DNA of 64,000 nucleotides, taken from an uncultured Niastella sp. GTDB lineage: Bacteria; Bacteroidota; Bacteroidia; Chitinophagales; Chitinophagaceae. The position numbers and the translations under genes were made by a program. A model generated the notes under the pieces. That model made no database searches, was not told the origin of the DNA, and was given only the letters and a program-made list of their open reading frames with translations. The DNA lies in NCBI GenBank assembly GCA_966211305.1, contig CBIHPC010000012.1:44-64043 (forward strand), read 5' to 3'. Below, piece after piece: positions 1 to 64,000 of the stretch; position 1 is the first letter of the stretch; each line of letters starts with the position of its first letter.

Positions 1-112
1 CAAGTGGGTACCAGAATTTGAAGAACTCACCTACCCTCAACCCATGGTTGATCATGAAATGGCACGCAGGCGTTGCCTGGAAACGTATAAGAAAGCGCTG
101 GACAGGGGATAG
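1..112 (+). CDS. 3' end of a deoxyribodipyrimidine photolyase/cryptochrome-family gene (5' part lies outside the window)
   Basis: The frame starting at nt 2 reads KWVPEFEELTYPQPMVDHEMARRRCLETYKKALDRG-stop. This matches the conserved photolyase C-terminus (E. coli Phr ...DYPQPIVEHKEAR...AAY..). A hairpin terminator follows. Confidence 0.7.
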   Translation, partial: KWVPEFEELTYPQPMVDHEMARRRCLETYKKALDRG

Positions 113-113
113 A

Positions 114-151
114 AGGTGTGCTACACTTAAAAAGTGTGGCACACCTTTTTT
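114..151 (+). terminator. Rho-independent terminator between the convergent photolyase and kinase-like genes
   Basis: Stem GGTGTGCTACAC / GTGTGGCACACC (12 bp, one G-U pair), 7-nt loop TTAAAAA, then a TTTTTT run. Confidence 0.75.
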
Positions 152-157
152 GATCTC

Positions 158-1147
158 CTATTCAGGCAACTGATGAAAGCTATACAGCTTCTTTATCACC
201 AGGTTGATATACCGCTTTAAGTAAGTTTCATTCAGGAATGAGTTGGTCCAGTTTTCGAAGCGCTGGCATTGCACGCCGAGATAAAAGAAATACAAACTTA
301 TGCTGGCAACCGGTATCAGTTGCCTTTCTGCTTCAGGAATGGGAGTTACAGATTCATAACCCTTTAAAAAATAACCGAGCTTTAATTCATACATCCCCGG
401 CTCTTTTTCGGTATTGTAGATCTGCATTATGTAATAGGCAAGGTCGTGCAGCAGCCAGCCGTTACCGCAAAAATCAAAATCGAAGATCGTCACCTCTTCA
501 TTGTTATGAATATTCATATTATCGAACCAGATATCGAGATGAACGACACCCTTTCTCAACAAATGCGACGGCGCGTTTAAGTATTGCTGTAACAGGTACG
601 GCTGCACCCGCTGCATCCATTGCATTTCTTCCGTATTGGCAGAAACGAATTGCTTCAGCCATTCAAAAGAATCCATCAGCAGCACCCTGTGGGTGTATTG
701 TACCCGCTGCAGGCTAAGCCCCTCCGTTATCTTGTGCATACGGGCCATAATTACGCCCAGTTTGTAATGAAGGGTTTCAGAAAAGTTAAGTGTCTTCTCG
801 CCTTTTGCATAAGAGAACAACACGCCCATTCGCATGCCTTCAGGCGCGGGAATATGTTGAATGTAATTACCCTTTGGGTTGGGTAAGGCAAATGAAACGG
901 GAATGCCGTTCTCTTTTAACAGATCGAGCAGCTTTAACTCTTCGGCTATTTCTGTATCAGTGCGCCAGTTCAAACTGTATAACCTGAAAACATAGTGCTG
1001 CATACCATCGGTTACCAGGTAAACATGGTTGATGGCTGCACGAATTAAACGACAGGTAGTGCCTGCCCCCAAATGATATTGTTGCTGTAGGTACACAGCC
1101 AGATGCGGGGCCGACAGCGTTGAGCACACAACGGGAAAAGGTTGCAT
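158..1147 (-). CDS. Aminoglycoside-phosphotransferase/homoserine-kinase-II-like (APH, protein-kinase-fold) phosphotransferase
   Basis: 329-aa ORF with the catalytic-loop-like motif VVHLDIWFDN and the metal-binding motif IFDFDFCG, typical of the APH/choline-kinase fold. The substrate cannot be inferred. Confidence 0.7.
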   Translation of the reverse strand: MQPFPVVCSTLSAPHLAVYLQQQYHLGAGTTCRLIRAAINHVYLVTDGMQHYVFRLYSLNWRTDTEIAEELKLLDLLKENGIPVSFALPNPKGNYIQHIPAPEGMRMGVLFSYAKGEKTLNFSETLHYKLGVIMARMHKITEGLSLQRVQYTHRVLLMDSFEWLKQFVSANTEEMQWMQRVQPYLLQQYLNAPSHLLRKGVVHLDIWFDNMNIHNNEEVTIFDFDFCGNGWLLHDLAYYIMQIYNTEKEPGMYELKLGYFLKGYESVTPIPEAERQLIPVASISLYFFYLGVQCQRFENWTNSFLNETYLKRYINLVIKKLYSFHQLPE

Positions 1148-1313
1148 AGATGTTTATTTTTTAATATCAGCGATTTGAAAATACAATCCCGTGAATGGGA
1201 TTATGGGAGCAGAGGCTGATAAAGAAATGGCAGCGTGCAGAAGACCCGGTTAGCAGAAAAGGTCCCGACCTTAAATAGGGGGCGCGAATATAATAACAGT
1301 TTTTGAATTGGGG

Positions 1314-1363
1314 AAGAAAATAAAAATGCCGAACGCTGAAGTGAATTTACTTCGGCGTTCGGC
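1314..1363 (-). terminator. Rho-independent terminator after the lipoprotein gene
   Basis: Arms GCCGAACGCTGAAGT (1328-1342) and ACTTCGGCGTTCGGC (1349-1363). On the minus strand the hairpin is followed by ATTTTTATTTT. Confidence 0.7.
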
Positions 1364-1389
1364 ATTCAGCATTCACTATTCGATATTCT

Positions 1390-1845
1390 TTAGTGCTGCG
1401 CCATTCTGTTGGCGGTGCTGCGCAGTTTGTAGTAATAATCGTCAATATCCTGGCCCGACCTGCCGGTCAATGCAGAACCATATGATTCGGGCTCAACCGA
1501 GTATGTTACACAGGCTTTGTCGTATTTACTGCCCGTTGCGCGGGAGGAGAACCAGGCATGCAGGATCACATCTTTCTTACTCAGGAAAAGTATTTCACCG
1601 GTTGAATCGCATTTGACCTTTTGTTTGGGATCGCGCTTACCGGTGATCAGTTCTTTGTAAATATCAATTTCTGTTTGATCTGTAATTGATTCAGCCAGCG
1701 TATCGCCATGGTTAAAGAATTTAAGCTGAATTTTATCCACATCCTTAAGGAGATCGGCGAAGTATTTTTTGCCTTTGTTCTTTTGTGAAACAGGGCTACA
1801 GGCGACCAATGTGAAAAAGGCTAAACCAAGGGAAACATTTTTCAT
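1390..1845 (-). CDS. Hypothetical lipoprotein
   Basis: I moved the start to the internal Met (MKNVSLGLAFFTLVAC), which gives a signal peptide plus lipobox Cys. It lies 29 nt downstream of mqnD. No recognisable domain. Confidence 0.6.
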   Translation of the reverse strand: MKNVSLGLAFFTLVACSPVSQKNKGKKYFADLLKDVDKIQLKFFNHGDTLAESITDQTEIDIYKELITGKRDPKQKVKCDSTGEILFLSKKDVILHAWFSSRATGSKYDKACVTYSVEPESYGSALTGRSGQDIDDYYYKLRSTANRMAQH

Positions 1846-1940
1846 ATAAATACTTTTACAGCAAGGCACTCGCTTTACAACCATTCGCCCCGGTTCAATG
1901 TGCATTGGCATTCTCCTGTTTTAGCAAAGCGCATACCATA

Positions 1941-2780
1941 CTACTCAACCTTTAAAAAGATATTTTCGGCAGTTGAGTTTACCTGTTTTAATTGCCTGTA
2001 AATATGCAGAAAAGTATTCACTGCCGCTTTACCATCGGGCCCCAATTGCAAAGAATAGTTATTCACATACAGATCGATGTGTTGGCGCATTACCGATTCA
2101 CTCATTTCCTGTGAATGTTGTTTTACATATTCAGTTATAAGCGGATAATTTTTGAACGCAAATTCAAGACTGCGTTTAATGAGGCTATCTACTTTATGTT
2201 GCAGGGCTGTATCGAAGGTTTTCTTCATTACAATACCCCCCAATGGAATGGGATTACCGGTTTGCCGTTCCCAGTATTCACCGAGATCAACCAGTTTGTG
2301 CAATCCTTTCTGCTGATAGGTGAACCGGTTTTCGTGAATGATAACGCCCGCATCAACATCGCCATTCAGCACGGCATCTTCTATTGCCGAGAAGATCATG
2401 AATTTCTTTTTTGCCGCCTGCGGGTATGCCAGTGAGAATAACATATGAGCCGTGGTATGTTCGCCCGGAATGGCAATGGTCATTTCATCCACCGCTTTGT
2501 TTACCGCACCGGCCTGTTTTGTAATTAATAATGGGCCTACTCCTTTACCCAGCGCGCCGCCGGCATTTAATACAAGATATCTTTCAAGTAACAACGGCAG
2601 CACGCCGTAACTGATCTTTGTAATATCCAGCCTGCCCTGCAATGCCCATTCGTTAAGGGTTTGCACATCTTCCAGCACGGGCTCAAATGTGAGGCCTGCG
2701 GTATCGATCTTTTTATTTACGAGCGCATCGAAAATGAATGTGTCGTTTGGGCATGGGGAGAAACCTAGCGTAAGTGTCAT
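1941..2780 (-). CDS. mqnD: 1,4-dihydroxy-6-naphthoate synthase (futalosine pathway)
   Basis: 279 aa. The N-terminal LGFSPCPNDTFIFDAL signature is that of the MqnD branch of the MqnA/MqnD (VitK2_biosynth) family. It lies next to mqnB. Confidence 0.8.
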   Translation of the reverse strand: MTLTLGFSPCPNDTFIFDALVNKKIDTAGLTFEPVLEDVQTLNEWALQGRLDITKISYGVLPLLLERYLVLNAGGALGKGVGPLLITKQAGAVNKAVDEMTIAIPGEHTTAHMLFSLAYPQAAKKKFMIFSAIEDAVLNGDVDAGVIIHENRFTYQQKGLHKLVDLGEYWERQTGNPIPLGGIVMKKTFDTALQHKVDSLIKRSLEFAFKNYPLITEYVKQHSQEMSESVMRQHIDLYVNNYSLQLGPDGKAAVNTFLHIYRQLKQVNSTAENIFLKVE

Positions 2781-2881
2781 TATAACTATATACTTTATTA
2801 TGTGGTTTTATTAATACGTTGCAGATTACGGGTTACAGGGCCTGCCCCGCGAAGCCGGGTACGGTTACCGGTTTCTTTTAT

Positions 2882-3547
2882 TTACATAGCATTATCAAAA
2901 TCACCACTCACAATTTGAACCAATTTTTCATTCAGTTGCTCAATCGCCTCCTTCATTTTCCATTTACTTTTATCGCGTTCGCCAACAAAGTTCGATATGG
3001 CGCGCAATTGCATATATGGAATTTTTTCCATCAATGCTATATAATGAAAAGCTGCGCCTTCCATCGACTCAACAACCGGCCGGTATTTTTGTTGCAGTTG
3101 CCGGATCCTTTCAGGGCGGGTGGTGATCTCGCTGATGGTAACCGCTTTTACCAGGGGTAATTTCTGTTGCTGCAGCAGATCGATATGGTTATTGAGAAGA
3201 CCTTTATCTGAATAAGGGTCAGTGATCCGGGGCAGTCCCAAATCGAACACATCTTTAAATTCATTATTCTCCTCCACGCCAAGGTCGCCGCTCACTTCTT
3301 CGTTTACCAGCACCAGGCATCCCGGCGGATAATCGGTAGAAAAGCTGCCGCCTATTCCGGCCTGAATGATGATACCGGGCCGTTTTTTCTCAATGGCTTT
3401 GGTAAGCCAGTAAGCCGTGCTCATACTGCCGATGCCCGCTATCAGCACATCGAAACGGTTGCTGCCAATAATATGATCCCTGTTGGACAAAAAGTTTATA
3501 GTGGGTTGAATTTCAAAGCTTGTAGCAGCTAAAAGCAAAATATCCAT
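2882..3547 (-). CDS. mqnB: Futalosine hydrolase (nucleoside phosphorylase superfamily)
   Basis: 221 aa. The PNP_UDP_1-like pattern is present (ILLLAATSFE, LIAGIGS, IIQAGIGGS), and the gene is adjacent to mqnD. Confidence 0.7.
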   Translation of the reverse strand: MDILLLAATSFEIQPTINFLSNRDHIIGSNRFDVLIAGIGSMSTAYWLTKAIEKKRPGIIIQAGIGGSFSTDYPPGCLVLVNEEVSGDLGVEENNEFKDVFDLGLPRITDPYSDKGLLNNHIDLLQQQKLPLVKAVTISEITTRPERIRQLQQKYRPVVESMEGAAFHYIALMEKIPYMQLRAISNFVGERDKSKWKMKEAIEQLNEKLVQIVSGDFDNAM

Positions 3548-3867
3548 GGTACAAAGCTAAGGGGAGAAAGGCAAGTATCAGGTTACAAGTTTCTGGTTAC
3601 AGGGCCATAATTCACAGCCGGTAATTAAAGACACGCTATCATGGTCAGGCCCCCTGCCCCTGCACCTTTTGCCTTCCGCCATGTGCCTTTGCCATTGAGC
3701 CTTTGCTTCTCTTTTATGCCTTTTTCCATTCTGCCTTTTGCCCTCTGTTTTTTGCCTTTAGCTTCTTGCCTTCGCCTTTTTCACTTTGTGCCTTTGTCCA
3801 GACCTTCCGCCTTTATCCCTTAAATTCTCCATCCTGTACCCATAACCACCATCCCGGGCCTTATTCA

Positions 3868-3899
3868 TTGACGCTTCTGCCTGCTATATCTTACCTTTG
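3868..3899 (+). promoter_or_regulatory. Bacteroidota sigma-A type promoter for the PTPS/folE cluster
   Basis: TTG (3868-3870), 21-nt spacer, TACCTTTG (3892-3899, a perfect TAnnTTTG -7 box), 22 nt upstream of the ATG at 3921. Confidence 0.55.
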
Positions 3900-3920
3900 C
3901 GGCAAATTTTCACGACAACA

Positions 3921-4331
3921 ATGGTGTATCTGACTCGTGTTGAACACTTTAATGCCGCCCATAAATTGTACAACCCCAGGTGGAGCAAGGAACGGAATGA
4001 AGAGGTTTTTGGAAAATGTGCCAACGAGAACTGGCATGGCCACAATTACGAACTGTATGTAACCGTAAAAGGCCGTCCCAATCCCGATACCGGGTTCGTG
4101 TGCGATGTGAAAGCGCTGAGCCGCATTATTAATCAATACGTAACTGAACAATTGGACCATAAAAACCTTAATGTAGATGTGCCGTTCATGAAGGACCAGC
4201 TTTGTTCTACCGAAAACCTGGCCATTGCCATCTGGAAGCAATTGGAGCCCCATATACCGGCCGGTGTGCAACTGCATGGCATTAAGCTATATGAAACACC
4301 CCGCATTTTTGTGGAGTATTTCGGGGAATAG
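3921..4331 (+). CDS. 6-pyruvoyl-tetrahydropterin synthase family protein, paralog A (active-site loop C-ANENW-HGH)
   Basis: I moved the start to MVYLTRVEHFNAAHKL. The PTPS signature is FNAAHKLYNP...GKCANENWHGHNYEL...LDHKNLN. Confidence 0.85.
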   Translation: MVYLTRVEHFNAAHKLYNPRWSKERNEEVFGKCANENWHGHNYELYVTVKGRPNPDTGFVCDVKALSRIINQYVTEQLDHKNLNVDVPFMKDQLCSTENLAIAIWKQLEPHIPAGVQLHGIKLYETPRIFVEYFGE

Positions 4332-4404
4332 GCAGGTTGTCGTAATTGTCGTGCGCCCGACATACATACATTTAAATGCGTTTTTACTTTGTATTTTCAA
4401 TAAC

Positions 4405-4821
4405 ATGAGCAGAAAAGTAGCTGTTTACCGAAAGGAACATTTTAACGCGGCCCACCGCTTATATAATCCTGCCTGGGATATGGCTAAGAACGATGCCGTG
4501 TTTGGCAAATGCAACAATCCCAGCTTTCATGGCCATAATTATGAAATAGTGGTGAAAGTAACCGGCGAGCCCGATCCGGAAACCGGTTATGTGATGGACA
4601 TGAAAATATTAAGCGAGCTCATCAGGGACCATGTGCTTGAAAAGTTCGATCATAAGAACCTTAACCTCGATACCGAATACTTCAAAACACTGAACCCGAC
4701 GGCTGAAAATATTTGCGTGGTGATCTACGATCTGTTACGTGAACAAATTGATGCAAAGCTCGACCTGCAGGTGCGGTTGTACGAAACAGAAAGGAATTTT
4801 GTAGAGTATCCGGCGCAATAA
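4405..4821 (+). CDS. 6-pyruvoyl-tetrahydropterin synthase family protein, paralog B (loop C-NNPSF-HGH, eukaryote-PTPS-like)
   Basis: I moved the start to the ATG at 4405 (MSRKVAVYRKEHFNAAHRLYNP). Motifs GKCNNPSFHGHNYEI and FDHKNLNLD are present. The upstream part of the tracked ORF overlaps paralog A and was discarded. Confidence 0.85.
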   Translation: MSRKVAVYRKEHFNAAHRLYNPAWDMAKNDAVFGKCNNPSFHGHNYEIVVKVTGEPDPETGYVMDMKILSELIRDHVLEKFDHKNLNLDTEYFKTLNPTAENICVVIYDLLREQIDAKLDLQVRLYETERNFVEYPAQ

Positions 4822-4903
4822 CAGGTGGCTAACCAGGCGTTCAGCGTTTGGTGTTTAGCGTTTGGCGTTTTGCATTCAGCGTTCAGCATTATAAAATAAA
4901 TCA

Positions 4904-5506
4904 ATGGAAATGGCTTACAAAAAAATTGACCAATATGAAGATAAGATCATGCCGGGACTGATTCATCATTACCGCGAAACCCTTTCGCTGTTGGGTGAAG
5001 ATCCCGAGCGGGAAGGATTAGTTAAAACGCCGGAACGGGTTGCCAAGGCAATGCAATACATGACGCAGGGGTATGAAATGGATGCAAGGGCTATTTTAAA
5101 TTCAGCCAAGTTCAAAGAGAACGTAAGCGAAATGATCCTGGTTAAGGACATTGAATTATACAGCCTGTGCGAGCACCATATACTGCCTTTCTTCGGTAAA
5201 GCGCATATTGCCTATATTCCCAATGGCTATATTACCGGTTTAAGCAAACTGGCCCGGGTGGTTGATGTATATGCCCGGCGCCTGCAGGTACAGGAACGGC
5301 TTACCACCCAAATACTCGATGCCATAAAAGAAACCCTGCAACCCCTTGGCGTGGCAGTGGTTATTGAGGCATCGCACCTGTGTATGATGATGCGGGGAGT
5401 ACAAAAACAAAACTCCGTAACCACTACTTCGGCCTTCTGGGGCGAGTTTGAAAAAAATGAAACCCGCAGCGAGTTCACCAAACTGATTTCATCGCGGTTA
5501 CATTAA
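4904..5506 (+). CDS. folE: GTP cyclohydrolase I
   Basis: 200 aa with [19 protein letters not shown] and HLCMMMRGV, the canonical FolE motifs. Confidence 0.9.
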
Positions 5507-5589
5507 TATTAAGTCTGACATATAGGTCGGCGGTCCGACACGGACGGCGGAAGAAGAAATCTGAAAGAAAAAAATTTAATTAAAACACA

Positions 5590-5626
5590 GGGTGGGCCTG
5601 ACTTTGAGGGCAGTTCCACCCTTTTC
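5590..5626 (+). terminator. Possible terminator after folE
   Basis: GGGTGG(GCC)...(GGC)AGTTCCACCC followed by TTTTCT. The loop is long and bulged, so this is a weak call. Confidence 0.4.
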
Positions 5627-5704
5627 TACCTCCTGCCCCCTACTTCTTTTTGGATAGTTAAAACCTTTGTGGCATTTTTGTTTTTTAAACCCCTTTTTTA
5701 CATT

Positions 5705-6595
5705 ATGACACATGCTTTTGTGTTCCCGGGACAGGGCTCTCAGTTTCCGGGCATGGGAAAAGACCACTATGAAAACAGCGCTTTTGCGAAAAGATTATTT
5801 GAACAGGCGAATGAAATTGTGGGGTTTCGTATTTCGGATATCATGTTTAACGGCACTGAAGAAGATCTGAAACAAACCAGGGTAACCCAACCCGCCATTT
5901 TTCTTCATTCCGTGATCGCATTTAAAAGTATTGATAATGCACGTCCCGAAATGGTTGCCGGTCATTCACTGGGCGAGTTTTCGGCATTGGTAGCGAATGG
6001 CGTATTGAGCTTTGAAGATGGATTGAAACTGGTAAGCATCCGGGCAACGGCCATGCAAAAAGCCTGTGAAAGCAATCCCTCAACCATGGCGGCCGTACTG
6101 GGTCTCGATGACGCCAAAGTTGAAGAGATCTGCGCTCAGATTCAGGAAGAAACCGACGAAGTGGTTGTACCGGCGAACTATAATTGCCCGGGCCAGCTGG
6201 TTATCAGCGGCAGCATCAAAGGTATAGAAGTTGCCATCGAGCGGCTGAAAGCTGCCGGCGCCAAACGCGCACTGGTTTTACCGGTAAGCGGTGCTTTTCA
6301 CTCACCACTGATGGAACCTGCCAAAGCCGAATTATCGAAAGCAATTGAAGCTACCACGTTCTATCATCCTAATTGCCCTGTTTATCAAAACGTTGTGGCT
6401 AAAGCCGTAGGCAATAAAGAAGATATCAAACAAAATCTTATCGATCAACTCACAAGCGCTGTGAAGTGGACCCAGAGTATCAAAACTATGATCACCGATG
6501 GCGGCGACCATTTTACCGAATGCGGTCCCGGTAAAGTATTACAGGGCCTTATTGGTAAAATCGACAAAAAGGTCACCACCGATGGTGTTAGCTAA
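5705..6595 (+). CDS. fabD: Malonyl-CoA:ACP transacylase
   Basis: Start at MTHAFVFPGQGSQFPGMG. The active-site GHSLGE motif and a conserved C-terminal half are present. Confidence 0.9.
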   Translation: MTHAFVFPGQGSQFPGMGKDHYENSAFAKRLFEQANEIVGFRISDIMFNGTEEDLKQTRVTQPAIFLHSVIAFKSIDNARPEMVAGHSLGEFSALVANGVLSFEDGLKLVSIRATAMQKACESNPSTMAAVLGLDDAKVEEICAQIQEETDEVVVPANYNCPGQLVISGSIKGIEVAIERLKAAGAKRALVLPVSGAFHSPLMEPAKAELSKAIEATTFYHPNCPVYQNVVAKAVGNKEDIKQNLIDQLTSAVKWTQSIKTMITDGGDHFTECGPGKVLQGLIGKIDKKVTTDGVS

Positions 6596-6674
6596 ACAAG
6601 GTATAAAGGCACAAGTAAAACCCTATGTAATCGTTACCCCGCTTAATCTGCAAACTGCAAATTACAAGTAATGC

Positions 6675-6709
6675 AAAAGAGGATCAACTTAACCAGATGA
6701 TCCTCTTTT
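6675..6709. terminator. Bidirectional rho-independent terminator (fabD and the S41 peptidase gene are convergent)
   Basis: AAAAGAGGATCA (6675-6686) pairs with TGATCCTCTTTT (6698-6709). An A-run lies upstream and a T-run downstream, so it can work on both strands. Confidence 0.8.
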
Positions 6710-6731
6710 GTATTTATGGCATCAACTCGTT

Positions 6732-6766
6732 GCCTTTATGCCTTTATGCCTTTTTTATGCCTTTAT
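6732..6766. repeat. GCCTTTAT word stutter (about 4 copies) running into the S41 stop codon
   Basis: The sequence is tgcctttatgcctttatgccttttttatgcctttat. The same GCCTTT word family occurs at 3650-3822. Confidence 0.8.
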
Positions 6767-8076
6767 CTAATCATTCCCCTGAACCTGGGCTGCCCCATGC
6801 GGGCATTGAGGTTTAATACTTCTTCGGTTAAACTGAGCCGTTGCTGCGGCGAAACAGCCATCCTGGCAAAGCTGCCGTTATTGATATAATACAGTACCGA
6901 GCTCAAACATTGCTCTCCTGCATCGCCCCAGTCTTTATCGAGCCCATCTGCCACCTGGTGGCTGAGGTTTAACCCGTTAAAATAATTGCCTTCACCATTT
7001 TTGTTTATCGTACGGAACGATACGGGAAAAATGTACCAGTCAAAAACCGGAATGGGATAAAAACCAACCGGTTTGCCGTGCGTACGGGTAGGCCCTACCA
7101 GGTGAACATCCATATAAGGCACCAGGCTGTTGATCAGCAGCTCACTCGCCGAAGCGGTGCTCTGACTTACAATAAAGAACAGCCTGTTGAGATCGAGGTT
7201 TCCTTTTTTATTGAAATTCTCCGTAACGTTGAATGATTTATACCGGTCGTTAAACTCTTCGGTAAGCATTACCTGCTGGTTGCCGGCCGATGGAACCAGG
7301 TAGTTGGCCAGCAGGTTTTGTACCGACACATATCCCCCGCCGTTATAACGAAGATCAACCACCACATCCTGTACATGCTCATTGCTGAACTTTTCGAAGA
7401 TGCGGGCAAACCCATCCCTGATCTCAGAAGTATCGCCAAGAAATGAATTGAAAACAAAATAACCGGTTTTGGTGCTGCCGGTGGTATACACGGTATCGAA
7501 TAATAAGGGATGTTCTTTGTACGATGAGGCCTTCAGTGCAATGGTTGTATCAGCTGCGTTGGAACGCCCAAACAAAAAAGTGCCTGTTGTACTTTGATAA
7601 ACAGCCTGAATTATCCCCGCCGCATTGCCTGAGTTTATATTCCCGTTCCCATTGATCTGCTTAATATGCCAGCTGCGTTTGATACCAGCCTTACCCGCCG
7701 GCGATTCGGGTTCTACATATGATACCCGCAGATCTGAATTGGTGAAAAAAAAGACGTTCATACCAAAGTCACCGCCAATACCGGAGCTAAGCTTGTCCCA
7801 TTCGCTTTTCAACATGGCGAAACTCCAGCGATCGACCGGTGTATTGAAACCGGGTTCTTCGCTAAAAGCCCGGATGCCATGCATAACCCCGTCGGGGTCA
7901 GAGAACCCGTGTGCATCAAATGATCCTGGAATGTTATTGTACCAGAGATAGATATCACGCGCATAATTTGCAGCGGTGTCGTTCTTGACCTCACGGCTGA
8001 TAACGTCATGATTTTTTCTGCAGCTAACCACAGAAAGCCCGATAAAAATTACAGCGCCTGCTACAATCGTTTTCAT
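6763..8076 (-). CDS. S41-family (C-terminal processing/tail-specific-like) peptidase lipoprotein
   Basis: 437 aa. Lipobox LSVVSC, a PDZ-like segment (PAGKAGIKRSWHIKQING) and S41 core motifs VVDLRYNGGGY and SASASELLINSL. Confidence 0.75.
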   Translation of the reverse strand: MKTIVAGAVIFIGLSVVSCRKNHDVISREVKNDTAANYARDIYLWYNNIPGSFDAHGFSDPDGVMHGIRAFSEEPGFNTPVDRWSFAMLKSEWDKLSSGIGGDFGMNVFFFTNSDLRVSYVEPESPAGKAGIKRSWHIKQINGNGNINSGNAAGIIQAVYQSTTGTFLFGRSNAADTTIALKASSYKEHPLLFDTVYTTGSTKTGYFVFNSFLGDTSEIRDGFARIFEKFSNEHVQDVVVDLRYNGGGYVSVQNLLANYLVPSAGNQQVMLTEEFNDRYKSFNVTENFNKKGNLDLNRLFFIVSQSTASASELLINSLVPYMDVHLVGPTRTHGKPVGFYPIPVFDWYIFPVSFRTINKNGEGNYFNGLNLSHQVADGLDKDWGDAGEQCLSSVLYYINNGSFARMAVSPQQRLSLTEEVLNLNARMGQPRFRGMIR

Positions 8077-8314
8077 ACTAGAACCTGAACTTTTTTCTAT
8101 GTGACCGGTATCGATTATAAAGTTGCCAATTCAGTGGAATATTTCATAGAGGAGAAGGTAAAACCCTGATAACTTTAACAAGTTACAAATAATTGAGGAA
8201 AAGGTTGGGCAGGGAAAATGTTAAGTTTTGGGCAGGGAATTTGGAATTGGGAAGTAGGGATGGGAAAAAAAATGCGATCTGGATTTTAGGAATTTGAGGC
8301 ATGAAGTAAGATGT

Positions 8315-8371
8315 AAGAAGTAGGAAATACAGAAAACCCGGGGCTTTCCTGCTTCATATTTCCTACTTCTT
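8315..8371. repeat. Perfect 14-bp inverted repeat (hairpin) just downstream of the GNAT gene
   Basis: AAGAAGTAGGAAAT (8315-8328) pairs with ATTTCCTACTTCTT (8358-8371). The 29-nt loop contains CCCGGGG. No T-run follows, so this is not a canonical intrinsic terminator. Confidence 0.6.
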
Positions 8372-8381
8372 TCTTCCTATT

Positions 8382-8831
8382 TTAAACCGTTATACTACAA
8401 TTGATCCACTCGGGATCAAAGCCTGCCTTGTACTTTTTATAGAAGTTGATAGCGGGCTCGTTCCACTCCAGTACCTGCCAGGTTATTCCATGGAAACCTT
8501 TTTCTTTCGCCTCTATAATCAATTGATCGAAAAGCATTTTGCCCAATCCTTTGCCCCGCATTTTTTCGGTAACGATCAGGTCTTCGAGGTACATTCGCTG
8601 GCCCTTCCAGGTACTGTAGCGAATGTAATACATGGCAAATCCTTCAACCTGTCCGTCGGCTTCGGCCACAAAAGCCCACCAAACCGGTTGCTTCCCAAAT
8701 CCGCTTTCTACAAAATGCTCCATACTAACCGTTACTTCATGCGCCGCTTTTTCATATACAGCCAATTCATGAATGAGTTCGAGTAACCTTGCACAATCTT
8801 CTTTTACAGCACGACGAATTTTTATTTCCAT
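8382..8831 (-). CDS. GNAT-family N-acetyltransferase (spermidine/diamine acetyltransferase-like)
   Basis: I moved the start to MEIKIRRAVKED. The acetyl-CoA binding motif is RGKGLGKMLF, and the C-terminus reads NEPAINFYKKYKA. Confidence 0.8.
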   Translation of the reverse strand: MEIKIRRAVKEDCARLLELIHELAVYEKAAHEVTVSMEHFVESGFGKQPVWWAFVAEADGQVEGFAMYYIRYSTWKGQRMYLEDLIVTEKMRGKGLGKMLFDQLIIEAKEKGFHGITWQVLEWNEPAINFYKKYKAGFDPEWINCSITV

Positions 8832-8908
8832 ATATGTTTTTAGTGAATGTGATAAAACTTTATTCAACAGTACTTTGTTGCCGGTTTCCGGGCGTTCCGG
8901 TAACCGGC

Positions 8909-9070
8909 TTACCTGGAACCGGCACCTTTTACAATCCTGCCGGGTTTGGCACCGGAGTGTTCGCCATCTCTTAGCACCACTACCCCATTTACCAGTACAT
9001 GTGTTACCCCCGTGGCAAACAGGTGTGGTTTATCGCCCCATGTTTTCGCCCTCACCCTATTGTTTTTAGT
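8909..9070 (-). pseudogene. Possible relic of the C-terminus of a D-aminoacylase/amidohydrolase-type gene
   Basis: An open frame of 53 codons with no ATG start reads ...HLFATGVTHVLVNGVVVLRDGEHSGAKPGRIVKGAGSR-stop. It resembles the conserved G-I-x-x-V-x-VNG-x-x-V-x-x-x-G-x-x-TG-x-x-PGR-x-L tail of N-acyl-D-amino-acid deacylases. No upstream part of such a gene is present. Confidence 0.3.
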
Positions 9071-9144
9071 TTATGGTTATTCTAATTCCCGGACTGCCGA
9101 TAAATTACAGGACATTCCGAATGAATAAAACAACAAACCATAAA

Positions 9145-10377
9145 CTATAAACCTTTAAGTGATTGCTCAAGATCCATCAGAATATCCTGTATATTCTCCA
9201 TGCCGATACTCATGCGTATAAGCCCGTCGGTAATGCCATATTTTTCGCGTTGTTCTTTCGGTACGCCATAGTGCGTCATGGATGCGGGGTGGCACAACAA
9301 GGTATCGCAGGTGCCCAGCGAAACGGTACGGGTGCATAACAGCAGGCTGTCCATCATTTTTTTGCCCGCCTCCAAACCGCCTTTCAGCTCTATGCTCATA
9401 ATGGCGCCGGGGTGTCGCATTTGTTTGGAGGTAAGATAAAAATCAGGATGCGATGGCAGCCCGGTAAAATTTACTTTGGCAACGGCAGGATGGCCTTCAA
9501 GGTAGTTGGCAACTTCAATGGCATTATGGCAATGCCGTTCCATACGTACTTCAAGTGTGCGCATGCCATTAACAAGCAGGAACGCATCAAAAGGGTTGCT
9601 GTTTCCGCCCAGCAATTGAATGGTCTTTTCTGCCCGGGTGGTCATGAATTCCATATCACGCCCAATCAAAACCCCTCCTATCGCGGTGCCATGCCCGTTC
9701 AGGAATTTGGTAGTGGAGTGTATTATAAAATCAACGCCATACCTGAACGGCTGTTGCAGGTAGGGTGTGGCAAATGTATTATCACAAGCCACCAGTTTGC
9801 CATATTTGCGGGCCAGCATGGTGAGCGCTTCTATATCTACACATTGTAAAGTGGGATTGGCCGGCGTTTCGAGATACACCATCTTTATTTTCGGATGCGC
9901 TTTCAGGGCTTCTTCCGCTTTATTGAGATCGCGCAGATCAACGATCACCGCTTCAATACCAAGACCCGGGAGTATTTTATCCATCGTTTCCTGCGTACCG
10001 CCATACAATGAATAATGCGACAGTATCTGATCGCCGGCTTTCAGGTTCGAGAGGAACAGCGTGCTGATGGCCGCCATGCCCGATGCATGCAACAGCGCTT
10101 TCGCCGCCAGTGGTTTGCCTGTTTCGTCTGTTACACCGAAACATTCCATGGCAGCCAGTTTTTTTTCAGCTTCCGTGAATGTAGGGTTGCCCCAACGGCT
10201 GTAAATGTATCCTTCTTCCTGTTTGCTAAAGCGGCGCATGCCCTGCTCTGCGGTATCATAAACGAATGTTGAAGAAGCATAAATTGGTGTGAGGTGCGCG
10301 TAATTCGGGTCCTGCTCATGACCGGCATGAATTGCCAGCGAGGTAAAGCCTGTAAACGGGAATTCTTTCTTAGCCAT
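9145..10377 (-). CDS. PLP-dependent Cys/Met-metabolism enzyme (methionine gamma-lyase / O-acyl-homoserine sulfhydrylase class)
   Basis: 410 aa with AIHAGHEQDP, SRWGNPT and the PLP-lysine motif HSTTKFLNGHG. Confidence 0.8.
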   Translation of the reverse strand: MAKKEFPFTGFTSLAIHAGHEQDPNYAHLTPIYASSTFVYDTAEQGMRRFSKQEEGYIYSRWGNPTFTEAEKKLAAMECFGVTDETGKPLAAKALLHASGMAAISTLFLSNLKAGDQILSHYSLYGGTQETMDKILPGLGIEAVIVDLRDLNKAEEALKAHPKIKMVYLETPANPTLQCVDIEALTMLARKYGKLVACDNTFATPYLQQPFRYGVDFIIHSTTKFLNGHGTAIGGVLIGRDMEFMTTRAEKTIQLLGGNSNPFDAFLLVNGMRTLEVRMERHCHNAIEVANYLEGHPAVAKVNFTGLPSHPDFYLTSKQMRHPGAIMSIELKGGLEAGKKMMDSLLLCTRTVSLGTCDTLLCHPASMTHYGVPKEQREKYGITDGLIRMSIGMENIQDILMDLEQSLKGL

Positions 10378-10434
10378 GTGTTTGATGTTACAGTTTTCAA
10401 GTTACAGGATACAAGGCAATTACGCAAAGCAGGT

Positions 10435-10478
10435 ATAAAAAAAGCAAAGGTGAGCCGTTCGCAAAGCGACAACTCACC
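10435..10478 (-). terminator. Rho-independent terminator after fabH
   Basis: On the minus strand: GGTGAG-ttgtcgctttgcgaacgg-CTCACC followed by TTTGCTTTTTTT. Confidence 0.7.
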
Positions 10479-10570
10479 ATCACCTGAATATTTAATCAGC
10501 TAAATGGGTCAATCCTCACCCCGCAAAAAAAGGCATTACGCCAATAATAGCGGGCCGCGAAAACGCCTTC

Positions 10571-10606
10571 CATTATCCCATTAGCACATTATCCCATTAG
10601 CACATT
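10571..10606. repeat. Perfect 16-bp tandem repeat, 2.25 copies
   Basis: CATTATCCCATTAGCA CATTATCCCATTAGCA CATT, immediately 3' of the fabH stop codon. Confidence 0.9.
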
Positions 10607-10610
10607 GCGT

Positions 10611-11600
10611 TTAGTATCCCCATTTAATCAGCGTAGCGCCCCAGGTAAAGCCACCGCCAAAGGCAGCCAGCACAATGTTGTCGCCTTTTTTCAGTTTGCT
10701 TTCCCAATCCCACAAACACAAAGGAATAGTGCCCGCGGTGGTATTGCCATAACGCATAATATTCAACATCACTTTATCGTGGGTAAGGCCCATACGATCG
10801 GCCGTGGCGTCAATGATACGTTTGTTGGCCTGGTGCGGAACCAGCCACGCAATATCATCACCGGTGAGTTTATTTCTTTCAAGCAGTTCGGCGCTTACAT
10901 CGGCCATACCTTTTACCGCCGCTTTGAACACCGGTTGACCTTCCTGGTAAATGAAGTGCTCTTTATTGGCAACTGTTTCAGCAGAAGCCGGGCGCAGTGA
11001 GCCGCCTGCCTTCATATGCAGGTGCTGGCATCCGCTGCCATCGCTTTTCAGAATGCTGTCGAGAACGCCGTACCCTTCGGTATTGGCTTCCAGCAATACA
11101 GCAGCAGCGCCATCGCCAAAGATGATACAGGTAGTGCGATCGCTATAGTCAACAATTGAGCTCATTTTGTCGCCCCCGGCTACGATCACTTTTTTATAAC
11201 GGCCGCTTTCAATAAGAGAGGCGCCGGTGGTGAGTGCGTATAAGAAACCGCTGCAGGCAGCCAGCAGGTCGAAGCCCCAGGCGTTTTTCAATCCGGCTTT
11301 GTGACAAACCAGATTGGCGGTGGAAGGGAACATCATATCCGGGGTAACGGTACCAATTACCAGTGCGTCAATTTCTTCCGGAGCAATCCCTCTTTTTTTC
11401 AATATTTGTTGAACCGCGGGAGTTATAAGGTCTGAGGTGCCTTTTTCGCCCTTTAAAATCCTTCTTTCTTCAATACCGGTACGGGTCCTGATCCATTCGT
11501 CGTTGGTATCTACTATTTTCTCAAGGTCGGCATTTGTCAGCTTGTCTTCCGGAACAAAACCGCCAACAGCTGTGATGGCGGCAGTAATTTTTTGGGTCAT
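10611..11600 (-). CDS. fabH: 3-oxoacyl-ACP synthase III
   Basis: I moved the start to [17 protein letters not shown]. Motifs: active-site AACSGF, PHQAN and GNTTAGT(I). Confidence 0.9.
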
Positions 11601-11994
11601 GCTACTATTATACAAGTTTGATATTGAATCATTTTTGATAACAAAACCAGTGATTGATAAGAGCAAATAAGCTGGCAAAGATATATAAAAGCCGGTTTAT
11701 GGTTTGTAGTTTGTAGTTGGCTGCCCGCTGCGCAGCCTGCCGCATCAGGCTTACAACCCGTCCTGCAGCATGCCTGCCGCTTTCCTGAAAAGTACTCATT
11801 CCGCAAAAATTATAAGAAATCCCGAATTGCGGATAAACCACAAATCAAAAACAACAAACCACAAACCATTTATAACGTTCTCATTAAGTAATTGTTATAT
11901 ACACAACCCCAGGCAGCAAAACAACTTTCGATCATTTAATCACATTCGGCAAACTTCAAATGCTAAACCAGAAAACCTTTCCTATTTTCGCCCT

Positions 11995-12579
11995 ATGATC
12001 GCATTCGTTCGTGGACAATTCGTATTGAAAACACCCGCTGTTGTACATATTGAAGCTAACGGCGTGGGATACGAGCTCCAAATCAGTCTGCACACCTACT
12101 CTCACATCCAGTCGCTCGACAAAGGGCTGCTATATACGCATTTGCACATAAAGGAAGACGCCCATACGTTGTACGGCTTTTCCGAAGTAGCTGAAAAAGA
12201 ACTGTTTCTGCAGCTATTGAGCGTATCGGGCGTGGGTGCAGCTACTGCACGAATGATGCTGTCTAGTCTGAAGCCCGACGAATTGTCGCGGGCCATTGTA
12301 CAGGGAAATACCAAACAATTGGAATCCATCAAGGGCATCGGAAAAAAATCGGCCGAACGGATCATATTGGAACTGAAGGATAAACTCAGCAAATCCAAAC
12401 CAGGCCTAAATATTTCCCCCTTGATAAACAATACGTTGGAGCAGGATGCGTTAAATGCCTTGATTGCACTGGGAATAGCCCGGGCTGCAGCGGAACAAGC
12501 CATTCAACGCGTAATCAAAGCGGAACCTTCTCTTAGTGCAGTTGAAGAAATTATTAAGAAAGCTTTAAAAACCATTTAA
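11995..12579 (+). CDS. ruvA: Holliday junction branch-migration complex subunit RuvA
   Basis: I moved the start to MIAFVRGQFV...VHIEANGVGYEL. The HhH motifs are SVSGVGAATARMML and IKGIGKKSAERI. The 75-codon upstream extension in the ORF track is low-complexity spacer. Confidence 0.9.
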   Translation: MIAFVRGQFVLKTPAVVHIEANGVGYELQISLHTYSHIQSLDKGLLYTHLHIKEDAHTLYGFSEVAEKELFLQLLSVSGVGAATARMMLSSLKPDELSRAIVQGNTKQLESIKGIGKKSAERIILELKDKLSKSKPGLNISPLINNTLEQDALNALIALGIARAAAEQAIQRVIKAEPSLSAVEEIIKKALKTI

Positions 12580-12623
12580 GCCTATCGGATCGGAACTCTA
12601 CCTAACTAATTCTTTAGAGAAGA

Positions 12624-15600
12624 TTGTTACGCGCACCTTACAGAAATCGAATAACACCAATTGTGTTAATAGTAGCTGCTTGCGTAGGTATGAGTTCTAC
12701 CGTAAAAGCCCAGGCTCCGGCGAAGGATTCCAGTAGTACGCAAAGCATTGACACATTGAAGTATCCCCTGCACGACAGGCGGGGCGATAAATTTACCTTT
12801 CCTCAACGAAATTCAATGGGTTTGAACGACCCGTCGAATATCCAGGACTCTATCGTTTATGATCCCAGGACAAAACAGTATTACATCATTGAACGAATAG
12901 GTAACTTTTACTATCGTAAACCTACCTATCTCACCTTTGACGAGTTTATGGCTATCCAGGCCCGTAAACAGGAATCCGAATATTTCAAAAAACGGTCAAA
13001 CATCCTGAGCGGACTAAACCGCAAAATGCTGCGGCCCAGGATGTCAATGAGCGATAACCTGTTCAACCGCATTTTCGGTAATGGTAAGATCGAGATAAAA
13101 CCGCAGGGGGAAGTGAATATCATTGCCGGTTACCAGGGTCAGAATATCAAAAACCCGGCATTACCTGAACGGGCCCGCCGCAATGGCGGTTTCGATTTTG
13201 ACATGAACGCCAACCTGAGCGTTATAGGTAATATCGGCGATAAGCTGAAACTGCCTATCAGCTATAACACACTCGCCAACTTCGATTTCGATAACCAGCT
13301 AAAGCTCGATTATACCGGTACCGATGATGAGATCATAAAAAAGATCGAGGCGGGGAACATTTCCTTCTCATCAAAGGGTACGCTGATACCCGGCGCCCAG
13401 AATATCTTCGGTATAAAAACCCAGCTCCAGTTCGGTAAACTGTTCATAACCGGTGTGCTGGCCAACCAGCGCTCGCAACGGCAGTCGCTGGGATTGCAGG
13501 GCGGTTCGGCCAATACCTATTTCGAGTTCAAGGCTAACGATTATGAGGAGAACCGTCACTTCCTGCTGGCCCAGTATTTCAGGCTGAACTATAACAAGGC
13601 CATGTCGAAACTGCCGGTGGTTACCTCCCAGGTGCAGATCCTGCGTATGGAAGTTTGGGTTACCAACCGCAACGGCTCCACTACCGAAACCAGGGATGTG
13701 GTGGGATTGATGGACCTTGGCGAGCCTGACCCGTTTTATTCACCGCAGCCGGGCGGTGCAGGACAACTGCCGCACAACGATGCGAACGATCTGTACCGCC
13801 GCATCATCAACGACCCCGACAGCCGCAAGCCTTCTTTCATCACCAGCAAATTATCATCGTTAGGGTTGCGCCCGGTGCAGGACTTCGAAAAAACATTCGC
13901 CCGCAAGCTGAACCCAACTGATTTCTTCTATAACCCGCAGATCGGTTTTCTTTCTATCAATCAACCACTGCAGCCCGATGAGGTTTTAGGGGTGGCCTAT
14001 CAATACAGCTATAACGGCAGAATATACCAGGTGGGTGAATTTTCACAGGATGTGCCGCCCGATACTACCAATACAACCGCGGGCACACAAAAAGTACTGT
14101 TCCTGAAATTGCTGAAAGCCACATCCCAACGTACCAACCTGCCGCTGTGGGACCTGATGATGAAGAACGTGTACACCCTCAAAACAAAAGACGGTAGTTA
14201 CCTCTCCGGCGTACAACCCGCAGATTTCAAGTTGAACGTTTTGTATGAAGAACCGAGTTTAGGCCAGAAGCGCTTTTTGCCCGAAGGCGACAAACCCGGT
14301 GTTCCGCTGATAACGCTAATGAACCTCGACCGGTTGAATGCCCGGAACGATCCTTTACCCGATGGGGTATTCGACTTTCTGGAAGGATTTACCATACAAT
14401 CGCAACAGGCCCGCATCATCTTCCCCACCCTGGAACCATTCGGTCGCGATCTGGAAGCGGTGGCATTTGCCGGCAGTACGCCCGACATAAAGCAGAAGTA
14501 CATCTACTACCCGCTATACGACACCATTAAAGAAATTGCCAAAACCTACGCCAACCTCGACCGGTATGTTATCAGCGGTTATGCCAAAGGACAAAGCACA
14601 TCCGAAATTTCACTGGGCGCCTTCAACGTGCCCCAGGGCTCGGTTAGTGTAACGGCCGGCGGACAGGTTCTTTTAGAAAACCAGGATTACATAGTGGATT
14701 ACAACCTGGGTACGGTTAAGATCATTAACCAGGCCATTCTTAACGCAGGCTTACCCGTTAACGTGCAGTTTGAGAACAATGCCGGCTATGGAATGCAACA
14801 GCGAAACTTCATGGGTTTACGGCTCGACTATATGGCCAAACAAACCGCCCGCGAGCAATTGACGATCGGGGCCTCGCTGGTACGGCTGGGTGAACGCCCC
14901 TTCTTTACAAAAACAAGCTATAATGAAGACCCCATCCGCAACACCATGTACGGGGTCGACTTCAATTACATGACCCAGGCGCCCCGCATTACGCGCTGGT
15001 TAGATAAGCTCCCCTTTTATCATACCACCGAAATGAGTACCATTACGGCTTATGGTGAAGCGGCTTACCTGAAACCGGGCCACCCGCCGCAGATCGGCAA
15101 AGGCAGCGGCAGCCAGGTGTTCATCGATGATTTTGAAGGCTCGCGCAATGCCATCGACCTCCGCTTTCCGCTGGTTAGCTGGGGACTGGCTTCAACACCC
15201 GCCGGCAACGGGCTGTTCCCCGAAGCAACCATGCGCGACACGCTCGATTATGGCTTCAACCGCGCCAAACTGGCATGGTATAATATTGAGCCGGTGTTGC
15301 AGGACAGATCAAGTGCCGACAACCCCATTAACGATAATTTGCTGAACGACCCACGCGTTCGTTCAATAAACGTAAAAGACATCTTCCCGCAACGCACACC
15401 CGACCTCGGTCAGGGAAGCCTGGTAACTTTCGATATGGCTTACTACCCTACCGAAAGAGGTCCATATAACTACGATGCGCGGCCGGGAAGTATCGACCCT
15501 AACGGCCGGTTATTAAACCCTAAAACCCGTTGGGGCGGTATCATGCGCGGTATTGACCAGGTTGATTTTGAAACCGGTAATGTGGAGTTCATCGAGTTCT

Positions 15601-18600
15601 GGTTACAGGACCCATACATCCTGAACCCCGGCAGCAGCGGTGGCGAACTGTATTTCAACCTCGGTAATATTTCAGAAGACGTGCTGAAAGACGGCAAACG
15701 CTTTTTTGAGAACGGCATCAGCGGTGCAGTGACCACCGCCCTCGAAGATAATAACACCAATTGGGGAAAGGCCCCTGCCAACCCCATTCAGGTTACGCAG
15801 GCCTTCAGTAACGAACCTGCCGACAGGCCTTTACAGGATGCCGGTTTCGACGGTTTGGTGAACGATGCCGAGCAAACAAAATTCCAGGCATACCTGAACC
15901 AGCTGCAAAGCATTGGCTCCGGCGCCTATCAACAGGCCTTACAGGACCCTTCAAGCGATGACTACATCAACTACCGTAATGCACAGTTCGGTGCAAACGA
16001 TGGGATCCTTGCCCGTTACAAAAACATCAACAACCCGCAGGGCAACTCACCCGTTGCCAGCAGCAGCGATAAATTCGTAAGCGCCTTTACACTGTATCCC
16101 GACCAGGAAGAGTTCAACCGCGATAATACACTCAATGAACTGGAGGAATATTTTCAGTACCGGGTTGACCTGAAAAAACCCAATATGCGAGTGGGCACCA
16201 ACTTCATTACCGATAGTATTGAAGTGCGCCCCAGCGGAAGCCCGGCAGAAACCTGGTACCTGTTCCGCATCCCTATCAGGGAGTTTCAGCAAAAAGTAGG
16301 TAATATCCCCGACTTCAAGTCGATCCGTTTCATTCGTATGTACATGACCGGCTTCGAAGATTCAGTGGTGTTGCGTTTCGCCAAACTCGAGCTGGTGCGT
16401 AACCAATGGCGTCAGTTCAACTACCTGCTCGACACAGCCAATCAGTACAAACCCATTCCTGCCAACACTACCACTACGGTAAAACAGTTGGCGGTGAACG
16501 TGGAAGAAAATGCATCACGCTATCCTGTTAACTATAGAACGCCCCCCGGCGTTATTCGTCAGCAACAACTGAGCAACAACAACGTGAACCTGTTGCAGAA
16601 CGAACAATCGCTGAGCCTGCAGGTGTGTAACCTGGCACAGGGCGATGCAAGAGGGGTGTTCAAAACAATAAACCTCGACCTGCGTCAGTACAAACAATTA
16701 CAAATGTATGTGCACGCCGAGTCGGTAAAAAGCTCAACTGATATAAAGAATGGCGACCTGTACACCGTAGTGCGTATCGGTAACGACCTTATCAGCAACT
16801 TCTATGAGATAAAGATCCCGCTCGAAATTACGCCATGGGGAACAACCGACGATGAGCTGATATGGCCAACAAACAACCTGCTCGATCTGTCGCTCGAAAG
16901 GCTGACCGCCCTGAAAGTATCGCGCAACAACAACGGCAACACCTATCAGTATTACCAGGAAACCGACGGCGATGGTAAACAGTTCTCCATATTGGGTAAC
17001 CCCAACCTTGGCGAAGTGCGTACCTTCTTCATAGGTGTACAAAACGTTAACCGGGTTGATGCCTGTACCGAAGTATGGTTCAACGAGCTTCGTTTATCTG
17101 GTCTCGATGAACAGGGCGCCTGGGCAGCAACCGGCCGCCTGGACATAAAACTGGCCGACCTCGGTACCCTGTATGTTTCCGCTAGCGCCCGCAGCACCGG
17201 CTGGGGTACATTGGAACAACGGGTAAACGAACGCTCACGCGAAGCCTTTACCCAGCTGGATGTAGCAGCCAACCTCGAGCTGGGTAAACTGTTACCCGCC
17301 AAAGCAGGGGTCTCCATCCCGGTTTACGCCAGCTATTCCAAAACAGTTACAACCCCCGAATACGATCCATACGATCTGGATATAAAACTGAAAGACAAAC
17401 TCAAGGCCGCATCAGGTGCCGACAAGGATTCAATCCGTAACGATGCCATCGATGTAAAGACCATCAAAACCGTCAACTTCACCAATGTGAAGAAGCTGAA
17501 TACGACCGGTAAAAAACAGCAGCTCTGGAGCATCGAGAACTGGGACCTGAGCTACTCCTATTACAAAGAAGAACAGCACAACCCGCTGATCGAAAGCAAT
17601 GAAGTAGTGCGTCATCGCGCAGGCCTCGGTTATAATTATACATCCAATCCCAAATACTGGGAACCTGCCAAACGAATTATAAAATCAAGGTCGCCCTGGG
17701 TAGCGGCCGTAAAGGATTTCAACATCAACCCCATGCCTACGTTACTTGGGTTCAGGGCCGATGTGAACCGCCAGTTCGGTACCTACCGCCCACGCAGCGT
17801 TGGTACGCCAAAGAACCTGATACCCGAAACGTACGATAAATACTTTACGTTCGACCGCACCTATAACCTGCGCTGGGATTTCACCCGTTCGCTGAACCTC
17901 GACTTCACCGCGCTGAACCGCGCCTGGGTTGATGAGGACAGCGGCCGTTTGGGCGAAGCCGAGAAAAAACGCATGTGGCATAACTTCTGGAAAGGCGGCC
18001 GTACCATTCAGTACAATCACAAGGCAACGGTTTCATATACCCTGCCAACAAGCAAACTGCCGTTCCTCGACTGGACAACCGTTAGGGCAGGTTATACCGC
18101 TAACTTCGACTGGTTAGCCGCTTCATTACTTGCCCGCGAACTGGGTAACACGCTGTCGAATGCACAACAAAAGAACGTGACCGCCGAATTAGACTTTACC
18201 CGGTTGTACGCCAAATCGAGATTGCTGCGGGCCTTTGAAGAAGAAGCAGCGCCTGCACCGCAGGGCCCCCTGCCGCCCGGCGCAGGCCCAAAAACCGATT
18301 CTACCGGAAAGAAAAAGAAGCGCGACAAAAACGCGCCGCTTGAATTAGGCAGCGGCGTAAAATTCGCCGGCCGTTTACTCACCATGTTGAAACGGGTGAA
18401 TGTGCAATATTCTGAAAACGCCAGCGCTACCATATACGGTTATACCGATAGCACACGCATTCTGGGAATGAACTTTAAATCGATGGCGCCCGGTCTTGGA
18501 TTTATCTTCGGCCGCCAGCCCGATACCAACTTCGTGAACATGATGGCAAGCAAAGGCTGGCTCACCGCCGATTCGAATTTCAACTACCAGAACCGGCAGG

Positions 18601-19781
18601 ATTATCAGCAGCGGCTGAACATAACAGCCACGCTGAACCCGGTACGCGACCTTACCATTGACCTTACGTTCGATAAAACGTTTGGTAAAATGTACAGCGA
18701 ACTGTATAAAGACACTACCGGCACCGGAATGCATTTTGCCCGGCTGAACCCGTATACATCGGGCAGCTTTAGCGTAAGTTATATTGCATTGAAGACAATG
18801 TTTACGCCGGTAAGGCCGAACGAGGTAACAAGCACCTTCCTGAAATTCCAGGATTACCGGATGATCTTATCAAAACGGCTGGCAGAGCAAAACCCATACT
18901 GGCAAAAGCTCGATCCTAACCAGCAGTTCACTACCGATGGTTATTATACCGGGTATGGTCGTTACGCACAGGATGTATTGATCCCGGCGTTCGTTGCGGC
19001 ATACACCGGCAAAGACCCATCAGGAGTATCGCTTATAAAAAGGGATAACCCGAATATCCGCTCCAATCCGTTCTCGGGCATTTTGCCGCGCCCCAACTGG
19101 CGATTGACCTATAATGGATTGACCCGCATAAAAGGCATGGAAAAAGTATTTACCAACTTTACCATTTCGCATGGCTATACAGGTACGTTAAGCATGAACA
19201 GCTTTAGCTCGGCACTGTTGTACCGCGATTCGGCAAATCTCGGTTTTCCTTCGTTCATCGATACGCTTACCGGCGCCTTTATCCCCTACTTCCTGGTACC
19301 CAACATTTCAATAAGCGAACAGTTTGTACCGTTGATCGATGTGGATATGCAGTTCACCAACCAGCTTACAGCGCGTTTTGAATATAAAAAATCAAGAACG
19401 GTAAGTTTGAGTTTGATCGACTTCCAGCTCAGCGAAAACCGGTCAACAGAGTTCACCATCGGCGCCGGGTTCAGGAAGCGCGGTGCGTTCTCATGGATCA
19501 AGATCAAGGGCAAGCCAATGCAAAATGACGCCAGCTTCCGGTTAGACCTTGGCTTCCGCGACGACATTACCGCCAACAGCCGCTTAGACCAGGACCAGGC
19601 ACTTCCTACGAACGGTCAAAAGGTGATCACCATAAACCCAACGATCGATTATGTGATCAGTAACCGGGTAAACCTGAAATTCTATTTTGAACAGCGAAGA
19701 GTAGAACCGAAGATCTCCACCTCACCGCCCATCACTACAACAAGGGCCGGTATACAGATCAGGATCTCACTGGCGCAATAA
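12624..19781 (+). CDS. sprA: T9SS translocon / gliding-motility protein SprA (Sov)
   Basis: 2385 aa, the size typical of the family. It has a signal peptide (IVLIVAACVGMSSTVKAQA) and a beta-barrel-type sequence throughout. The start codon is TTG at 12624; there is no in-frame upstream ATG. Confidence 0.85.
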   Translation: MLRAPYRNRITPIVLIVAACVGMSSTVKAQAPAKDSSSTQSIDTLKYPLHDRRGDKFTFPQRNSMGLNDPSNIQDSIVYDPRTKQYYIIERIGNFYYRKPTYLTFDEFMAIQARKQESEYFKKRSNILSGLNRKMLRPRMSMSDNLFNRIFGNGKIEIKPQGEVNIIAGYQGQNIKNPALPERARRNGGFDFDMNANLSVIGNIGDKLKLPISYNTLANFDFDNQLKLDYTGTDDEIIKKIEAGNISFSSKGTLIPGAQNIFGIKTQLQFGKLFITGVLANQRSQRQSLGLQGGSANTYFEFKANDYEENRHFLLAQYFRLNYNKAMSKLPVVTSQVQILRMEVWVTNRNGSTTETRDVVGLMDLGEPDPFYSPQPGGAGQLPHNDANDLYRRIINDPDSRKPSFITSKLSSLGLRPVQDFEKTFARKLNPTDFFYNPQIGFLSINQPLQPDEVLGVAYQYSYNGRIYQVGEFSQDVPPDTTNTTAGTQKVLFLKLLKATSQRTNLPLWDLMMKNVYTLKTKDGSYLSGVQPADFKLNVLYEEPSLGQKRFLPEGDKPGVPLITLMNLDRLNARNDPLPDGVFDFLEGFTIQSQQARIIFPTLEPFGRDLEAVAFAGSTPDIKQKYIYYPLYDTIKEIAKTYANLDRYVISGYAKGQSTSEISLGAFNVPQGSVSVTAGGQVLLENQDYIVDYNLGTVKIINQAILNAGLPVNVQFENNAGYGMQQRNFMGLRLDYMAKQTAREQLTIGASLVRLGERPFFTKTSYNEDPIRNTMYGVDFNYMTQAPRITRWLDKLPFYHTTEMSTITAYGEAAYLKPGHPPQIGKGSGSQVFIDDFEGSRNAIDLRFPLVSWGLASTPAGNGLFPEATMRDTLDYGFNRAKLAWYNIEPVLQDRSSADNPINDNLLNDPRVRSINVKDIFPQRTPDLGQGSLVTFDMAYYPTERGPYNYDARPGSIDPNGRLLNPKTRWGGIMRGIDQVDFETGNVEFIEFWLQDPYILNPGSSGGELYFNLGNISEDVLKDGKRFFENGISGAVTTALEDNNTNWGKAPANPIQVTQAFSNEPADRPLQDAGFDGLVNDAEQTKFQAYLNQLQSIGSGAYQQALQDPSSDDYINYRNAQFGANDGILARYKNINNPQGNSPVASSSDKFVSAFTLYPDQEEFNRDNTLNELEEYFQYRVDLKKPNMRVGTNFITDSIEVRPSGSPAETWYLFRIPIREFQQKVGNIPDFKSIRFIRMYMTGFEDSVVLRFAKLELVRNQWRQFNYLLDTANQYKPIPANTTTTVKQLAVNVEENASRYPVNYRTPPGVIRQQQLSNNNVNLLQNEQSLSLQVCNLAQGDARGVFKTINLDLRQYKQLQMYVHAESVKSSTDIKNGDLYTVVRIGNDLISNFYEIKIPLEITPWGTTDDELIWPTNNLLDLSLERLTALKVSRNNNGNTYQYYQETDGDGKQFSILGNPNLGEVRTFFIGVQNVNRVDACTEVWFNELRLSGLDEQGAWAATGRLDIKLADLGTLYVSASARSTGWGTLEQRVNERSREAFTQLDVAANLELGKLLPAKAGVSIPVYASYSKTVTTPEYDPYDLDIKLKDKLKAASGADKDSIRNDAIDVKTIKTVNFTNVKKLNTTGKKQQLWSIENWDLSYSYYKEEQHNPLIESNEVVRHRAGLGYNYTSNPKYWEPAKRIIKSRSPWVAAVKDFNINPMPTLLGFRADVNRQFGTYRPRSVGTPKNLIPETYDKYFTFDRTYNLRWDFTRSLNLDFTALNRAWVDEDSGRLGEAEKKRMWHNFWKGGRTIQYNHKATVSYTLPTSKLPFLDWTTVRAGYTANFDWLAASLLARELGNTLSNAQQKNVTAELDFTRLYAKSRLLRAFEEEAAPAPQGPLPPGAGPKTDSTGKKKKRDKNAPLELGSGVKFAGRLLTMLKRVNVQYSENASATIYGYTDSTRILGMNFKSMAPGLGFIFGRQPDTNFVNMMASKGWLTADSNFNYQNRQDYQQRLNITATLNPVRDLTIDLTFDKTFGKMYSELYKDTTGTGMHFARLNPYTSGSFSVSYIALKTMFTPVRPNEVTSTFLKFQDYRMILSKRLAEQNPYWQKLDPNQQFTTDGYYTGYGRYAQDVLIPAFVAAYTGKDPSGVSLIKRDNPNIRSNPFSGILPRPNWRLTYNGLTRIKGMEKVFTNFTISHGYTGTLSMNSFSSALLYRDSANLGFPSFIDTLTGAFIPYFLVPNISISEQFVPLIDVDMQFTNQLTARFEYKKSRTVSLSLIDFQLSENRSTEFTIGAGFRKRGAFSWIKIKGKPMQNDASFRLDLGFRDDITANSRLDQDQALPTNGQKVITINPTIDYVISNRVNLKFYFEQRRVEPKISTSPPITTTRAGIQIRISLAQ

Positions 19782-19812
19782 GGAAACCATACAAAATACC
19801 CTACACATATAT

Positions 19813-19840
19813 AGCGCGCCCTTACCGGGGCGCTTTTTTA
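19813..19840 (+). terminator. Rho-independent terminator after sprA
   Basis: AGCGCGCCC-ttacc-GGGGCGCT (8 bp with one bulge) followed by TTTTTTA. Confidence 0.65.
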
Positions 19841-19972
19841 TTTGTAAAGGGCATGTAGTAGGCTTCTTATGGCTGAGGCTTGTGCAAAAGCATCAGGTAA
19901 GTGAAAGAATAGGGTTATAGAAGAGTACAGGCCTTTGAACTAAGATCAATTAAGGAATCGCGTACCATAGAG

Positions 19973-20071
19973 GTCTTGTAAAAGTCTCGTGAAGGTCTCG
20001 TGAATGTCTTGTAAAGGTCTTGTGAAAGTCTCGTCAGGGTCTTGTGAGCGTCAGGTGGAAGTCTTGAAGAG
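19973..20071. repeat. Exactly phased 11-bp tandem array, 9 units (consensus GTCTYGTGAAR)
   Basis: Units: gtcttgtaaaa, gtctcgtgaag, gtctcgtgaat, gtcttgtaaag, gtcttgtgaaa, gtctcgtcagg, gtcttgtgagc, gtcaggtggaa, gtcttgaagag. Every unit starts exactly 11 nt after the previous one. Confidence 0.9.
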
Positions 20072-20146
20072 TAAGCGTGATGTATAAAGGCTTTAAAACA
20101 ACGTCGCCTATTGCAATATAATATTTTTTCTCAACTAAGTTATAAT

Positions 20147-20187
20147 AAAAATGGTGGACCGCTTTGCAGTGCGAACCACCTTTTTTA
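20147..20187. terminator. Bidirectional terminator-like hairpin 3' of the 164-aa gene
   Basis: GGTGGaccgc-tttgcagt-gcgaaCCACC, flanked by an A-run upstream and TTTTTT downstream. Confidence 0.55.
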
Positions 20188-20210
20188 TATAAATCGTTTA
20201 CTGTTCCTGG

Positions 20211-20705
20211 TTACCGCTTCGCTGTTGGCTCCGGCTTTTTTAACAGCATCACATAACCGCATAAGTTCTTTTTCTTCTTGTTGACCTGAACCGGTTTTAT
20301 CATGTGGTATTCGCTAAACTGCGGAACGTAAGTGTAACTGATGATACTACCATCCACATCGCCCCACTGATGCCTTTTATAAACAACCTGGCGCTCATTG
20401 AAATCATACATTCGAACTTCGTATAATTTTGAAGAGGGATCACCAATAAAAACAAATTGATAAATTGTTCCGGCCTGCATTGGTAAAACAACCGGCATTT
20501 CATACTCACTTTCCATTTGAATTGAAGCTTCGCGCAATAGTACATATCCCTGTTCTGCACTGGCTTTTTTTATACTGTCAACAGATTGCTGATAAGGATT
20601 GCCTTCACAACTTTGAAGTTTGATTACATCATTTTGCGCTTGCAATGATGGGGAGAAAAATACACAAAAACATGCTAAGATGCATGCGCATAGGGTTTTG
20701 CACAT
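20211..20705 (-). CDS. Hypothetical secreted protein
   Basis: 164 aa with a signal peptide (ILACFCVFFSPSLQAQ). No recognisable domain. Confidence 0.55.
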   Translation of the reverse strand: MCKTLCACILACFCVFFSPSLQAQNDVIKLQSCEGNPYQQSVDSIKKASAEQGYVLLREASIQMESEYEMPVVLPMQAGTIYQFVFIGDPSSKLYEVRMYDFNERQVVYKRHQWGDVDGSIISYTYVPQFSEYHMIKPVQVNKKKKNLCGYVMLLKKPEPTAKR

Positions 20706-20902
20706 AGTAATTGGCTTTTAAGCAGGATTATGGAATTGATAGCTGACATAAAACTACACAAATTGACGGTTCATGCAAGCAGTTAGGCCAACATTTCACA
20801 TATTCTAAATGAATTATGTATTGTTTGCTTAATATTACTATCGCAATTTACATACCACTACAGGGAATCTACTAACAATAAAGGGAATTTTAACATTGAA
20901 AA

Positions 20903-21655
20903 CTACCGGTGCAAATAGAAAGAATTCGCCTGTGCAACACAGGTTAATACCAGGTCATTTATACAAACATGCGATGGTAATGTTGTTGTGTAATAAACAA
21001 CATCGGCCACATCGGCAGCAGATAACGGTTGATATCCATCATACATCTTATCGGCAGCTTCGGCGTTCCCTTTGAACCGCACCATGGAAAATTCGGTTTC
21101 CGCTGCGCCGGGGTGAATGGCGGTTACTTTTATTTTGTGCCGCAGCAGATCAACACGCATCGATTGCGATAATGCATCGAGCCCGTACTTCGAAGCGCAA
21201 TAGCCGTTTCCTCTTTCATATACTTCCTTACCGGCAATAGAACCCATGTTGATGATGTGCCCTTCTTTTCGTGCTATCATGCCAGGTATAACGGCTTTTG
21301 TTACATACATTACTCCTTTAACATTGGTATCGAGCATCGTCTCCCAATCATCAATATCCGCATCTTCAAAATAATCGCGGCCAAGCGCAAGACCCGCGTT
21401 ATTGATGAGTATATCAATTTTTTTAAACTCAGCCGGCAATTGTTCAATAGCGCTGAAAACCGCTATTTTATCGCGCACATCGAATTCCAGCGCATGTGCT
21501 TTTACTTTGTAGGCGGCGGTCAATTGTTTTACCAACTCGTTCAGCCGGTTGGCCCGGCGGCCGGTTATGATTACATTGAAATTATTGGAAGCGAATTTTT
21601 CAGCCATGGCTTTTCCAAAACCGGAAGTAGCGCCGGTGATTAATACAGTATTCAT
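20903..21655 (-). CDS. ydfG: NADP-dependent short-chain dehydrogenase, YdfG (3-hydroxy acid / serine dehydrogenase)-like
   Basis: I moved the start to MNTVLITGATSGFG. The sequence tracks E. coli YdfG closely along its length (IDILINNAGLALG, DWETMLDTNVKG, GHIINMGS, TEFSMVRFKGN). Confidence 0.8.
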   Translation of the reverse strand: MNTVLITGATSGFGKAMAEKFASNNFNVIITGRRANRLNELVKQLTAAYKVKAHALEFDVRDKIAVFSAIEQLPAEFKKIDILINNAGLALGRDYFEDADIDDWETMLDTNVKGVMYVTKAVIPGMIARKEGHIINMGSIAGKEVYERGNGYCASKYGLDALSQSMRVDLLRHKIKVTAIHPGAAETEFSMVRFKGNAEAADKMYDGYQPLSAADVADVVYYTTTLPSHVCINDLVLTCVAQANSFYLHR

Positions 21656-21839
21656 TTGTAAGGAGTAATTTGGCTGCAAAAGTAAGTAATGTTGCGGGCA
21701 AGTAGCCAGTGGTAAACGGCCAGCAGGGCTTTTATTCAAAACTCATAATTAATTGCCTGCTTCGCTGTATTCTAAAACCTTACCTTTTACTTTCCCCACC
21801 CGCTACCGGCTACTTCCCACTCGCCTTTTTCCCACTCGC

Positions 21840-24470
21840 TTAGCGTAACAAAATAGCCGTTCCTTTTCTTGTAACAAGCTTACCCATATAATCGGTACCG
21901 CGGGCCATCCATACATAGGCGCCGGCATCCTGCGGTTTGCCGGAAACAGAACCATCCCATCCCGATTCGGAGGAGTAACCTCTGTACACCATTTGTCCCC
22001 AGCGGTTGAATACGCAGAAATAATCGAGAGTGGCAATACCTACCGGGATAGGCCTCAATACATTGTTACGGCTGCCGCCCGGCCTGAATGCATTGGGAAC
22101 AAATATATCGGGTGCGGTTTTAAATACTTTGATATTGATGGTATCGAGGTCAAAACATCCTTCCGCCGTATACGCTTTTAACTGGTAAGAGAAATTCTCA
22201 TCCAGCATGGCAACGGGATTGGGAATATCGTTCCGGTTGAGATGCGTTGGCGGCAACCATTCATAAAAGTCGGAGCCACGCCCGTTCAACTGCAGGGGCT
22301 GGCCAACTACAATGGAAGTGTCTCTTCCGGCAAATGCGATTATTTCATCTTTAACGTTCACAACAACAGTATCGCGGCCTGGTTTGGGACAACCTAACGT
22401 ATCATATACGCTAAGCAAATACGAAGTAGTTCTCAAAGGCCAGGCCAGTGGGTTTAAACTATTGGGATCGCTCAATGTACTGATGGGGCTCCAGTTAAAA
22501 CGGTACCCAATCATACTGGCCTGTATACCGGCAGTATCCTGGTAACAAATTACCGTATCGGCGCCCGCCCTTGCTGTAGGATATGGAATGGCACGATAGG
22601 TTACGATATCATCCGCCATACATTTACCAATACGGGCGATCACATGGTAAGTAGTAGTGGCCGTAGGCGATACCCAGGGTTGTTTACTATTTGGGTCGCT
22701 GATATAACCGGGCACATTGGCCGTCCACTCAAACTTTAATCCGTCGGTTTGCGGATTCAACCGGAATGTATCGGTTAGGCAAATGGTGCTGTCGGCGCCG
22801 GCATCGAGTGTTACAAAATCTACCACCCGTACCTGTACGTTGTCGCTATTCACACAACCGTTTTCGTTTAATGTAACGGTATAGGTGGTGGTGGTCTTTG
22901 GCCACACCGATGGCGTAGGGGTATTTTCATCCATTATATTATGCATAGGCCCCCAGCTGAAAATACCGTTGCCGCCTGCATTCAGTTTCAATGTATCTAT
23001 GCTGCAAATGAGGGTATCTTTAAATGCCAGCGTTATCGGTGGTTTGTCGCGTACATCGGCCGTTCCCGTTACCGTTCCCACACATCCTTTATCGCTTTCA
23101 ACGGTAAGTGTCACTGTTTTCAAACCGGTGGTGGTGTATTTCCAGGAAGGGTTTTGTGCGCTGCTGACATCGGTACTGGTAGTTTCATCGCCAAAATCCC
23201 AGGTCCATTTAACCGCCTTTCCATATCGTGAAGTTGTTTGATCGGTAAACTGCAATGGCAATAACACGCAGGTTCCGGTAACTTTAATCGCCGGCCAGAA
23301 CCCCGGATATACTTTTGCCATTGTCACCGTTTCATCTTCACACTGACCGGCCAGTACGACTTTCAGTTTAACCGCGAAAGTGCCTGTGTCGGCAAACTGA
23401 TGCTGTACCCGGCCTTCAATATCGGTAGTGGTTACGGGCGGCGTGCCATCGCCAAAATCCCAGGTGTACACAGAGCCGGCGGGATTCACCTGTTCGTTCT
23501 TAAAGGTCACCAGAAAATCGTCGCAATAGGAATAATTCGGTTTCAGCAATGCCTCGAGCGGAATGCAATCCGAAACCTTTACATGCACATCCTTGCGGTG
23601 AATATTTATTAAAACGCCCTGCCGGTATTCGTAAGCGCAAACAGTGATCACATACTGGCCAATGGTGTAAGGCGCAATGCCGCTGATGATACCGGTTTTT
23701 GAATCGATAGTAACCTGGCCGCCCAGCGGTCCGTTGCCGCTATAAGGCGACCGGTAATTTAAGCTGGAGTATGGCGGCGGAGAAGCGGCATATGGATTAG
23801 GCGTACCTGTTGACGCGCCTACAAAGCCACTGCAAAAGGTATATACCAGGGAATCAGTGTTGTTTGGTTCAGTAGCGGCAAAGCTCAAAGTAAAATTACT
23901 GCCGCGGCAAATGGCCGTTGCATCGTTTGGCAGGTAACGTGGGCTTGAATTTTTATATGCTTCGGGTAATGAACTGGTACCGGGGATCTCGCACATATAA
24001 GTGGCGCCTACCGAATTGCTGCGCGGCTCGAGGTTGATGATATTGTCGATACGGCAACAGCGTTGATATGATATAACATAGCCGGCATGATTGACTGGCA
24101 GTGTGATTACAGTGGAAAAAGACCGCACCCGGTAGCATACATCGTTGGGCGGGTTGCTGATACAGGGGTTGGAGGCGGGATCGAACCGAAGCCATTCGTC
24201 ACCCTGGGAAGGCGCGGTAAACGGGCTACCGTACTGGCTGTTATTCCCTTTATCGTAAACGGTCAACCTGATCTCACCGTCTAACTGACCGCTGCTATTG
24301 GCATTACAGTCGATATACAGCTTTAGCGTAACCCGGTATTGTGAGGTGTTTGCATCACCACCAGGCCCCAGGTATTCATAAAACATCTCCCCTCCCTTAA
24401 TATGCTCGGCAAACAGGGACTGGATTGTTCCAAAAAAGCACAACAAAGCTATCGCCAGTGTTTTTCTCAT
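21840..24470 (-). CDS. T9SS cargo: PKD-repeat surface protein with a type B (gliding-motility-associated, CHU_C) C-terminal sorting domain
   Basis: 876 aa with a signal peptide. PKD signatures WDFGDGT and WDFGDET are present. The C-terminus reads FVPNAFRPGG..NRWGQMVY..GWDG...AGAYVW. Confidence 0.8.
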   Translation of the reverse strand: MRKTLAIALLCFFGTIQSLFAEHIKGGEMFYEYLGPGGDANTSQYRVTLKLYIDCNANSSGQLDGEIRLTVYDKGNNSQYGSPFTAPSQGDEWLRFDPASNPCISNPPNDVCYRVRSFSTVITLPVNHAGYVISYQRCCRIDNIINLEPRSNSVGATYMCEIPGTSSLPEAYKNSSPRYLPNDATAICRGSNFTLSFAATEPNNTDSLVYTFCSGFVGASTGTPNPYAASPPPYSSLNYRSPYSGNGPLGGQVTIDSKTGIISGIAPYTIGQYVITVCAYEYRQGVLINIHRKDVHVKVSDCIPLEALLKPNYSYCDDFLVTFKNEQVNPAGSVYTWDFGDGTPPVTTTDIEGRVQHQFADTGTFAVKLKVVLAGQCEDETVTMAKVYPGFWPAIKVTGTCVLLPLQFTDQTTSRYGKAVKWTWDFGDETTSTDVSSAQNPSWKYTTTGLKTVTLTVESDKGCVGTVTGTADVRDKPPITLAFKDTLICSIDTLKLNAGGNGIFSWGPMHNIMDENTPTPSVWPKTTTTYTVTLNENGCVNSDNVQVRVVDFVTLDAGADSTICLTDTFRLNPQTDGLKFEWTANVPGYISDPNSKQPWVSPTATTTYHVIARIGKCMADDIVTYRAIPYPTARAGADTVICYQDTAGIQASMIGYRFNWSPISTLSDPNSLNPLAWPLRTTSYLLSVYDTLGCPKPGRDTVVVNVKDEIIAFAGRDTSIVVGQPLQLNGRGSDFYEWLPPTHLNRNDIPNPVAMLDENFSYQLKAYTAEGCFDLDTINIKVFKTAPDIFVPNAFRPGGSRNNVLRPIPVGIATLDYFCVFNRWGQMVYRGYSSESGWDGSVSGKPQDAGAYVWMARGTDYMGKLVTRKGTAILLR

Positions 24471-24505
24471 TCAACTGGTCTCCAGGTCAGTTTACGTTAG
24501 CCAAA

Positions 24506-25303
24506 TTAACTATGCATCAAAAAGGCATCAATATAATCGTTACTTAATACAGGTTCCTCCCACATCCCCATATGTCCGGAATGTTCAAGCGTATGAATAT
24601 AGGACAATCCCGGCATATAACTCTGTTGCAGCCCCTGTTCATATGGCACTGCTGTATCATGTTTTCCTAATATAAACAGAACCGGTCGGGGAAAGCTTTT
24701 CAGTACATGCGTCCGGTCGGGCCGAACCATCATGGCCTGGTAATAATTTACGAGAGACTGACCAATAAAGTTGGTATAACGTGAAAGTATTTTGCGCACC
24801 ATTTCGGGTTGGTGCTTTTTTGTTTCTTCCGAGAAAAGATTGGGAACAGACTGCTCAATAAATTTTGCAGCGCCGTTCTGTTGAATGAATTCGATACCGC
24901 GGCGGCGGGCTGTCTTTTTTTCTTCATTATCGGCATAGGCCGTAGAATGAAATAACCCGAATGATTGCAATCTGTGCGGCCAGGCTTCGGCAAAAGCAAG
25001 CGTAATGTAGCCGCCCATGCTATGCCCTATCATGCTAACGGTTGAAATATTTTCCTGGTCGAGGATCCGGCGGATACATTCGGCGAAATATTCCATCGAC
25101 CAGCCGGCACTGTTTACGGGAGATCTTCCACTTCCGGGTAGATCGGGAATGATAAGCTGAAATTTGTTTTTCAATGCCCCGATCTGGTTTTCCCAAACGG
25201 TACCATCCTCTGAAAAACCATGTACCAGTACCACAGGCCGCCCCGTACCTTCAATGCGGTAATACACAGGCTGCCCATCCAGCATGATATTTTTTTCTAC
25301 CAT
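24506..25303 (-). CDS. Alpha/beta-fold hydrolase
   Basis: 265 aa with HGFSEDG, the nucleophile elbow GHSMGG and a C-terminal GH. It starts 10 nt after the DUF4105 gene, so co-transcription is likely. Confidence 0.8.
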   Translation of the reverse strand: MVEKNIMLDGQPVYYRIEGTGRPVVLVHGFSEDGTVWENQIGALKNKFQLIIPDLPGSGRSPVNSAGWSMEYFAECIRRILDQENISTVSMIGHSMGGYITLAFAEAWPHRLQSFGLFHSTAYADNEEKKTARRRGIEFIQQNGAAKFIEQSVPNLFSEETKKHQPEMVRKILSRYTNFIGQSLVNYYQAMMVRPDRTHVLKSFPRPVLFILGKHDTAVPYEQGLQQSYMPGLSYIHTLEHSGHMGMWEEPVLSNDYIDAFLMHS

Positions 25304-25312
25304 TCCCTGAAG

Positions 25313-26542
25313 TTACTTAAGTTCTGCATTTTTTGTAGTAGAACTAAAGAACACATTTGTGGTATTTTTTGTTTTTAATCTCTTTTTAAAAAGATCGCCG
25401 CGGAAATTACTGCGAACTAATACGATACCCAGCAAAGGCAGTACGGCCATATTTATCTTCTGGGGTATAAAGAACAACCAGCAAACGGCAAATAAAAGTG
25501 TGAGCACAAATACTACGCGGAAATATTGTTGAATCCATTTTCTTTTCAGATACACTACAAATGCCATGAAAAAATGCGTTGGCAATGCCCAGCCAAGATT
25601 GTAATTATTGCGGCATACGTCATCTACACGTATGGCCCACAGGGTTACGATCACAACTCCAAAGAAACCGATGAGCAGAAAAAATACTGCATCAAAAACA
25701 TTAAGGAAACCCTGCGCATACTTATTGGTACTGAACGACAACAAGGTGACAATAATGAACAACGTTGCAAAAACGAACAGGGGAGTAAACAGGGTAACAG
25801 ATGGCGGAACCGGGGCCACGGGAAGTACATTGTTTTTAGCGGCCACCAGTTTGCGGCCATCGACCATGGCACTATCGAACCCCTTCAACAAATAATCGGG
25901 CAGGAACATCGACGATTCGTTTGTAACCTTTTTATCGAGGTTACTACCCAGTAACAGATCGATGCCGAACTTGCTCCAGTGCTGGTTGGCTTTATCGAGG
26001 TAAGTATGAATGAGGTTGCGGAAGGAGGGCACTTTTTCGGGGAGGATGCTTTTAAACACCACCGATGCGCCTGATTTTTGCGTTATCATATCGCGGGCGC
26101 GGGTGGTGCAGTTGTCGGTATGAAAATAATAATTGTAGTAGCGGTTCTGTTCCAGTGCATTTTCCTGCAGGGCAGCATACAGCCGTTGTTTTTCATCGCC
26201 ATTCAGGTTAAGCTCCTGCTCAATTACATAGCGTCTTTCATAAGCGTATTCCTGTAAAAATTCCTGAAATGAATAATTTGAAAGCGCATATATCATAATG
26301 CCCCTGGTGAACTTCACATAAAAGTTGGGATCACGGTCGTCGAAGGTGCCATAATTATAAACCATATCGATACCGCGGGTGCTATCGGTAACCCTGATGG
26401 CAGTATGGCCGAATGTTGAATACAATTCTGCGCCGGGACTGCAGGTAAGTAAACTGATGCGTAAATGACTTGAATCGGTTTGAGCGATGGCTGTAATACA
26501 GAAAAGCGGGAAAAGGAACAGTAAAATGCTACGGAGCTTCAT
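25313..26542 (-). CDS. DUF4105 / Lnb-family membrane protein (periplasmic N-domain plus C-terminal TM bundle)
   Basis: I moved the start to MKLRSILLFLFPLF. The DUF4105 hallmark is LLTCSPGAELYSTFGHTAIRV. Four to five TM helices occupy the last 150 aa. Confidence 0.7.
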   Translation of the reverse strand: MKLRSILLFLFPLFCITAIAQTDSSHLRISLLTCSPGAELYSTFGHTAIRVTDSTRGIDMVYNYGTFDDRDPNFYVKFTRGIMIYALSNYSFQEFLQEYAYERRYVIEQELNLNGDEKQRLYAALQENALEQNRYYNYYFHTDNCTTRARDMITQKSGASVVFKSILPEKVPSFRNLIHTYLDKANQHWSKFGIDLLLGSNLDKKVTNESSMFLPDYLLKGFDSAMVDGRKLVAAKNNVLPVAPVPPSVTLFTPLFVFATLFIIVTLLSFSTNKYAQGFLNVFDAVFFLLIGFFGVVIVTLWAIRVDDVCRNNYNLGWALPTHFFMAFVVYLKRKWIQQYFRVVFVLTLLFAVCWLFFIPQKINMAVLPLLGIVLVRSNFRGDLFKKRLKTKNTTNVFFSSTTKNAELK

Positions 26543-26562
26543 CAGGAAGAATTTAAAATAAT

Positions 26563-26674
26563 GGTTACAGGTTCCAGGTGGCAGGTTGCAGGGGAAACCG
26601 AAAACCGGACAGCTCGAATAAAGAGCCATCCTCCCGAATAACAGCCCTGTAACCTGCAACCTGTAACGTGTAAC
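26563..26674. repeat. Long imperfect inverted repeat (about 31-bp stem, 50-nt loop) built from GGTTACAGG/GGTTGCAGG words
   Basis: The left arm is ggttacaggttccaggtggcaggttgcagggg and the right arm is ccctgtaacctgcaacctgtaacgtgtaac. By hand I get about 27 paired positions and 4 mismatches. It lies between the guaB stop and the DUF4105 start. Confidence 0.8.
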
Positions 26675-26679
26675 AAAAT

Positions 26680-28287
<1,608 letters not shown>

Positions 28288-28289
28288 CT

Positions 28290-29039
28290 ATGTCTACGGC
28301 CGGTAAAAATCTGAAATACCTTCGCAAACTGCGCGGGTGGACCCAGGAAGAGTTTGCCACCAAATTACAGATCAAACGTTCCCTGCTGGGTGCTTATGAA
28401 GAAGAGCGGGCTGAGCCTCGCATCGATGTGCTTGAAATGGTTGGGGAAATGTTCAAGCTCACGCTCGACGAGCTGCTGCTGAAAGACCTGGCGGATACAA
28501 AAGGAAATTACCTTGCCAAACGGCGCGCGCAGAAACTGGCCGCCGGCACTAATGAGATCCAGTTTGTACCGGTAAAAGCAGCAGCGGGTTACCTCGCTGG
28601 TTATGCCGACCCGGAATTTATTGATGAACTGAATACATTTACCCTGCCCATGCTGGCGCCAGGCCAATACCGCGCCTTTGAGATCGTTGGGGACTCTATG
28701 TTACCTACTCCCAGCGGATCGATCATTGTGGGCGAAAAGGTAGAAGACATCAACGATGTAAAGAATAACTTCACTTATATAGTAGTTTCACGCAACGAAG
28801 GCATTGTGTATAAAAGGGTAATGAAGAACAACCGCTCAAAGAACAAATACACGCTGGTGAGCGATAACCCCACCTATCAGCCTTACCAGGTAAATGGAGA
28901 AGACATTCTGGAGGTTTGGAAGGCCGCCATGATCCTTGGCAAAGCCAATGCGCAACCGCACTGGAATGTAAACCAACTGGCCAATGTGGTAAATACATTA
29001 CAGGAACAGGTAAGCTACTTAAAGAAGAAAATAAACTAA
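28290..29039 (+). CDS. XRE-HTH / S24 peptidase (LexA- or cI-like) self-cleaving repressor
   Basis: N-terminal HTH (LRKLRGWTQEEFATKLQIKRSLLGAYE). The C-terminal S24 domain has the catalytic Ser (VGDSMLP) and Lys (VYKRV). Confidence 0.8.
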   Translation: MSTAGKNLKYLRKLRGWTQEEFATKLQIKRSLLGAYEEERAEPRIDVLEMVGEMFKLTLDELLLKDLADTKGNYLAKRRAQKLAAGTNEIQFVPVKAAAGYLAGYADPEFIDELNTFTLPMLAPGQYRAFEIVGDSMLPTPSGSIIVGEKVEDINDVKNNFTYIVVSRNEGIVYKRVMKNNRSKNKYTLVSDNPTYQPYQVNGEDILEVWKAAMILGKANAQPHWNVNQLANVVNTLQEQVSYLKKKIN

Positions 29040-29177
29040 GTAAACCAGTTCCCAGGTTCATTGGTTAACCTATGCAACATTTGAATAATATGAAATATGT
29101 AATGAATTTGGAGCCCAAAGCTTTGAACTATGACCAGGGAACTGTGAACTATGAACTAAAAACAATGAATTTACCCG

Positions 29178-29193
29178 ATTGCTGATCAGCAAT
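29178..29193. promoter_or_regulatory. Perfect 16-bp palindrome ATTGCTGATCAGCAAT
   Basis: Seen directly in the 444-bp spacer between the repressor gene and the DUF5916 gene. No T-run follows, so a protein-binding site is more likely than a terminator. Confidence 0.35.
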
Positions 29194-29457
29194 ACTATTC
29201 CCGCAGCTATTTCCTTGCCTGATTTGTAATGAACTTCTTATATTGAGCCATATTTGAAGGGCTGTCTACGCGCGACCAGACAATCCCACCAGTAATTTGC
29301 CATACTTATTCTTCCCAGTTAAACGGTTAGCAAAAGAATGTGCTAACCCGCCTGCGCGTAATACCAATAACCATCAGCAATGGAAAATGTCAACCAGGCG
29401 GGTAGACATGTATGTATAATATTTTTTTATGCCCCTTTTTACAAATCTAAATTCGGC

Positions 29458-29465
29458 TATTTTTG
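29458..29465 (+). promoter_or_regulatory. -7 promoter box TATTTTTG for the DUF5916 gene
   Basis: A perfect TAnnTTTG lies 18 nt upstream of the ATG at 29484. No clear -33 TTG is present. Confidence 0.4.
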
Positions 29466-29483
29466 CCCCCCTTAAAATGACCT

Positions 29484-32006
29484 ATGCTTAAAGGCCTGGT
29501 TGTTATATTACCACTAATTGCTTATGCCGGGCTACAGGCGCAGCCCAAACGAACCCAGGCCATACAGGTTGCCCAGGCGCCCCGCATCGATGGATCGCTG
29601 GATGATGCTGCCTGGCAGCAGGCGCCGGAGGCATATGATTTTGTTACCAATACGCCGGTATTCGGTAAACCCGCTTCAGTAAGAACGGTTGTTAAGGTAG
29701 TGTATGATAATAACGCTATCTATATTGGCGCCTGCCTGTACGACGATCCTTCTGCAATACGCCAACAGTACACAACCCGCGATAACGTGCAAAAGGCGAA
29801 CGTAGATTACTTTTCGGTTTTCCTCGACACCTATAAAGACCGGCAGAATGCATTCCAGTTTTTGGTTACCGCACGTAATGTACAAACAGATGCCCGCGTA
29901 AGCGCCAACTACACCGGTGAAGAAGGTACATATGGCGATGTAACCTGGGACGCCGTGTGGGATAGTAAAGTTGGTTTTCGCCCCGATGGCTGGATCGTTG
30001 AAATGCGTATACCGCTTTTCTCCATTCGTTTCTCGCGTAAATCCATAGCCGACTGGGGCATACAGTTCATGCGCTTCAGCCGCAGCTTTAATGAAACATC
30101 GTTCTGGAACCCGGTTAACCCGGCGGTAAGCGGTTTTACCAACCAGTTTGGCGATGTTTCCGGGTTAAATAACCTGGTGCCGCCATTACGGCTAAGCTTC
30201 TCACCCAATATAAGCGGGGGCTATCGCCAAACGCCGCATACCAATAGTGTGCAGCAATACGAAACACTGAAAAGCGGCGGCATGGATGTTAAATATGGCA
30301 TCAATGAAAGCTTTACCGTCGATGCCACTCTTATACCCGATTTCGGCCAGGTGATCTCTGACAATGTGGTCAATAACCTTAGTCCGTTCGAGATCCGGTT
30401 CCGAGAAAACCGGCCTTTTTTTACCGAGGGTACCGAGTTGTTTAATAAAGCCGGCATCTTTTATTCGCGCCGGATCGGCAAAATGCCCGATAACTACGAT
30501 TCCATCCAGGATAAAATAAGCTCCGGTGAACTGAACGATTACCAACTCCTGAAAAATCCTTCGGTTACACGCTTATATAACGCCGTTAAATTTTCGGGGA
30601 GAACCGGAAATAACCTCGGCATTGGAATTTTTAATGCCGTTACCGAAAATGTAAAAGCCCGGCTGCGTAACCGCAACACAGGCAGGGATTCTTCAGTGAC
30701 AACCGAACCCCTTACCAATTACAATATCATCGTTCTGGACCAGGCATTAAAGAACCGTTCTTCCATTACCCTTACCAATACCAATGTGCTGCGCAACGGC
30801 CATGAACGCGATGCCAACGTAACCGCTGTAGATATTGCGTTGTATGACAAGGCCAACCGGTTCGGCCTCGTTATGAAACCGCGTTACAGTGTGGTTTATG
30901 AGGGGAACGGCCGGTACGATGGGTTTGCCAGTCAGTTTGAAGTGGGAAAAGTAAGCGGCAAACTGCAGTACACGCTTGCCAATGAAATGCGATCGGCGCA
31001 ATACGATCCCAACGACCTCGGTTTTCAATTATCACCCAACGCTTTTTCCAATAAGGCTGCGGTGAGTTACAATATTTACCAGGCAAACCGCTCTTTTTTA
31101 AACCAGGTGTATAGAATAGCGCTTAAACAGGATTATCTATTTAAACCCTTTGCCTGGCAGAAAACCGCTTTTGAAGCCTCGGCAGCCTGGCTGTTAAAAA
31201 ACTTCTGGAGCCTTTCACTTAGTGCAGATATCGGCCCCCGCTGGTACAACGACTTCTTTGAAATGCAAACTCCGTTGAGCTTGTTTCAAACGCCGCGGCA
31301 GCCATTAAAGCGGTCGCCATACTATAGTTTGTTTATCGATGGCAGCACCGATAACCGCAGGCCGCTGACCGTAAGCTGGCTTATTGGGGGTGCAGAGGGC
31401 CCATTACGCAATGATCCCTTTTATGCGCTTCAATGCGCCATACGTTACCGGTTCAGCGACCGGCTGATGCTGGAAATAAGTTACAGACGGCAGTATGACA
31501 ATGGCCAGTTTGGTTATGCCTTCGTGCGCGACCCGGCAACCAAAGCACCCATTCTGGCCCGCCGTAAATATACCGATGTAACTACCGTATTCAGCGGCGT
31601 GTACAATTTCACCTCGCGCATGAACCTTACCTTCAGAACCCGTCATTTCTGGAATAACCTGCAAAACACCCACCTGTACAACATTGAGCCAAACGGCTAC
31701 TGGACCGAAAAAACCGACATATCACCTTCGCAATACAATTTAAATTACAATGCGTTCAATCTCGACGTATTCTATACCTGGGATTTTCGTTTAGGCAGCC
31801 GGCTGATATTAGGCTGGAAGAACTGGCTGGGGAAAGATTATGAATTTAATATCAATGGGCAGGTGTATAAAAATTATGCGCGTAATGCCGCCCGGTTACT
31901 TAGCACCCCACATGGCAATGAGTTCACTATTCGCTTTATTTATTTCCTTAACTACCAGCAGGTGGTAAAGGGAAATGAGAAACTGAAAATGAAAAATAAG
32001 AAATGA
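29484..32006 (+). CDS. CBM9-like / DUF5916 outer-membrane-type protein
   Basis: 840 aa with a signal peptide. The N-terminal APRIDGSLDDAAWQQAP motif is that of the carbohydrate-binding family 9-like domain. The C-terminal part is long and beta-rich. Confidence 0.65.
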   Translation: MLKGLVVILPLIAYAGLQAQPKRTQAIQVAQAPRIDGSLDDAAWQQAPEAYDFVTNTPVFGKPASVRTVVKVVYDNNAIYIGACLYDDPSAIRQQYTTRDNVQKANVDYFSVFLDTYKDRQNAFQFLVTARNVQTDARVSANYTGEEGTYGDVTWDAVWDSKVGFRPDGWIVEMRIPLFSIRFSRKSIADWGIQFMRFSRSFNETSFWNPVNPAVSGFTNQFGDVSGLNNLVPPLRLSFSPNISGGYRQTPHTNSVQQYETLKSGGMDVKYGINESFTVDATLIPDFGQVISDNVVNNLSPFEIRFRENRPFFTEGTELFNKAGIFYSRRIGKMPDNYDSIQDKISSGELNDYQLLKNPSVTRLYNAVKFSGRTGNNLGIGIFNAVTENVKARLRNRNTGRDSSVTTEPLTNYNIIVLDQALKNRSSITLTNTNVLRNGHERDANVTAVDIALYDKANRFGLVMKPRYSVVYEGNGRYDGFASQFEVGKVSGKLQYTLANEMRSAQYDPNDLGFQLSPNAFSNKAAVSYNIYQANRSFLNQVYRIALKQDYLFKPFAWQKTAFEASAAWLLKNFWSLSLSADIGPRWYNDFFEMQTPLSLFQTPRQPLKRSPYYSLFIDGSTDNRRPLTVSWLIGGAEGPLRNDPFYALQCAIRYRFSDRLMLEISYRRQYDNGQFGYAFVRDPATKAPILARRKYTDVTTVFSGVYNFTSRMNLTFRTRHFWNNLQNTHLYNIEPNGYWTEKTDISPSQYNLNYNAFNLDVFYTWDFRLGSRLILGWKNWLGKDYEFNINGQVYKNYARNAARLLSTPHGNEFTIRFIYFLNYQQVVKGNEKLKMKNKK

Positions 32007-32030
32007 AGAAGTAAAAAAACCATACAGCCG

Positions 32031-32084
32031 AAACCACAAACCACAAACCACAAACTACAAACCACAAACCACAAACTACAAACC
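32031..32084. repeat. Heptamer tandem repeat AAACCAC/AAACTAC, about 7.7 copies
   Basis: aaaccac aaaccac aaaccac aaactac aaaccac aaaccac aaactac aaacc. The last copies overlap the stop codon and the final three codons of the HDAC-family gene. Confidence 0.9.
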
Positions 32085-32999
32085 ATATATCTCTTTCGCA
32101 ACCCTGAACGTATTGCAATGCGCCTCCACAATTGTTTTTATATCGGGCGAATAACCGCCGCCCATGGCTACCACACAGGGAATGCCTTTGCTTTTCAGTT
32201 GCGAGAAAACCATTTCATCACGTTGTTTACATCCTTCTATACTTACCTTTAGCTTACCGAATTTGTCGGTTGATAAAATATCAACACCTGATAAATAAAA
32301 TGCAAAATCGGGTTGTAGCTGTTCGAGCAGTGTATGCAATGTATTTTGCAGCAGGCTTAAATACAGCTTATCATCGGTACCATCGTTTAAACCGATATCG
32401 AGATCGCTTTTTTCTTTATGAAAGGGGTAATTGTGGGCGCCGTGCATACTGAAGGTAAATACCCGGGGTTCTTTTTCAAACAAACTGGCAGTGCCATTAC
32501 CCTGGTGCACGTCGAGATCAACAATTAAGATCTTATGAGCAAGCCCTTTTTTAAGCAGGTAATTGGCGGCCACGCCAAAATCATTCAGCAAACAAAACCC
32601 CTCGCCCCTGTCGGCAAATGCATGATGTGTGCCACCTGCAACGTTCAAAGCTACGCCGTGCGCCATTGCATAATGACAGCAATCGATAGTGCCCTGGGTT
32701 ATCACAAATTCCCGCAGGGTAAGCTGCGGCGATTGCGGAAAACCAATGTGCCGTTGCTCGCGGGCCGATAAGTTTTGACCGTGCAGTTTCTCAACATATT
32801 CTTTATCGTGCGTCCAAAGCACTACCTCATCGGCACAGGGCGCCGGCGCAAACAGGTTGCCGGCGGTAATAGTTCCTTCGTATAATAATTGTTCGGGTAT
32901 CAATTCGTATTTAAGCATGGGAAACCGGTGCCCTTCCGGCAGCGGGTGGGCATAAATAGGATCGAATGCTATTTTCAATACTGGCGGCGCAGGGCTCAT
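32076..32999 (-). CDS. Histone deacetylase / acetoin-utilization (HDAC, arginase-fold) family deacetylase
   Basis: 307 aa with GGTHHAFADRGEGFCLLND and DLDVHQGNG. The start ATG overlaps the pdeM stop codon (ATGA). Confidence 0.85.
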   Translation of the reverse strand: MSPAPPVLKIAFDPIYAHPLPEGHRFPMLKYELIPEQLLYEGTITAGNLFAPAPCADEVVLWTHDKEYVEKLHGQNLSAREQRHIGFPQSPQLTLREFVITQGTIDCCHYAMAHGVALNVAGGTHHAFADRGEGFCLLNDFGVAANYLLKKGLAHKILIVDLDVHQGNGTASLFEKEPRVFTFSMHGAHNYPFHKEKSDLDIGLNDGTDDKLYLSLLQNTLHTLLEQLQPDFAFYLSGVDILSTDKFGKLKVSIEGCKQRDEMVFSQLKSKGIPCVVAMGGGYSPDIKTIVEAHCNTFRVAKEIYGL

Positions 33000-33652
33000 T
33001 GCAACTGTACAATATGATCGTTCACGATAGCAAATACATTTTCTTCAAAATCCGGTTGCACCAGGGCTATACCGGTAAAACGGCTGAATGCCGGCAATAC
33101 ACAAAAGTCTTTTGCAAAATAAAAACAGGGAAAGCGCAACGATTGTTTGGCAGTTCCCCTTATTCGAACGCCGGGATGGATATGACCTGAAAAGAAATAC
33201 TGGCTTCTGCCGGGTTCAATATCATCGAGATCGTGCCTGAACCTGAAACTGCCGATCTGTAATTCCTTATCAGCGACATGAATATCACATTGCCGGTACC
33301 AACTCCCGTGCAGTATATCATGATTCCCTTTTACCAAATGAATTGGCAGGCCGGCAAAGTCGTGCCGCCACCGCTGAAAAAGCTCCAGTTCTTTATTCTG
33401 ATGGCTGTGAAACAGATCGCCTACCACAATCAATTGCATTGGTTGAAAATATTGTATCAGGTGCACCAGCCGCTGCAGATCTTCTTTATATACAGCCTGC
33501 GGCACCGCAATGCCCGCTTTACGAAAATGACCTGTTTTTCCAAAATGCAAATCGGAAACGATCAACGCTTTCTCTTCTTCCCAAAAAACACATCTGTGTG
33601 CCGACAACCAAAGTTGTTGCCGCATTAATTTATATGAAACCGGCGCCTGCAT
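32996..33652 (-). CDS. pdeM: Ligase-associated DNA-damage-response endonuclease PdeM-type metallophosphoesterase
   Basis: 218 aa with ALIVSDLHFGK..HFR..G..VP, VGDLFHS and VKGNHD, the pattern I recognise from the PdeM (TIGR04123-type) family. Confidence 0.7.
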   Translation of the reverse strand: MQAPVSYKLMRQQLWLSAHRCVFWEEEKALIVSDLHFGKTGHFRKAGIAVPQAVYKEDLQRLVHLIQYFQPMQLIVVGDLFHSHQNKELELFQRWRHDFAGLPIHLVKGNHDILHGSWYRQCDIHVADKELQIGSFRFRHDLDDIEPGRSQYFFSGHIHPGVRIRGTAKQSLRFPCFYFAKDFCVLPAFSRFTGIALVQPDFEENVFAIVNDHIVQLQ

Positions 33653-33908
33653 ATTCTTCTCTATTCTGGAAATTAAATATATGATGCCCTATTCTAAAAA
33701 CCATTAGTCGGGGGCACCGCAATTTAACAGATAATGGCCTTCAAAATCCTTTAGGGAGCAAAAAGACCTCAGTTCACGGGCGGCAGGCGGCAGATGCCTT
33801 GAGCAACCAGTTGTTCAATCGACTGGATGTAAAAAGCCGGGCAGGGTTGATGAATGCAAGAAGGGGTTATTACTTCGACACTGGGTATTCGACATTCAAT
33901 ATTCGATC

Positions 33909-34568
33909 TTAATCAATGAGCTTATTGCGCATGCCATACATAATAAGGCCGGCGATGGTTTTGGCGCCCACTTTCGATTTCATATTCTGGCGAATGGTTT
34001 CAATGGTGCGGGGGCTAAGGAAAACTTCTTTTGAAATCTCCTCGGTTGTTTTATCGGCTGCCAGCAGTTTGAGTATGCGAATTTCTTTTTCGGAGAATTT
34101 TACGGGATTGGGATAGAACTGCCGTACCTGTTTTTTGGTTTGCAGTTTGGAAAGAACAGCTTTATTAACAAGATCATTAAAGTAAAAATCATCATTCATG
34201 CAGGTAAGTATAGCCTGATAGATCTCTTCAGGGTCAGAGGTTTTGGTGAGGTATGCATTGGCACCCATTTCCATCATCCGGGTGATCATTTCCTGTTCGT
34301 CGTACATGGTAAGAACCACTATCTTCACGTCACTGTATTCCTTACGCAGGATACCAATAGCGTTCACCCCATCTACTTCGGGCATGCGAATATCCATCAA
34401 CAAAACATCAGGTTTTTTGATCTGCATCTTGTGCATCAGATCTTTACCATCTTCGGCTTCCCAAAGGATCTTCAGGTATTCTTTTCCTTTCAGAGCCATT
34501 TTAATGCCGTCGCGAAATATCTTATGATCGTCGGCAAGTGCTACTTTAATAACCAGTTCAGTGCTCAT
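33909..34568 (-). CDS. NarL/LuxR-family response regulator (RR1, no adjacent kinase)
   Basis: REC domain (LADDHKIF, phospho-acceptor context DVLLMDIRMP) plus a C-terminal LuxR HTH (SEKEIRILKLLAADKTTEEISKEVFLSPRTIETIR). Confidence 0.9.
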   Translation of the reverse strand: MSTELVIKVALADDHKIFRDGIKMALKGKEYLKILWEAEDGKDLMHKMQIKKPDVLLMDIRMPEVDGVNAIGILRKEYSDVKIVVLTMYDEQEMITRMMEMGANAYLTKTSDPEEIYQAILTCMNDDFYFNDLVNKAVLSKLQTKKQVRQFYPNPVKFSEKEIRILKLLAADKTTEEISKEVFLSPRTIETIRQNMKSKVGAKTIAGLIMYGMRNKLID

Positions 34569-35165
34569 AATGGGTAAGGTTGGCTTATTAATGGGTTATA
34601 AGTTGTTCCTTTTCAGATACAATATGCCCTACCGTTTTAACCCCTTAATCAGTGCTTATCGCTTCAGGGGCCCTAACCTTCAGGCAATATCGTATAAAAA
34701 AACGATTTCACTCACATTGTAAACGTTAGTTTACCAGGATCAATCGAAATAGTACCAGATATCATACGACGCTTTTACGTATTTGCCGGTAAAATCCGAA
34801 TTTTTAAAAAAGAGCATTTCCGCTATTGCGAACTGGCAGGTGGCCTGCTATTTTTGTTTCAGAAGTTGATTGATGAGGACGACAACCTTAAAACATCCAA
34901 TATTCTGATTACCGTCCTAAAAAATAATTTCCAACGATCTTATGAATGCCACCTGTCAAATCCAATATCAGTCAACTTCTTTTTTTAATCACACCATGTT
35001 CTAACGACACCTATCCTACAACACGAATCATACCTTTTAAAAACATAGTTTTATTGATCCCTGTTTTGATCAGTAGTATATGCAATCAGTCAACCGGTAA
35101 ATAAGAAAAGGAAATTTTAATTGCAAGAGATGCTACACACTGCGCCCCGTTTTTAAAATCCGACA

Positions 35166-35200
35166 CTACTTAAGCATTAATCCTGCGCTACTTAAGCATT
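35166..35200. promoter_or_regulatory. 13-bp perfect direct repeat CTACTTAAGCATT x2 with 22-bp phasing; candidate response-regulator site
   Basis: The copies lie at 35166-35178 and 35188-35200, about 270 nt upstream of the 128-aa ORF. The TACTTAA core resembles a NarL-type TACYYMT heptamer. Confidence 0.35.
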
Positions 35201-35467
35201 TTCACTTATCCACATTTGTGAACAATTGTGTCTCAAATGTAGGTTTCACGAACTTTCACAATAGTAAATATACGGTAAATTACGAGAAATTTTCCCCCAT
35301 TTTGAATCGTAATATTTCCTAGTAAATTCCCCCGAAACGTAGACCAGTAGGCCATTCCGGGCAAAATTACACCATTTATGCCTGCTCGCAACCCGTTGTA
35401 TATCTTTTTTTTTGGAGGTTTCTTACTCTCCGGAACCACTATTAACAACCTCTAAAAACTTACTACT

Positions 35468-35854
35468 ATGATGCAAACTGAACTCTTCACTAAACGTAAC
35501 ATTGCTACCATTGGTGAAGAAATTACCCATGAATTAGGCGCTGAACTGGTTAACAATTACCGCCAGGCTCATCCGAATGATGTTAAGGCTTACATTGTTG
35601 GAAAAGAGATCCTGAGCCAGATCCTGGCCCAACCCGGTTGTGCAGGCATCCAGTTCTTCAATGCTATCAATGAATTCGGACAAAAGACGCTGGTTTACGT
35701 TGGCCTCGATCAAAATGGCAAACAACTGGTTAATTACTCAGTAGTTACCACTGACGCCCAAATTCAAACTGAAAAAGGCATTGTTGCTGATAGAAGCATC
35801 CCCTCTGGCGATGATCCATATTTCGGAGATGACGGCTGGTTTATTATTGATTAA
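35468..35854 (+). CDS. Hypothetical cytoplasmic protein (128 aa), first gene of the signalling cluster
   Basis: A clean ORF with no signal peptide or TM helix and an acidic C-terminus (GDDPYFGDDGWFIID). I recognise no family. Confidence 0.6.
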   Translation: MMQTELFTKRNIATIGEEITHELGAELVNNYRQAHPNDVKAYIVGKEILSQILAQPGCAGIQFFNAINEFGQKTLVYVGLDQNGKQLVNYSVVTTDAQIQTEKGIVADRSIPSGDDPYFGDDGWFIID

Positions 35855-35869
35855 ATAAACCTGAATCTC

Positions 35870-35877
35870 TATATTTG
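35870..35877 (+). promoter_or_regulatory. Perfect TAnnTTTG box (TATATTTG) overlapping the putative TTG start of the 7-TM gene
   Basis: Seen directly. If functional, it conflicts with the TTG start at 35875, so either the box or the start call is wrong. Confidence 0.25.
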
Positions 35878-36576
35878 AGGGTAAATGACCCTGATATAGA
35901 GAGCTTTTTCTTACATATCAGTATATATTCTTCGTTATTACCCGTAATTCTCTTTCTTGTGTTTTTAAGGCACACAAAAAGAAAGGAATTATGGGTAATC
36001 TTTATATACTCCTGTTACTCATTTTTGAATGACAAGGTTTTCCTATCCTCAAAACTCAATGCCAAGTTTTTCCTAAGCACTTATACGCTGGTAGAATTCA
36101 TCCTCTTCAGTTATTTCATTTGGCTCATAATTGACAACAGGCAATTTAAAAAGGTGATTGCCATTGTCTCAACATTGTTTGTTATATTTATCTGCTATTA
36201 TTTTCTTACAACCAAATGGAACTTTTTCGATTCAGTACCAGTGGCTTGTGAATCGATCCTGATTTTTACATTTTCGCTATACTATCTGTTTGAGCAAATA
36301 AACAAGCCCAGGGTGCTATTTATATATAACACGTCTATGTTCTGGATAATCCTTGGTTTCCTCGTGTATTTAGCGGGGTGTTTTTTTATATATACCTTCG
36401 CAGACGAGATAGACCGGAACGACCGGACCAAATTCTGGTTTGTGACTTTCATTTTCAATACCATTAAAAACATTTTCTTTAGCATAGCTTTTTCGCGGAA
36501 AGAAGCTAAGGATAAAAGTATATCCAGCCTATCCTCATACGATAATTATTTTAAAACCCCATTTAACCCATTATAA
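35875..36576 (+). CDS. Uncharacterised 7-TM membrane protein (7TM-A)
   Basis: 233 aa with seven hydrophobic segments by eye. An intramembrane Glu sits in TM5 (ACESILIF...EQINK), and TM6 carries FWIILGFLVY. The gene is very A+T-rich. The start (TTG) is uncertain. Confidence 0.6.
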   Translation: MRVNDPDIESFFLHISIYSSLLPVILFLVFLRHTKRKELWVIFIYSCYSFLNDKVFLSSKLNAKFFLSTYTLVEFILFSYFIWLIIDNRQFKKVIAIVSTLFVIFICYYFLTTKWNFFDSVPVACESILIFTFSLYYLFEQINKPRVLFIYNTSMFWIILGFLVYLAGCFFIYTFADEIDRNDRTKFWFVTFIFNTIKNIFFSIAFSRKEAKDKSISSLSSYDNYFKTPFNPL

Positions 36577-36596
36577 ATCTGGTTTTTCATATATCA

Positions 36597-37442
36597 ATGA
36601 TCTTGCTGCAGGTCAATCATGGCTCCAGTCAGTTCCCTATGGTACTTTATTTCGGTACTATTGGTATGCTTGTTCTTACCATTGGCCTCATCGTTTTCAT
36701 TATTTTTCACCAGCGTAAGGTTATCCGCTATCAAATGCAGTTACAGCATATGGAGCAGGAACAACAAAAGATGTTGCTCAATGCCTCCATTCGCCTGCAG
36801 GAAGAAGAGCGGCAGCGCATTGCCGCCGACCTGCACGATGATGCCGGCCCCCTGCTGGCTACGGCGCGTTTATACCTGAACGAAAACCTGGTGAACCTCG
36901 ACAAAACAACTCAACTGCAGAGTATCTACAATGCCAAACAGATCATTGACGACACCATTCAGCTTATTCGCAATATTTCGCATAGCCTGATGCCCCCTAC
37001 CCTTAAAAATTTCGGGTTGGAGTCAGCCGTAAACGATCTGTTCCAGAAGATCAGCGGTTCGGGCAGTATGAACGCCAGCTGCCGCTTTCACGATTACCGC
37101 GAACGCCTGCACGCAGATCAGGAACTCATCATTTTCAGGGTAATACAGGAACTGGTGAATAACATTCTGAAACATAGTAATGCCAGTTTTATTCATCTTA
37201 CTCAAAACCTGAGCGGTAATAAATTGTATATTCGCCTCCATCACGACGGCCGCGGTATTACCCAGGCCGATTTTGATAAACTGAATAAAAGCAATGTGGG
37301 ACTGGGTTTGAAAAATATTCAAAGCAGGTTGAAACTCCTGCACGGGCGCATTTATTTTGAAAAAGATATTTCACAAACGTATTATAAGGTTACTATCGAA
37401 ATTCCAAGAGTAGAGGAAGAACCGGTAGCACCACAGATATAA
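36597..37442 (+). CDS. HisKA_3-type sensor histidine kinase with a single N-terminal TM helix and no extracytoplasmic or cytoplasmic sensor domain
   Basis: 281 aa. TM helix (VLYFGTIGMLVLTIGLIVFIIF), H-box RIAADLHDDAGP, N-box ELVNNILKHS, G-box GLGLKNIQSRL. Confidence 0.9.
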   Translation: MILLQVNHGSSQFPMVLYFGTIGMLVLTIGLIVFIIFHQRKVIRYQMQLQHMEQEQQKMLLNASIRLQEEERQRIAADLHDDAGPLLATARLYLNENLVNLDKTTQLQSIYNAKQIIDDTIQLIRNISHSLMPPTLKNFGLESAVNDLFQKISGSGSMNASCRFHDYRERLHADQELIIFRVIQELVNNILKHSNASFIHLTQNLSGNKLYIRLHHDGRGITQADFDKLNKSNVGLGLKNIQSRLKLLHGRIYFEKDISQTYYKVTIEIPRVEEEPVAPQI

Positions 37443-37564
37443 AATAATTGGTTCATATTTTGATAAGGGCTGCTAACGTAAATTAGTGGGGCGGATAAGT
37501 GTTTACACTGACGTATGGATGCAACACCCCCTGAATGCCTAAACACTGTAGATTTTTAGTAATT

Positions 37565-37572
37565 TAGTTTTG
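37565..37572 (+). promoter_or_regulatory. -7 promoter box TAGTTTTG; possible internal promoter for RR2
   Basis: A perfect TAnnTTTG lies 17 nt upstream of the ATG at 37589, inside the 146-nt kinase-RR2 gap. No -33 TTG is present. Confidence 0.35.
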
Positions 37573-37588
37573 CCAATATCATAAACAG

Positions 37589-38245
37589 ATGGGACCTATA
37601 AAAGTGGCTATTGCTGATGACCACAAAATATTCCGTAAAGGAGTAATATTGTCGTTAAGGCCTTATACAAACATAAAATTCGTACTCGAAGCTGAAAACG
37701 GTCAGGAACTGTTGGATAACCTACCAACCGCACCTGAACAACCGGATGTTATTTTAATGGATTTACGTATGCCTTTAAAAGATGGCATCGAAACCACTAA
37801 AGTTATCGCCCGCCAGTATCCAAACATCCATGTAATTGCACTGACCATGTATGAAGATGAACGGTTCGTGAGCCACATGATGGAAATAGGCGCCAACGGG
37901 TATTTACTAAAAAGCGCTGACCCCTCCGAGATAAAGAAAGCCATAATGGAGGTAATGAGCAAGGGGTATTATCTGAACAACTTTGTAAACAGGATTCTGC
38001 TAAAAAAGTCACACGCCCGGGTTAAAGTGGTACCCAGTTTAAACAACGAAATTACCCTTAGCGACCGTGAACGCGATGTGATAAAATATATTTGCATGGA
38101 GTTTACCGCCCATGAAATTGCACAAAAACTGGAAGTTAGCCCACGGACTGTTGAAGCTATCAAAGACAGGTTGATGGAACGCTTTGGTGCTAAAAACACG
38201 GCTGGCCTGGTTTTCTTTGCAGTTAAGAATAACCTGATTGATTAA
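37589..38245 (+). CDS. NarL/LuxR-family response regulator (RR2)
   Basis: REC domain (IADDHKIF, DVILMDLRMP) plus LuxR HTH (SDRERDVIKYICMEFTAHEIAQKLEVSPRTVEAIK). It is a paralog of RR1, and both end in N-x-LID. Confidence 0.9.
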   Translation: MGPIKVAIADDHKIFRKGVILSLRPYTNIKFVLEAENGQELLDNLPTAPEQPDVILMDLRMPLKDGIETTKVIARQYPNIHVIALTMYEDERFVSHMMEIGANGYLLKSADPSEIKKAIMEVMSKGYYLNNFVNRILLKKSHARVKVVPSLNNEITLSDRERDVIKYICMEFTAHEIAQKLEVSPRTVEAIKDRLMERFGAKNTAGLVFFAVKNNLID

Positions 38246-38385
38246 ACTCCCGGCAACCCTTAACAGGGATGTAATGTAATTTGTAAAACGAATAACAGCC
38301 GGCATTATGTTGATACCCTTTTTTCCAGCGTTAAAAACACCTGCCCCCCCTATGAAGAACCGGTTTGGCCCTGAACCCTTTGACC

Positions 38386-39102
38386 ATGGTAAAAACCGGT
38401 GGAAGTATATTTATTGCCCTGCCGCTGGTAGTAATGCTGTTATCGTTACTACCCGTGTATATTCTCTTTGTTCGTAAAGTAGCCATCACCGCCATACTTA
38501 ACGTACTCAGGGCAGTTTGTCTTTTTGTCTTTCTGCAATATCTCACGCTTTATTTTATACAGCCCGGTTTTCCTGCAATGCAAACCGCCTTCAGGCTGGC
38601 TGAATTCACACTGGTATTCTATCTTTTTAAATTGATGATGGCCGGCAGCCAGGCGAAGGACCTTATGAACATGATGCTGGTATCGTTCCTGTCTGTTGTA
38701 ATTACCATTTTTTCCCTGAAAGGCATAACGGCTTACCCGGGCATTATAATCATTATCGAAGCTTCAGTGATTACCGTTCTTGCTTTCGTTGTATTACTTC
38801 AACTCATCAGTAACAAACAAACAGCCATGCCCAATGAGCCCGGTTTCTGGATTGCCGGCGGCATGTTATGTTACTTTGGGATGGTAGTGTTTATGGAAGC
38901 TATAGCAGGCAGTCAACTGGAATTGTCGCAACAGATACAACAGGAAAAAGGTTTTATAGTAACAGTTGCCGATATTCTTCGAATGGTGTTCTTTATAGTG
39001 GCTGCATCCATTGCAGGCAAAAACAAAAAGGACATTAATAGTCATGAAGAGCCACCGCTTCCGCCCCTGCCGCCGCGCCCGCCATTTAAAATAAAGTATT
39101 AG
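38386..39102 (+). CDS. Uncharacterised 7-TM membrane protein (7TM-B) with a proline-rich tail
   Basis: I preferred the ATG at 38386 over the TTG at 38365. There are seven hydrophobic segments. TM5 has a Glu (IIIIEASVI...LQLISNK) and TM6 has FWIAGGMLCY, mirroring 7TM-A. The C-terminus is EEPPLPPLPPRPP. Confidence 0.6.
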   Translation: MVKTGGSIFIALPLVVMLLSLLPVYILFVRKVAITAILNVLRAVCLFVFLQYLTLYFIQPGFPAMQTAFRLAEFTLVFYLFKLMMAGSQAKDLMNMMLVSFLSVVITIFSLKGITAYPGIIIIIEASVITVLAFVVLLQLISNKQTAMPNEPGFWIAGGMLCYFGMVVFMEAIAGSQLELSQQIQQEKGFIVTVADILRMVFFIVAASIAGKNKKDINSHEEPPLPPLPPRPPFKIKY

Positions 39103-39109
39103 CAGGTCA

Positions 39110-39769
39110 TCAGATCTTCATTTCTGGGATATCCCCTTCTATCAGCAGCCTGCCTGAGGTTTTGCTGCGAATTTCATCAACCGTTATCCCCGGCGCCCGT
39201 TCAATAAGTTTGAACCCGCCTTCGGGTAAAACATCGAGCACGGCCAGTTCCGTTACAATACGTTTAACGCACTTCGCCCCTGTTAAAGGCAACGTACAGG
39301 CAGGTAATAATTTCGATTCGCCTTTAGGGTTGGTATGCATCATGGCTACAATAATGTTCTTTGCGCTGGCTACCAGGTCCATTGCCCCGCCCATGCCTTT
39401 TACCATTTTACCCGGGATCTTCCAGTTGGCAATATCCCCGTTCTCCGACACTTCCATGGCGCCCAGTACGGTAAGGTCAACCTTGCCTGCGCGTATCATG
39501 CCAAAGCTCTCAGCACTGTCAAAGAACGCACCGCCGGGAATAACCGTTACTGTTTCTTTACCGGCATTGATAAGGTCCGAATCGATCTCCGCTTCAACCG
39601 GATACGGCCCCATTCCGAGAATTCCGTTCTCAGATTGCAGCATGATCGTAATGCCAACGGGTATATAGTTTGCCACCAGGGTTGGAATTCCAATGCCCAG
39701 GTTTACGTACATCCCATCCCGTAATTCCTGTGCAATTCGTTTTGCAATACCGTATTTATCTAAAGCCAT
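39110..39769 (-). CDS. scoB: 3-oxoacid CoA-transferase subunit B
   Basis: 219 aa with the catalytic-Glu region [12 protein letters not shown] and GGAMDL. Confidence 0.85.
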
Positions 39770-39770
39770 T

Positions 39771-39859
39771 GTTGGTTTGTAGTTTGTTGTTTATGGTTTG
39801 TGGTTGCTGCGGCGCTTTGGGTTTTTCCTTTGTCATTCCTCATTCTCATTGTGCAATTC
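39771..39859. repeat. Word-repeat spacer inside the scoA-scoB operon
   Basis: In gene sense: tgagaattgcacaatgagaatgaggaatgac...caaccacaaaccataaacaacaaactacaaaccaac-ATG. GAGAAT words and ACAAACC words fill the 90-nt gap. Confidence 0.8.
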
Positions 39860-40570
39860 TCATTTACCCTCTATTTTCACGGTCTTCCGTTCAATCCGCT
39901 TTTCATAATTCCTGCCCTCAAAAATGCGGTGTACATAAATTCCGGCAACATGAATATGATCGGGGTCAAGTTCGCCCGGTTCTACCAAATGCTCAACTTC
40001 TGCTATGGTAACAGTTCCCGCTTTTGCAATGGAAGTGGAGAAATTGCGGGTTGTTTTCCGGAACACGAGATTGCCGTACCGATCACCCTTCCAGGCTTTC
40101 ACAATGGAAAAATCGGCATACAACGCATGTTCCATCAGGTACATTTTGTTATTGAACTCCCGCACTTCCTTACCTTGCGCTATTTCAGTACCATAACCGG
40201 CGGGCGTATAAAAAGCCGGGATACCCATGCCCGCCATTTGAATACGGGTGGCCAGCGTGCCCTGGGGTATAAGATCAACCTCCAGTTCGCCGCTTAACAA
40301 CTGCCTTTCAAATTCAGCATTCTCGCCCACATAGGAGCTCATCATTTTTTTTATCTGGCGGGTCTTCAACAGTAAGCCTAATCCGAAATCATCAACGCCG
40401 GCATTGTTTGAGATACAGGTGAGATGCTTTACGCCTTTGCGTACAAGAGCAGCAATACTATTTTCGGGAATACCACATAACCCAAATCCACCCAGCATAA
40501 TGGTAGCATTATCCTGAATGTCGGCTATGGCTTCATCGGCATTAGCAACAACTTTTTGCATAGCAGGCAA
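39860..40570 (-). CDS. scoA: 3-oxoacid CoA-transferase subunit A
   Basis: 236 aa with [14 protein letters not shown] and [12 protein letters not shown]. The start may instead be the second Met (MQKV). Confidence 0.85.
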
Positions 40571-40656
40571 TTTATTGATAAAAATAAGGAACTACCCTTC
40601 AACCAGCCAAAATGGTGATTGGGATTTAATAGATTTTTTATCAACCTAAAATCATC

Positions 40657-41286
40657 TTATTGCCTTTTTAGCTGGAGCCGGGTTGCAGAATCAATTTTAA
40701 GATGTTTGTTAAGGGGAAACTTACCTGGCCGTTTTCTTAAGTTAGGCGGCGCTTGCGGAATAAGAGGTTGCGGAAGGCCGCCGGGTTGTCCTACACCAGG
40801 TTGTTGCTTAACAGGCTGCTGTGTAGCAGGTTGAATTACCGGTTTACCGTTCGCAGCTTTTGCGGTATCAACCTTTAATGAGTCGCTTTTCTTCAACGAA
40901 TCAACCTTTTGTTGTACACTGGCGGTATCGAGCGGTTTAGGTTTATACAGCTCTTCGCGACGGCGGTTGGCCCTGGTGGCCAGTGAGTCGAACATAATGC
41001 GGGCTATGTCGGGACGGCTCATATAGAACTTATAGCTCTTTATAAACTCATCCTTTGAGACCTGATGTATTGCGAAAACCTGGGCATATAACTTAAAGGT
41101 TTCCGTTTTCATGGTTGACGAATCGCGAATAAAAGACTCCCTGTAACGTTCGGCCTGTATCATATCCCACAACACTTTCTCCATTTTATCCTTCGGCAAT
41201 ATACCGGCCGGGATCTTGTCTTTATCGGTACAACTTACCATACACCACACTATAACGCTCAAACATACCAGTAATAGCCGGTTCAT
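40657..41286 (-). CDS. DUF4296-like lipoprotein with a Pro/Gln-rich tail
   Basis: Lipobox CMVSC. The N-terminal ILPKDKMEKVLWDMIQAE is typical of DUF4296. The tail reads QPATQQPVKQQPGVGQPGGLPQPLIPQAPP. The start overlaps the stop of the upstream gene by 4 nt. Confidence 0.6.
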   Translation of the reverse strand: MNRLLLVCLSVIVWCMVSCTDKDKIPAGILPKDKMEKVLWDMIQAERYRESFIRDSSTMKTETFKLYAQVFAIHQVSKDEFIKSYKFYMSRPDIARIMFDSLATRANRRREELYKPKPLDTASVQQKVDSLKKSDSLKVDTAKAANGKPVIQPATQQPVKQQPGVGQPGGLPQPLIPQAPPNLRKRPGKFPLNKHLKIDSATRLQLKRQ

Positions 41287-42206
41287 TTTAATTCCTGTTT
41301 ATACGTATTGGAATTGGAGATATCGATCTTTTGCAGAATTTCCCTTGCCTTTTGTTTGTCTTCGGGAGTAGCTTTTTTGAATATGCGTACCAGTTCGGTC
41401 GATTTGCCCTGGAAGAAGAACGCCACGATCATGGTATTGGGAATATCATTGTTCATGGTATTGATCAGGCTCAGGGAGTTAAGTATTGCGCTGCGTGCCT
41501 CCGTTTCATTCTCATACATATAATCCATACCGAGGCGGTAATAGCTGTAAATAGCATCATGCATCAGGTTATACCGGTTGTTGGTAAGATTTTCGGTTAA
41601 CCAGTACCGGTTACGCAATCCATCGAAAGCTTTCCAGCCGGCAATATCCCTTCCCTCAGGCGCATTGTTCACGATGTTCATCGCCTTCTGAAACCAGGGG
41701 TCTCCGCCACGTAATGAGAAAGAATCAAAATCGAGCCCTATAATTACATACACGTAATAAGCAAGTATCGCAGGCAGGTTACCCACCATTGGGTCGGAAC
41801 CAGATACGCGGTTTTCGTTAAATTCAATGGGTTGGTATTCTACATATTTGAATGCCACGTTCTCATCCATAAAATTGATCAGCGGACATTCGTAGTTGGT
41901 ATTGTACACCGGGCGGGCAGCCTGTACAGTAAGGGTTGCTTTATATATATTTCCCGACTGAGCCTCGCTGATGTTCAACAGGAAATTACATACTATCTTT
42001 TCGTTATTTTGAAAGGTTTCCTTTGTCCACTTACGGTTGTTCAAAAAATTATTGAGCGCCGCCTGGCAGGTTTGGAACGCTTTCTTATCGGCAGGTGTTC
42101 CTAACCGGCTGGTATTTACAGTTATACGGGCCTTCAGTTCCTGGGCGTCCAGTAATACCGGTGCCATAACCATCAGGCAGATTATCCATACGATCTTTCT
42201 ACACAT
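41283..42206 (-). CDS. DUF4835-family secreted protein (from memory, labelled T9SS-associated PorD in some annotations)
   Basis: 307 aa with a signal peptide and an N-terminal ELKARITVN...KKAF motif. The position after coaBC is conserved in Bacteroidota. Confidence 0.55.
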   Translation of the reverse strand: MCRKIVWIICLMVMAPVLLDAQELKARITVNTSRLGTPADKKAFQTCQAALNNFLNNRKWTKETFQNNEKIVCNFLLNISEAQSGNIYKATLTVQAARPVYNTNYECPLINFMDENVAFKYVEYQPIEFNENRVSGSDPMVGNLPAILAYYVYVIIGLDFDSFSLRGGDPWFQKAMNIVNNAPEGRDIAGWKAFDGLRNRYWLTENLTNNRYNLMHDAIYSYYRLGMDYMYENETEARSAILNSLSLINTMNNDIPNTMIVAFFFQGKSTELVRIFKKATPEDKQKAREILQKIDISNSNTYKQELK

Positions 42207-43395
42207 ATAGCAGGTTTACGATTCTATCAACGATATCTTTAGCCACTTGTTGTTTGGGCTTGCGGTCATACACGGTCTCACCACCACCTTTTTCAAAAAT
42301 AGTAACCTTATTGGTATCGTAGCCAAAACCGGCCCCTTCATCGTTCAACGAGTTCAGCACGATCATGTCGGCATTTTTGGCAGTCAGTTTATCAAGTGCA
42401 TATTGCCGTTCATTGGCGGTTTCCAAGGCAAACCCTACGAGCAATTGCCCGTTCTTTTTCACCTGCCCCAGGCTTTTCAATATATCTTTTGTCTTTGTAA
42501 GCTCTATTACCAGGGAACCGCCAGTTTTTTTGATCTTTTCAGGAGCGGTTTCAACCGGGGTATAATCAGCTACGGCTGCGCTCATCACGGCAATATCTGC
42601 CCCGGGGAATTCAGCTATACAGGTATCATACATTTGACCGGCTGTTTGCACTTTATGAACATATATACCAGGCATGGTGGTTTTTACTGCCGATGGCCCC
42701 AGCACCAAATGCACTTCAGCGCCGCGGTTAGCCAGTTCCTCGGCAATGGCCAGTCCCATTTTGCCAGAGGAATGATTACCAATAAACCGTACAGGATCAA
42801 TGGGCTCGTAGGTGGGGCCCGCGGTTACCAGCGCTTTTTTGCCTGCGAGGTCTTTTTTACCAAAAACGTGGTTCCGGAGGTACTGCATAATGGCTTCCGG
42901 CTCGGCCATGCGGCCGTCGCCATATAAACCACTGGCCAGCTCGCCCTTATCAACAGGAATTATCCGGTTGCCGAACGCTTCCAGCTTTTGCAGATTACCC
43001 TGCGTTGCCGGGTGATGCCACATATCTTCATCCATGGCAGGGGCAACTACAACGGGGCAGGTAGCCGATAACCAGGTAGCCAGCAACATATTATCACACA
43101 TTCCATGGGCCATTTTTGCCAGGGTATTGCAGCTTAAGGGCGCAACTACCATTACATCGGCCCAGCGACCCAGCATTACATGGTTCGACCATGATTCGTT
43201 GTTAGCCAGTTCGGATATTACAGCATTTTTCGATAATGTCGACAGGGTTAGCGGTGATACAAATGCCGCTGCGGCAGGGGTCATTACTACTTTAACATCG
43301 GCCCCGGCCTTTACAAGCAGGCGAACCAGTAATATAGATTTATAGGCCGCAATGCTTCCGGTAACAGCCAGCAATATTTTTTTATCCTGGAACAT
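42199..43395 (-). CDS. coaBC: Bifunctional phosphopantothenoylcysteine decarboxylase / synthetase
   Basis: 398 aa. The flavoprotein N-domain has GSIAAYK and PAMDEDMW. The CoaB domain has NHSSGKMG. Confidence 0.9.
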   Translation of the reverse strand: MFQDKKILLAVTGSIAAYKSILLVRLLVKAGADVKVVMTPAAAAFVSPLTLSTLSKNAVISELANNESWSNHVMLGRWADVMVVAPLSCNTLAKMAHGMCDNMLLATWLSATCPVVVAPAMDEDMWHHPATQGNLQKLEAFGNRIIPVDKGELASGLYGDGRMAEPEAIMQYLRNHVFGKKDLAGKKALVTAGPTYEPIDPVRFIGNHSSGKMGLAIAEELANRGAEVHLVLGPSAVKTTMPGIYVHKVQTAGQMYDTCIAEFPGADIAVMSAAVADYTPVETAPEKIKKTGGSLVIELTKTKDILKSLGQVKKNGQLLVGFALETANERQYALDKLTAKNADMIVLNSLNDEGAGFGYDTNKVTIFEKGGGETVYDRKPKQQVAKDIVDRIVNLLYV

Positions 43396-43496
43396 AATTG
43401 GTTAAAATTAGGTCATTTAGGCTAAACAAAACGGCTCGCTACCGGCCCTGTTTTTCAACAATAACATTAATACAACAATCAGAAAAACACTATAAA

Positions 43497-43528
43497 ACTA
43501 AAAAGCGACAGGTATTTCTGTCGCTTTC
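43497..43528 (-). terminator. Rho-independent terminator after rpoZ
   Basis: On the minus strand: AAAGCGACAG-aaatac-CTGTCGCTTT followed by TTAGTTTT. Confidence 0.7.
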
Positions 43529-43551
43529 CATACATTTTCTACCATTAATAT

Positions 43552-43893
43552 TTAACTGAAAAGGTCATCTTCATTTTTACGATAATATATTTTATCGTCG
43601 AGGAATTCCTGGGTTGCCAGTAAGGCGGGGTTAGGCATACGCTCATAAGCTCTTGAAATTTCGATCTGCTCTTTATTCTCATGAATCTCTTCCAGGCTGT
43701 CGGTATGGCTGGCAAACTCTTCCAGTTTGTTATGCAGTTCCTCTTTCAATGAGATATTGATCTGATTAGCTCTTTTGGCAATAATGGCAATTGACTCGTA
43801 CACATTGCCGGTTTTGCCTTTAATGGCGTTCAAATCTTTTGTTTCGGCCACATTAGCAGTGTTGGCGCTAATTTGTCTTCGTAATTTGCTCAT
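43552..43893 (-). CDS. rpoZ: DNA-directed RNA polymerase subunit omega
   Basis: 113 aa. NVYESIAIIAKRANQI matches the omega core (N-x-Y-E-L-V..A..RA.Q). The bamD-rpoZ-coaBC order is conserved. The ORF overlaps the bamD 3' end by 26 nt. Confidence 0.7.
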   Translation of the reverse strand: MSKLRRQISANTANVAETKDLNAIKGKTGNVYESIAIIAKRANQINISLKEELHNKLEEFASHTDSLEEIHENKEQIEISRAYERMPNPALLATQEFLDDKIYYRKNEDDLFS

Positions 43894-44695
43894 TATTGTT
43901 GGCTTTAAGATTGTTTTTAGATAATGTCTCGTAACTCTCCACTTCTTTCTTCAATGTGCTTTCAGGAAAACGGTCCATGAAATCATTGCACTCGGTAATT
44001 ACCTGTTCAAAGCGGGTGTTTTTCTTTTCTTCGATACTATTTACAGCAAATAAATAATATGATTTGATGATCTGTAATTTATAAGTATCGCTTTTTTGCG
44101 AATCGGGAAAATCGTTCATCAGGCTGGTGTAAGCGATTGCGGCAGCGCGGAAATGCCCCATATTATAATATAAGGCAGCGCTGCTGTATTGTTTTTCCTC
44201 CAGCTTTGCCCGGCATTTATCCATAATATCCGAGGCCTCTTTATTCTTAGGCGAGTTGGGATGTGTATTGATAAATGTTTGCATCAACCCGATCGTTTTT
44301 TGCGTATTGGTTTGATCCAGTGCGGGTTTTGGCGATTGCCTGTAATACGTATAGGCCCGCATAAATTCCATTTCCTCTGCCTTCGTACTGTTGGGGAAAA
44401 CCTCTACAAACTGTTTGAAGAGGTTTTCTGCCTGCAGCCAGTCGTGCAAATGGTATGAACAATATGCATATTTATAAAAAAGATCTTCAAACTGCGGCTG
44501 CCCCTTCATTAAAGGGAAAAGCTCTTCATACAATTGCTGGGCATAGTTGTACTTCTTTGCTACATAGTACTTTTCGGCCATGCGTAACTTATAGTCATAG
44601 TCGGTACTCTTCTGCACCCTGGAGAACCTGGAGCATGACACTACGCTTAGGGCAATTATTGCAATTAGTAAAGCTGAACGCATAAAAGTGGGCAA
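43868..44695 (-). CDS. bamD: Outer-membrane protein assembly factor BamD (TPR lipoprotein)
   Basis: 275 aa with lipobox SVVSC and TPR-like repeats (AEKYYVAKKYNYAQQLYEEL..). Confidence 0.75.
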   Translation of the reverse strand: MPTFMRSALLIAIIALSVVSCSRFSRVQKSTDYDYKLRMAEKYYVAKKYNYAQQLYEELFPLMKGQPQFEDLFYKYAYCSYHLHDWLQAENLFKQFVEVFPNSTKAEEMEFMRAYTYYRQSPKPALDQTNTQKTIGLMQTFINTHPNSPKNKEASDIMDKCRAKLEEKQYSSAALYYNMGHFRAAAIAYTSLMNDFPDSQKSDTYKLQIIKSYYLFAVNSIEEKKNTRFEQVITECNDFMDRFPESTLKKEVESYETLSKNNLKANNNEQITKTN

Positions 44696-44761
44696 AGTTA
44701 AGGTTTTCCTGCAAATATGTATGGAAAGGTGCGGTAACCCAAAAACAGGGCGTTAAGATAA

Positions 44762-44798
44762 ATATAAAAACCTTCCCCCGGCAAAACGGGGGAAGGTT
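44762..44798 (-). terminator. Rho-independent terminator after the OmpA-family gene
   Basis: AACCTTCCCCCG (44769-44780) pairs with CGGGGGAAGGTT (44787-44798). On the minus strand it is followed by TTTTTATATTT. Confidence 0.85.
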
Positions 44799-44834
44799 AT
44801 ACTATTAGTTAAAGCAATTTAGCTAAAGTACTTA

Positions 44835-46502
44835 TTATCGGCCACGACGCAGGTTCGGATGTGGTGCAGGCACTGTAGTAGGACCTTCATCACCAGTTCC
44901 ATCGCGCAGGTCTACTGTGTTGCAATCACCGCCGGGCTCACCATATTTGAAGATGAACCGGTCTTGGCTAATACCTTCTTTATCAACCAGGTAGCTGATA
45001 ACTGCATTCACACGGTCCCAGCTTAACTGTTGTTCAGATTTACTTGAAGAACAGTAACCGATAACAGCGATCTTACAGTTAGGGTTATTTCTGATCTGAG
45101 AAGCGGCTGTAGCCAGTAAAGCTTTAGCATCGTTGCTCAATGTTACAGATCTCGGTTTGAACGTTACGCTTGGTAAGTCGCCGATACCGCAGGCGTTCTG
45201 ACGGGTTACCATGTTCATCAGAGAATCGCAGCATGCAGGCGGAGGACATTTACCAACACCGTCAGCGTCAACAGGTTGACATTGTGTAGGTGTAACCAGT
45301 TCCTTGTCTTTGTGATCGGGAACGCCATCACCGTCAGTATCGCGGCTAACACCATGGCTGTCAACAGGAGCGCCGGCAGGTGTGTTAGGCTCCTGGTCGA
45401 ACTGGTCAGTGATGCCATCGCCATCAGCATCATCCAATACTGGTTTGGGGAGCTTCATGTGGCGTGGTTTGTTAACCTCGCTGTAAGCGTAATCCAGCGG
45501 ATTCAGCCACCATAAAGGTTCAACAGATTTATTACCGATTGCCATGTTGATACCAACAGACAGGAAGTTATACGTATCGAAATCTCTTGTTTGAGCAGGT
45601 GCGGTTTGGAAACCGGGAACGGAAGTAGCCACTCCGTTTTCCTGCCATTGCTGACCGTCTAACAGGTCGGTTTTAGTGATGGTCAATTTGTCCTCGATTG
45701 CGAGGCTGAATTTTTTGTTCAGTTTAAATTGAACGCCGGCACCTACATTAGCGATAAAGCGGAAAGGTTTATCGAATAATTCAGGTTGACCATTATCACG
45801 CTCAGCTTCTGTTTCATAATCGCCGTCGAAGATATCTTTCAGGTCTTTTTTGATATCCTTTCTGTCTTTATATTGAAAGCCAGTAGGACCATATTGAGCT
45901 ATAACACTAGAGAAATCATACGGCGTATTTCCGTTTAAAGCGTCAACTTTAGTGTCATAGATCATGCCACCCAAACCGGCAAAGGCATACACATTAAAGC
46001 TGCTTTTTGATTTATGAAAGCGAATGTTACTCAAGGTTACCACACCCTGTATGCTCAGATCGTACACATTCGTTTTGTAGTTATAAAACACTTGTTGTCC
46101 GGGAGCGTAGCCGTTTGTATTCCAGGCACTATTTTTTGTCCAATGGGTAGAAGGCTGGAAGTTCAAACCTTTGGTAGTTCCAAAGCCCACCTGACCTCTT
46201 AAAGAGAATACATAACCTAAAGCTTTACGCGCATGTAACGCAATCCCGCCCAGGGGAGTACGGCTACGTACATCACCAGAAACGGTAAAAGCACCTGCCT
46301 GTAAACCTATTTCCCACTGATTGCGGGGTTTGGCAGGGTAAGGATAGTTGTTTGCCATGAACTCGGTGTGCTGGGGGAGTCTTTTAGACGGTACAACTGA
46401 AGAATCCTGATAATCATACGAACCGCTTCCCAATTGTGCCTGGGAGGCAGCAGATAACAGGAGCAATAAGCTTAAAAAACTTACGTACTTTTTGCTTGCC
46501 AT
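44835..46502 (-). CDS. OmpA-family outer-membrane protein with thrombospondin type-3 (Ca-binding) repeats
   Basis: 555 aa with a signal peptide, a beta-barrel N-part, DADGDGITDQFD and DTDGDGVPDHKD repeats, and a C-terminal OmpA-like domain. Confidence 0.8.
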   Translation of the reverse strand: MASKKYVSFLSLLLLLSAASQAQLGSGSYDYQDSSVVPSKRLPQHTEFMANNYPYPAKPRNQWEIGLQAGAFTVSGDVRSRTPLGGIALHARKALGYVFSLRGQVGFGTTKGLNFQPSTHWTKNSAWNTNGYAPGQQVFYNYKTNVYDLSIQGVVTLSNIRFHKSKSSFNVYAFAGLGGMIYDTKVDALNGNTPYDFSSVIAQYGPTGFQYKDRKDIKKDLKDIFDGDYETEAERDNGQPELFDKPFRFIANVGAGVQFKLNKKFSLAIEDKLTITKTDLLDGQQWQENGVATSVPGFQTAPAQTRDFDTYNFLSVGINMAIGNKSVEPLWWLNPLDYAYSEVNKPRHMKLPKPVLDDADGDGITDQFDQEPNTPAGAPVDSHGVSRDTDGDGVPDHKDKELVTPTQCQPVDADGVGKCPPPACCDSLMNMVTRQNACGIGDLPSVTFKPRSVTLSNDAKALLATAASQIRNNPNCKIAVIGYCSSSKSEQQLSWDRVNAVISYLVDKEGISQDRFIFKYGEPGGDCNTVDLRDGTGDEGPTTVPAPHPNLRRGR

Positions 46503-46550
46503 AACTAAATTTTATGTGAAGGATTAAGTAACCTGAACTCAGAATCTGTG

Positions 46551-46580
46551 CAAAAATATTAATTGACAGCTAACTACCAA
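46551..46580 (-). promoter_or_regulatory. Consensus Bacteroidota promoter of the OmpA-family gene
   Basis: The minus strand reads TTG-gtagttagctgtcaattaa-TATTTTTG, an exact TTG-N19-TAnnTTTG, 48 nt upstream of the ATG. Confidence 0.65.
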
Positions 46581-46706
46581 ATTTTTTTCCCCAACACAAT
46601 GTGCATTATCTTGCTGTTTTTCACACAGTAAGATCATTACAGAGCAAATTAAATGCCTCTTACGTTATACATTATAAAATAGTAATTTGCTCACCTTATA
46701 TACCGC

Positions 46707-47669
46707 ATGAAGTTATCACTAGCAATATTACGAGAAGAATTACCCGAATTTGAGAAGCAATTCCATGAGGCGGTAAAGAGCCAGGTTCCGCTCCTGAACA
46801 GGATTATGCGGTTTCTTGTTAACCGGAAAGGCAAGCAGTTACGACCCATGTTCGTACTGCTTTCAGCCAAGCTGTGCGGGCCCGTTAACGATACTACCTA
46901 CCGGGCTGCGTCCCTGGTAGAATTACTACATTCGGCTACCCTTGTTCATGACGATGTAGTAGATGAATCACTTGAACGTAGGGGATTTTTCTCTACATAT
47001 GCGTTGTGGAAAAGCAAGGTATCAGTTTTGGTCGGCGACTACCTCTTAGCCAAAGGCATGCTGCTTTCCCTCGATCATGATGACTACCGTATATTAAAAT
47101 TATTATCCAACGCCATACGGCAAATGAGTGAAGGCGAGCTGCTGCAAATGGAAAAGTCGCGCTCGCTCAACTTTGAAGAAGCCACCTATTTCGAGATCAT
47201 TAAAGGGAAAACAGCCTCCCTCCTTGCCTCCGCCTGCGCCTCCGGCGCCTGGTCAACCACACAAAATGAAACCATCACGGAAAAAATGCGGGTATTTGGC
47301 GAAAAAGTAGGCATGGCCTTCCAGATCAAGGACGACCTGTTCGACTATGGCAGTGAGGCCATCGGTAAACCTACCGGGAATGATATCCGGGAAAAGAAAC
47401 TCACCCTTCCATTGATATATACATTACAGAACACGGATGCAACCACCCGCCGGAAACTTATATATATTATCAAAAATCAAAATAAAGACCCGCAGAAGGT
47501 TCAGGAGGTCATAAATGTGGTAAAGCAAACCGGCGGCATTAGCTATACTGAGAAAAAAATGTTTAGCTTCAGGGATGAAGCGCTGGCCGTTTTGCACGAA
47601 TTCGATAATATAGAGATACGTAACGGCCTTGAAGAACTGGTACGATACACAACCGATAGAAAATATTAA
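46707..47669 (+). CDS. Polyprenyl diphosphate synthase (IspB-like, long-chain, for the menaquinone side chain)
   Basis: 320 aa with the first DDxxD in LVHDDVVDES and the second in FQIKDDLFD. Confidence 0.85.
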   Translation: MKLSLAILREELPEFEKQFHEAVKSQVPLLNRIMRFLVNRKGKQLRPMFVLLSAKLCGPVNDTTYRAASLVELLHSATLVHDDVVDESLERRGFFSTYALWKSKVSVLVGDYLLAKGMLLSLDHDDYRILKLLSNAIRQMSEGELLQMEKSRSLNFEEATYFEIIKGKTASLLASACASGAWSTTQNETITEKMRVFGEKVGMAFQIKDDLFDYGSEAIGKPTGNDIREKKLTLPLIYTLQNTDATTRRKLIYIIKNQNKDPQKVQEVINVVKQTGGISYTEKKMFSFRDEALAVLHEFDNIEIRNGLEELVRYTTDRKY

Positions 47670-47925
47670 CATCCCAAAGCCGGGAACCAGATAAAATCCA
47701 GGCACCAAACTCCAATACCTCCGGATTTGCCCTTGCCCCTGAATTTGGGATTTAAGGTTTTGGTATTAAGGAGCTGGGATTTGGTATTTGGGCATTTTCT
47801 GGTCCTTGCGATTTGAGATTTTATTTTTTGTGTGCTGTGATTTGGAACTTTATTTTTTGGCATTTGATATTTGGGATTTCAACTTTATTTGGTGCTTGTG
47901 ATTTGATATTTGAGATTTTATTCAT
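47670..47925. repeat. Composite repeat spacer: CCAAA-type words, then about four 30-35-nt degenerate units of GATTTGRGATTT...TTATTTT
   Basis: Examples: gcgatttgagattttattttttgtgtgct / gtgatttggaactttattttttggc / atttgatatttgggatttcaactttatttggtgctt / gtgatttgatatttgagattttattc. The left flank (atcccaaa, aaaatcc, ccaaactccaatacc) is the inverted word set. Confidence 0.8.
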
Positions 47926-47928
47926 GCT

Positions 47929-49680
47929 ATGCTACAAAAGAGATGGAACATACTGACCGCAGATGATGATAAAGTGCAGCAATTGTATGCCAGCCTTAAA
48001 GTACATCCCGTTCTTTGCAAGATCCTCACCCAACGATTTATAAACGATTTCGATAAAGCAAAACAGTTCTTCCGCCCCCAGCTCACAGATCTTCATGATC
48101 CCTGGCTCATGAAGGATATGGACAAAGCAGTTGATCGCATAACAAAAGCTTTCGGTCAACAGGAAAAGATCCTTGTATTCGGAGACTATGATGTTGACGG
48201 AACCACTGCCGTTAGCTGCATGTTACGTTTTCTACAGAAAGTTTATACTTCTGATAAGGTCGACTTCTACATACCCCACCGTTACCGCGAAGGGTATGGT
48301 GTATCCAAAAAGGGGATCGACTTTGCCATCGCGAACGGCTTCACCCTTATTATTTCGCTCGACTGCGGTATAAAATCAGTTGAGCTTATTAAATACGCCC
48401 GGGAAAACGGGATCGACTTTATCGTATGTGACCATCATATGCCCGATGACCTGCTCCCGTCGGCGGTAGCCATATTAAATCCAAAACAAAAAGACTGCCC
48501 CTACCCTTTCAAAGAACTCTGCGGTTGCGGGGTTGGCTTCAAACTGATAACAGCCCTTGCCCGGCATCTTCAGCTCGATGATAGCGTGGCATTTGAGTAC
48601 CTCGATCTGGTTGCAACCGCCATAGCCGCAGATATTGTTCCCATGAATGGTGAGAACAGGGTACTGGCATTTTACGGACTGAAAAAAGCAAACGAAAATC
48701 CCAATTACGGCATTCTGGCCTTAAAACAGCTTAGTGGTGTTCAAAAGGAAATGTATATCAATAGCCTGGTATTCATGATTGCACCCAGGGTAAATGCCGC
48801 CGGTCGTATGGACGATGCCCGGAAAGCCGTGCAGATGTTCATTGCCAACACCCCACAGGAAGCACTGCAGTTTGCAGAAATGTTGCATTCTGACAATACC
48901 GACAGAAAGGAAGCAGATAAAAATATAACGGAAGAAGCCCTGGCCATAATCGAAAACAACGATGGGCTGCGTGCAAGAAAATCAACTGTAGTATTTCAAT
49001 CACACTGGCATAAGGGCGTTGTGGGAATTGTTGCCTCCCGCCTTATCGATTACTACTACCGCCCCACTATTGTACTCACCCAGTCGGGCGAATATGTTGC
49101 AGGCTCTGCCAGAAGCGTGGCGGGCTTCAATGTATATGAAGCCATACATCAATGCAAAGACCTGCTGTTGGGTTATGGCGGTCACTTTTATGCCGCCGGT
49201 ATGACGATGGCGCTCGATAAAGTGGAAGCTTTCAGAGAACGTTTTGAAGAAGTAGTGGCGGCAACCATAACCGACGAATTACTGGTGCCCGAAATTATCA
49301 TCGATGCTGAAGTGGAATTCAAAGACCTTAAGCAGGCCTTTTATAACATCATTCATCAGATGGAACCGTTTGGACCCGAGAACATGCGGCCCTTATTTGT
49401 TGTAAGGAACGTTACCGATTCGGGCTACTCGCGTATTGTGAAAGAACAGCATATCAAGTTCTCATTGCGGCAGGGCAATATCCTGTTCAATGGAATCGGT
49501 TTTGGTATGGCCAGAAAATTTCATATACTTGAGTCGAAAAAACCGGTAGATGTTGTTTTTACGTTAGATGAGAATGAATGGAACAATGAAAAACACTTAC
49601 AGCTCAGGGTTATAGATTTCAGGTTGGCGGAAGAAAAGGAAACATTGCAAAAACCTGCAACCGCTTTATCACAGCAATAG
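47929..49680 (+). CDS. recJ: Single-stranded-DNA-specific exonuclease RecJ
   Basis: 583 aa with DHH-family motifs VFGDYDVDGTTA, SLDCG and VCDHH. Confidence 0.9.
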   Translation: MLQKRWNILTADDDKVQQLYASLKVHPVLCKILTQRFINDFDKAKQFFRPQLTDLHDPWLMKDMDKAVDRITKAFGQQEKILVFGDYDVDGTTAVSCMLRFLQKVYTSDKVDFYIPHRYREGYGVSKKGIDFAIANGFTLIISLDCGIKSVELIKYARENGIDFIVCDHHMPDDLLPSAVAILNPKQKDCPYPFKELCGCGVGFKLITALARHLQLDDSVAFEYLDLVATAIAADIVPMNGENRVLAFYGLKKANENPNYGILALKQLSGVQKEMYINSLVFMIAPRVNAAGRMDDARKAVQMFIANTPQEALQFAEMLHSDNTDRKEADKNITEEALAIIENNDGLRARKSTVVFQSHWHKGVVGIVASRLIDYYYRPTIVLTQSGEYVAGSARSVAGFNVYEAIHQCKDLLLGYGGHFYAAGMTMALDKVEAFRERFEEVVAATITDELLVPEIIIDAEVEFKDLKQAFYNIIHQMEPFGPENMRPLFVVRNVTDSGYSRIVKEQHIKFSLRQGNILFNGIGFGMARKFHILESKKPVDVVFTLDENEWNNEKHLQLRVIDFRLAEEKETLQKPATALSQQ

Positions 49681-49909
49681 CAGTTTGTGTACCCTGAAGT
49701 TTATGAACATTCGTTCGGTTTTACGCCTCCTTCCAGGTTTTAGCCATTCATCATTAAGCTGTCCGCATTAACAAACCATACCCGGAAAAGGTTTGCCGTT
49801 TAAAATTTTATGGTACAATAATATTTTCAGCGCTAGGAGTTTGCCATTATTATAATATTTTTACTACCCACCCACAGGGTTGGTTTTCACCTGCTACCAA
49901 TGTGATTGT

Positions 49910-50803
49910 ATGAAAAATAACCAGGCACAGATTCCAGTATATGATATGGCAGCCTGTATACCAGGCACCAATTTCATTATAAAAAGAACCGAAGGAAACT
50001 CCGTACCATCTTATATGGCCATTCCACACAGGCATACTGATTACAAGATCAGTTTTCTGCAGGAAGGCGAAGTAACACATTATACCGACTTTGAGAAATA
50101 TACCATCAAGGCGCCGGCCTTATTGATGCTTGCTCCCGATCAGGTGCATCAGCAAACGGGAAACTCCTACTACAAAATGATGCATATCTCCTTCAACAAA
50201 GAGTTCCTGCTTACCGAAACTCAGGGTGTTCTTGCCTGTTGGGAATGTATGTTCAGCCAGGTAGTACTACCGGTACTGAATTCAGAACAGATGCAGGAGA
50301 TCTCAGTTTATCTTGAACTGATGTATCAGGAATTCAAGGATAACAAACCACAAAAAGGCCTTATACTCAAGAACCTGCTGAACGCATTTATTATATGCGC
50401 TGGCAGGTTGGTAAATTGCAAGAATGACACTGCTGCTGTGCCCGCAGTAGTTGTAAATATGGACTACTCACAAAACCGCATAGTACGTCAATTCAAATCA
50501 CTCATAGATGAAAATTTTGTAAACGCTACCCAGGTAACACAATATGCCGACATGCTATATGTTACACCCGGACATTTAAACGACCTGATAAAAACAGTTA
50601 CCGGAAAAACAGCTAAACAGATCATTGATGAAAGAAGGATACTGGAAGCCAAACGTTTGTTATTCTGGGGCGAACATTCGGTAAAAGAAATTGCCGGCAG
50701 GTTAAACTTTGAGGACGATGCTTACTTTAACCGGTTCTTTAAAAAACATACCGGGAATACACCTGCCCTGTTCCAAAGACAAATCCGGGAAAAGTACAAT
50801 TAA
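49910..50803 (+). CDS. AraC-family transcriptional regulator
   Basis: I moved the start to MKNNQAQ. The C-terminal double HTH reads AKQIIDERRILEAKRLL....VKEIAGRLNFEDDAYFNRFFKKHTGNTP. Confidence 0.85.
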   Translation: MKNNQAQIPVYDMAACIPGTNFIIKRTEGNSVPSYMAIPHRHTDYKISFLQEGEVTHYTDFEKYTIKAPALLMLAPDQVHQQTGNSYYKMMHISFNKEFLLTETQGVLACWECMFSQVVLPVLNSEQMQEISVYLELMYQEFKDNKPQKGLILKNLLNAFIICAGRLVNCKNDTAAVPAVVVNMDYSQNRIVRQFKSLIDENFVNATQVTQYADMLYVTPGHLNDLIKTVTGKTAKQIIDERRILEAKRLLFWGEHSVKEIAGRLNFEDDAYFNRFFKKHTGNTPALFQRQIREKYN

Positions 50804-51109
50804 TCCCCCAATAAGGTAAATCCACAACTTGCCAATCGTTACTACTTTTACTGGATGATTAACGGGCAGGTTATGTAATAGAAGTTTAGCACTATCCAAC
50901 AGCATGGCTTTGGCTACCTGGTAATTAATATTTAATTCTGCAATCAACTATCTCCGGAAACCTGGAATCGTTCTACGTACCTGACGCCAACTGATCCCGG
51001 TGCACTGCTACGCATTTAAACCTGCGCAGATCTATGCTGCTGCGCTGTAGCTTATTAAAGTACGATATGCTTGTCCTTAACGATTTATTGTATGTCTATT
51101 AAACCATGT

Positions 51110-52291
51110 ATGATGAAACCTTTAGATACCAATCGGTCTAATTACGGCTTGGTAAAGATGATCACAGCAATCAGTGTTGCAACAGTTTTATATAGTTGCG
51201 GCAATACCACAGCCAACCCCCAAATGGCGCCACAACAGGCAATGCCATTACCAGTAGTACCCGTAACCACCACATCAGCTACTACTTACAGAGAATATCC
51301 GGCCTCGCTGGAAGGAAAAGTGAACGTTGAGATAAGACCTCAGGTGGAAGGCTATCTCGAAAAGATCTATGTTGATGAAGGGGCTTATGTAAAAGCAGGC
51401 CAGCCGCTTTTCAAAGTAGATGCGCGCATTTACAATGAAGCGTTGAACGCTGCAAAATCAAACCTGCTTGCTGCTAAAGCCAACGTGGCCAAAGCACAGG
51501 TAGATGTTGACCGCCTTGGTCCGCTGGTTGAGAACAAGGTGATCTCTGAAGTGCAGCTCAAAACCGCGCGCGCCGCATACGATGCAGCAGTAGCTGCTGA
51601 AGAACAGGCAAAAGCCGCAGTTGGCAACGCACAGATCAACATCGGGTATACGCTGGTAAAAGCTCCTGTCAGCGGTTATATCGGAAGAATTCCGTTCAAG
51701 ACCGGCGCCCTTGTCAGCAAGAGCGATGCGTTAACAGTGCTGTCAGACATTCGTGAGATGTATGCCTATTTCTCACTGAGCGAGCCTGATTTCATTGCTT
51801 TCAAAAATCAGTTCCCCGGCAATTCGATCGAGGAAAAAGTGAAAGCCGTTCCTGCAGTTGAACTGGCGCTGGCCGACAACAGCATCTATCCTTCCAAAGG
51901 AAAGATAGGTTCTATCGAAGGCCAGTTCGATAAATCAACCGGAGCTATCAGTTTCCGCGCCACCTTCCCTAACCCCGGCGGCATCATTCGCACCGGTAAT
52001 ACCGGTAAAGTGCGTATTCCTCAACAGTTCAATGATGCACTCATTGTACCAATGGAATCCACCTTTGATGTACAGGATAAAGTGTTCGTTTTCGTTGTAG
52101 GCGACAGTAATAAAGTTACAAGCAGGCCCATCACTATTACCGGAAAAACAACCAACTATTACTTTGTGAAAGATGGCGTTAAGGCCGGTGATAAAATTGT
52201 GTTCCAGGGCGTAGGCAACCTGCAGGATGGCATGGCGATCGCGCCCCAGCCAATGAGTGCAGACAGCCTGCTGAAAGCGAAACCTTTATAA
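51110..52291 (+). CDS. RND efflux periplasmic adaptor (membrane fusion protein) lipoprotein
   Basis: The start is most likely MMKPL... with lipobox VLYSC. It has a coiled-coil hairpin (AAKANVAKAQVDVDRL...) and the barrel motif APVSGYIG. Confidence 0.85.
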   Translation: MMKPLDTNRSNYGLVKMITAISVATVLYSCGNTTANPQMAPQQAMPLPVVPVTTTSATTYREYPASLEGKVNVEIRPQVEGYLEKIYVDEGAYVKAGQPLFKVDARIYNEALNAAKSNLLAAKANVAKAQVDVDRLGPLVENKVISEVQLKTARAAYDAAVAAEEQAKAAVGNAQINIGYTLVKAPVSGYIGRIPFKTGALVSKSDALTVLSDIREMYAYFSLSEPDFIAFKNQFPGNSIEEKVKAVPAVELALADNSIYPSKGKIGSIEGQFDKSTGAISFRATFPNPGGIIRTGNTGKVRIPQQFNDALIVPMESTFDVQDKVFVFVVGDSNKVTSRPITITGKTTNYYFVKDGVKAGDKIVFQGVGNLQDGMAIAPQPMSADSLLKAKPL

Positions 52292-52452
52292 TTCACGAAG
52301 CAGGACGCCCCGACGTAATTAGCCGGGGCAGGTAAGAAGTATGAGGTCAGAGGAATATTATCTCTGCCTACAGGGAGTCTTTGCGCCTGATTTCGCCATA
52401 ACACCCGATTCTTACCAACGACATCAGACTTCAAATTCAAATTCATTCACTC

Positions 52453-55400
52453 ATGTTAAGAAGATTCATCGAAAGACCGGTTCTGTCAACGGTAGTTTCT
52501 ATCATTCTGCTTTTATTGGGCGGACTATCGTTGTACACGTTGCCAGTTACGCTGTTCCCCGATATTGCACCGCCAAGTGTGCAGGTAACAGCCCTCTACC
52601 CTGGCGCCAATGCCGAGGTAGTTGCCCGTTCCGTGGCTACCCCGCTGGAAGAAGCCATCAACGGTGTGGAGAACATGACCTACATGACCTCCAACTCCAG
52701 TAACGACGGTAGTATGACGCTTACCGTTTATTTCAAACAGGGTACCGATCCCGATATCGCTTCTGTGAACGTACAGAACAGGGTATCGAAAGCTATCAGC
52801 CAGGTGCCTACGGAAGTGGTACAGGCAGGTATTTCCACTCAAAAAGTACAGAACAGTATCATCATGTTCGTGGCGCTGTCGAGCGACGACAAAACGAAAT
52901 ACGATGAACTGTTCCTCGAAAACTATATCAAGATCAACCTTATTCCGGCCGTACAACGTGTACCCGGTGTAGGCCAGGCCCTGGTTTTCGGTACCAAGGA
53001 TTACTCCATGCGTATCTGGCTGAAGCCCGACCGTTTGATCGCCAATAACCTGTCGCCACAGGATGTACTGGGCGCCATCAGAGACCAGAACCTTGAAGCC
53101 GCTCCCGGCCGTTTGGGTCAAAGCAGCAAGGAAGTGTACGAATATGTTTTAAAATACAAGGGAAAACTGAACCAGGGTGAAGAGTATGAGAACATGATCA
53201 TAAAGGCCAACCCCGATGGTTCCATGTTGCGCCTGAAAGATGTGGCCCGCGTTGAATTCGGTTCCTACACCTACTCTACCAATGCCCGAATGGATGGTAC
53301 GCCGGTGTCGGGTTTTGCCGTATTCCAAACTGCCGGTTCAAACGCCAACGATATCCTTACAGAAGTAGAACGGTTGTTGAGTGAGTTTGAGAAAACCTTA
53401 CCGAAGGGTCTTAAAACAACCGTGATGTACAACTCCAAGGAGTTTCTCGATGCCTCTATTGATCAGGTAACGGAAACCCTGGTGATCGCCTTCATACTGG
53501 TGTTCATCGTTGTATTCATCTTCCTGCAGGATTTCAGATCAACACTGATCCCCGCCATAGCAGTTCCTGTGGCCATCATAGGTACCTTCTTCTTCATGCA
53601 GCTGTTCGGCTTTACCATCAACCTGCTCACCCTGTTCGCCCTTGTACTGGCAATTGGTGTGGTGGTGGATGACGCCATTGTGGTTGTGGAAGCGGTACAC
53701 TCGAAAATGGAGCGAACGAACATGCCGGCCCGCGCAGCTACCATTCAGTCAATGAGTGAGATCTCCGGCGCCATCATCTCCATTACGCTGGTAATGGCCG
53801 CGGTGTTCATTCCTGTAGGTTTCATGCAGGGCCCTGCCGGCGTGTTCTACAGGCAGTTCGCCTTTACCCTGGCCATAGCCATCCTTATTTCAGCCGTAAA
53901 CGCATTAACCCTGAGCCCTGCATTGTGCGCCCTGTTCCTGAAGAACCCGCATGCCGGTGAAGGACATGGCCCCAAAAAAGGCTTTATGAGCCGCTTTTAT
54001 GCCGGTTTCAATGCAGGCTTCAATGGAATGACCAACAGGTATGTTCGCAGCCTTAAATTCCTGGTACGCCGTAAATGGGTTGCCATTACCGGCCTGGTGC
54101 TTATCGCCGCCACCGCATTCTTCCTGTTGAAAAAAGCGCCTACGGGCTTCATTCCTACAGAAGACCAGGGTTTCGTACTGTTTGCGGTGAACACCCCTCC
54201 GGGCAGCTCGCTCGAACGTACACACGAAGCAACTCTGCAAATAGACAGTATCATAAAGCAGGATCCCGCCTATAGTCACCTGTACGTGATAGACGGTTTG
54301 AACTTCATCAGCAATGCGAACGCATCGCCTTATGCCGCCGGTTTTATGCGGTTGAAAGATTATGATGAAAGAGGACCGGTTAAAAATCCTGATCAGATCG
54401 CAGCCGGCCTGGTTGGTAAAGTAGCTCAGGTGAAAGGCGCGCAGGCCTTCTTCTTCAATTTCCCTACTGTACAGGGTTTCGGTAACGTGAGCGGTTTCGA
54501 GTTCATGTTGCAGGACCGCACCAACGGCCCGCTCGATAAACTGGGCGGAACCGCATGGCAGTTCATAGGCGCATTGATGCAAAGACCTGAGATCGGATTT
54601 GCCTTTACCACTTTTGCCGCCAATAACCCGCAATTCTCCATTGAAGTGGATTACCAGAAGGCCAAACAACTGGGCGTATCGGTAACAGAACTGATGCAAA
54701 CCATGCAGATCTATTACGGTAGCAGCTTCGTTACTGACTTCAACCGGTTCGGTAAATATTACCGTGTTATGGCGCAGGCAGAAGCCCCGTTCCGTAATGA
54801 TATAAATTCACTGGAAGGTATATATGTTAAGAACAACCAGGGTGAAATGGTTCCGGCCAAAACACTGGTAACGTTGAAACGCGTGTACGGACCGGAAACC
54901 GTTACCCGCAACAACCTGTTCAATGCCGTTACCATCAACGGTTCACCGAAACCAGGTTTCAGTACCGGTGACGCCATTAAGGCCATTGAAGAAACCGCTA
55001 AAAAAGTATTGCCAAGAGGTTACTCATATGAGTGGACAGGTGTAACCCGTGAGGAAATTAAAACGGGGAACCAGCAGGCGTTCATCTTCCTGCTGAGCGT
55101 ATTGTTCGTTTACTTCCTGCTGGCAGCCCAATACGAAAGTTACATTCTGCCGCTGGCCGTTATCTTAACGGTTCCTACCGGTATATTGGGCGTATTTGCT
55201 TTCATTGGTTTTGCCGGTATCGACAACAACATTTACGTTCAGATCGGTTTGATCATGCTTGTAGGTTTGCTGGCCAAGAACGCGATCCTGATCGTGGAAT
55301 ATGCGGTTCAACGCAGAAGAAGCGGTATGGGCCTTATCGACGCGGCACTGGAAGCATCGAGGCTCAGGCTTCGTCCTATCCTCATGACCTCCTTTGCCTT

Positions 55401-55629
55401 TATCGTTGGTCTGTTACCACTGGTATGGACACATGGCGCCTCGGCCCTTGGTAACCACTCGATAGGTGTAAGTGCCATCGGAGGTATGCTTACCGGGGTA
55501 ATACTTGGCGTATTCCTGATCCCCGTGCTGTTTGTGATCTTCCAGTACTTGCAGGAAAAGGTACAGCGCAGACCGGTCTTCGACCAAACCAATTTGCCAG
55601 ATGCCGAAGCAGCAACTGTAAAACATTGA
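52453..55629 (+). CDS. RND (HAE1, AcrB/MexB-type) efflux permease
   Basis: 1058 aa. The sequence starts MLRRFIERPVLSTVVSIILLL, has a 12-TM architecture and carries the VVDDAIVVVE motif. Confidence 0.9.
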   Translation: MLRRFIERPVLSTVVSIILLLLGGLSLYTLPVTLFPDIAPPSVQVTALYPGANAEVVARSVATPLEEAINGVENMTYMTSNSSNDGSMTLTVYFKQGTDPDIASVNVQNRVSKAISQVPTEVVQAGISTQKVQNSIIMFVALSSDDKTKYDELFLENYIKINLIPAVQRVPGVGQALVFGTKDYSMRIWLKPDRLIANNLSPQDVLGAIRDQNLEAAPGRLGQSSKEVYEYVLKYKGKLNQGEEYENMIIKANPDGSMLRLKDVARVEFGSYTYSTNARMDGTPVSGFAVFQTAGSNANDILTEVERLLSEFEKTLPKGLKTTVMYNSKEFLDASIDQVTETLVIAFILVFIVVFIFLQDFRSTLIPAIAVPVAIIGTFFFMQLFGFTINLLTLFALVLAIGVVVDDAIVVVEAVHSKMERTNMPARAATIQSMSEISGAIISITLVMAAVFIPVGFMQGPAGVFYRQFAFTLAIAILISAVNALTLSPALCALFLKNPHAGEGHGPKKGFMSRFYAGFNAGFNGMTNRYVRSLKFLVRRKWVAITGLVLIAATAFFLLKKAPTGFIPTEDQGFVLFAVNTPPGSSLERTHEATLQIDSIIKQDPAYSHLYVIDGLNFISNANASPYAAGFMRLKDYDERGPVKNPDQIAAGLVGKVAQVKGAQAFFFNFPTVQGFGNVSGFEFMLQDRTNGPLDKLGGTAWQFIGALMQRPEIGFAFTTFAANNPQFSIEVDYQKAKQLGVSVTELMQTMQIYYGSSFVTDFNRFGKYYRVMAQAEAPFRNDINSLEGIYVKNNQGEMVPAKTLVTLKRVYGPETVTRNNLFNAVTINGSPKPGFSTGDAIKAIEETAKKVLPRGYSYEWTGVTREEIKTGNQQAFIFLLSVLFVYFLLAAQYESYILPLAVILTVPTGILGVFAFIGFAGIDNNIYVQIGLIMLVGLLAKNAILIVEYAVQRRRSGMGLIDAALEASRLRLRPILMTSFAFIVGLLPLVWTHGASALGNHSIGVSAIGGMLTGVILGVFLIPVLFVIFQYLQEKVQRRPVFDQTNLPDAEAATVKH

Positions 55630-55702
55630 TAAATCAAAGATCAGGGTGTACCATTTCGCCCGTTAGCGGAATGGTACACTCAATAACCTAAATAAGGAGA
55701 TA

Positions 55703-57118
55703 ATGCGAAAAAGTAATATCACTATTTATTCCACCCTGGCATTGATAGCGCTGTTGGCGGCCTGTCGCATGGGTAAAGATTACCAGCGCTCCGACCTGGC
55801 TTTACCTGCCCAGTTCGCCAATTCCACAGCACCGTCCGATTCCAGCGTGGCTGATATGGAATGGAAAAAATTCTTTTCTGATCCTGCCCTGCAATCGCTC
55901 ATAGACCATGCATTGCAAAACAGCTTTGACGTACAACTGGCGGTAAAACGGGTTGATGAAGCACGCGCCTACGCCAACCAGGCAAAGGTTAACTGGGCCC
56001 CCACCATACAGGCACAGATAAACGTTTCTTCAACATTCCCTTCTGAGAACAGTTTGAACGGCTTAAGCCTGAAGACCTTCCTTGGTAAAAGTCATTTAGA
56101 GGATTATACATTAGGCGCCGGCTTAACATGGGAAATTGACATTTGGGGAAAATTGCGCCGCCAACGCGAAGCTGCAGGCGCCGTATTGCTGCAATCATAT
56201 GAAGCCAGCAGAGCAGTGCAAACAGCCGTAGTGGCAAACATCGCCAGCAGCTATTTCAATTTGCTGATGCTCGATGCACAGCTGGCCATTGCCCGCCGCA
56301 ATGTGAGCCTCGGCGATTCCATCGTTCAGATCATCAAACTGCAAAAAGCGGCCGGCGAAGTGAGCGAACTGGCAGTACAACAGGCAACCGCGCAACAACA
56401 AACAGCGGCCATTCTGGTGCCCCAGATCGAGCAACAAATAGCCATTCAGGAAAACGCCATCCGTATATTGAGCGGCGACCAGCCCGGCCCCGTTACCCGT
56501 ACAGCACAACTAAGCAACTATAAAGTATGGGAAAGTTTACCTGCCGGCATACCCGCCGCTATGGTAAGTCGCCGGCCCGATGTTCGCACTACCGAAATGG
56601 CGCTTGTAGCCGCCAATGCCCGGGTAGGTATTGCTGAAGCCAGTATGTACCCTGCCATAAGCATTACAGCTAATGGCGGCATTAACGCTTATCAGTTCAG
56701 TAAGTGGTTCAACATACCAGCTTCGCTGTTCGCTACAGGCGTTGCCGGTTTAACGCAACCGATCTTCGCCCGTAAGGCCTTAAAAACTCAGTTTGAAGTA
56801 GCTAAGATCCAACGCGACCAGGCAGCCATCACCTTCCGCCAGTCGGCTACTGCCGCCCTCGGCGAAGTATCGAATGCACTGGTTCAGCTTGATAAACTGA
56901 AAACGCAATACCAGCTCACTACTGATAAAGTAAATACATTACGTGGTGCTATTGGTAATGCAGAGCTTTTATTTAAAAGCGGTTTGGCCAACTACCTCGA
57001 AGTGATCACCGCACAGGGCAGCCTGTTACAGGCAGAATTAAACCAGGTGACCGTAGAACGCGATCAGCTCAACGCAATGGTTGAACTGTACAGATCGCTC
57101 GGCGGCGGTTGGAAATAA
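55703..57118 (+). CDS. Efflux outer-membrane factor lipoprotein (NodT/OprM family)
   Basis: 471 aa with lipobox LLAAC, the motif WEIDIWGKLRR and the C-terminal LYRSLGGGW. Confidence 0.9.
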   Translation: MRKSNITIYSTLALIALLAACRMGKDYQRSDLALPAQFANSTAPSDSSVADMEWKKFFSDPALQSLIDHALQNSFDVQLAVKRVDEARAYANQAKVNWAPTIQAQINVSSTFPSENSLNGLSLKTFLGKSHLEDYTLGAGLTWEIDIWGKLRRQREAAGAVLLQSYEASRAVQTAVVANIASSYFNLLMLDAQLAIARRNVSLGDSIVQIIKLQKAAGEVSELAVQQATAQQQTAAILVPQIEQQIAIQENAIRILSGDQPGPVTRTAQLSNYKVWESLPAGIPAAMVSRRPDVRTTEMALVAANARVGIAEASMYPAISITANGGINAYQFSKWFNIPASLFATGVAGLTQPIFARKALKTQFEVAKIQRDQAAITFRQSATAALGEVSNALVQLDKLKTQYQLTTDKVNTLRGAIGNAELLFKSGLANYLEVITAQGSLLQAELNQVTVERDQLNAMVELYRSLGGGWK

Positions 57119-57269
57119 TTAGCTAATGTGATAATTCGATAATGTGATAATGGAATACAGTACCGATAATGAATATCGTGAATGCAAGAGCAAAATGCAT
57201 TTAAAAGAAAGGAAGCGTAAATTAAGAGCGGTATTACTACGAAAGGATAATTGGTTTAGTAGGTAAAAT

Positions 57270-57307
57270 AAAAAAGCCATCAGTTTAATAGCTGATGGCT
57301 TTTTTTA
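57270..57307. terminator. Bidirectional rho-independent terminator (efflux operon and htpG are convergent)
   Basis: AAAAAAGCCATCAG-tttaata-GCTGATGGCTTTTTTT. Confidence 0.9.
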
Positions 57308-57325
57308 TTGTTATGCTTTTAAAGC

Positions 57326-59206
57326 TTATACTTTCGCGCTTGCCAGTTGATCGGTACCCAACAGGTCAACACTGCGATTGATAAAGTTGGTAAGATTGCT
57401 TCCTTTCAGCAAACCCTGCGACAGCAAAGCCAGGTCGGCCAGGTTGTGCACCAGTTTAACCTGGGTATCTTTATTATCATTCTTCAGCACCTGCTGGTAA
57501 ATGGGGTGGTTACCATTAACCGTCAGCGTTACTTCATCGGGCATATTGGCGTAAAAGCTACCCATTGGACCGCTCATAGCCGCCATGTCTTTCATCCGGC
57601 GCATAAATTCAGGACGTGTGGCCACTACAGGTGGGGCGTCGGTGCTAAGGCCTTTTACTTCTACGGTAGTGGTAAGGCCAGGTGTTTTGATATCGAACAG
57701 TTCTTTAAGCGCGGTTTCTTCGTCTTTGCTTAAAACGCTTTCGAGGTTCTCCTGTTTATCGATCAGGTTATCGGTAATATCCGAATCAACACGGGTAAAA
57801 TGAACATCGCTCCACTTCATTTCAATCTGGTTAACAAAAGACGGATCGATTATCGTGTCAAGCTTTACAACAACAAAGTTCCGCGCTTCAGCCGCTCTGA
57901 TGTAAGCATCCTGCTGTACCAGATCGGTAGTGTAAAGAATAACCAGTTTGCCTTCTTTATTCTTTTGCAGGGTTTCAGTGGCCATACGGTACTCTTCCAG
58001 CGTATTGAACTTTTTCTCTGCCCCCTCTTCTTTCGACACCAGTTCAAACAAATGGAACTTATTGGCCCTTTCAAAGAACTTGTCGTCGGTCATCATTCCA
58101 TACTTCACAAACAAACCGAGGCTATCCCATTTTCCTTCAAACTCTTTTCTTTCCTTATTGAACAGCTCTTCCAGCTTATCGGCCACCTTTTTGGTAATGT
58201 GATTATTGATCTTTTTCACATTGGGATCGCCCTGCAGGTAGCTGCGGCTTACGTTCAAAGGAATGTCGGGACTATCAATAACCCCCTGCAACAGCATCAG
58301 GAACTCGGGCACAATATCCTTCACTTCTTCAGTAACGAATACCTGGTTGCTGTACAGTTGAATCTTGTCTTTCTGTATTTCGTAGCTCTGTTTTATTTTA
58401 GGGAAGTACAGGATCCCGGTAAGATTGAACGGGTAGTCGACATTCAGGTGTATCCAGAACAGTGGCGGCTCGTTGTACGGATACAGTTCTTTATAGAAAT
58501 TCTGATAATCTTCGGCGGTGAGGTCGGAAGGTTTCTTTTTCCAGGCCGGCTGGGTATTGTTGATGGGCGCGGCCTCTTTTTCTTCGTCTTTATGACGGAA
58601 GTAAATTGGCACGGGCAGAAAACGGCAGAATTTGTTCAGGATACCACGAATACGCTCTGCATCTAAGAACTCGGCGCTGTCTTCGTTAATGTGTAATACG
58701 ATATCGGTACCCCGTTCTGCTTTCCCGGTTTCTTCGAGTGTATATTCCGGACTGCCATCGCATTCCCAGCGAACGGCGGGTGCATCTTCCTTAAAGCTTT
58801 TGGTGAACACTTCCACTTTATCGCTCACCATAAATGCCGAATAAAAGCCCAGACCAAACTTACCAATGATGGCGTTCTCGTTCTGGCCCTTGTATTTTTT
58901 CACAAACTCTTCGGCGCCGCTAAATGCTACCTGGTTCAGGTATTTCTCCACCTCTGCGGCCGACATACCAATACCCCGGTCGGAAATGGTAATGGTCTTT
59001 TTTTCTTCATCGAGTTTCACCTCGATGAGCATGTCGCCAAACTCACCCTTTGCCTCGCCAATGGAGGAAAGCGTTTTTAATTTTTGAGAGGCGTCTACCG
59101 CATTACTTATAAGCTCACGCAGAAAAATATCGTGATCGCTATACAGGAATTTTTTGATTATCGGAAATATGTTCTCGGTATGTACCTGTATGGTCCCTTT
59201 TTGCAT
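57326..59206 (-). CDS. htpG: Molecular chaperone HtpG (Hsp90)
   Basis: I moved the start to MQKGTIQVHTENIFPIIKKFLYSDHDIFLRELISNAVDA, the canonical Hsp90 N-terminus. About 626 aa. Confidence 0.9.
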   Translation of the reverse strand: MQKGTIQVHTENIFPIIKKFLYSDHDIFLRELISNAVDASQKLKTLSSIGEAKGEFGDMLIEVKLDEEKKTITISDRGIGMSAAEVEKYLNQVAFSGAEEFVKKYKGQNENAIIGKFGLGFYSAFMVSDKVEVFTKSFKEDAPAVRWECDGSPEYTLEETGKAERGTDIVLHINEDSAEFLDAERIRGILNKFCRFLPVPIYFRHKDEEKEAAPINNTQPAWKKKPSDLTAEDYQNFYKELYPYNEPPLFWIHLNVDYPFNLTGILYFPKIKQSYEIQKDKIQLYSNQVFVTEEVKDIVPEFLMLLQGVIDSPDIPLNVSRSYLQGDPNVKKINNHITKKVADKLEELFNKERKEFEGKWDSLGLFVKYGMMTDDKFFERANKFHLFELVSKEEGAEKKFNTLEEYRMATETLQKNKEGKLVILYTTDLVQQDAYIRAAEARNFVVVKLDTIIDPSFVNQIEMKWSDVHFTRVDSDITDNLIDKQENLESVLSKDEETALKELFDIKTPGLTTTVEVKGLSTDAPPVVATRPEFMRRMKDMAAMSGPMGSFYANMPDEVTLTVNGNHPIYQQVLKNDNKDTQVKLVHNLADLALLSQGLLKGSNLTNFINRSVDLLGTDQLASAKV

Positions 59207-59354
59207 ATGTATCGATTTTGGCAGTTTAATAGTATGGGAGGAACGCACCAAAGAGAGTGCCATTGGGCCTGCCTGCCTGAAAATCGGCAAAATTGTCAGT
59301 TCGGGTAGGGAAAATATTAGCCCTGACAACGTAAATACCGGTCAATCTGCTAAT

Positions 59355-59723
59355 TTACCGGTGCTGCATCAGACAACCGATCACCCTGATAAAGATTAAA
59401 ATAATCCATATCCAATGCCAGGTTTTAAGCCTACTGCCACCTGTGGGTGGTTGGTTCGAACGTGTTATGCGTACCCGGGGTGTCGGGAACTGTCGGCTGG
59501 CAGTATTATTGCGGGAAGCGTTTATTGCCTGTACCTCTTGTTCTGCCCGTTTTTGTTCGCGGCTCTGGTAATCGTACCCCCGAGCCAGCAGCACCTTACG
59601 GGCTGTTTCCACCTCACCTGCCAAATAGCTTCCACTTGTATCGGTTACTATTTCAATTAGTTGTTCGGTTGTATAACCGGCAAACTGGTCGTGGGTAGCG
59701 TCGCCGGTTTTAAAAAGAGGCAT
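59355..59723 (-). CDS. Hypothetical tail-anchored small protein
   Basis: 122 aa with a soluble N-part (YTTEQLIEIV....ETARKVLLARGY) and a single C-terminal TM helix (WHWIWIILIFIRVIGCL). Confidence 0.45.
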   Translation of the reverse strand: MPLFKTGDATHDQFAGYTTEQLIEIVTDTSGSYLAGEVETARKVLLARGYDYQSREQKRAEQEVQAINASRNNTASRQFPTPRVRITRSNQPPTGGSRLKTWHWIWIILIFIRVIGCLMQHR

Positions 59724-59834
59724 AAACTAACTTTTAGGTTCAGGTAAATATAGCCGTTTATTCAACAGGGCCACACAGGATTATTAATTAGTCCCCTTCG
59801 TTTATTATGTATTATATAAATCAGAAAATAGAAG

Positions 59835-60254
59835 TCAACGTATCAGCATCACAATACCCCTGAGCGGCGGTTCTCCATTTTTACAATCGATGATGTAGGT
59901 ATAAGCGCCTTCGGGAAGCGCGTTGCCATTTCGGGTACCATCCCAGGGACGACTATAACCAACGGCATTGAAAACCATTTCGCCCCAGCGGTTATAAATC
60001 CGCACAGAACAAATATCGAACAGTTCGAGATAAGGAATTTTCCAGGTATCGTTCCTGCCGTCGTTATTAGGGGTAAAGGCATTGGGTACCGGAATTTTTT
60101 CGATCACCTTTACAGTCATTGCATCTTTGGCCACACAACCATGACTGGTAGTACCGGTGAGGATATAGGTGATATCCGTCTCAGGAGTAAAGTCTTCAAA
60201 AGAGATTGGATAATGATGAAACAAAGATATCATACAAACGACACAAACATGCAT
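59835..60254 (-). pseudogene. Orphan T9SS type B (CHU_C) sorting domain; remnant of a larger adhesin gene
   Basis: 139 aa with no signal peptide. The last about 85 aa are a complete type B CTD (VPNAFTPNNDGRNDTW..IYNRWGEMVF..PWDG..EGAYTYI). They are preceded by one partial Ig-like repeat end (YILTGTTSHGCVAKDAMTVKV). Confidence 0.55.
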
Positions 60255-60456
60255 AAATCAACGCCAAGTTTATACACGTGCATATTTGGGCGATAAGTGT
60301 GTTGATTTTGGCAATAACCGTGTAAATAAACCGGTCATTTTTGCGCATATACATTAATCATCCGTTCGCTTTACCCAAAATATTTAATCCGTGGCTCAAA
60401 AAAATAAGTGCGTCCCGAAACAACGGAACGCACTTCTTATCTAATATTATTAACCG

Positions 60457-63400
60457 CTATTGCTTCACAAATTTGATCGTATAATGCTCTTCCGCATTAT
60501 CGGCCGTCAATATATAAACGCCCGGAGCCAAACCGCCGAGGCGGTTATTCAGTTGCTGGTTCAATTGGTTTACGGCTCCTGCTCCATTGATAACTACACG
60601 ACCATCTACACCGCTTACCCGCATGGTATAGGTTTTACCGGTTGTATTGATATTCAGGCTCACGTAACTGGTTACGGGGTTTGGCAATAATACCAGCCTT
60701 GCCCTGCTTTCGCTGGTAAACCGTACGGTGGCTGTCGATGATAAAGCAAACTGGCTATCGAAATCAACCTGCCGCAACCGGTAATAGCTGGTGCCCGGTA
60801 ATGGGTTCACATCGGTGAACTGGTAACGTTGTTCATGATTGCTGTTCCCCGCTCCCGCTACCCGGCCGATCTCAGTGAAACTGCTTCCATCGGCAGAGCG
60901 CTCTACAATAAAATATTTATTGTTCACTTCCATGGAGGTATTCCAGTTAACCAAAACGGCATTGCCATTGGGCCGGGCGGTAAAATTCAGTAAAGTCACC
61001 GGTAACGGGCCGCTCGCCGCAAAAGAGAACCGGGTAAATACCGGCAGGTGGTCCGATGCGGTGCTATCGTTATAACCGGCGATATACGTGCGTGGGTCTT
61101 CAATAGCCGCTGAGCTGTCGATGTAATTCAACCTCAACGGATGGGTTATTACGATGTGATCGATAAGACCTGAACCACCGATAAAGCTCACTTTGCCGGC
61201 GCTATCGAGCGGGCGGGTGAGCGGTACATAATTCGCATTATCTGTAACAAAGGCATTGTATGGCGAAACGGATGCGCCTGAATATATTGAACCATACAGG
61301 CGGTCGTTGTAATCGCCGAGTATGATCACATTATCATTTTTGTACACCGCATCCAGCGTATCTTTTAATACCTGCGCATCGAAAAGGCGGCGGTTATAGC
61401 TTGCCGCATCGGATGATGATTTGCCGTGTACAACAACCAGTCTTACTTTTTTCATTTGTCCGTTTACATTCACATCGAATGTGGCCATATAAGGCAGGCG
61501 GCCCGATGCCCAGAAGTTCGAACCTACCCGGGTTGATAAACCGGCCCGTACGCTATCGTACATGGCTTCAAACAACACACGCGGTGGTTCGGCAGCCGTC
61601 AGCGTCATGGTAGCTGTATTATAAATGAACCCGATCTTTTGCGGCGGGAAATCAGGATCCGGCGCCTGGAATGAATACGACCATCTTGGTGAAGTAACAG
61701 CAGCATAACCGGGTAACTTCAACAGCAATTCATTCAACGCCGAATCGCTCGATACTTCTTCAAACCCTATCACATCCATATTGAGATGCTGCATTACGGT
61801 AGCGATATTGTCGATCTGTCCGGTGATCTTTTGCGGCGTTGGGTTATTGGTATCGTTTGAACCAAAGAAAGCCAGGTTGTAACAGGCCACATCAAATGTT
61901 TCCGCCTTCGGATAGGAAGAACCTGATAAAGCAATTGCATTCTTATTGATGCCAGTGCCACTGATATTCAAACTACCTGTAATGGTTAGCTTTTTAACTG
62001 TGGGTGAAAACCGAATGAATACCGTAGTACCTGCTGCAGCAGTTGCCTGATCTATGACCACCGGTGTACTGCTGAAGTTTATATTGTCGGTAGAGATCTG
62101 AAACCCTGCAGGAACAGTTAAAGTGATATCCGTACTGCCTACAGCCCGAACAGATACCGCCTGTGCCGCCGAGTTGGCGCCGGTGGCAGTTTCGCCAAAA
62201 TTGATCTGGGTTGGTGTAACCGACAACAATGTCGATTGATCAGTGATGGCTATATCGTCAATTGACCAGCGCGCTGCATTCAATGCCGGTGATGAAGTGT
62301 ACTTAAAGGCAACGTATACATTGGCAGCACTCTTATAAGCGCTCAGGTCAATATTATCAGAGAACGTCCAGGTAGTAGTGGCTGAACCGGGTGGTGTTGG
62401 AAAGTTGGCATTGGTGATCTCAGTCCAGGTGGCAGTGGCCGGACTGCTAACTCCATCATAGTCGGTTGAAACATACAATTGTAATACAGGCCCCGTGAAT
62501 TCACCGCGACTGTAAAAACTCAATACCGGCATATTTACAATTCCGTTCAGTTGAAGGGCCGGTGAAATCAGCCACGATTCATTCGTTTGGGCACCGCTGC
62601 CCGATACAAACCCGTTCACCGATACGCCATTGGTGCTGTTCTGCCCAAACTGGCTGCAACCCCATTTTTGCGAACCTGTTGTATTGATCGATAACCAGCC
62701 CGATCCCGGAAGCCCGGCAATGGTACAGCTATTGAAATTAAAGGTGAGTGCAGCAGGATCGGTTGCCTCGCCGGTAAGCGAAATATTCTTGGTAACGGCG
62801 CCAACACTGGCATTGGTAATAGAGCCATTGAATACGCCGGCTGCCGTAGGAGCGAACTTTACATAGATCATCTTATTGGTGGCGTCGGCCGGAGCAACGG
62901 CTACACTATTGCTGAAGGTGATGTTATCGGTTGAAACACTGTAAGGTGCTGCCGTAGTTATTATTACCGGCTGATCGAGGTTGGTTTGACCCACGATGGT
63001 ATAGGTTTGGGTGTTACTGCTGCCAATAGCGGTAGTTGCAAAATTCAGCGCGGTGGTATTCAGTGTAATTGTTTTGGCAGATGGGTCTTCCCATGACAGC
63101 ACCAGATCATCGATGCCCGTGGTTGGCCTTGTGCCGCTGCCTGTTGAAGCATTCAACGCCACCACCCGGATGGTTATAACGCCCGGCTGGTTATCAAGCG
63201 CACTGCCAAAATTCACATGGATGGTATTGTTGGTAAAAGAGGATCCGCCAGTTGTTAACGTACCGGTTGTGGCAGGCACGGTAAAGCTGGTAGGATCATT
63301 TCCCAAAGCGTATTCAACCTGCCAGGTTGTAGTGCGGGTACTGTTGGCATCGAGTGATTGTAAATTAAAGTCGAGCGTAAAATTTATTTTACCGGTTGTA

Positions 63401-64000
63401 TTGGCAATCTGGAATACAAAGGCGCCGCCGGGATCACCTGCACTTCCTGTTTGGCGAAGCCCCACTGCGCGGTCAGTGGCAGACGACTGCGGCTCACCGG
63501 TGCCTATATCGCCTGATGCGTAGTTATAGAAGCCGCCTGAAGTAGCCGTCCAACTGGTAGCAGTTGTTGAAAAGGTAGCTTTGGCGCCTAGGGTACTGGC
63601 AGTGGCGCCGGTTCGTAGGGTTACACCATCAGGTAGGCCGGACCCAATAGCATCGAATGTTTCTGTAAAGGGAGAAGAAACCAAATGAATATAACTAATA
63701 CCCGTACCTGTAACGCCTGTCACTTTGGAAGTAGCGCCGGTACTGGCATTGGTAATGCTTGTTGAATAGGTAGTGGCAGCCGTGGGCGCAAACTTCACAT
63801 AGATCGTTTTGCCGGTAGCCAGGCCGGCATCTGTTTGCAAAATAGTAAGAGAAGAACTGTACGTAATATCATCAATTGAAACGGTAAAAGGCGCTGCCGC
63901 AGTTACAATAACATCATTGGCAAGATCGGACCCGGTCAAAGTATATGTATGTGCGGCGGAAGTGGAACCGGTCGCCGTTTCCGGAAATATCAATACCCCG
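60457..64000 (-). CDS. Large T9SS cargo (5' end outside window): Ig-like repeats plus an endonuclease/exonuclease/phosphatase (EEP) domain plus a type A Por sorting tail
   Basis: The frame is still open at nt 64000. EEP motifs are FDVACYNLAFFG, VIGFEEV, ILGDYND and SDHLPVF. The C-terminus GVYILTADNAEEHYTIKFVKQ has the shape of a type A CTD. Confidence 0.8.
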   Translation of the reverse strand, partial: GVLIFPETATGSTSAAHTYTLTGSDLANDVIVTAAAPFTVSIDDITYSSSLTILQTDAGLATGKTIYVKFAPTAATTYSTSITNASTGATSKVTGVTGTGISYIHLVSSPFTETFDAIGSGLPDGVTLRTGATASTLGAKATFSTTATSWTATSGGFYNYASGDIGTGEPQSSATDRAVGLRQTGSAGDPGGAFVFQIANTTGKINFTLDFNLQSLDANSTRTTTWQVEYALGNDPTSFTVPATTGTLTTGGSSFTNNTIHVNFGSALDNQPGVITIRVVALNASTGSGTRPTTGIDDLVLSWEDPSAKTITLNTTALNFATTAIGSSNTQTYTIVGQTNLDQPVIITTAAPYSVSTDNITFSNSVAVAPADATNKMIYVKFAPTAAGVFNGSITNASVGAVTKNISLTGEATDPAALTFNFNSCTIAGLPGSGWLSINTTGSQKWGCSQFGQNSTNGVSVNGFVSGSGAQTNESWLISPALQLNGIVNMPVLSFYSRGEFTGPVLQLYVSTDYDGVSSPATATWTEITNANFPTPPGSATTTWTFSDNIDLSAYKSAANVYVAFKYTSSPALNAARWSIDDIAITDQSTLLSVTPTQINFGETATGANSAAQAVSVRAVGSTDITLTVPAGFQISTDNINFSSTPVVIDQATAAAGTTVFIRFSPTVKKLTITGSLNISGTGINKNAIALSGSSYPKAETFDVACYNLAFFGSNDTNNPTPQKITGQIDNIATVMQHLNMDVIGFEEVSSDSALNELLLKLPGYAAVTSPRWSYSFQAPDPDFPPQKIGFIYNTATMTLTAAEPPRVLFEAMYDSVRAGLSTRVGSNFWASGRLPYMATFDVNVNGQMKKVRLVVVHGKSSSDAASYNRRLFDAQVLKDTLDAVYKNDNVIILGDYNDRLYGSIYSGASVSPYNAFVTDNANYVPLTRPLDSAGKVSFIGGSGLIDHIVITHPLRLNYIDSSAAIEDPRTYIAGYNDSTASDHLPVFTRFSFAASGPLPVTLLNFTARPNGNAVLVNWNTSMEVNNKYFIVERSADGSSFTEIGRVAGAGNSNHEQRYQFTDVNPLPGTSYYRLRQVDFDSQFALSSTATVRFTSESRARLVLLPNPVTSYVSLNINTTGKTYTMRVSGVDGRVVINGAGAVNQLNQQLNNRLGGLAPGVYILTADNAEEHYTIKFVKQ

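Follow-up and report, generated by a model that had tools for sequence, protein, structure and literature searches.

Gene content of the locus

Within the window (the whole stretch of DNA that was analysed, 64,000 nucleotides of a Niastella-like soil bacterium) lies a cluster of six open reading frames, all of which were re-found at the coordinates and on the strands given in a preliminary description. That description had treated the 0.9-kb leader as non-coding; the six genes stand, but the leader is not empty and holds an RNA-like element at 34862-34990. The features are as follows.

33909-34568, minus strand: RR1, NarL/LuxR-type response regulator, divergent from the rest of the module (Pfam REC and GerE)
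34824-34856, plus strand: leader-RNA promoter, Bacteroidetes-type (TAnnTTTG match, conserved boxes)
34862-34990, plus strand: conserved structured RNA-like element of ~125 nt, a small RNA or 5' leader (nhmmer, cmsearch)
35140-35280, plus strand: further conserved leader blocks (repeat search; BLAST and alignment of loci of several genera)
35468-35854, plus strand: 128-aa cytoplasmic protein, orphan family (ORF, ortholog alignments)
35866-35902, plus strand: internal promoter box TATATTTG (35870-35877) with inverted repeat (spacer comparison)
35875-36576, plus strand: 7TM-A, stand-alone seven-helix membrane protein (AlphaFold2 model; start codon uncertain)
36597-37442, plus strand: histidine kinase, HisKA_3 and HATPase_c, one transmembrane (TM) helix (Pfam, TM scan)
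37565-37580, plus strand: -7-like box TAGTTTTG followed directly by CCAATATC, 9 nt upstream of the RR2 ATG
37589-38245, plus strand: RR2, NarL/LuxR-type response regulator, kinase-operon partner (Pfam)
38365-39102, plus strand: 7TM-B, 7TM-A paralog, trailing copy (hhalign; likely start ATG 38386)

The cluster is A+T-rich, as described previously, with a G+C content of 0.35-0.37 over 35750-36750 compared with 0.44-0.51 in the flanks. A genomic island was considered and rejected: low G+C is no marker here, the locus is syntenic across Chitinophagaceae, and conservation of the kinase and regulators equals or exceeds that of the neighbouring CoA-transferases (70-94% identical), which argues against an island. 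The module is vertically inherited in Chitinophagaceae and has simpler relatives elsewhere in Bacteroidota. We found no published description of such a module in the literature.

RR1 and RR2 both consist of Response_reg and GerE domains and, as proposed earlier, are paralogs (38% identical, E 1e-62) whose C-termini both read N-x-L-I-D. Across genera RR1 is 82-99% and RR2 75-99% identical; RR2 always follows the kinase, and where other genomes carry a tandemly duplicated second module, a regulator of the RR1 type is again encoded divergently at the corresponding position. The box reported before RR2, TAGTTTTG at 37565, is present, and among 52 distinct kinase-RR2 spacers it is perfect in 17, while CCAATAT stands at that position in 25.

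The leader has its own promoter, comprising a -33-like element (TATTG/TCTTG), 20 nt and a -7 box, TATTTTTG, at 34849-34856; an alignment of 13 loci from several genera shows both boxes to be conserved. Downstream of it, the RNA-like element is closed by a stem of 11-15 bp, in which AAGUUGAUUGAY pairs with RUCARUCAACUU, with a U-run after the stem. The 5' arm is followed by a small hairpin that is optional, and in the interior the unpaired boxes CAUCCAAUGUCC, ACCGUCC, UUUCCAA and AAAUCCAAU are invariant. Searches with nhmmer and cmsearch gave 58 copies, all on the plus strand, upstream of the operon and upstream of second modules. The stem is paired in 99.8% of alignment cells, with a CG/UA compensatory change at one pair in 17 sequences and variation solely through G-U wobble at three others, and the MFE z-score is -3.2. 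There was no match in Rfam, and indels of 1-2 nt between loci argue against the element being coding. The blocks at 35140-35280 (CCCCGTTTTTAAAATCC; a tandem 22-nt repeat at 35157-35200; TTATCCACA..TGTGAATA; and TAGTAAAtATAC) may, as judged from sequence, serve the 128-aa gene as operator, promoter or 5' UTR elements.

In the 128-aa protein, a conserved core (ILAQPGCxGIxFYNAxNExGxKTLVYVG ... GIVADR) contrasts with a hypervariable tail (residues ~110-128), which is acidic and Gly/Ser-rich with a Trp-rich stretch at its end; Trp is present in 54 of 56 tails and makes up 9% of tail residues. The protein is 50-60% identical across genera and has no match in Pfam, NCBIfam, the PDB or PADLOC. Between 15 and 50 nt past its stop codon, the box TATATTTG recurs in 73 of 75 distinct spacers, in different reading frames, and is therefore conserved as DNA. 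A perfect 9-nt inverted repeat, TCTCTATAT/ATATAGAGA, brackets this box and overlaps the first codons of 7TM-A; inverted repeats around the box are found in the window and in two further loci (L083 and L001). As the TTG start of 7TM-A overlaps the conserved box, this start is uncertain, while the presence of a conserved promoter directly upstream of 7TM-A indicates that 7TM-A and the kinase are probably co-transcribed.

The 7-TM proteins and the one-TM kinase

The two 7-TM proteins are paralogs, as had been suggested: profile-profile comparison with hhalign gave a 96.5% probability (E 7e-10, 194 columns) and BLASTP 22% identity over 161 aa (E 7e-6). The motifs F-W-I-x2-G-x-L-x-Y and VT...FF-x2-A-x-S occur in both, whereas the third motif claimed for them, Q-[IL]-x-N-K, is merely approximate, being QINK in one protein and QLISNK in the other. 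For 7TM-B, the ATG at 38386 is a more likely start than 38365.

Their family proved to be uncharacterised. No significant match was obtained in Pfam (both window proteins and 46 family members), in NCBIfam or PADLOC (the window proteins) or among PDB sequences (the family profile), and Foldseek returned generic GPCR-like bundles with TM-scores of 0.36-0.57 and E values of at least 0.027; a relationship to known sensor domains is thus undetectable by Pfam with the 46 members or by Foldseek. AlphaFold2 models 7TM-A with seven helices (pLDDT 85, pTM 0.82) and very short periplasmic loops; the predicted topology is N-terminus out and C-terminus in. Charged residues lying within the membrane, acidic E74 and E126 and basic K198, are conserved in the family, and conservation is weakly skewed to the cytoplasmic half (0.58 versus 0.52, p = 0.035). 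The 7TMR-DISM receptors likewise tie a bacterial seven-helix membrane module to histidine kinase output. However, PF07695 gave only a marginal match in 1 of 46 family members (E 0.0039), and the proteins described here lack an extracellular DISMED domain and stand alone rather than being fused; the best 150 of 5235 family representatives (clusters at 50% identity) are all 149-267 aa long, below 270 aa.

The kinase has no hidden sensor domain, in line with the preliminary description: Pfam finds HisKA_3 (29.6 bits, cut-off 24) and HATPase_c and nothing else, a hydropathy scan places the single TM helix at about residues 19-37, and the H, N, G1 and G2 boxes were seen by direct reading of the sequence. 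Among 22 orthologs a short and variable N-tail of ~15 residues precedes a Gly-rich TM helix (GTxGMLxLxxGLxxFII), from which a helical linker leads on to HisKA_3 and HATPase_c. The N-tail has a column identity of 0.41, the TM helix 0.80, the DHp 0.94 and the CA domain 0.83, and the 80%-conserved TM helix contains small-residue motifs. The nearest solved structures are DesK (E 7.9e-7) and VraS; the NCBIfam LiaS model matches the catalytic part with an E value of 2.6e-20, below the model cut-off.

The linkage of these 7-TM proteins to one-TM HisKA_3 kinases is essentially invariant across the loci examined. The order 7-TM, one-TM kinase, regulator was observed in 23/23 loci (L001-L023), in L024, in the distant homolog L025 (E 2.6e-6), in one further contig known from its gene table alone, and, among 80 soil contigs gathered via a different sub-clade, in all 71 non-trailing cases whose downstream sequence was long enough. 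L001-L025 came from genome scans and contig look-ups. Spacers are typically 15-70 nt, or the called ORFs overlap. The distant triads (L021-L023 and L025), too, combine a one-TM kinase with a protein for which several TM segments are predicted; L021, L023 and L025 encode this protein at full length with 6-7 TM segments, L022 only as a 122-aa ORF. Three genes whose order does not vary make up the core: a stand-alone 7-TM protein, a sensor-less one-TM HisKA_3 kinase and a NarL-type regulator. The unit that is conserved exceeds the one first described: besides 7TM-A, the kinase and RR2 it includes divergent RR1, the leader RNA and the 128-aa protein. A whole unit of divergent regulator, RNA, 7-TM, kinase and regulator is tandemly duplicated in several genomes. 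A "dual receptor" is not its defining trait. 7TM-B, which has 115 homologs (the best, from Niastella populi, with 94% identity), is a lineage-specific extra copy that follows RR2 in only a subset of the loci, those of Niastella-like and Pseudoflavitalea-like type. Further extra or tandem 7-TM copies occur in L084 and L104.

The statement that the kinase cannot sense on its own is too strong. Its nearest solved relative, DesK, senses via its TM segments, and one-TM kinase-regulator pairs without an adjoining 7-TM gene exist (the second pairs of L004 and L008), so a dedicated 7-TM neighbour is not obligatory. The kinase might itself sense membrane thickness, fluidity or charge through its TM helix, which runs straight into the DHp with no domain between, in the manner of DesK; the 7-TM proteins would then be effectors or targets expressed along with it, for instance a transporter or membrane-remodelling enzyme, roles that the embedded E74, E126 and K198 would fit too. 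We regard this as unlikely, as the fixed order and tight 7-TM-kinase spacing hold in ~100 loci, very distant triads included, and such an order is typical of complex subunits (liaF-liaS) and not of regulated targets. The shared promoter upstream of 7TM-A also speaks against an effector, no transporter or enzyme family matches the 7-TM proteins, and the joint replacement of 7TM-A with the tail of a cytoplasmic protein, described below, would not be expected of an effector.

Cassette replacement between conserved flanks

Across genera, identity is 75-98% for the kinase but only 30-40% for 7TM-A. Purifying selection acts on all genes (dN/dS 0.004-0.13), including 7TM-A (0.05-0.12) and 7TM-B (0.13). 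In two pairs of strains with near-identical flanks, the variation is mosaic and the replaced segment consists of only the 128-aa tail and 7TM-A. DNA identity between L001 and L002 is ~100% from RR2 onward and 90-93% in the kinase, but falls to ~50% in a stretch confined to 7TM-A and the 3' third of the 128-aa gene; each of the two allele types was seen again in a second independent assembly. Similarly, L083 and L089 are 100% identical to about codon 90 of the 128-aa gene, 66-83% identical over the tail and 7TM-A, and 97-100% identical from the kinase start onward; dS is 1.34 for the cassette as against 0.09 for the kinase.

A replaced cassette of exactly this extent between conserved flanks, with old alleles under purifying selection as for maintained specificity types, resembles ComQXPA and Agr, in which a hypervariable cassette lies between conserved kinase and regulator genes and deep alleles are exchanged by recombination. 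The hypervariable tails, with a near-universal Trp close to the C-terminus, recall ComX, and ComP/ComA are of the same HisKA_3/NarL class as the kinase and regulator. The tail could thus be cleaved, possibly modified, and exported as a peptide pheromone, with 7TM-A as its cognate receptor or a processing or export protein and the alleles as mutually incompatible groups. We consider this very improbable. The ~110-residue conserved core appears folded, unlike short pheromone precursors; the 128-aa protein has no signal peptide or TM helix; the locus encodes no ComQ-like prenyltransferase, AgrB-like peptidase or ABC exporter; and the 128-aa gene is missing from many loci that retain 7TM-A, the kinase and the regulator. 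The module also differs from ComQXPA and Agr in that it has no peptide-modifying or -processing enzyme and no short precursor, and its proposed sensor is encoded separately instead of forming the N-terminal part of the kinase.

Old alleles recombined between near-identical flanks are also known at receptor and immunity loci, and it could be argued, with the extra 7-TM copies (L084, L104 and 7TM-B) in mind, that 7TM-A is an inner-membrane receptor exploited by phages or bacteriocins, or an immunity protein, which the two-component system merely regulates or whose integrity it monitors. We give such an arms race only a slim chance: the 7-TM proteins, 128-aa protein and kinase of the window match no defence-system model, the chromosomal locus is syntenic and has neither mobile nor toxin genes in its vicinity, 7TM-A has very short periplasmic loops, and the joint replacement of a cytoplasmic protein's tail with 7TM-A would be left unexplained.

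7TM-A as a putative input subunit

The explanation we favour, with somewhat better than even confidence, is that 7TM-A is the input subunit of a signalling module of Chitinophagaceae. Under this proposal 7TM-A would form an intramembrane complex with the conserved Gly-rich TM helix of the kinase and, as that helix is continuous into the DHp, the state of 7TM-A would set the balance of kinase and phosphatase activities. Physical coupling of the two is suggested by gene order and the evolutionary pattern; residue co-variation lends no support to it, since the kinase TM helix is nearly invariant and 7TM-A is variable. Control might be activating or, as with LiaF, inhibiting, in response to a presumed signal. 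The kinase would pass phosphate to RR2 and probably also to its divergent paralog RR1. The 128-aa cytoplasmic protein may partner 7TM-A, its hypervariable Trp-rich tail and 7TM-A being co-inherited and co-exchanged as what would be one specificity cassette between highly conserved flanks. 7TM-B may be a lineage-specific second input of the 7TM-A family, and the separately promoted ~125-nt structured leader RNA would belong to the module. A swapped 7-TM partner cassette points to a new route for signal input to a two-component system. The earlier reading of the cluster as a split sensor is thus partly supported: the 7-TM proteins are homologous, match no characterised family and are linked to a kinase devoid of a sensor domain, while four of its points are revised.

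Among known systems, the three-component systems LiaFSR and VraTSR of the Firmicutes envelope stress response have the same order of accessory membrane protein, HisKA_3 kinase and NarL-type regulator, and a minimally membrane-anchored kinase that depends on the accessory protein, as we infer here; the LiaS-model (sub-cut-off) and VraS-structure matches in the kinase catalytic part add to this likeness. However, LiaF and VraT are of an unrelated family and not 7-TM, LiaS has two TM helices and a HAMP domain where the present kinase has one TM helix and no HAMP, and the module described here adds a second regulator, a leader RNA, a 128-aa partner and a recombining cassette. In BceRS-BceAB, too, the kinase has no extracytoplasmic domain and the signal is thought to come from a separately encoded membrane partner. 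That partner, however, is an ABC transporter, of which there is none in this locus, and the kinase is of the HisKA/OmpR type with two TM helices. DesK, the membrane thermosensor of Bacillus subtilis, is likewise a HisKA_3 kinase whose TM segments signal directly into the DHp helix, but it has its own sensor of 4-5 TM segments and no separate 7-TM protein, whereas in this module the membrane portion is divided between a 7-TM protein and a one-TM kinase.

The two-component core and its linked 7-TM genes

All six open reading frames of the preliminary description are present: RR1 (33909-34568, minus strand) and, on the plus strand, the gene for a 128-aa protein (35468-35854), 7TM-A (35875-36576), the kinase (36597-37442), RR2 (37589-38245) and 7TM-B (38365-39102). 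The kinase and both regulators form a two-component system of the HisKA_3/NarL type. RR1 and RR2 each consist of Response_reg and GerE domains in Pfam, show the phospho-acceptor Asp in the motif LMDIRMP or LMDLRMP, and are paralogs as supposed (38% identity; E 1e-62). The 281-aa kinase matches HisKA_3 (29.6 bits, cut-off 24) and HATPase_c (E 2.6e-10), and its H, N, G1 and G2 boxes can be read from the sequence; in NCBIfam its catalytic part matched MctS, UhpB, LiaS and NarQ, all below threshold. A hydropathy scan gives one TM helix, at about residues 19 to 37, following a tail of about 15 residues. Column identity among 22 orthologs is 0.41 in this tail, 0.80 in the TM helix (GTxGMLxLxxGLxxFII), 0.82 in the linker, 0.94 in the DHp domain and 0.83 in the CA domain. 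The kinase is without a sensor domain, as had been claimed, because Pfam finds no further domain, there is a single TM helix and the N-terminal tail is short and poorly conserved. Compared with their counterparts in other genera, the window's kinase, RR1 and RR2 show 75-99% identity, and dN/dS for all three is 0.01 in comparisons of the window with two Niastella relatives. Their clusters at 90% identity hold 258 (kinase), 858 (RR1) and 207 (RR2) members, and that of 7TM-B holds 3.

Neighbouring genes were mapped in three sets: contigs encoding members of the 7-TM family; 20 loci found by scanning a single genome for each species; and 80 loci from soil metagenomes, retrieved by means of another sub-clade of the family. 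The suggested co-occurrence of the 7-TM proteins with one-TM kinases was borne out. A 7-TM gene is followed directly by a kinase homolog (260-285 aa) and then by a NarL-type regulator in 23 of 23 loci (L001-L023), and the same order recurs in L024, in L025 and in one contig known from its gene table alone. It was also seen in 71 cases of the soil-metagenome set, where the 18 exceptions either trail the regulator, which is the position of 7TM-B, or belong to tandem 7-TM arrays (L084, L104); a further 25 copies lay too near a contig end to judge. In these arrays (L084, 2-2019; L104, 2432-4034), two or three stand-alone 7-TM paralogs lie in tandem beside the module, with no kinase of their own. 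Distant triads in a Kordia genome, two Bacteroidota/Chitinophagaceae MAGs and L025 (7-TM match, E 2.6e-6) likewise pair a predicted multi-TM protein with a one-TM kinase; the partner is a full-length protein with six or seven TM helices in L021, L023 and L025, and is called only as a 122-aa ORF in L022.

Many genomes contain a second tandem module, composed of a divergent RR1-type regulator, an RNA element, a 7-TM gene, a kinase and an RR2-type regulator. As these whole-unit duplicates carry an RR1-type regulator, RR1 is part of the module. The second copy lies upstream of RR1 in L008 (300-3700), L012 (2036-4103), L017 (940-4480) and L018 (1-4045), and is also present in L042, L047 and others; the window is without it and has a metallophosphoesterase-like and a deacetylase-like ORF at that place. 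The layout with two 7-TM genes is present in the window as described, but the only loci with a 7TM-B gene are Niastella-like or Pseudoflavitalea-like, and a number of genome-scan loci lack the 128-aa gene. Two loci (L004, L008) contain a second kinase-regulator pair without a 7-TM gene. That the kinase senses by itself, with the 7-TM proteins acting as effectors, is a reading favoured by these unaccompanied pairs and by a TM helix that leads directly into the DHp domain, and opposed by the constant 7-TM-kinase order; we regard it as unlikely.

The cluster is A+T-rich, as had been observed, with G+C falling to 0.35-0.37 across 7TM-A. All Chitinophagaceae loci have the same neighbours, namely genes for CoA-transferase, DUF4296, DUF4835 and Dfp; the CoA-transferases are 70-94% identical, values that the kinase, RR1 and RR2 equal or exceed. 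A horizontally acquired A+T-rich island is ruled out by the synteny and conservation of the locus. Elsewhere, the window contains a 2385-aa ORF (12624-19781, plus strand).

The seven-helix family and known systems

7TM-A and 7TM-B are 22% identical over 161 residues (E 7e-6) and can be considered paralogs, as proposed, because their family profiles align (96.5% probability, E 7e-10, 194 columns). A profile search of the full library gave 5235 cluster representatives (clustering at 50% identity), and 1552 of these reached E <= 1e-10; members are named 'hypothetical protein' in their sources, and every one of the best 150 of the 5235 representatives is a stand-alone protein of 149-267 aa. We define the family by a length of about 200-245 aa, seven helices, a gene position upstream of a one-TM HisKA_3 kinase, and the motifs FTxxEY (TM3), FDSxPxxxE (start of TM5), EQ...P...FIY...FWIxxGxLxYLxGxFF (spanning TM5-TM6) and IKNIxF (TM7). 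7TM-A has all of these features. 7TM-B shares the profile match at fold level and the TM6 FWI..G motif, lacks several other motifs and lies after RR2.

An AlphaFold2 model of 7TM-A has seven helices (pLDDT 85, pTM 0.82), and the positive-inside rule puts its predicted N-terminus outside and its C-terminus inside. Conservation is weakly skewed to the cytoplasmic side (p = 0.035). Searches of Pfam, NCBIfam, PADLOC and PDB sequences yielded nothing significant for either 7-TM protein or the 128-aa protein. The preliminary description had called for a search for a known fold; Foldseek against the PDB matched the 7TM-A model to GPCRs only, at E >= 0.027 and TM-scores of 0.36-0.57, and we read these weak matches as a generic seven-helix resemblance and reject GPCR homology. 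A truncated homolog of 7TM-A from Chitinophagaceae bacterium OAS944 (P0013) appears in one public record as 'FlaA1/EpsC-like NDP-sugar epimerase'; no domain match supports this name, which is probably a mis-annotation. An Rfam hit to Hammerhead_3 inside 7TM-B (E 0.7; 21 bits, where the gathering score is 48.5) was attributed to chance.

Most known cases of a sensor-less kinase relying on a membrane partner are from Firmicutes, as in the LiaFSR and Bce systems. In the literature, the input region of intramembrane-sensing kinases such as LiaS and BceS is defined as nothing more than a pair of TM helices with a short extracellular loop (fewer than about 25 residues) between them. The likeness drawn earlier to these kinases stands insofar as there is no extracytoplasmic domain, but fails in that the kinase has one TM helix rather than two and a loop. 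The locus shares gene order alone with LiaFSR and VraTSR, since a 7-TM protein without any Pfam or NCBIfam match takes the place of LiaF or VraT. Bce-type systems have an adjacent BceAB ABC transporter, whereas none is found in the window locus or related loci. In 7TMR-DISM proteins the 7-TM domain is fused to a cytoplasmic signalling domain, unlike the stand-alone proteins here (judged on the best 150 of 5235 representatives); neither window 7-TM protein matches 7TMR-DISM_7TM (PF07695), and only 1 of 46 family members does so, marginally (E 0.0039). The nearest analogues are LiaFSR/VraTSR in operon logic, DesK among solved kinases, and comQXP or agr in population pattern. As the module lacks what defines each of these families, it would be a novel form among accessory-protein-dependent kinases; a literature search found no description of such a module, in line with what had been said of it.

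The evidence best fits a multi-component system whose sensor-less kinase would be governed by 7TM-A from inside the membrane; the coupling, its direction and the signal are what we infer. The 128-aa protein would serve as an allele-matched cytoplasmic partner and 7TM-B as an additional input, while RR2 and RR1 would be the outputs. The locus would then add a structurally different Bacteroidota solution, in which the seven-helix receptor is a protein of its own and belongs to a large, wholly unannotated family; thousands of membrane proteins now called 'hypothetical' would gain a function.

The recombining cassette

Across the same genomes, identity to the window is 30-40% for 7TM-A, 50-60% for the 128-aa protein and 29-65% for 7TM-B. 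7TM-A can be 33-41% identical in pairs of loci whose kinases are at least 96% identical. Two strain pairs locate the divergence. Between L001 and L002, DNA identity is approximately 100% from RR2 onward, 90-93% in the kinase and 88-98% in the leader and RR1. It drops to about 50% in the stretch that starts in the final third of the 128-aa gene and ends with the last base of 7TM-A (L001, 3280-4180). Each of these allele types was found again in an independent assembly (L029, L061), and the 7TM-A of L002 is nearer to that of a locus with a kinase only 85% identical than to that of L001. L083 and L089 match at 100% as far as about codon 90 of the 128-aa gene; DNA identity then falls to 66-83% over the tail of that gene and all of 7TM-A (L083, 470-1300), and returns to 97-100% where the kinase starts; dS is 1.34 for 7TM-A and 0.09 for the kinase, with a dN/dS of 0.12 for the cassette. 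The breakpoints of both pairs fall within the 128-aa gene and at the 7TM-A/kinase boundary. The cassette alleles are old, under purifying selection and moved by homologous recombination, because a divergent cassette sits between near-identical flanks, dS differs between cassette and kinase, and dN/dS is low. Recombination is anchored in the kinase gene on one side and, on the other, in the part of the 128-aa gene that encodes its conserved core. A conserved signalling core with a recombining input cassette would offer a clear and testable case in which specificity diversifies while the downstream wiring is fixed.

When the window is compared with its two Niastella relatives, 7TM-A has a dN/dS of 0.05-0.07; the value is about 0.1 in the 128-aa gene and 0.13 in 7TM-B. 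Gene-wide positive selection on 7TM-A was considered and rejected (dN/dS 0.05-0.12).

The 128-aa protein has a conserved, folded-looking core; its single-sequence AlphaFold2 model was unusable (pLDDT 45). After the conserved GIVADR, orthologs have a hypervariable tail of 11-26 residues (window 35795-35851). The tails are acidic, rich in Asp, Gly, Ser and Pro, and end in a Trp-rich stretch (e.g., WFIID, WGWIID, WWEND or WKWLFGW); Trp occurs in 54 of 56 tails and makes up 9% of tail residues. The best evidence that this tail and 7TM-A may constitute a matched pair is their joint replacement; their co-variation beyond shared history reaches a Spearman coefficient of only 0.3-0.4. Diversification of 7TM-A as a receptor or for immunity would be another source of its divergence beside near-identical kinases, and we consider it, next to this joint replacement with the tail, highly improbable.

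A polymorphic cassette between conserved flanks is also a feature of ComQXPA and Agr, and is seen here in both locus pairs. These systems have a short secreted precursor and an enzyme, ComQ or AgrB, dedicated to modifying or processing it, whereas the candidate here is the 128-aa protein with its folded-looking core. This core, and the absence from the window locus of genes for ComQ-like or AgrB-like proteins, argue against a peptide-pheromone system, a reading to which we give very little credence. It is conceivable, but rather improbable, that the locus is a specificity-group (self/non-self) system of Chitinophagaceae, in which the Trp-rich tail and the 7-TM receptor would be a matched ligand- or adaptor-receptor pair with old recombining alleles, gating a very highly conserved sensor-less kinase with two regulators and a dedicated small RNA. 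If true, this would be analogous in function to ComX-ComP or AgrD-AgrC, with unrelated parts; to our knowledge, self/non-self or specificity-group signalling of this kind is not known in Bacteroidota.

The candidate leader RNA and promoter elements

The region upstream of the 128-aa gene had been described as a non-coding leader. It is not empty: the block at 34862-34990 is conserved across genera, is RNA-like and has its own promoter. The elements recognised are as follows.

34862-34990 (34824-34990 with its promoter), plus strand: structured RNA-like element of about 125 nt, based on conservation, stem and promoter
35140-35280, plus strand: candidate regulator binding sites, with conserved blocks and a 22-nt tandem direct repeat
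35870-35877 (region 35866-35902), plus strand: promoter box TATATTTG before 7TM-A, kept in 73 of 75 spacers

The promoter of the leader RNA is conserved and of the Bacteroidetes type, with TCTTG or TATTG, about 20 nt, and TAnnTTTG at 34849. A covariance model found 58 copies, all on the plus strand, upstream of the operon and of second modules, with one per module. The ends pair as an 11-15 bp stem in every copy, with a U-run at the 3' end, and the stem is paired in 99.8% of cells. At one pair, 17 sequences show a switch between UA and CG; three further pairs vary only via G-U wobble; the U-G and G-U pairs frequent on the plus strand would be C-A mismatches on the opposite strand. As the changes in the stem are compensatory or wobble-only, selection at the RNA level on the plus strand is supported. 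With its promoter, stem and strand-specificity, 34862-34990 is a candidate structured small RNA or cis-leader. It had no match in Rfam, and coding as a 44-aa ORF is excluded by indels of 1-2 nt among orthologs. Few regulatory RNAs are characterised in the phylum Bacteroidota, and this conserved element would be a further candidate.

The interior contains the invariant boxes CAUCCAAUGUCC, ACCGUCC, UUUCCAA and AAAUCCAAU; three or four unpaired boxes are of the UCCAAU type. A small hairpin lies 3' of the 5' arm in approximately 31 of 54 copies (RAGG-N7-8-CCUY), with GGAU/AUCC and GUGGU/ACCAC as variants, and some copies have inserted hairpins. Further downstream, the 22-nt repeat occupies 35157-35200 (AATCCGACACTACTTAAGCATT / AATCCTGCGCTACTTAAGCATT), surrounded by the conserved blocks CCCCGTTTTTAAAATCC, TTATCCACA..TGTGAATA and TAGTAAAtATAC.

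A scan for sigma-70 promoters and terminators performed no better than on shuffled sequence. Of 75 distinct spacers downstream of the 128-aa gene, 73 contain a perfect TATATTTG 15-50 nt past the stop codon, in varying reading frames, and for this reason TATATTTG is regarded as a promoter box ahead of 7TM-A. It is flanked on both sides by a 9-nt perfect inverted repeat (TCTCTATAT/ATATAGAGA), and in the window it overlaps the presumed TTG start of 7TM-A. In 25 of 59 classifiable 7TM-A orthologs, the conserved first helix is upstream of any ATG, GTG or TTG; the start codon, taken here as TTG, may be non-canonical (e.g., ATA).

The box noted earlier before RR2, TAGTTTTG at 37565, was confirmed. 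Among 52 distinct kinase-RR2 spacers, 17 have the box in perfect form, and in 25 of the 52 it is followed by CCAATAT. The sequence ahead of RR2 reads CCAAUAUC. Within the 64-kb window, CCAATATC occurs only twice, at 34962-34969 in the leader RNA and at 37573-37580 on the plus strand, 9 nt before the RR2 start. It is our speculation that these same-sense copies may be bound by a shared factor, in the manner of a Gac/Rsm-like sponge.
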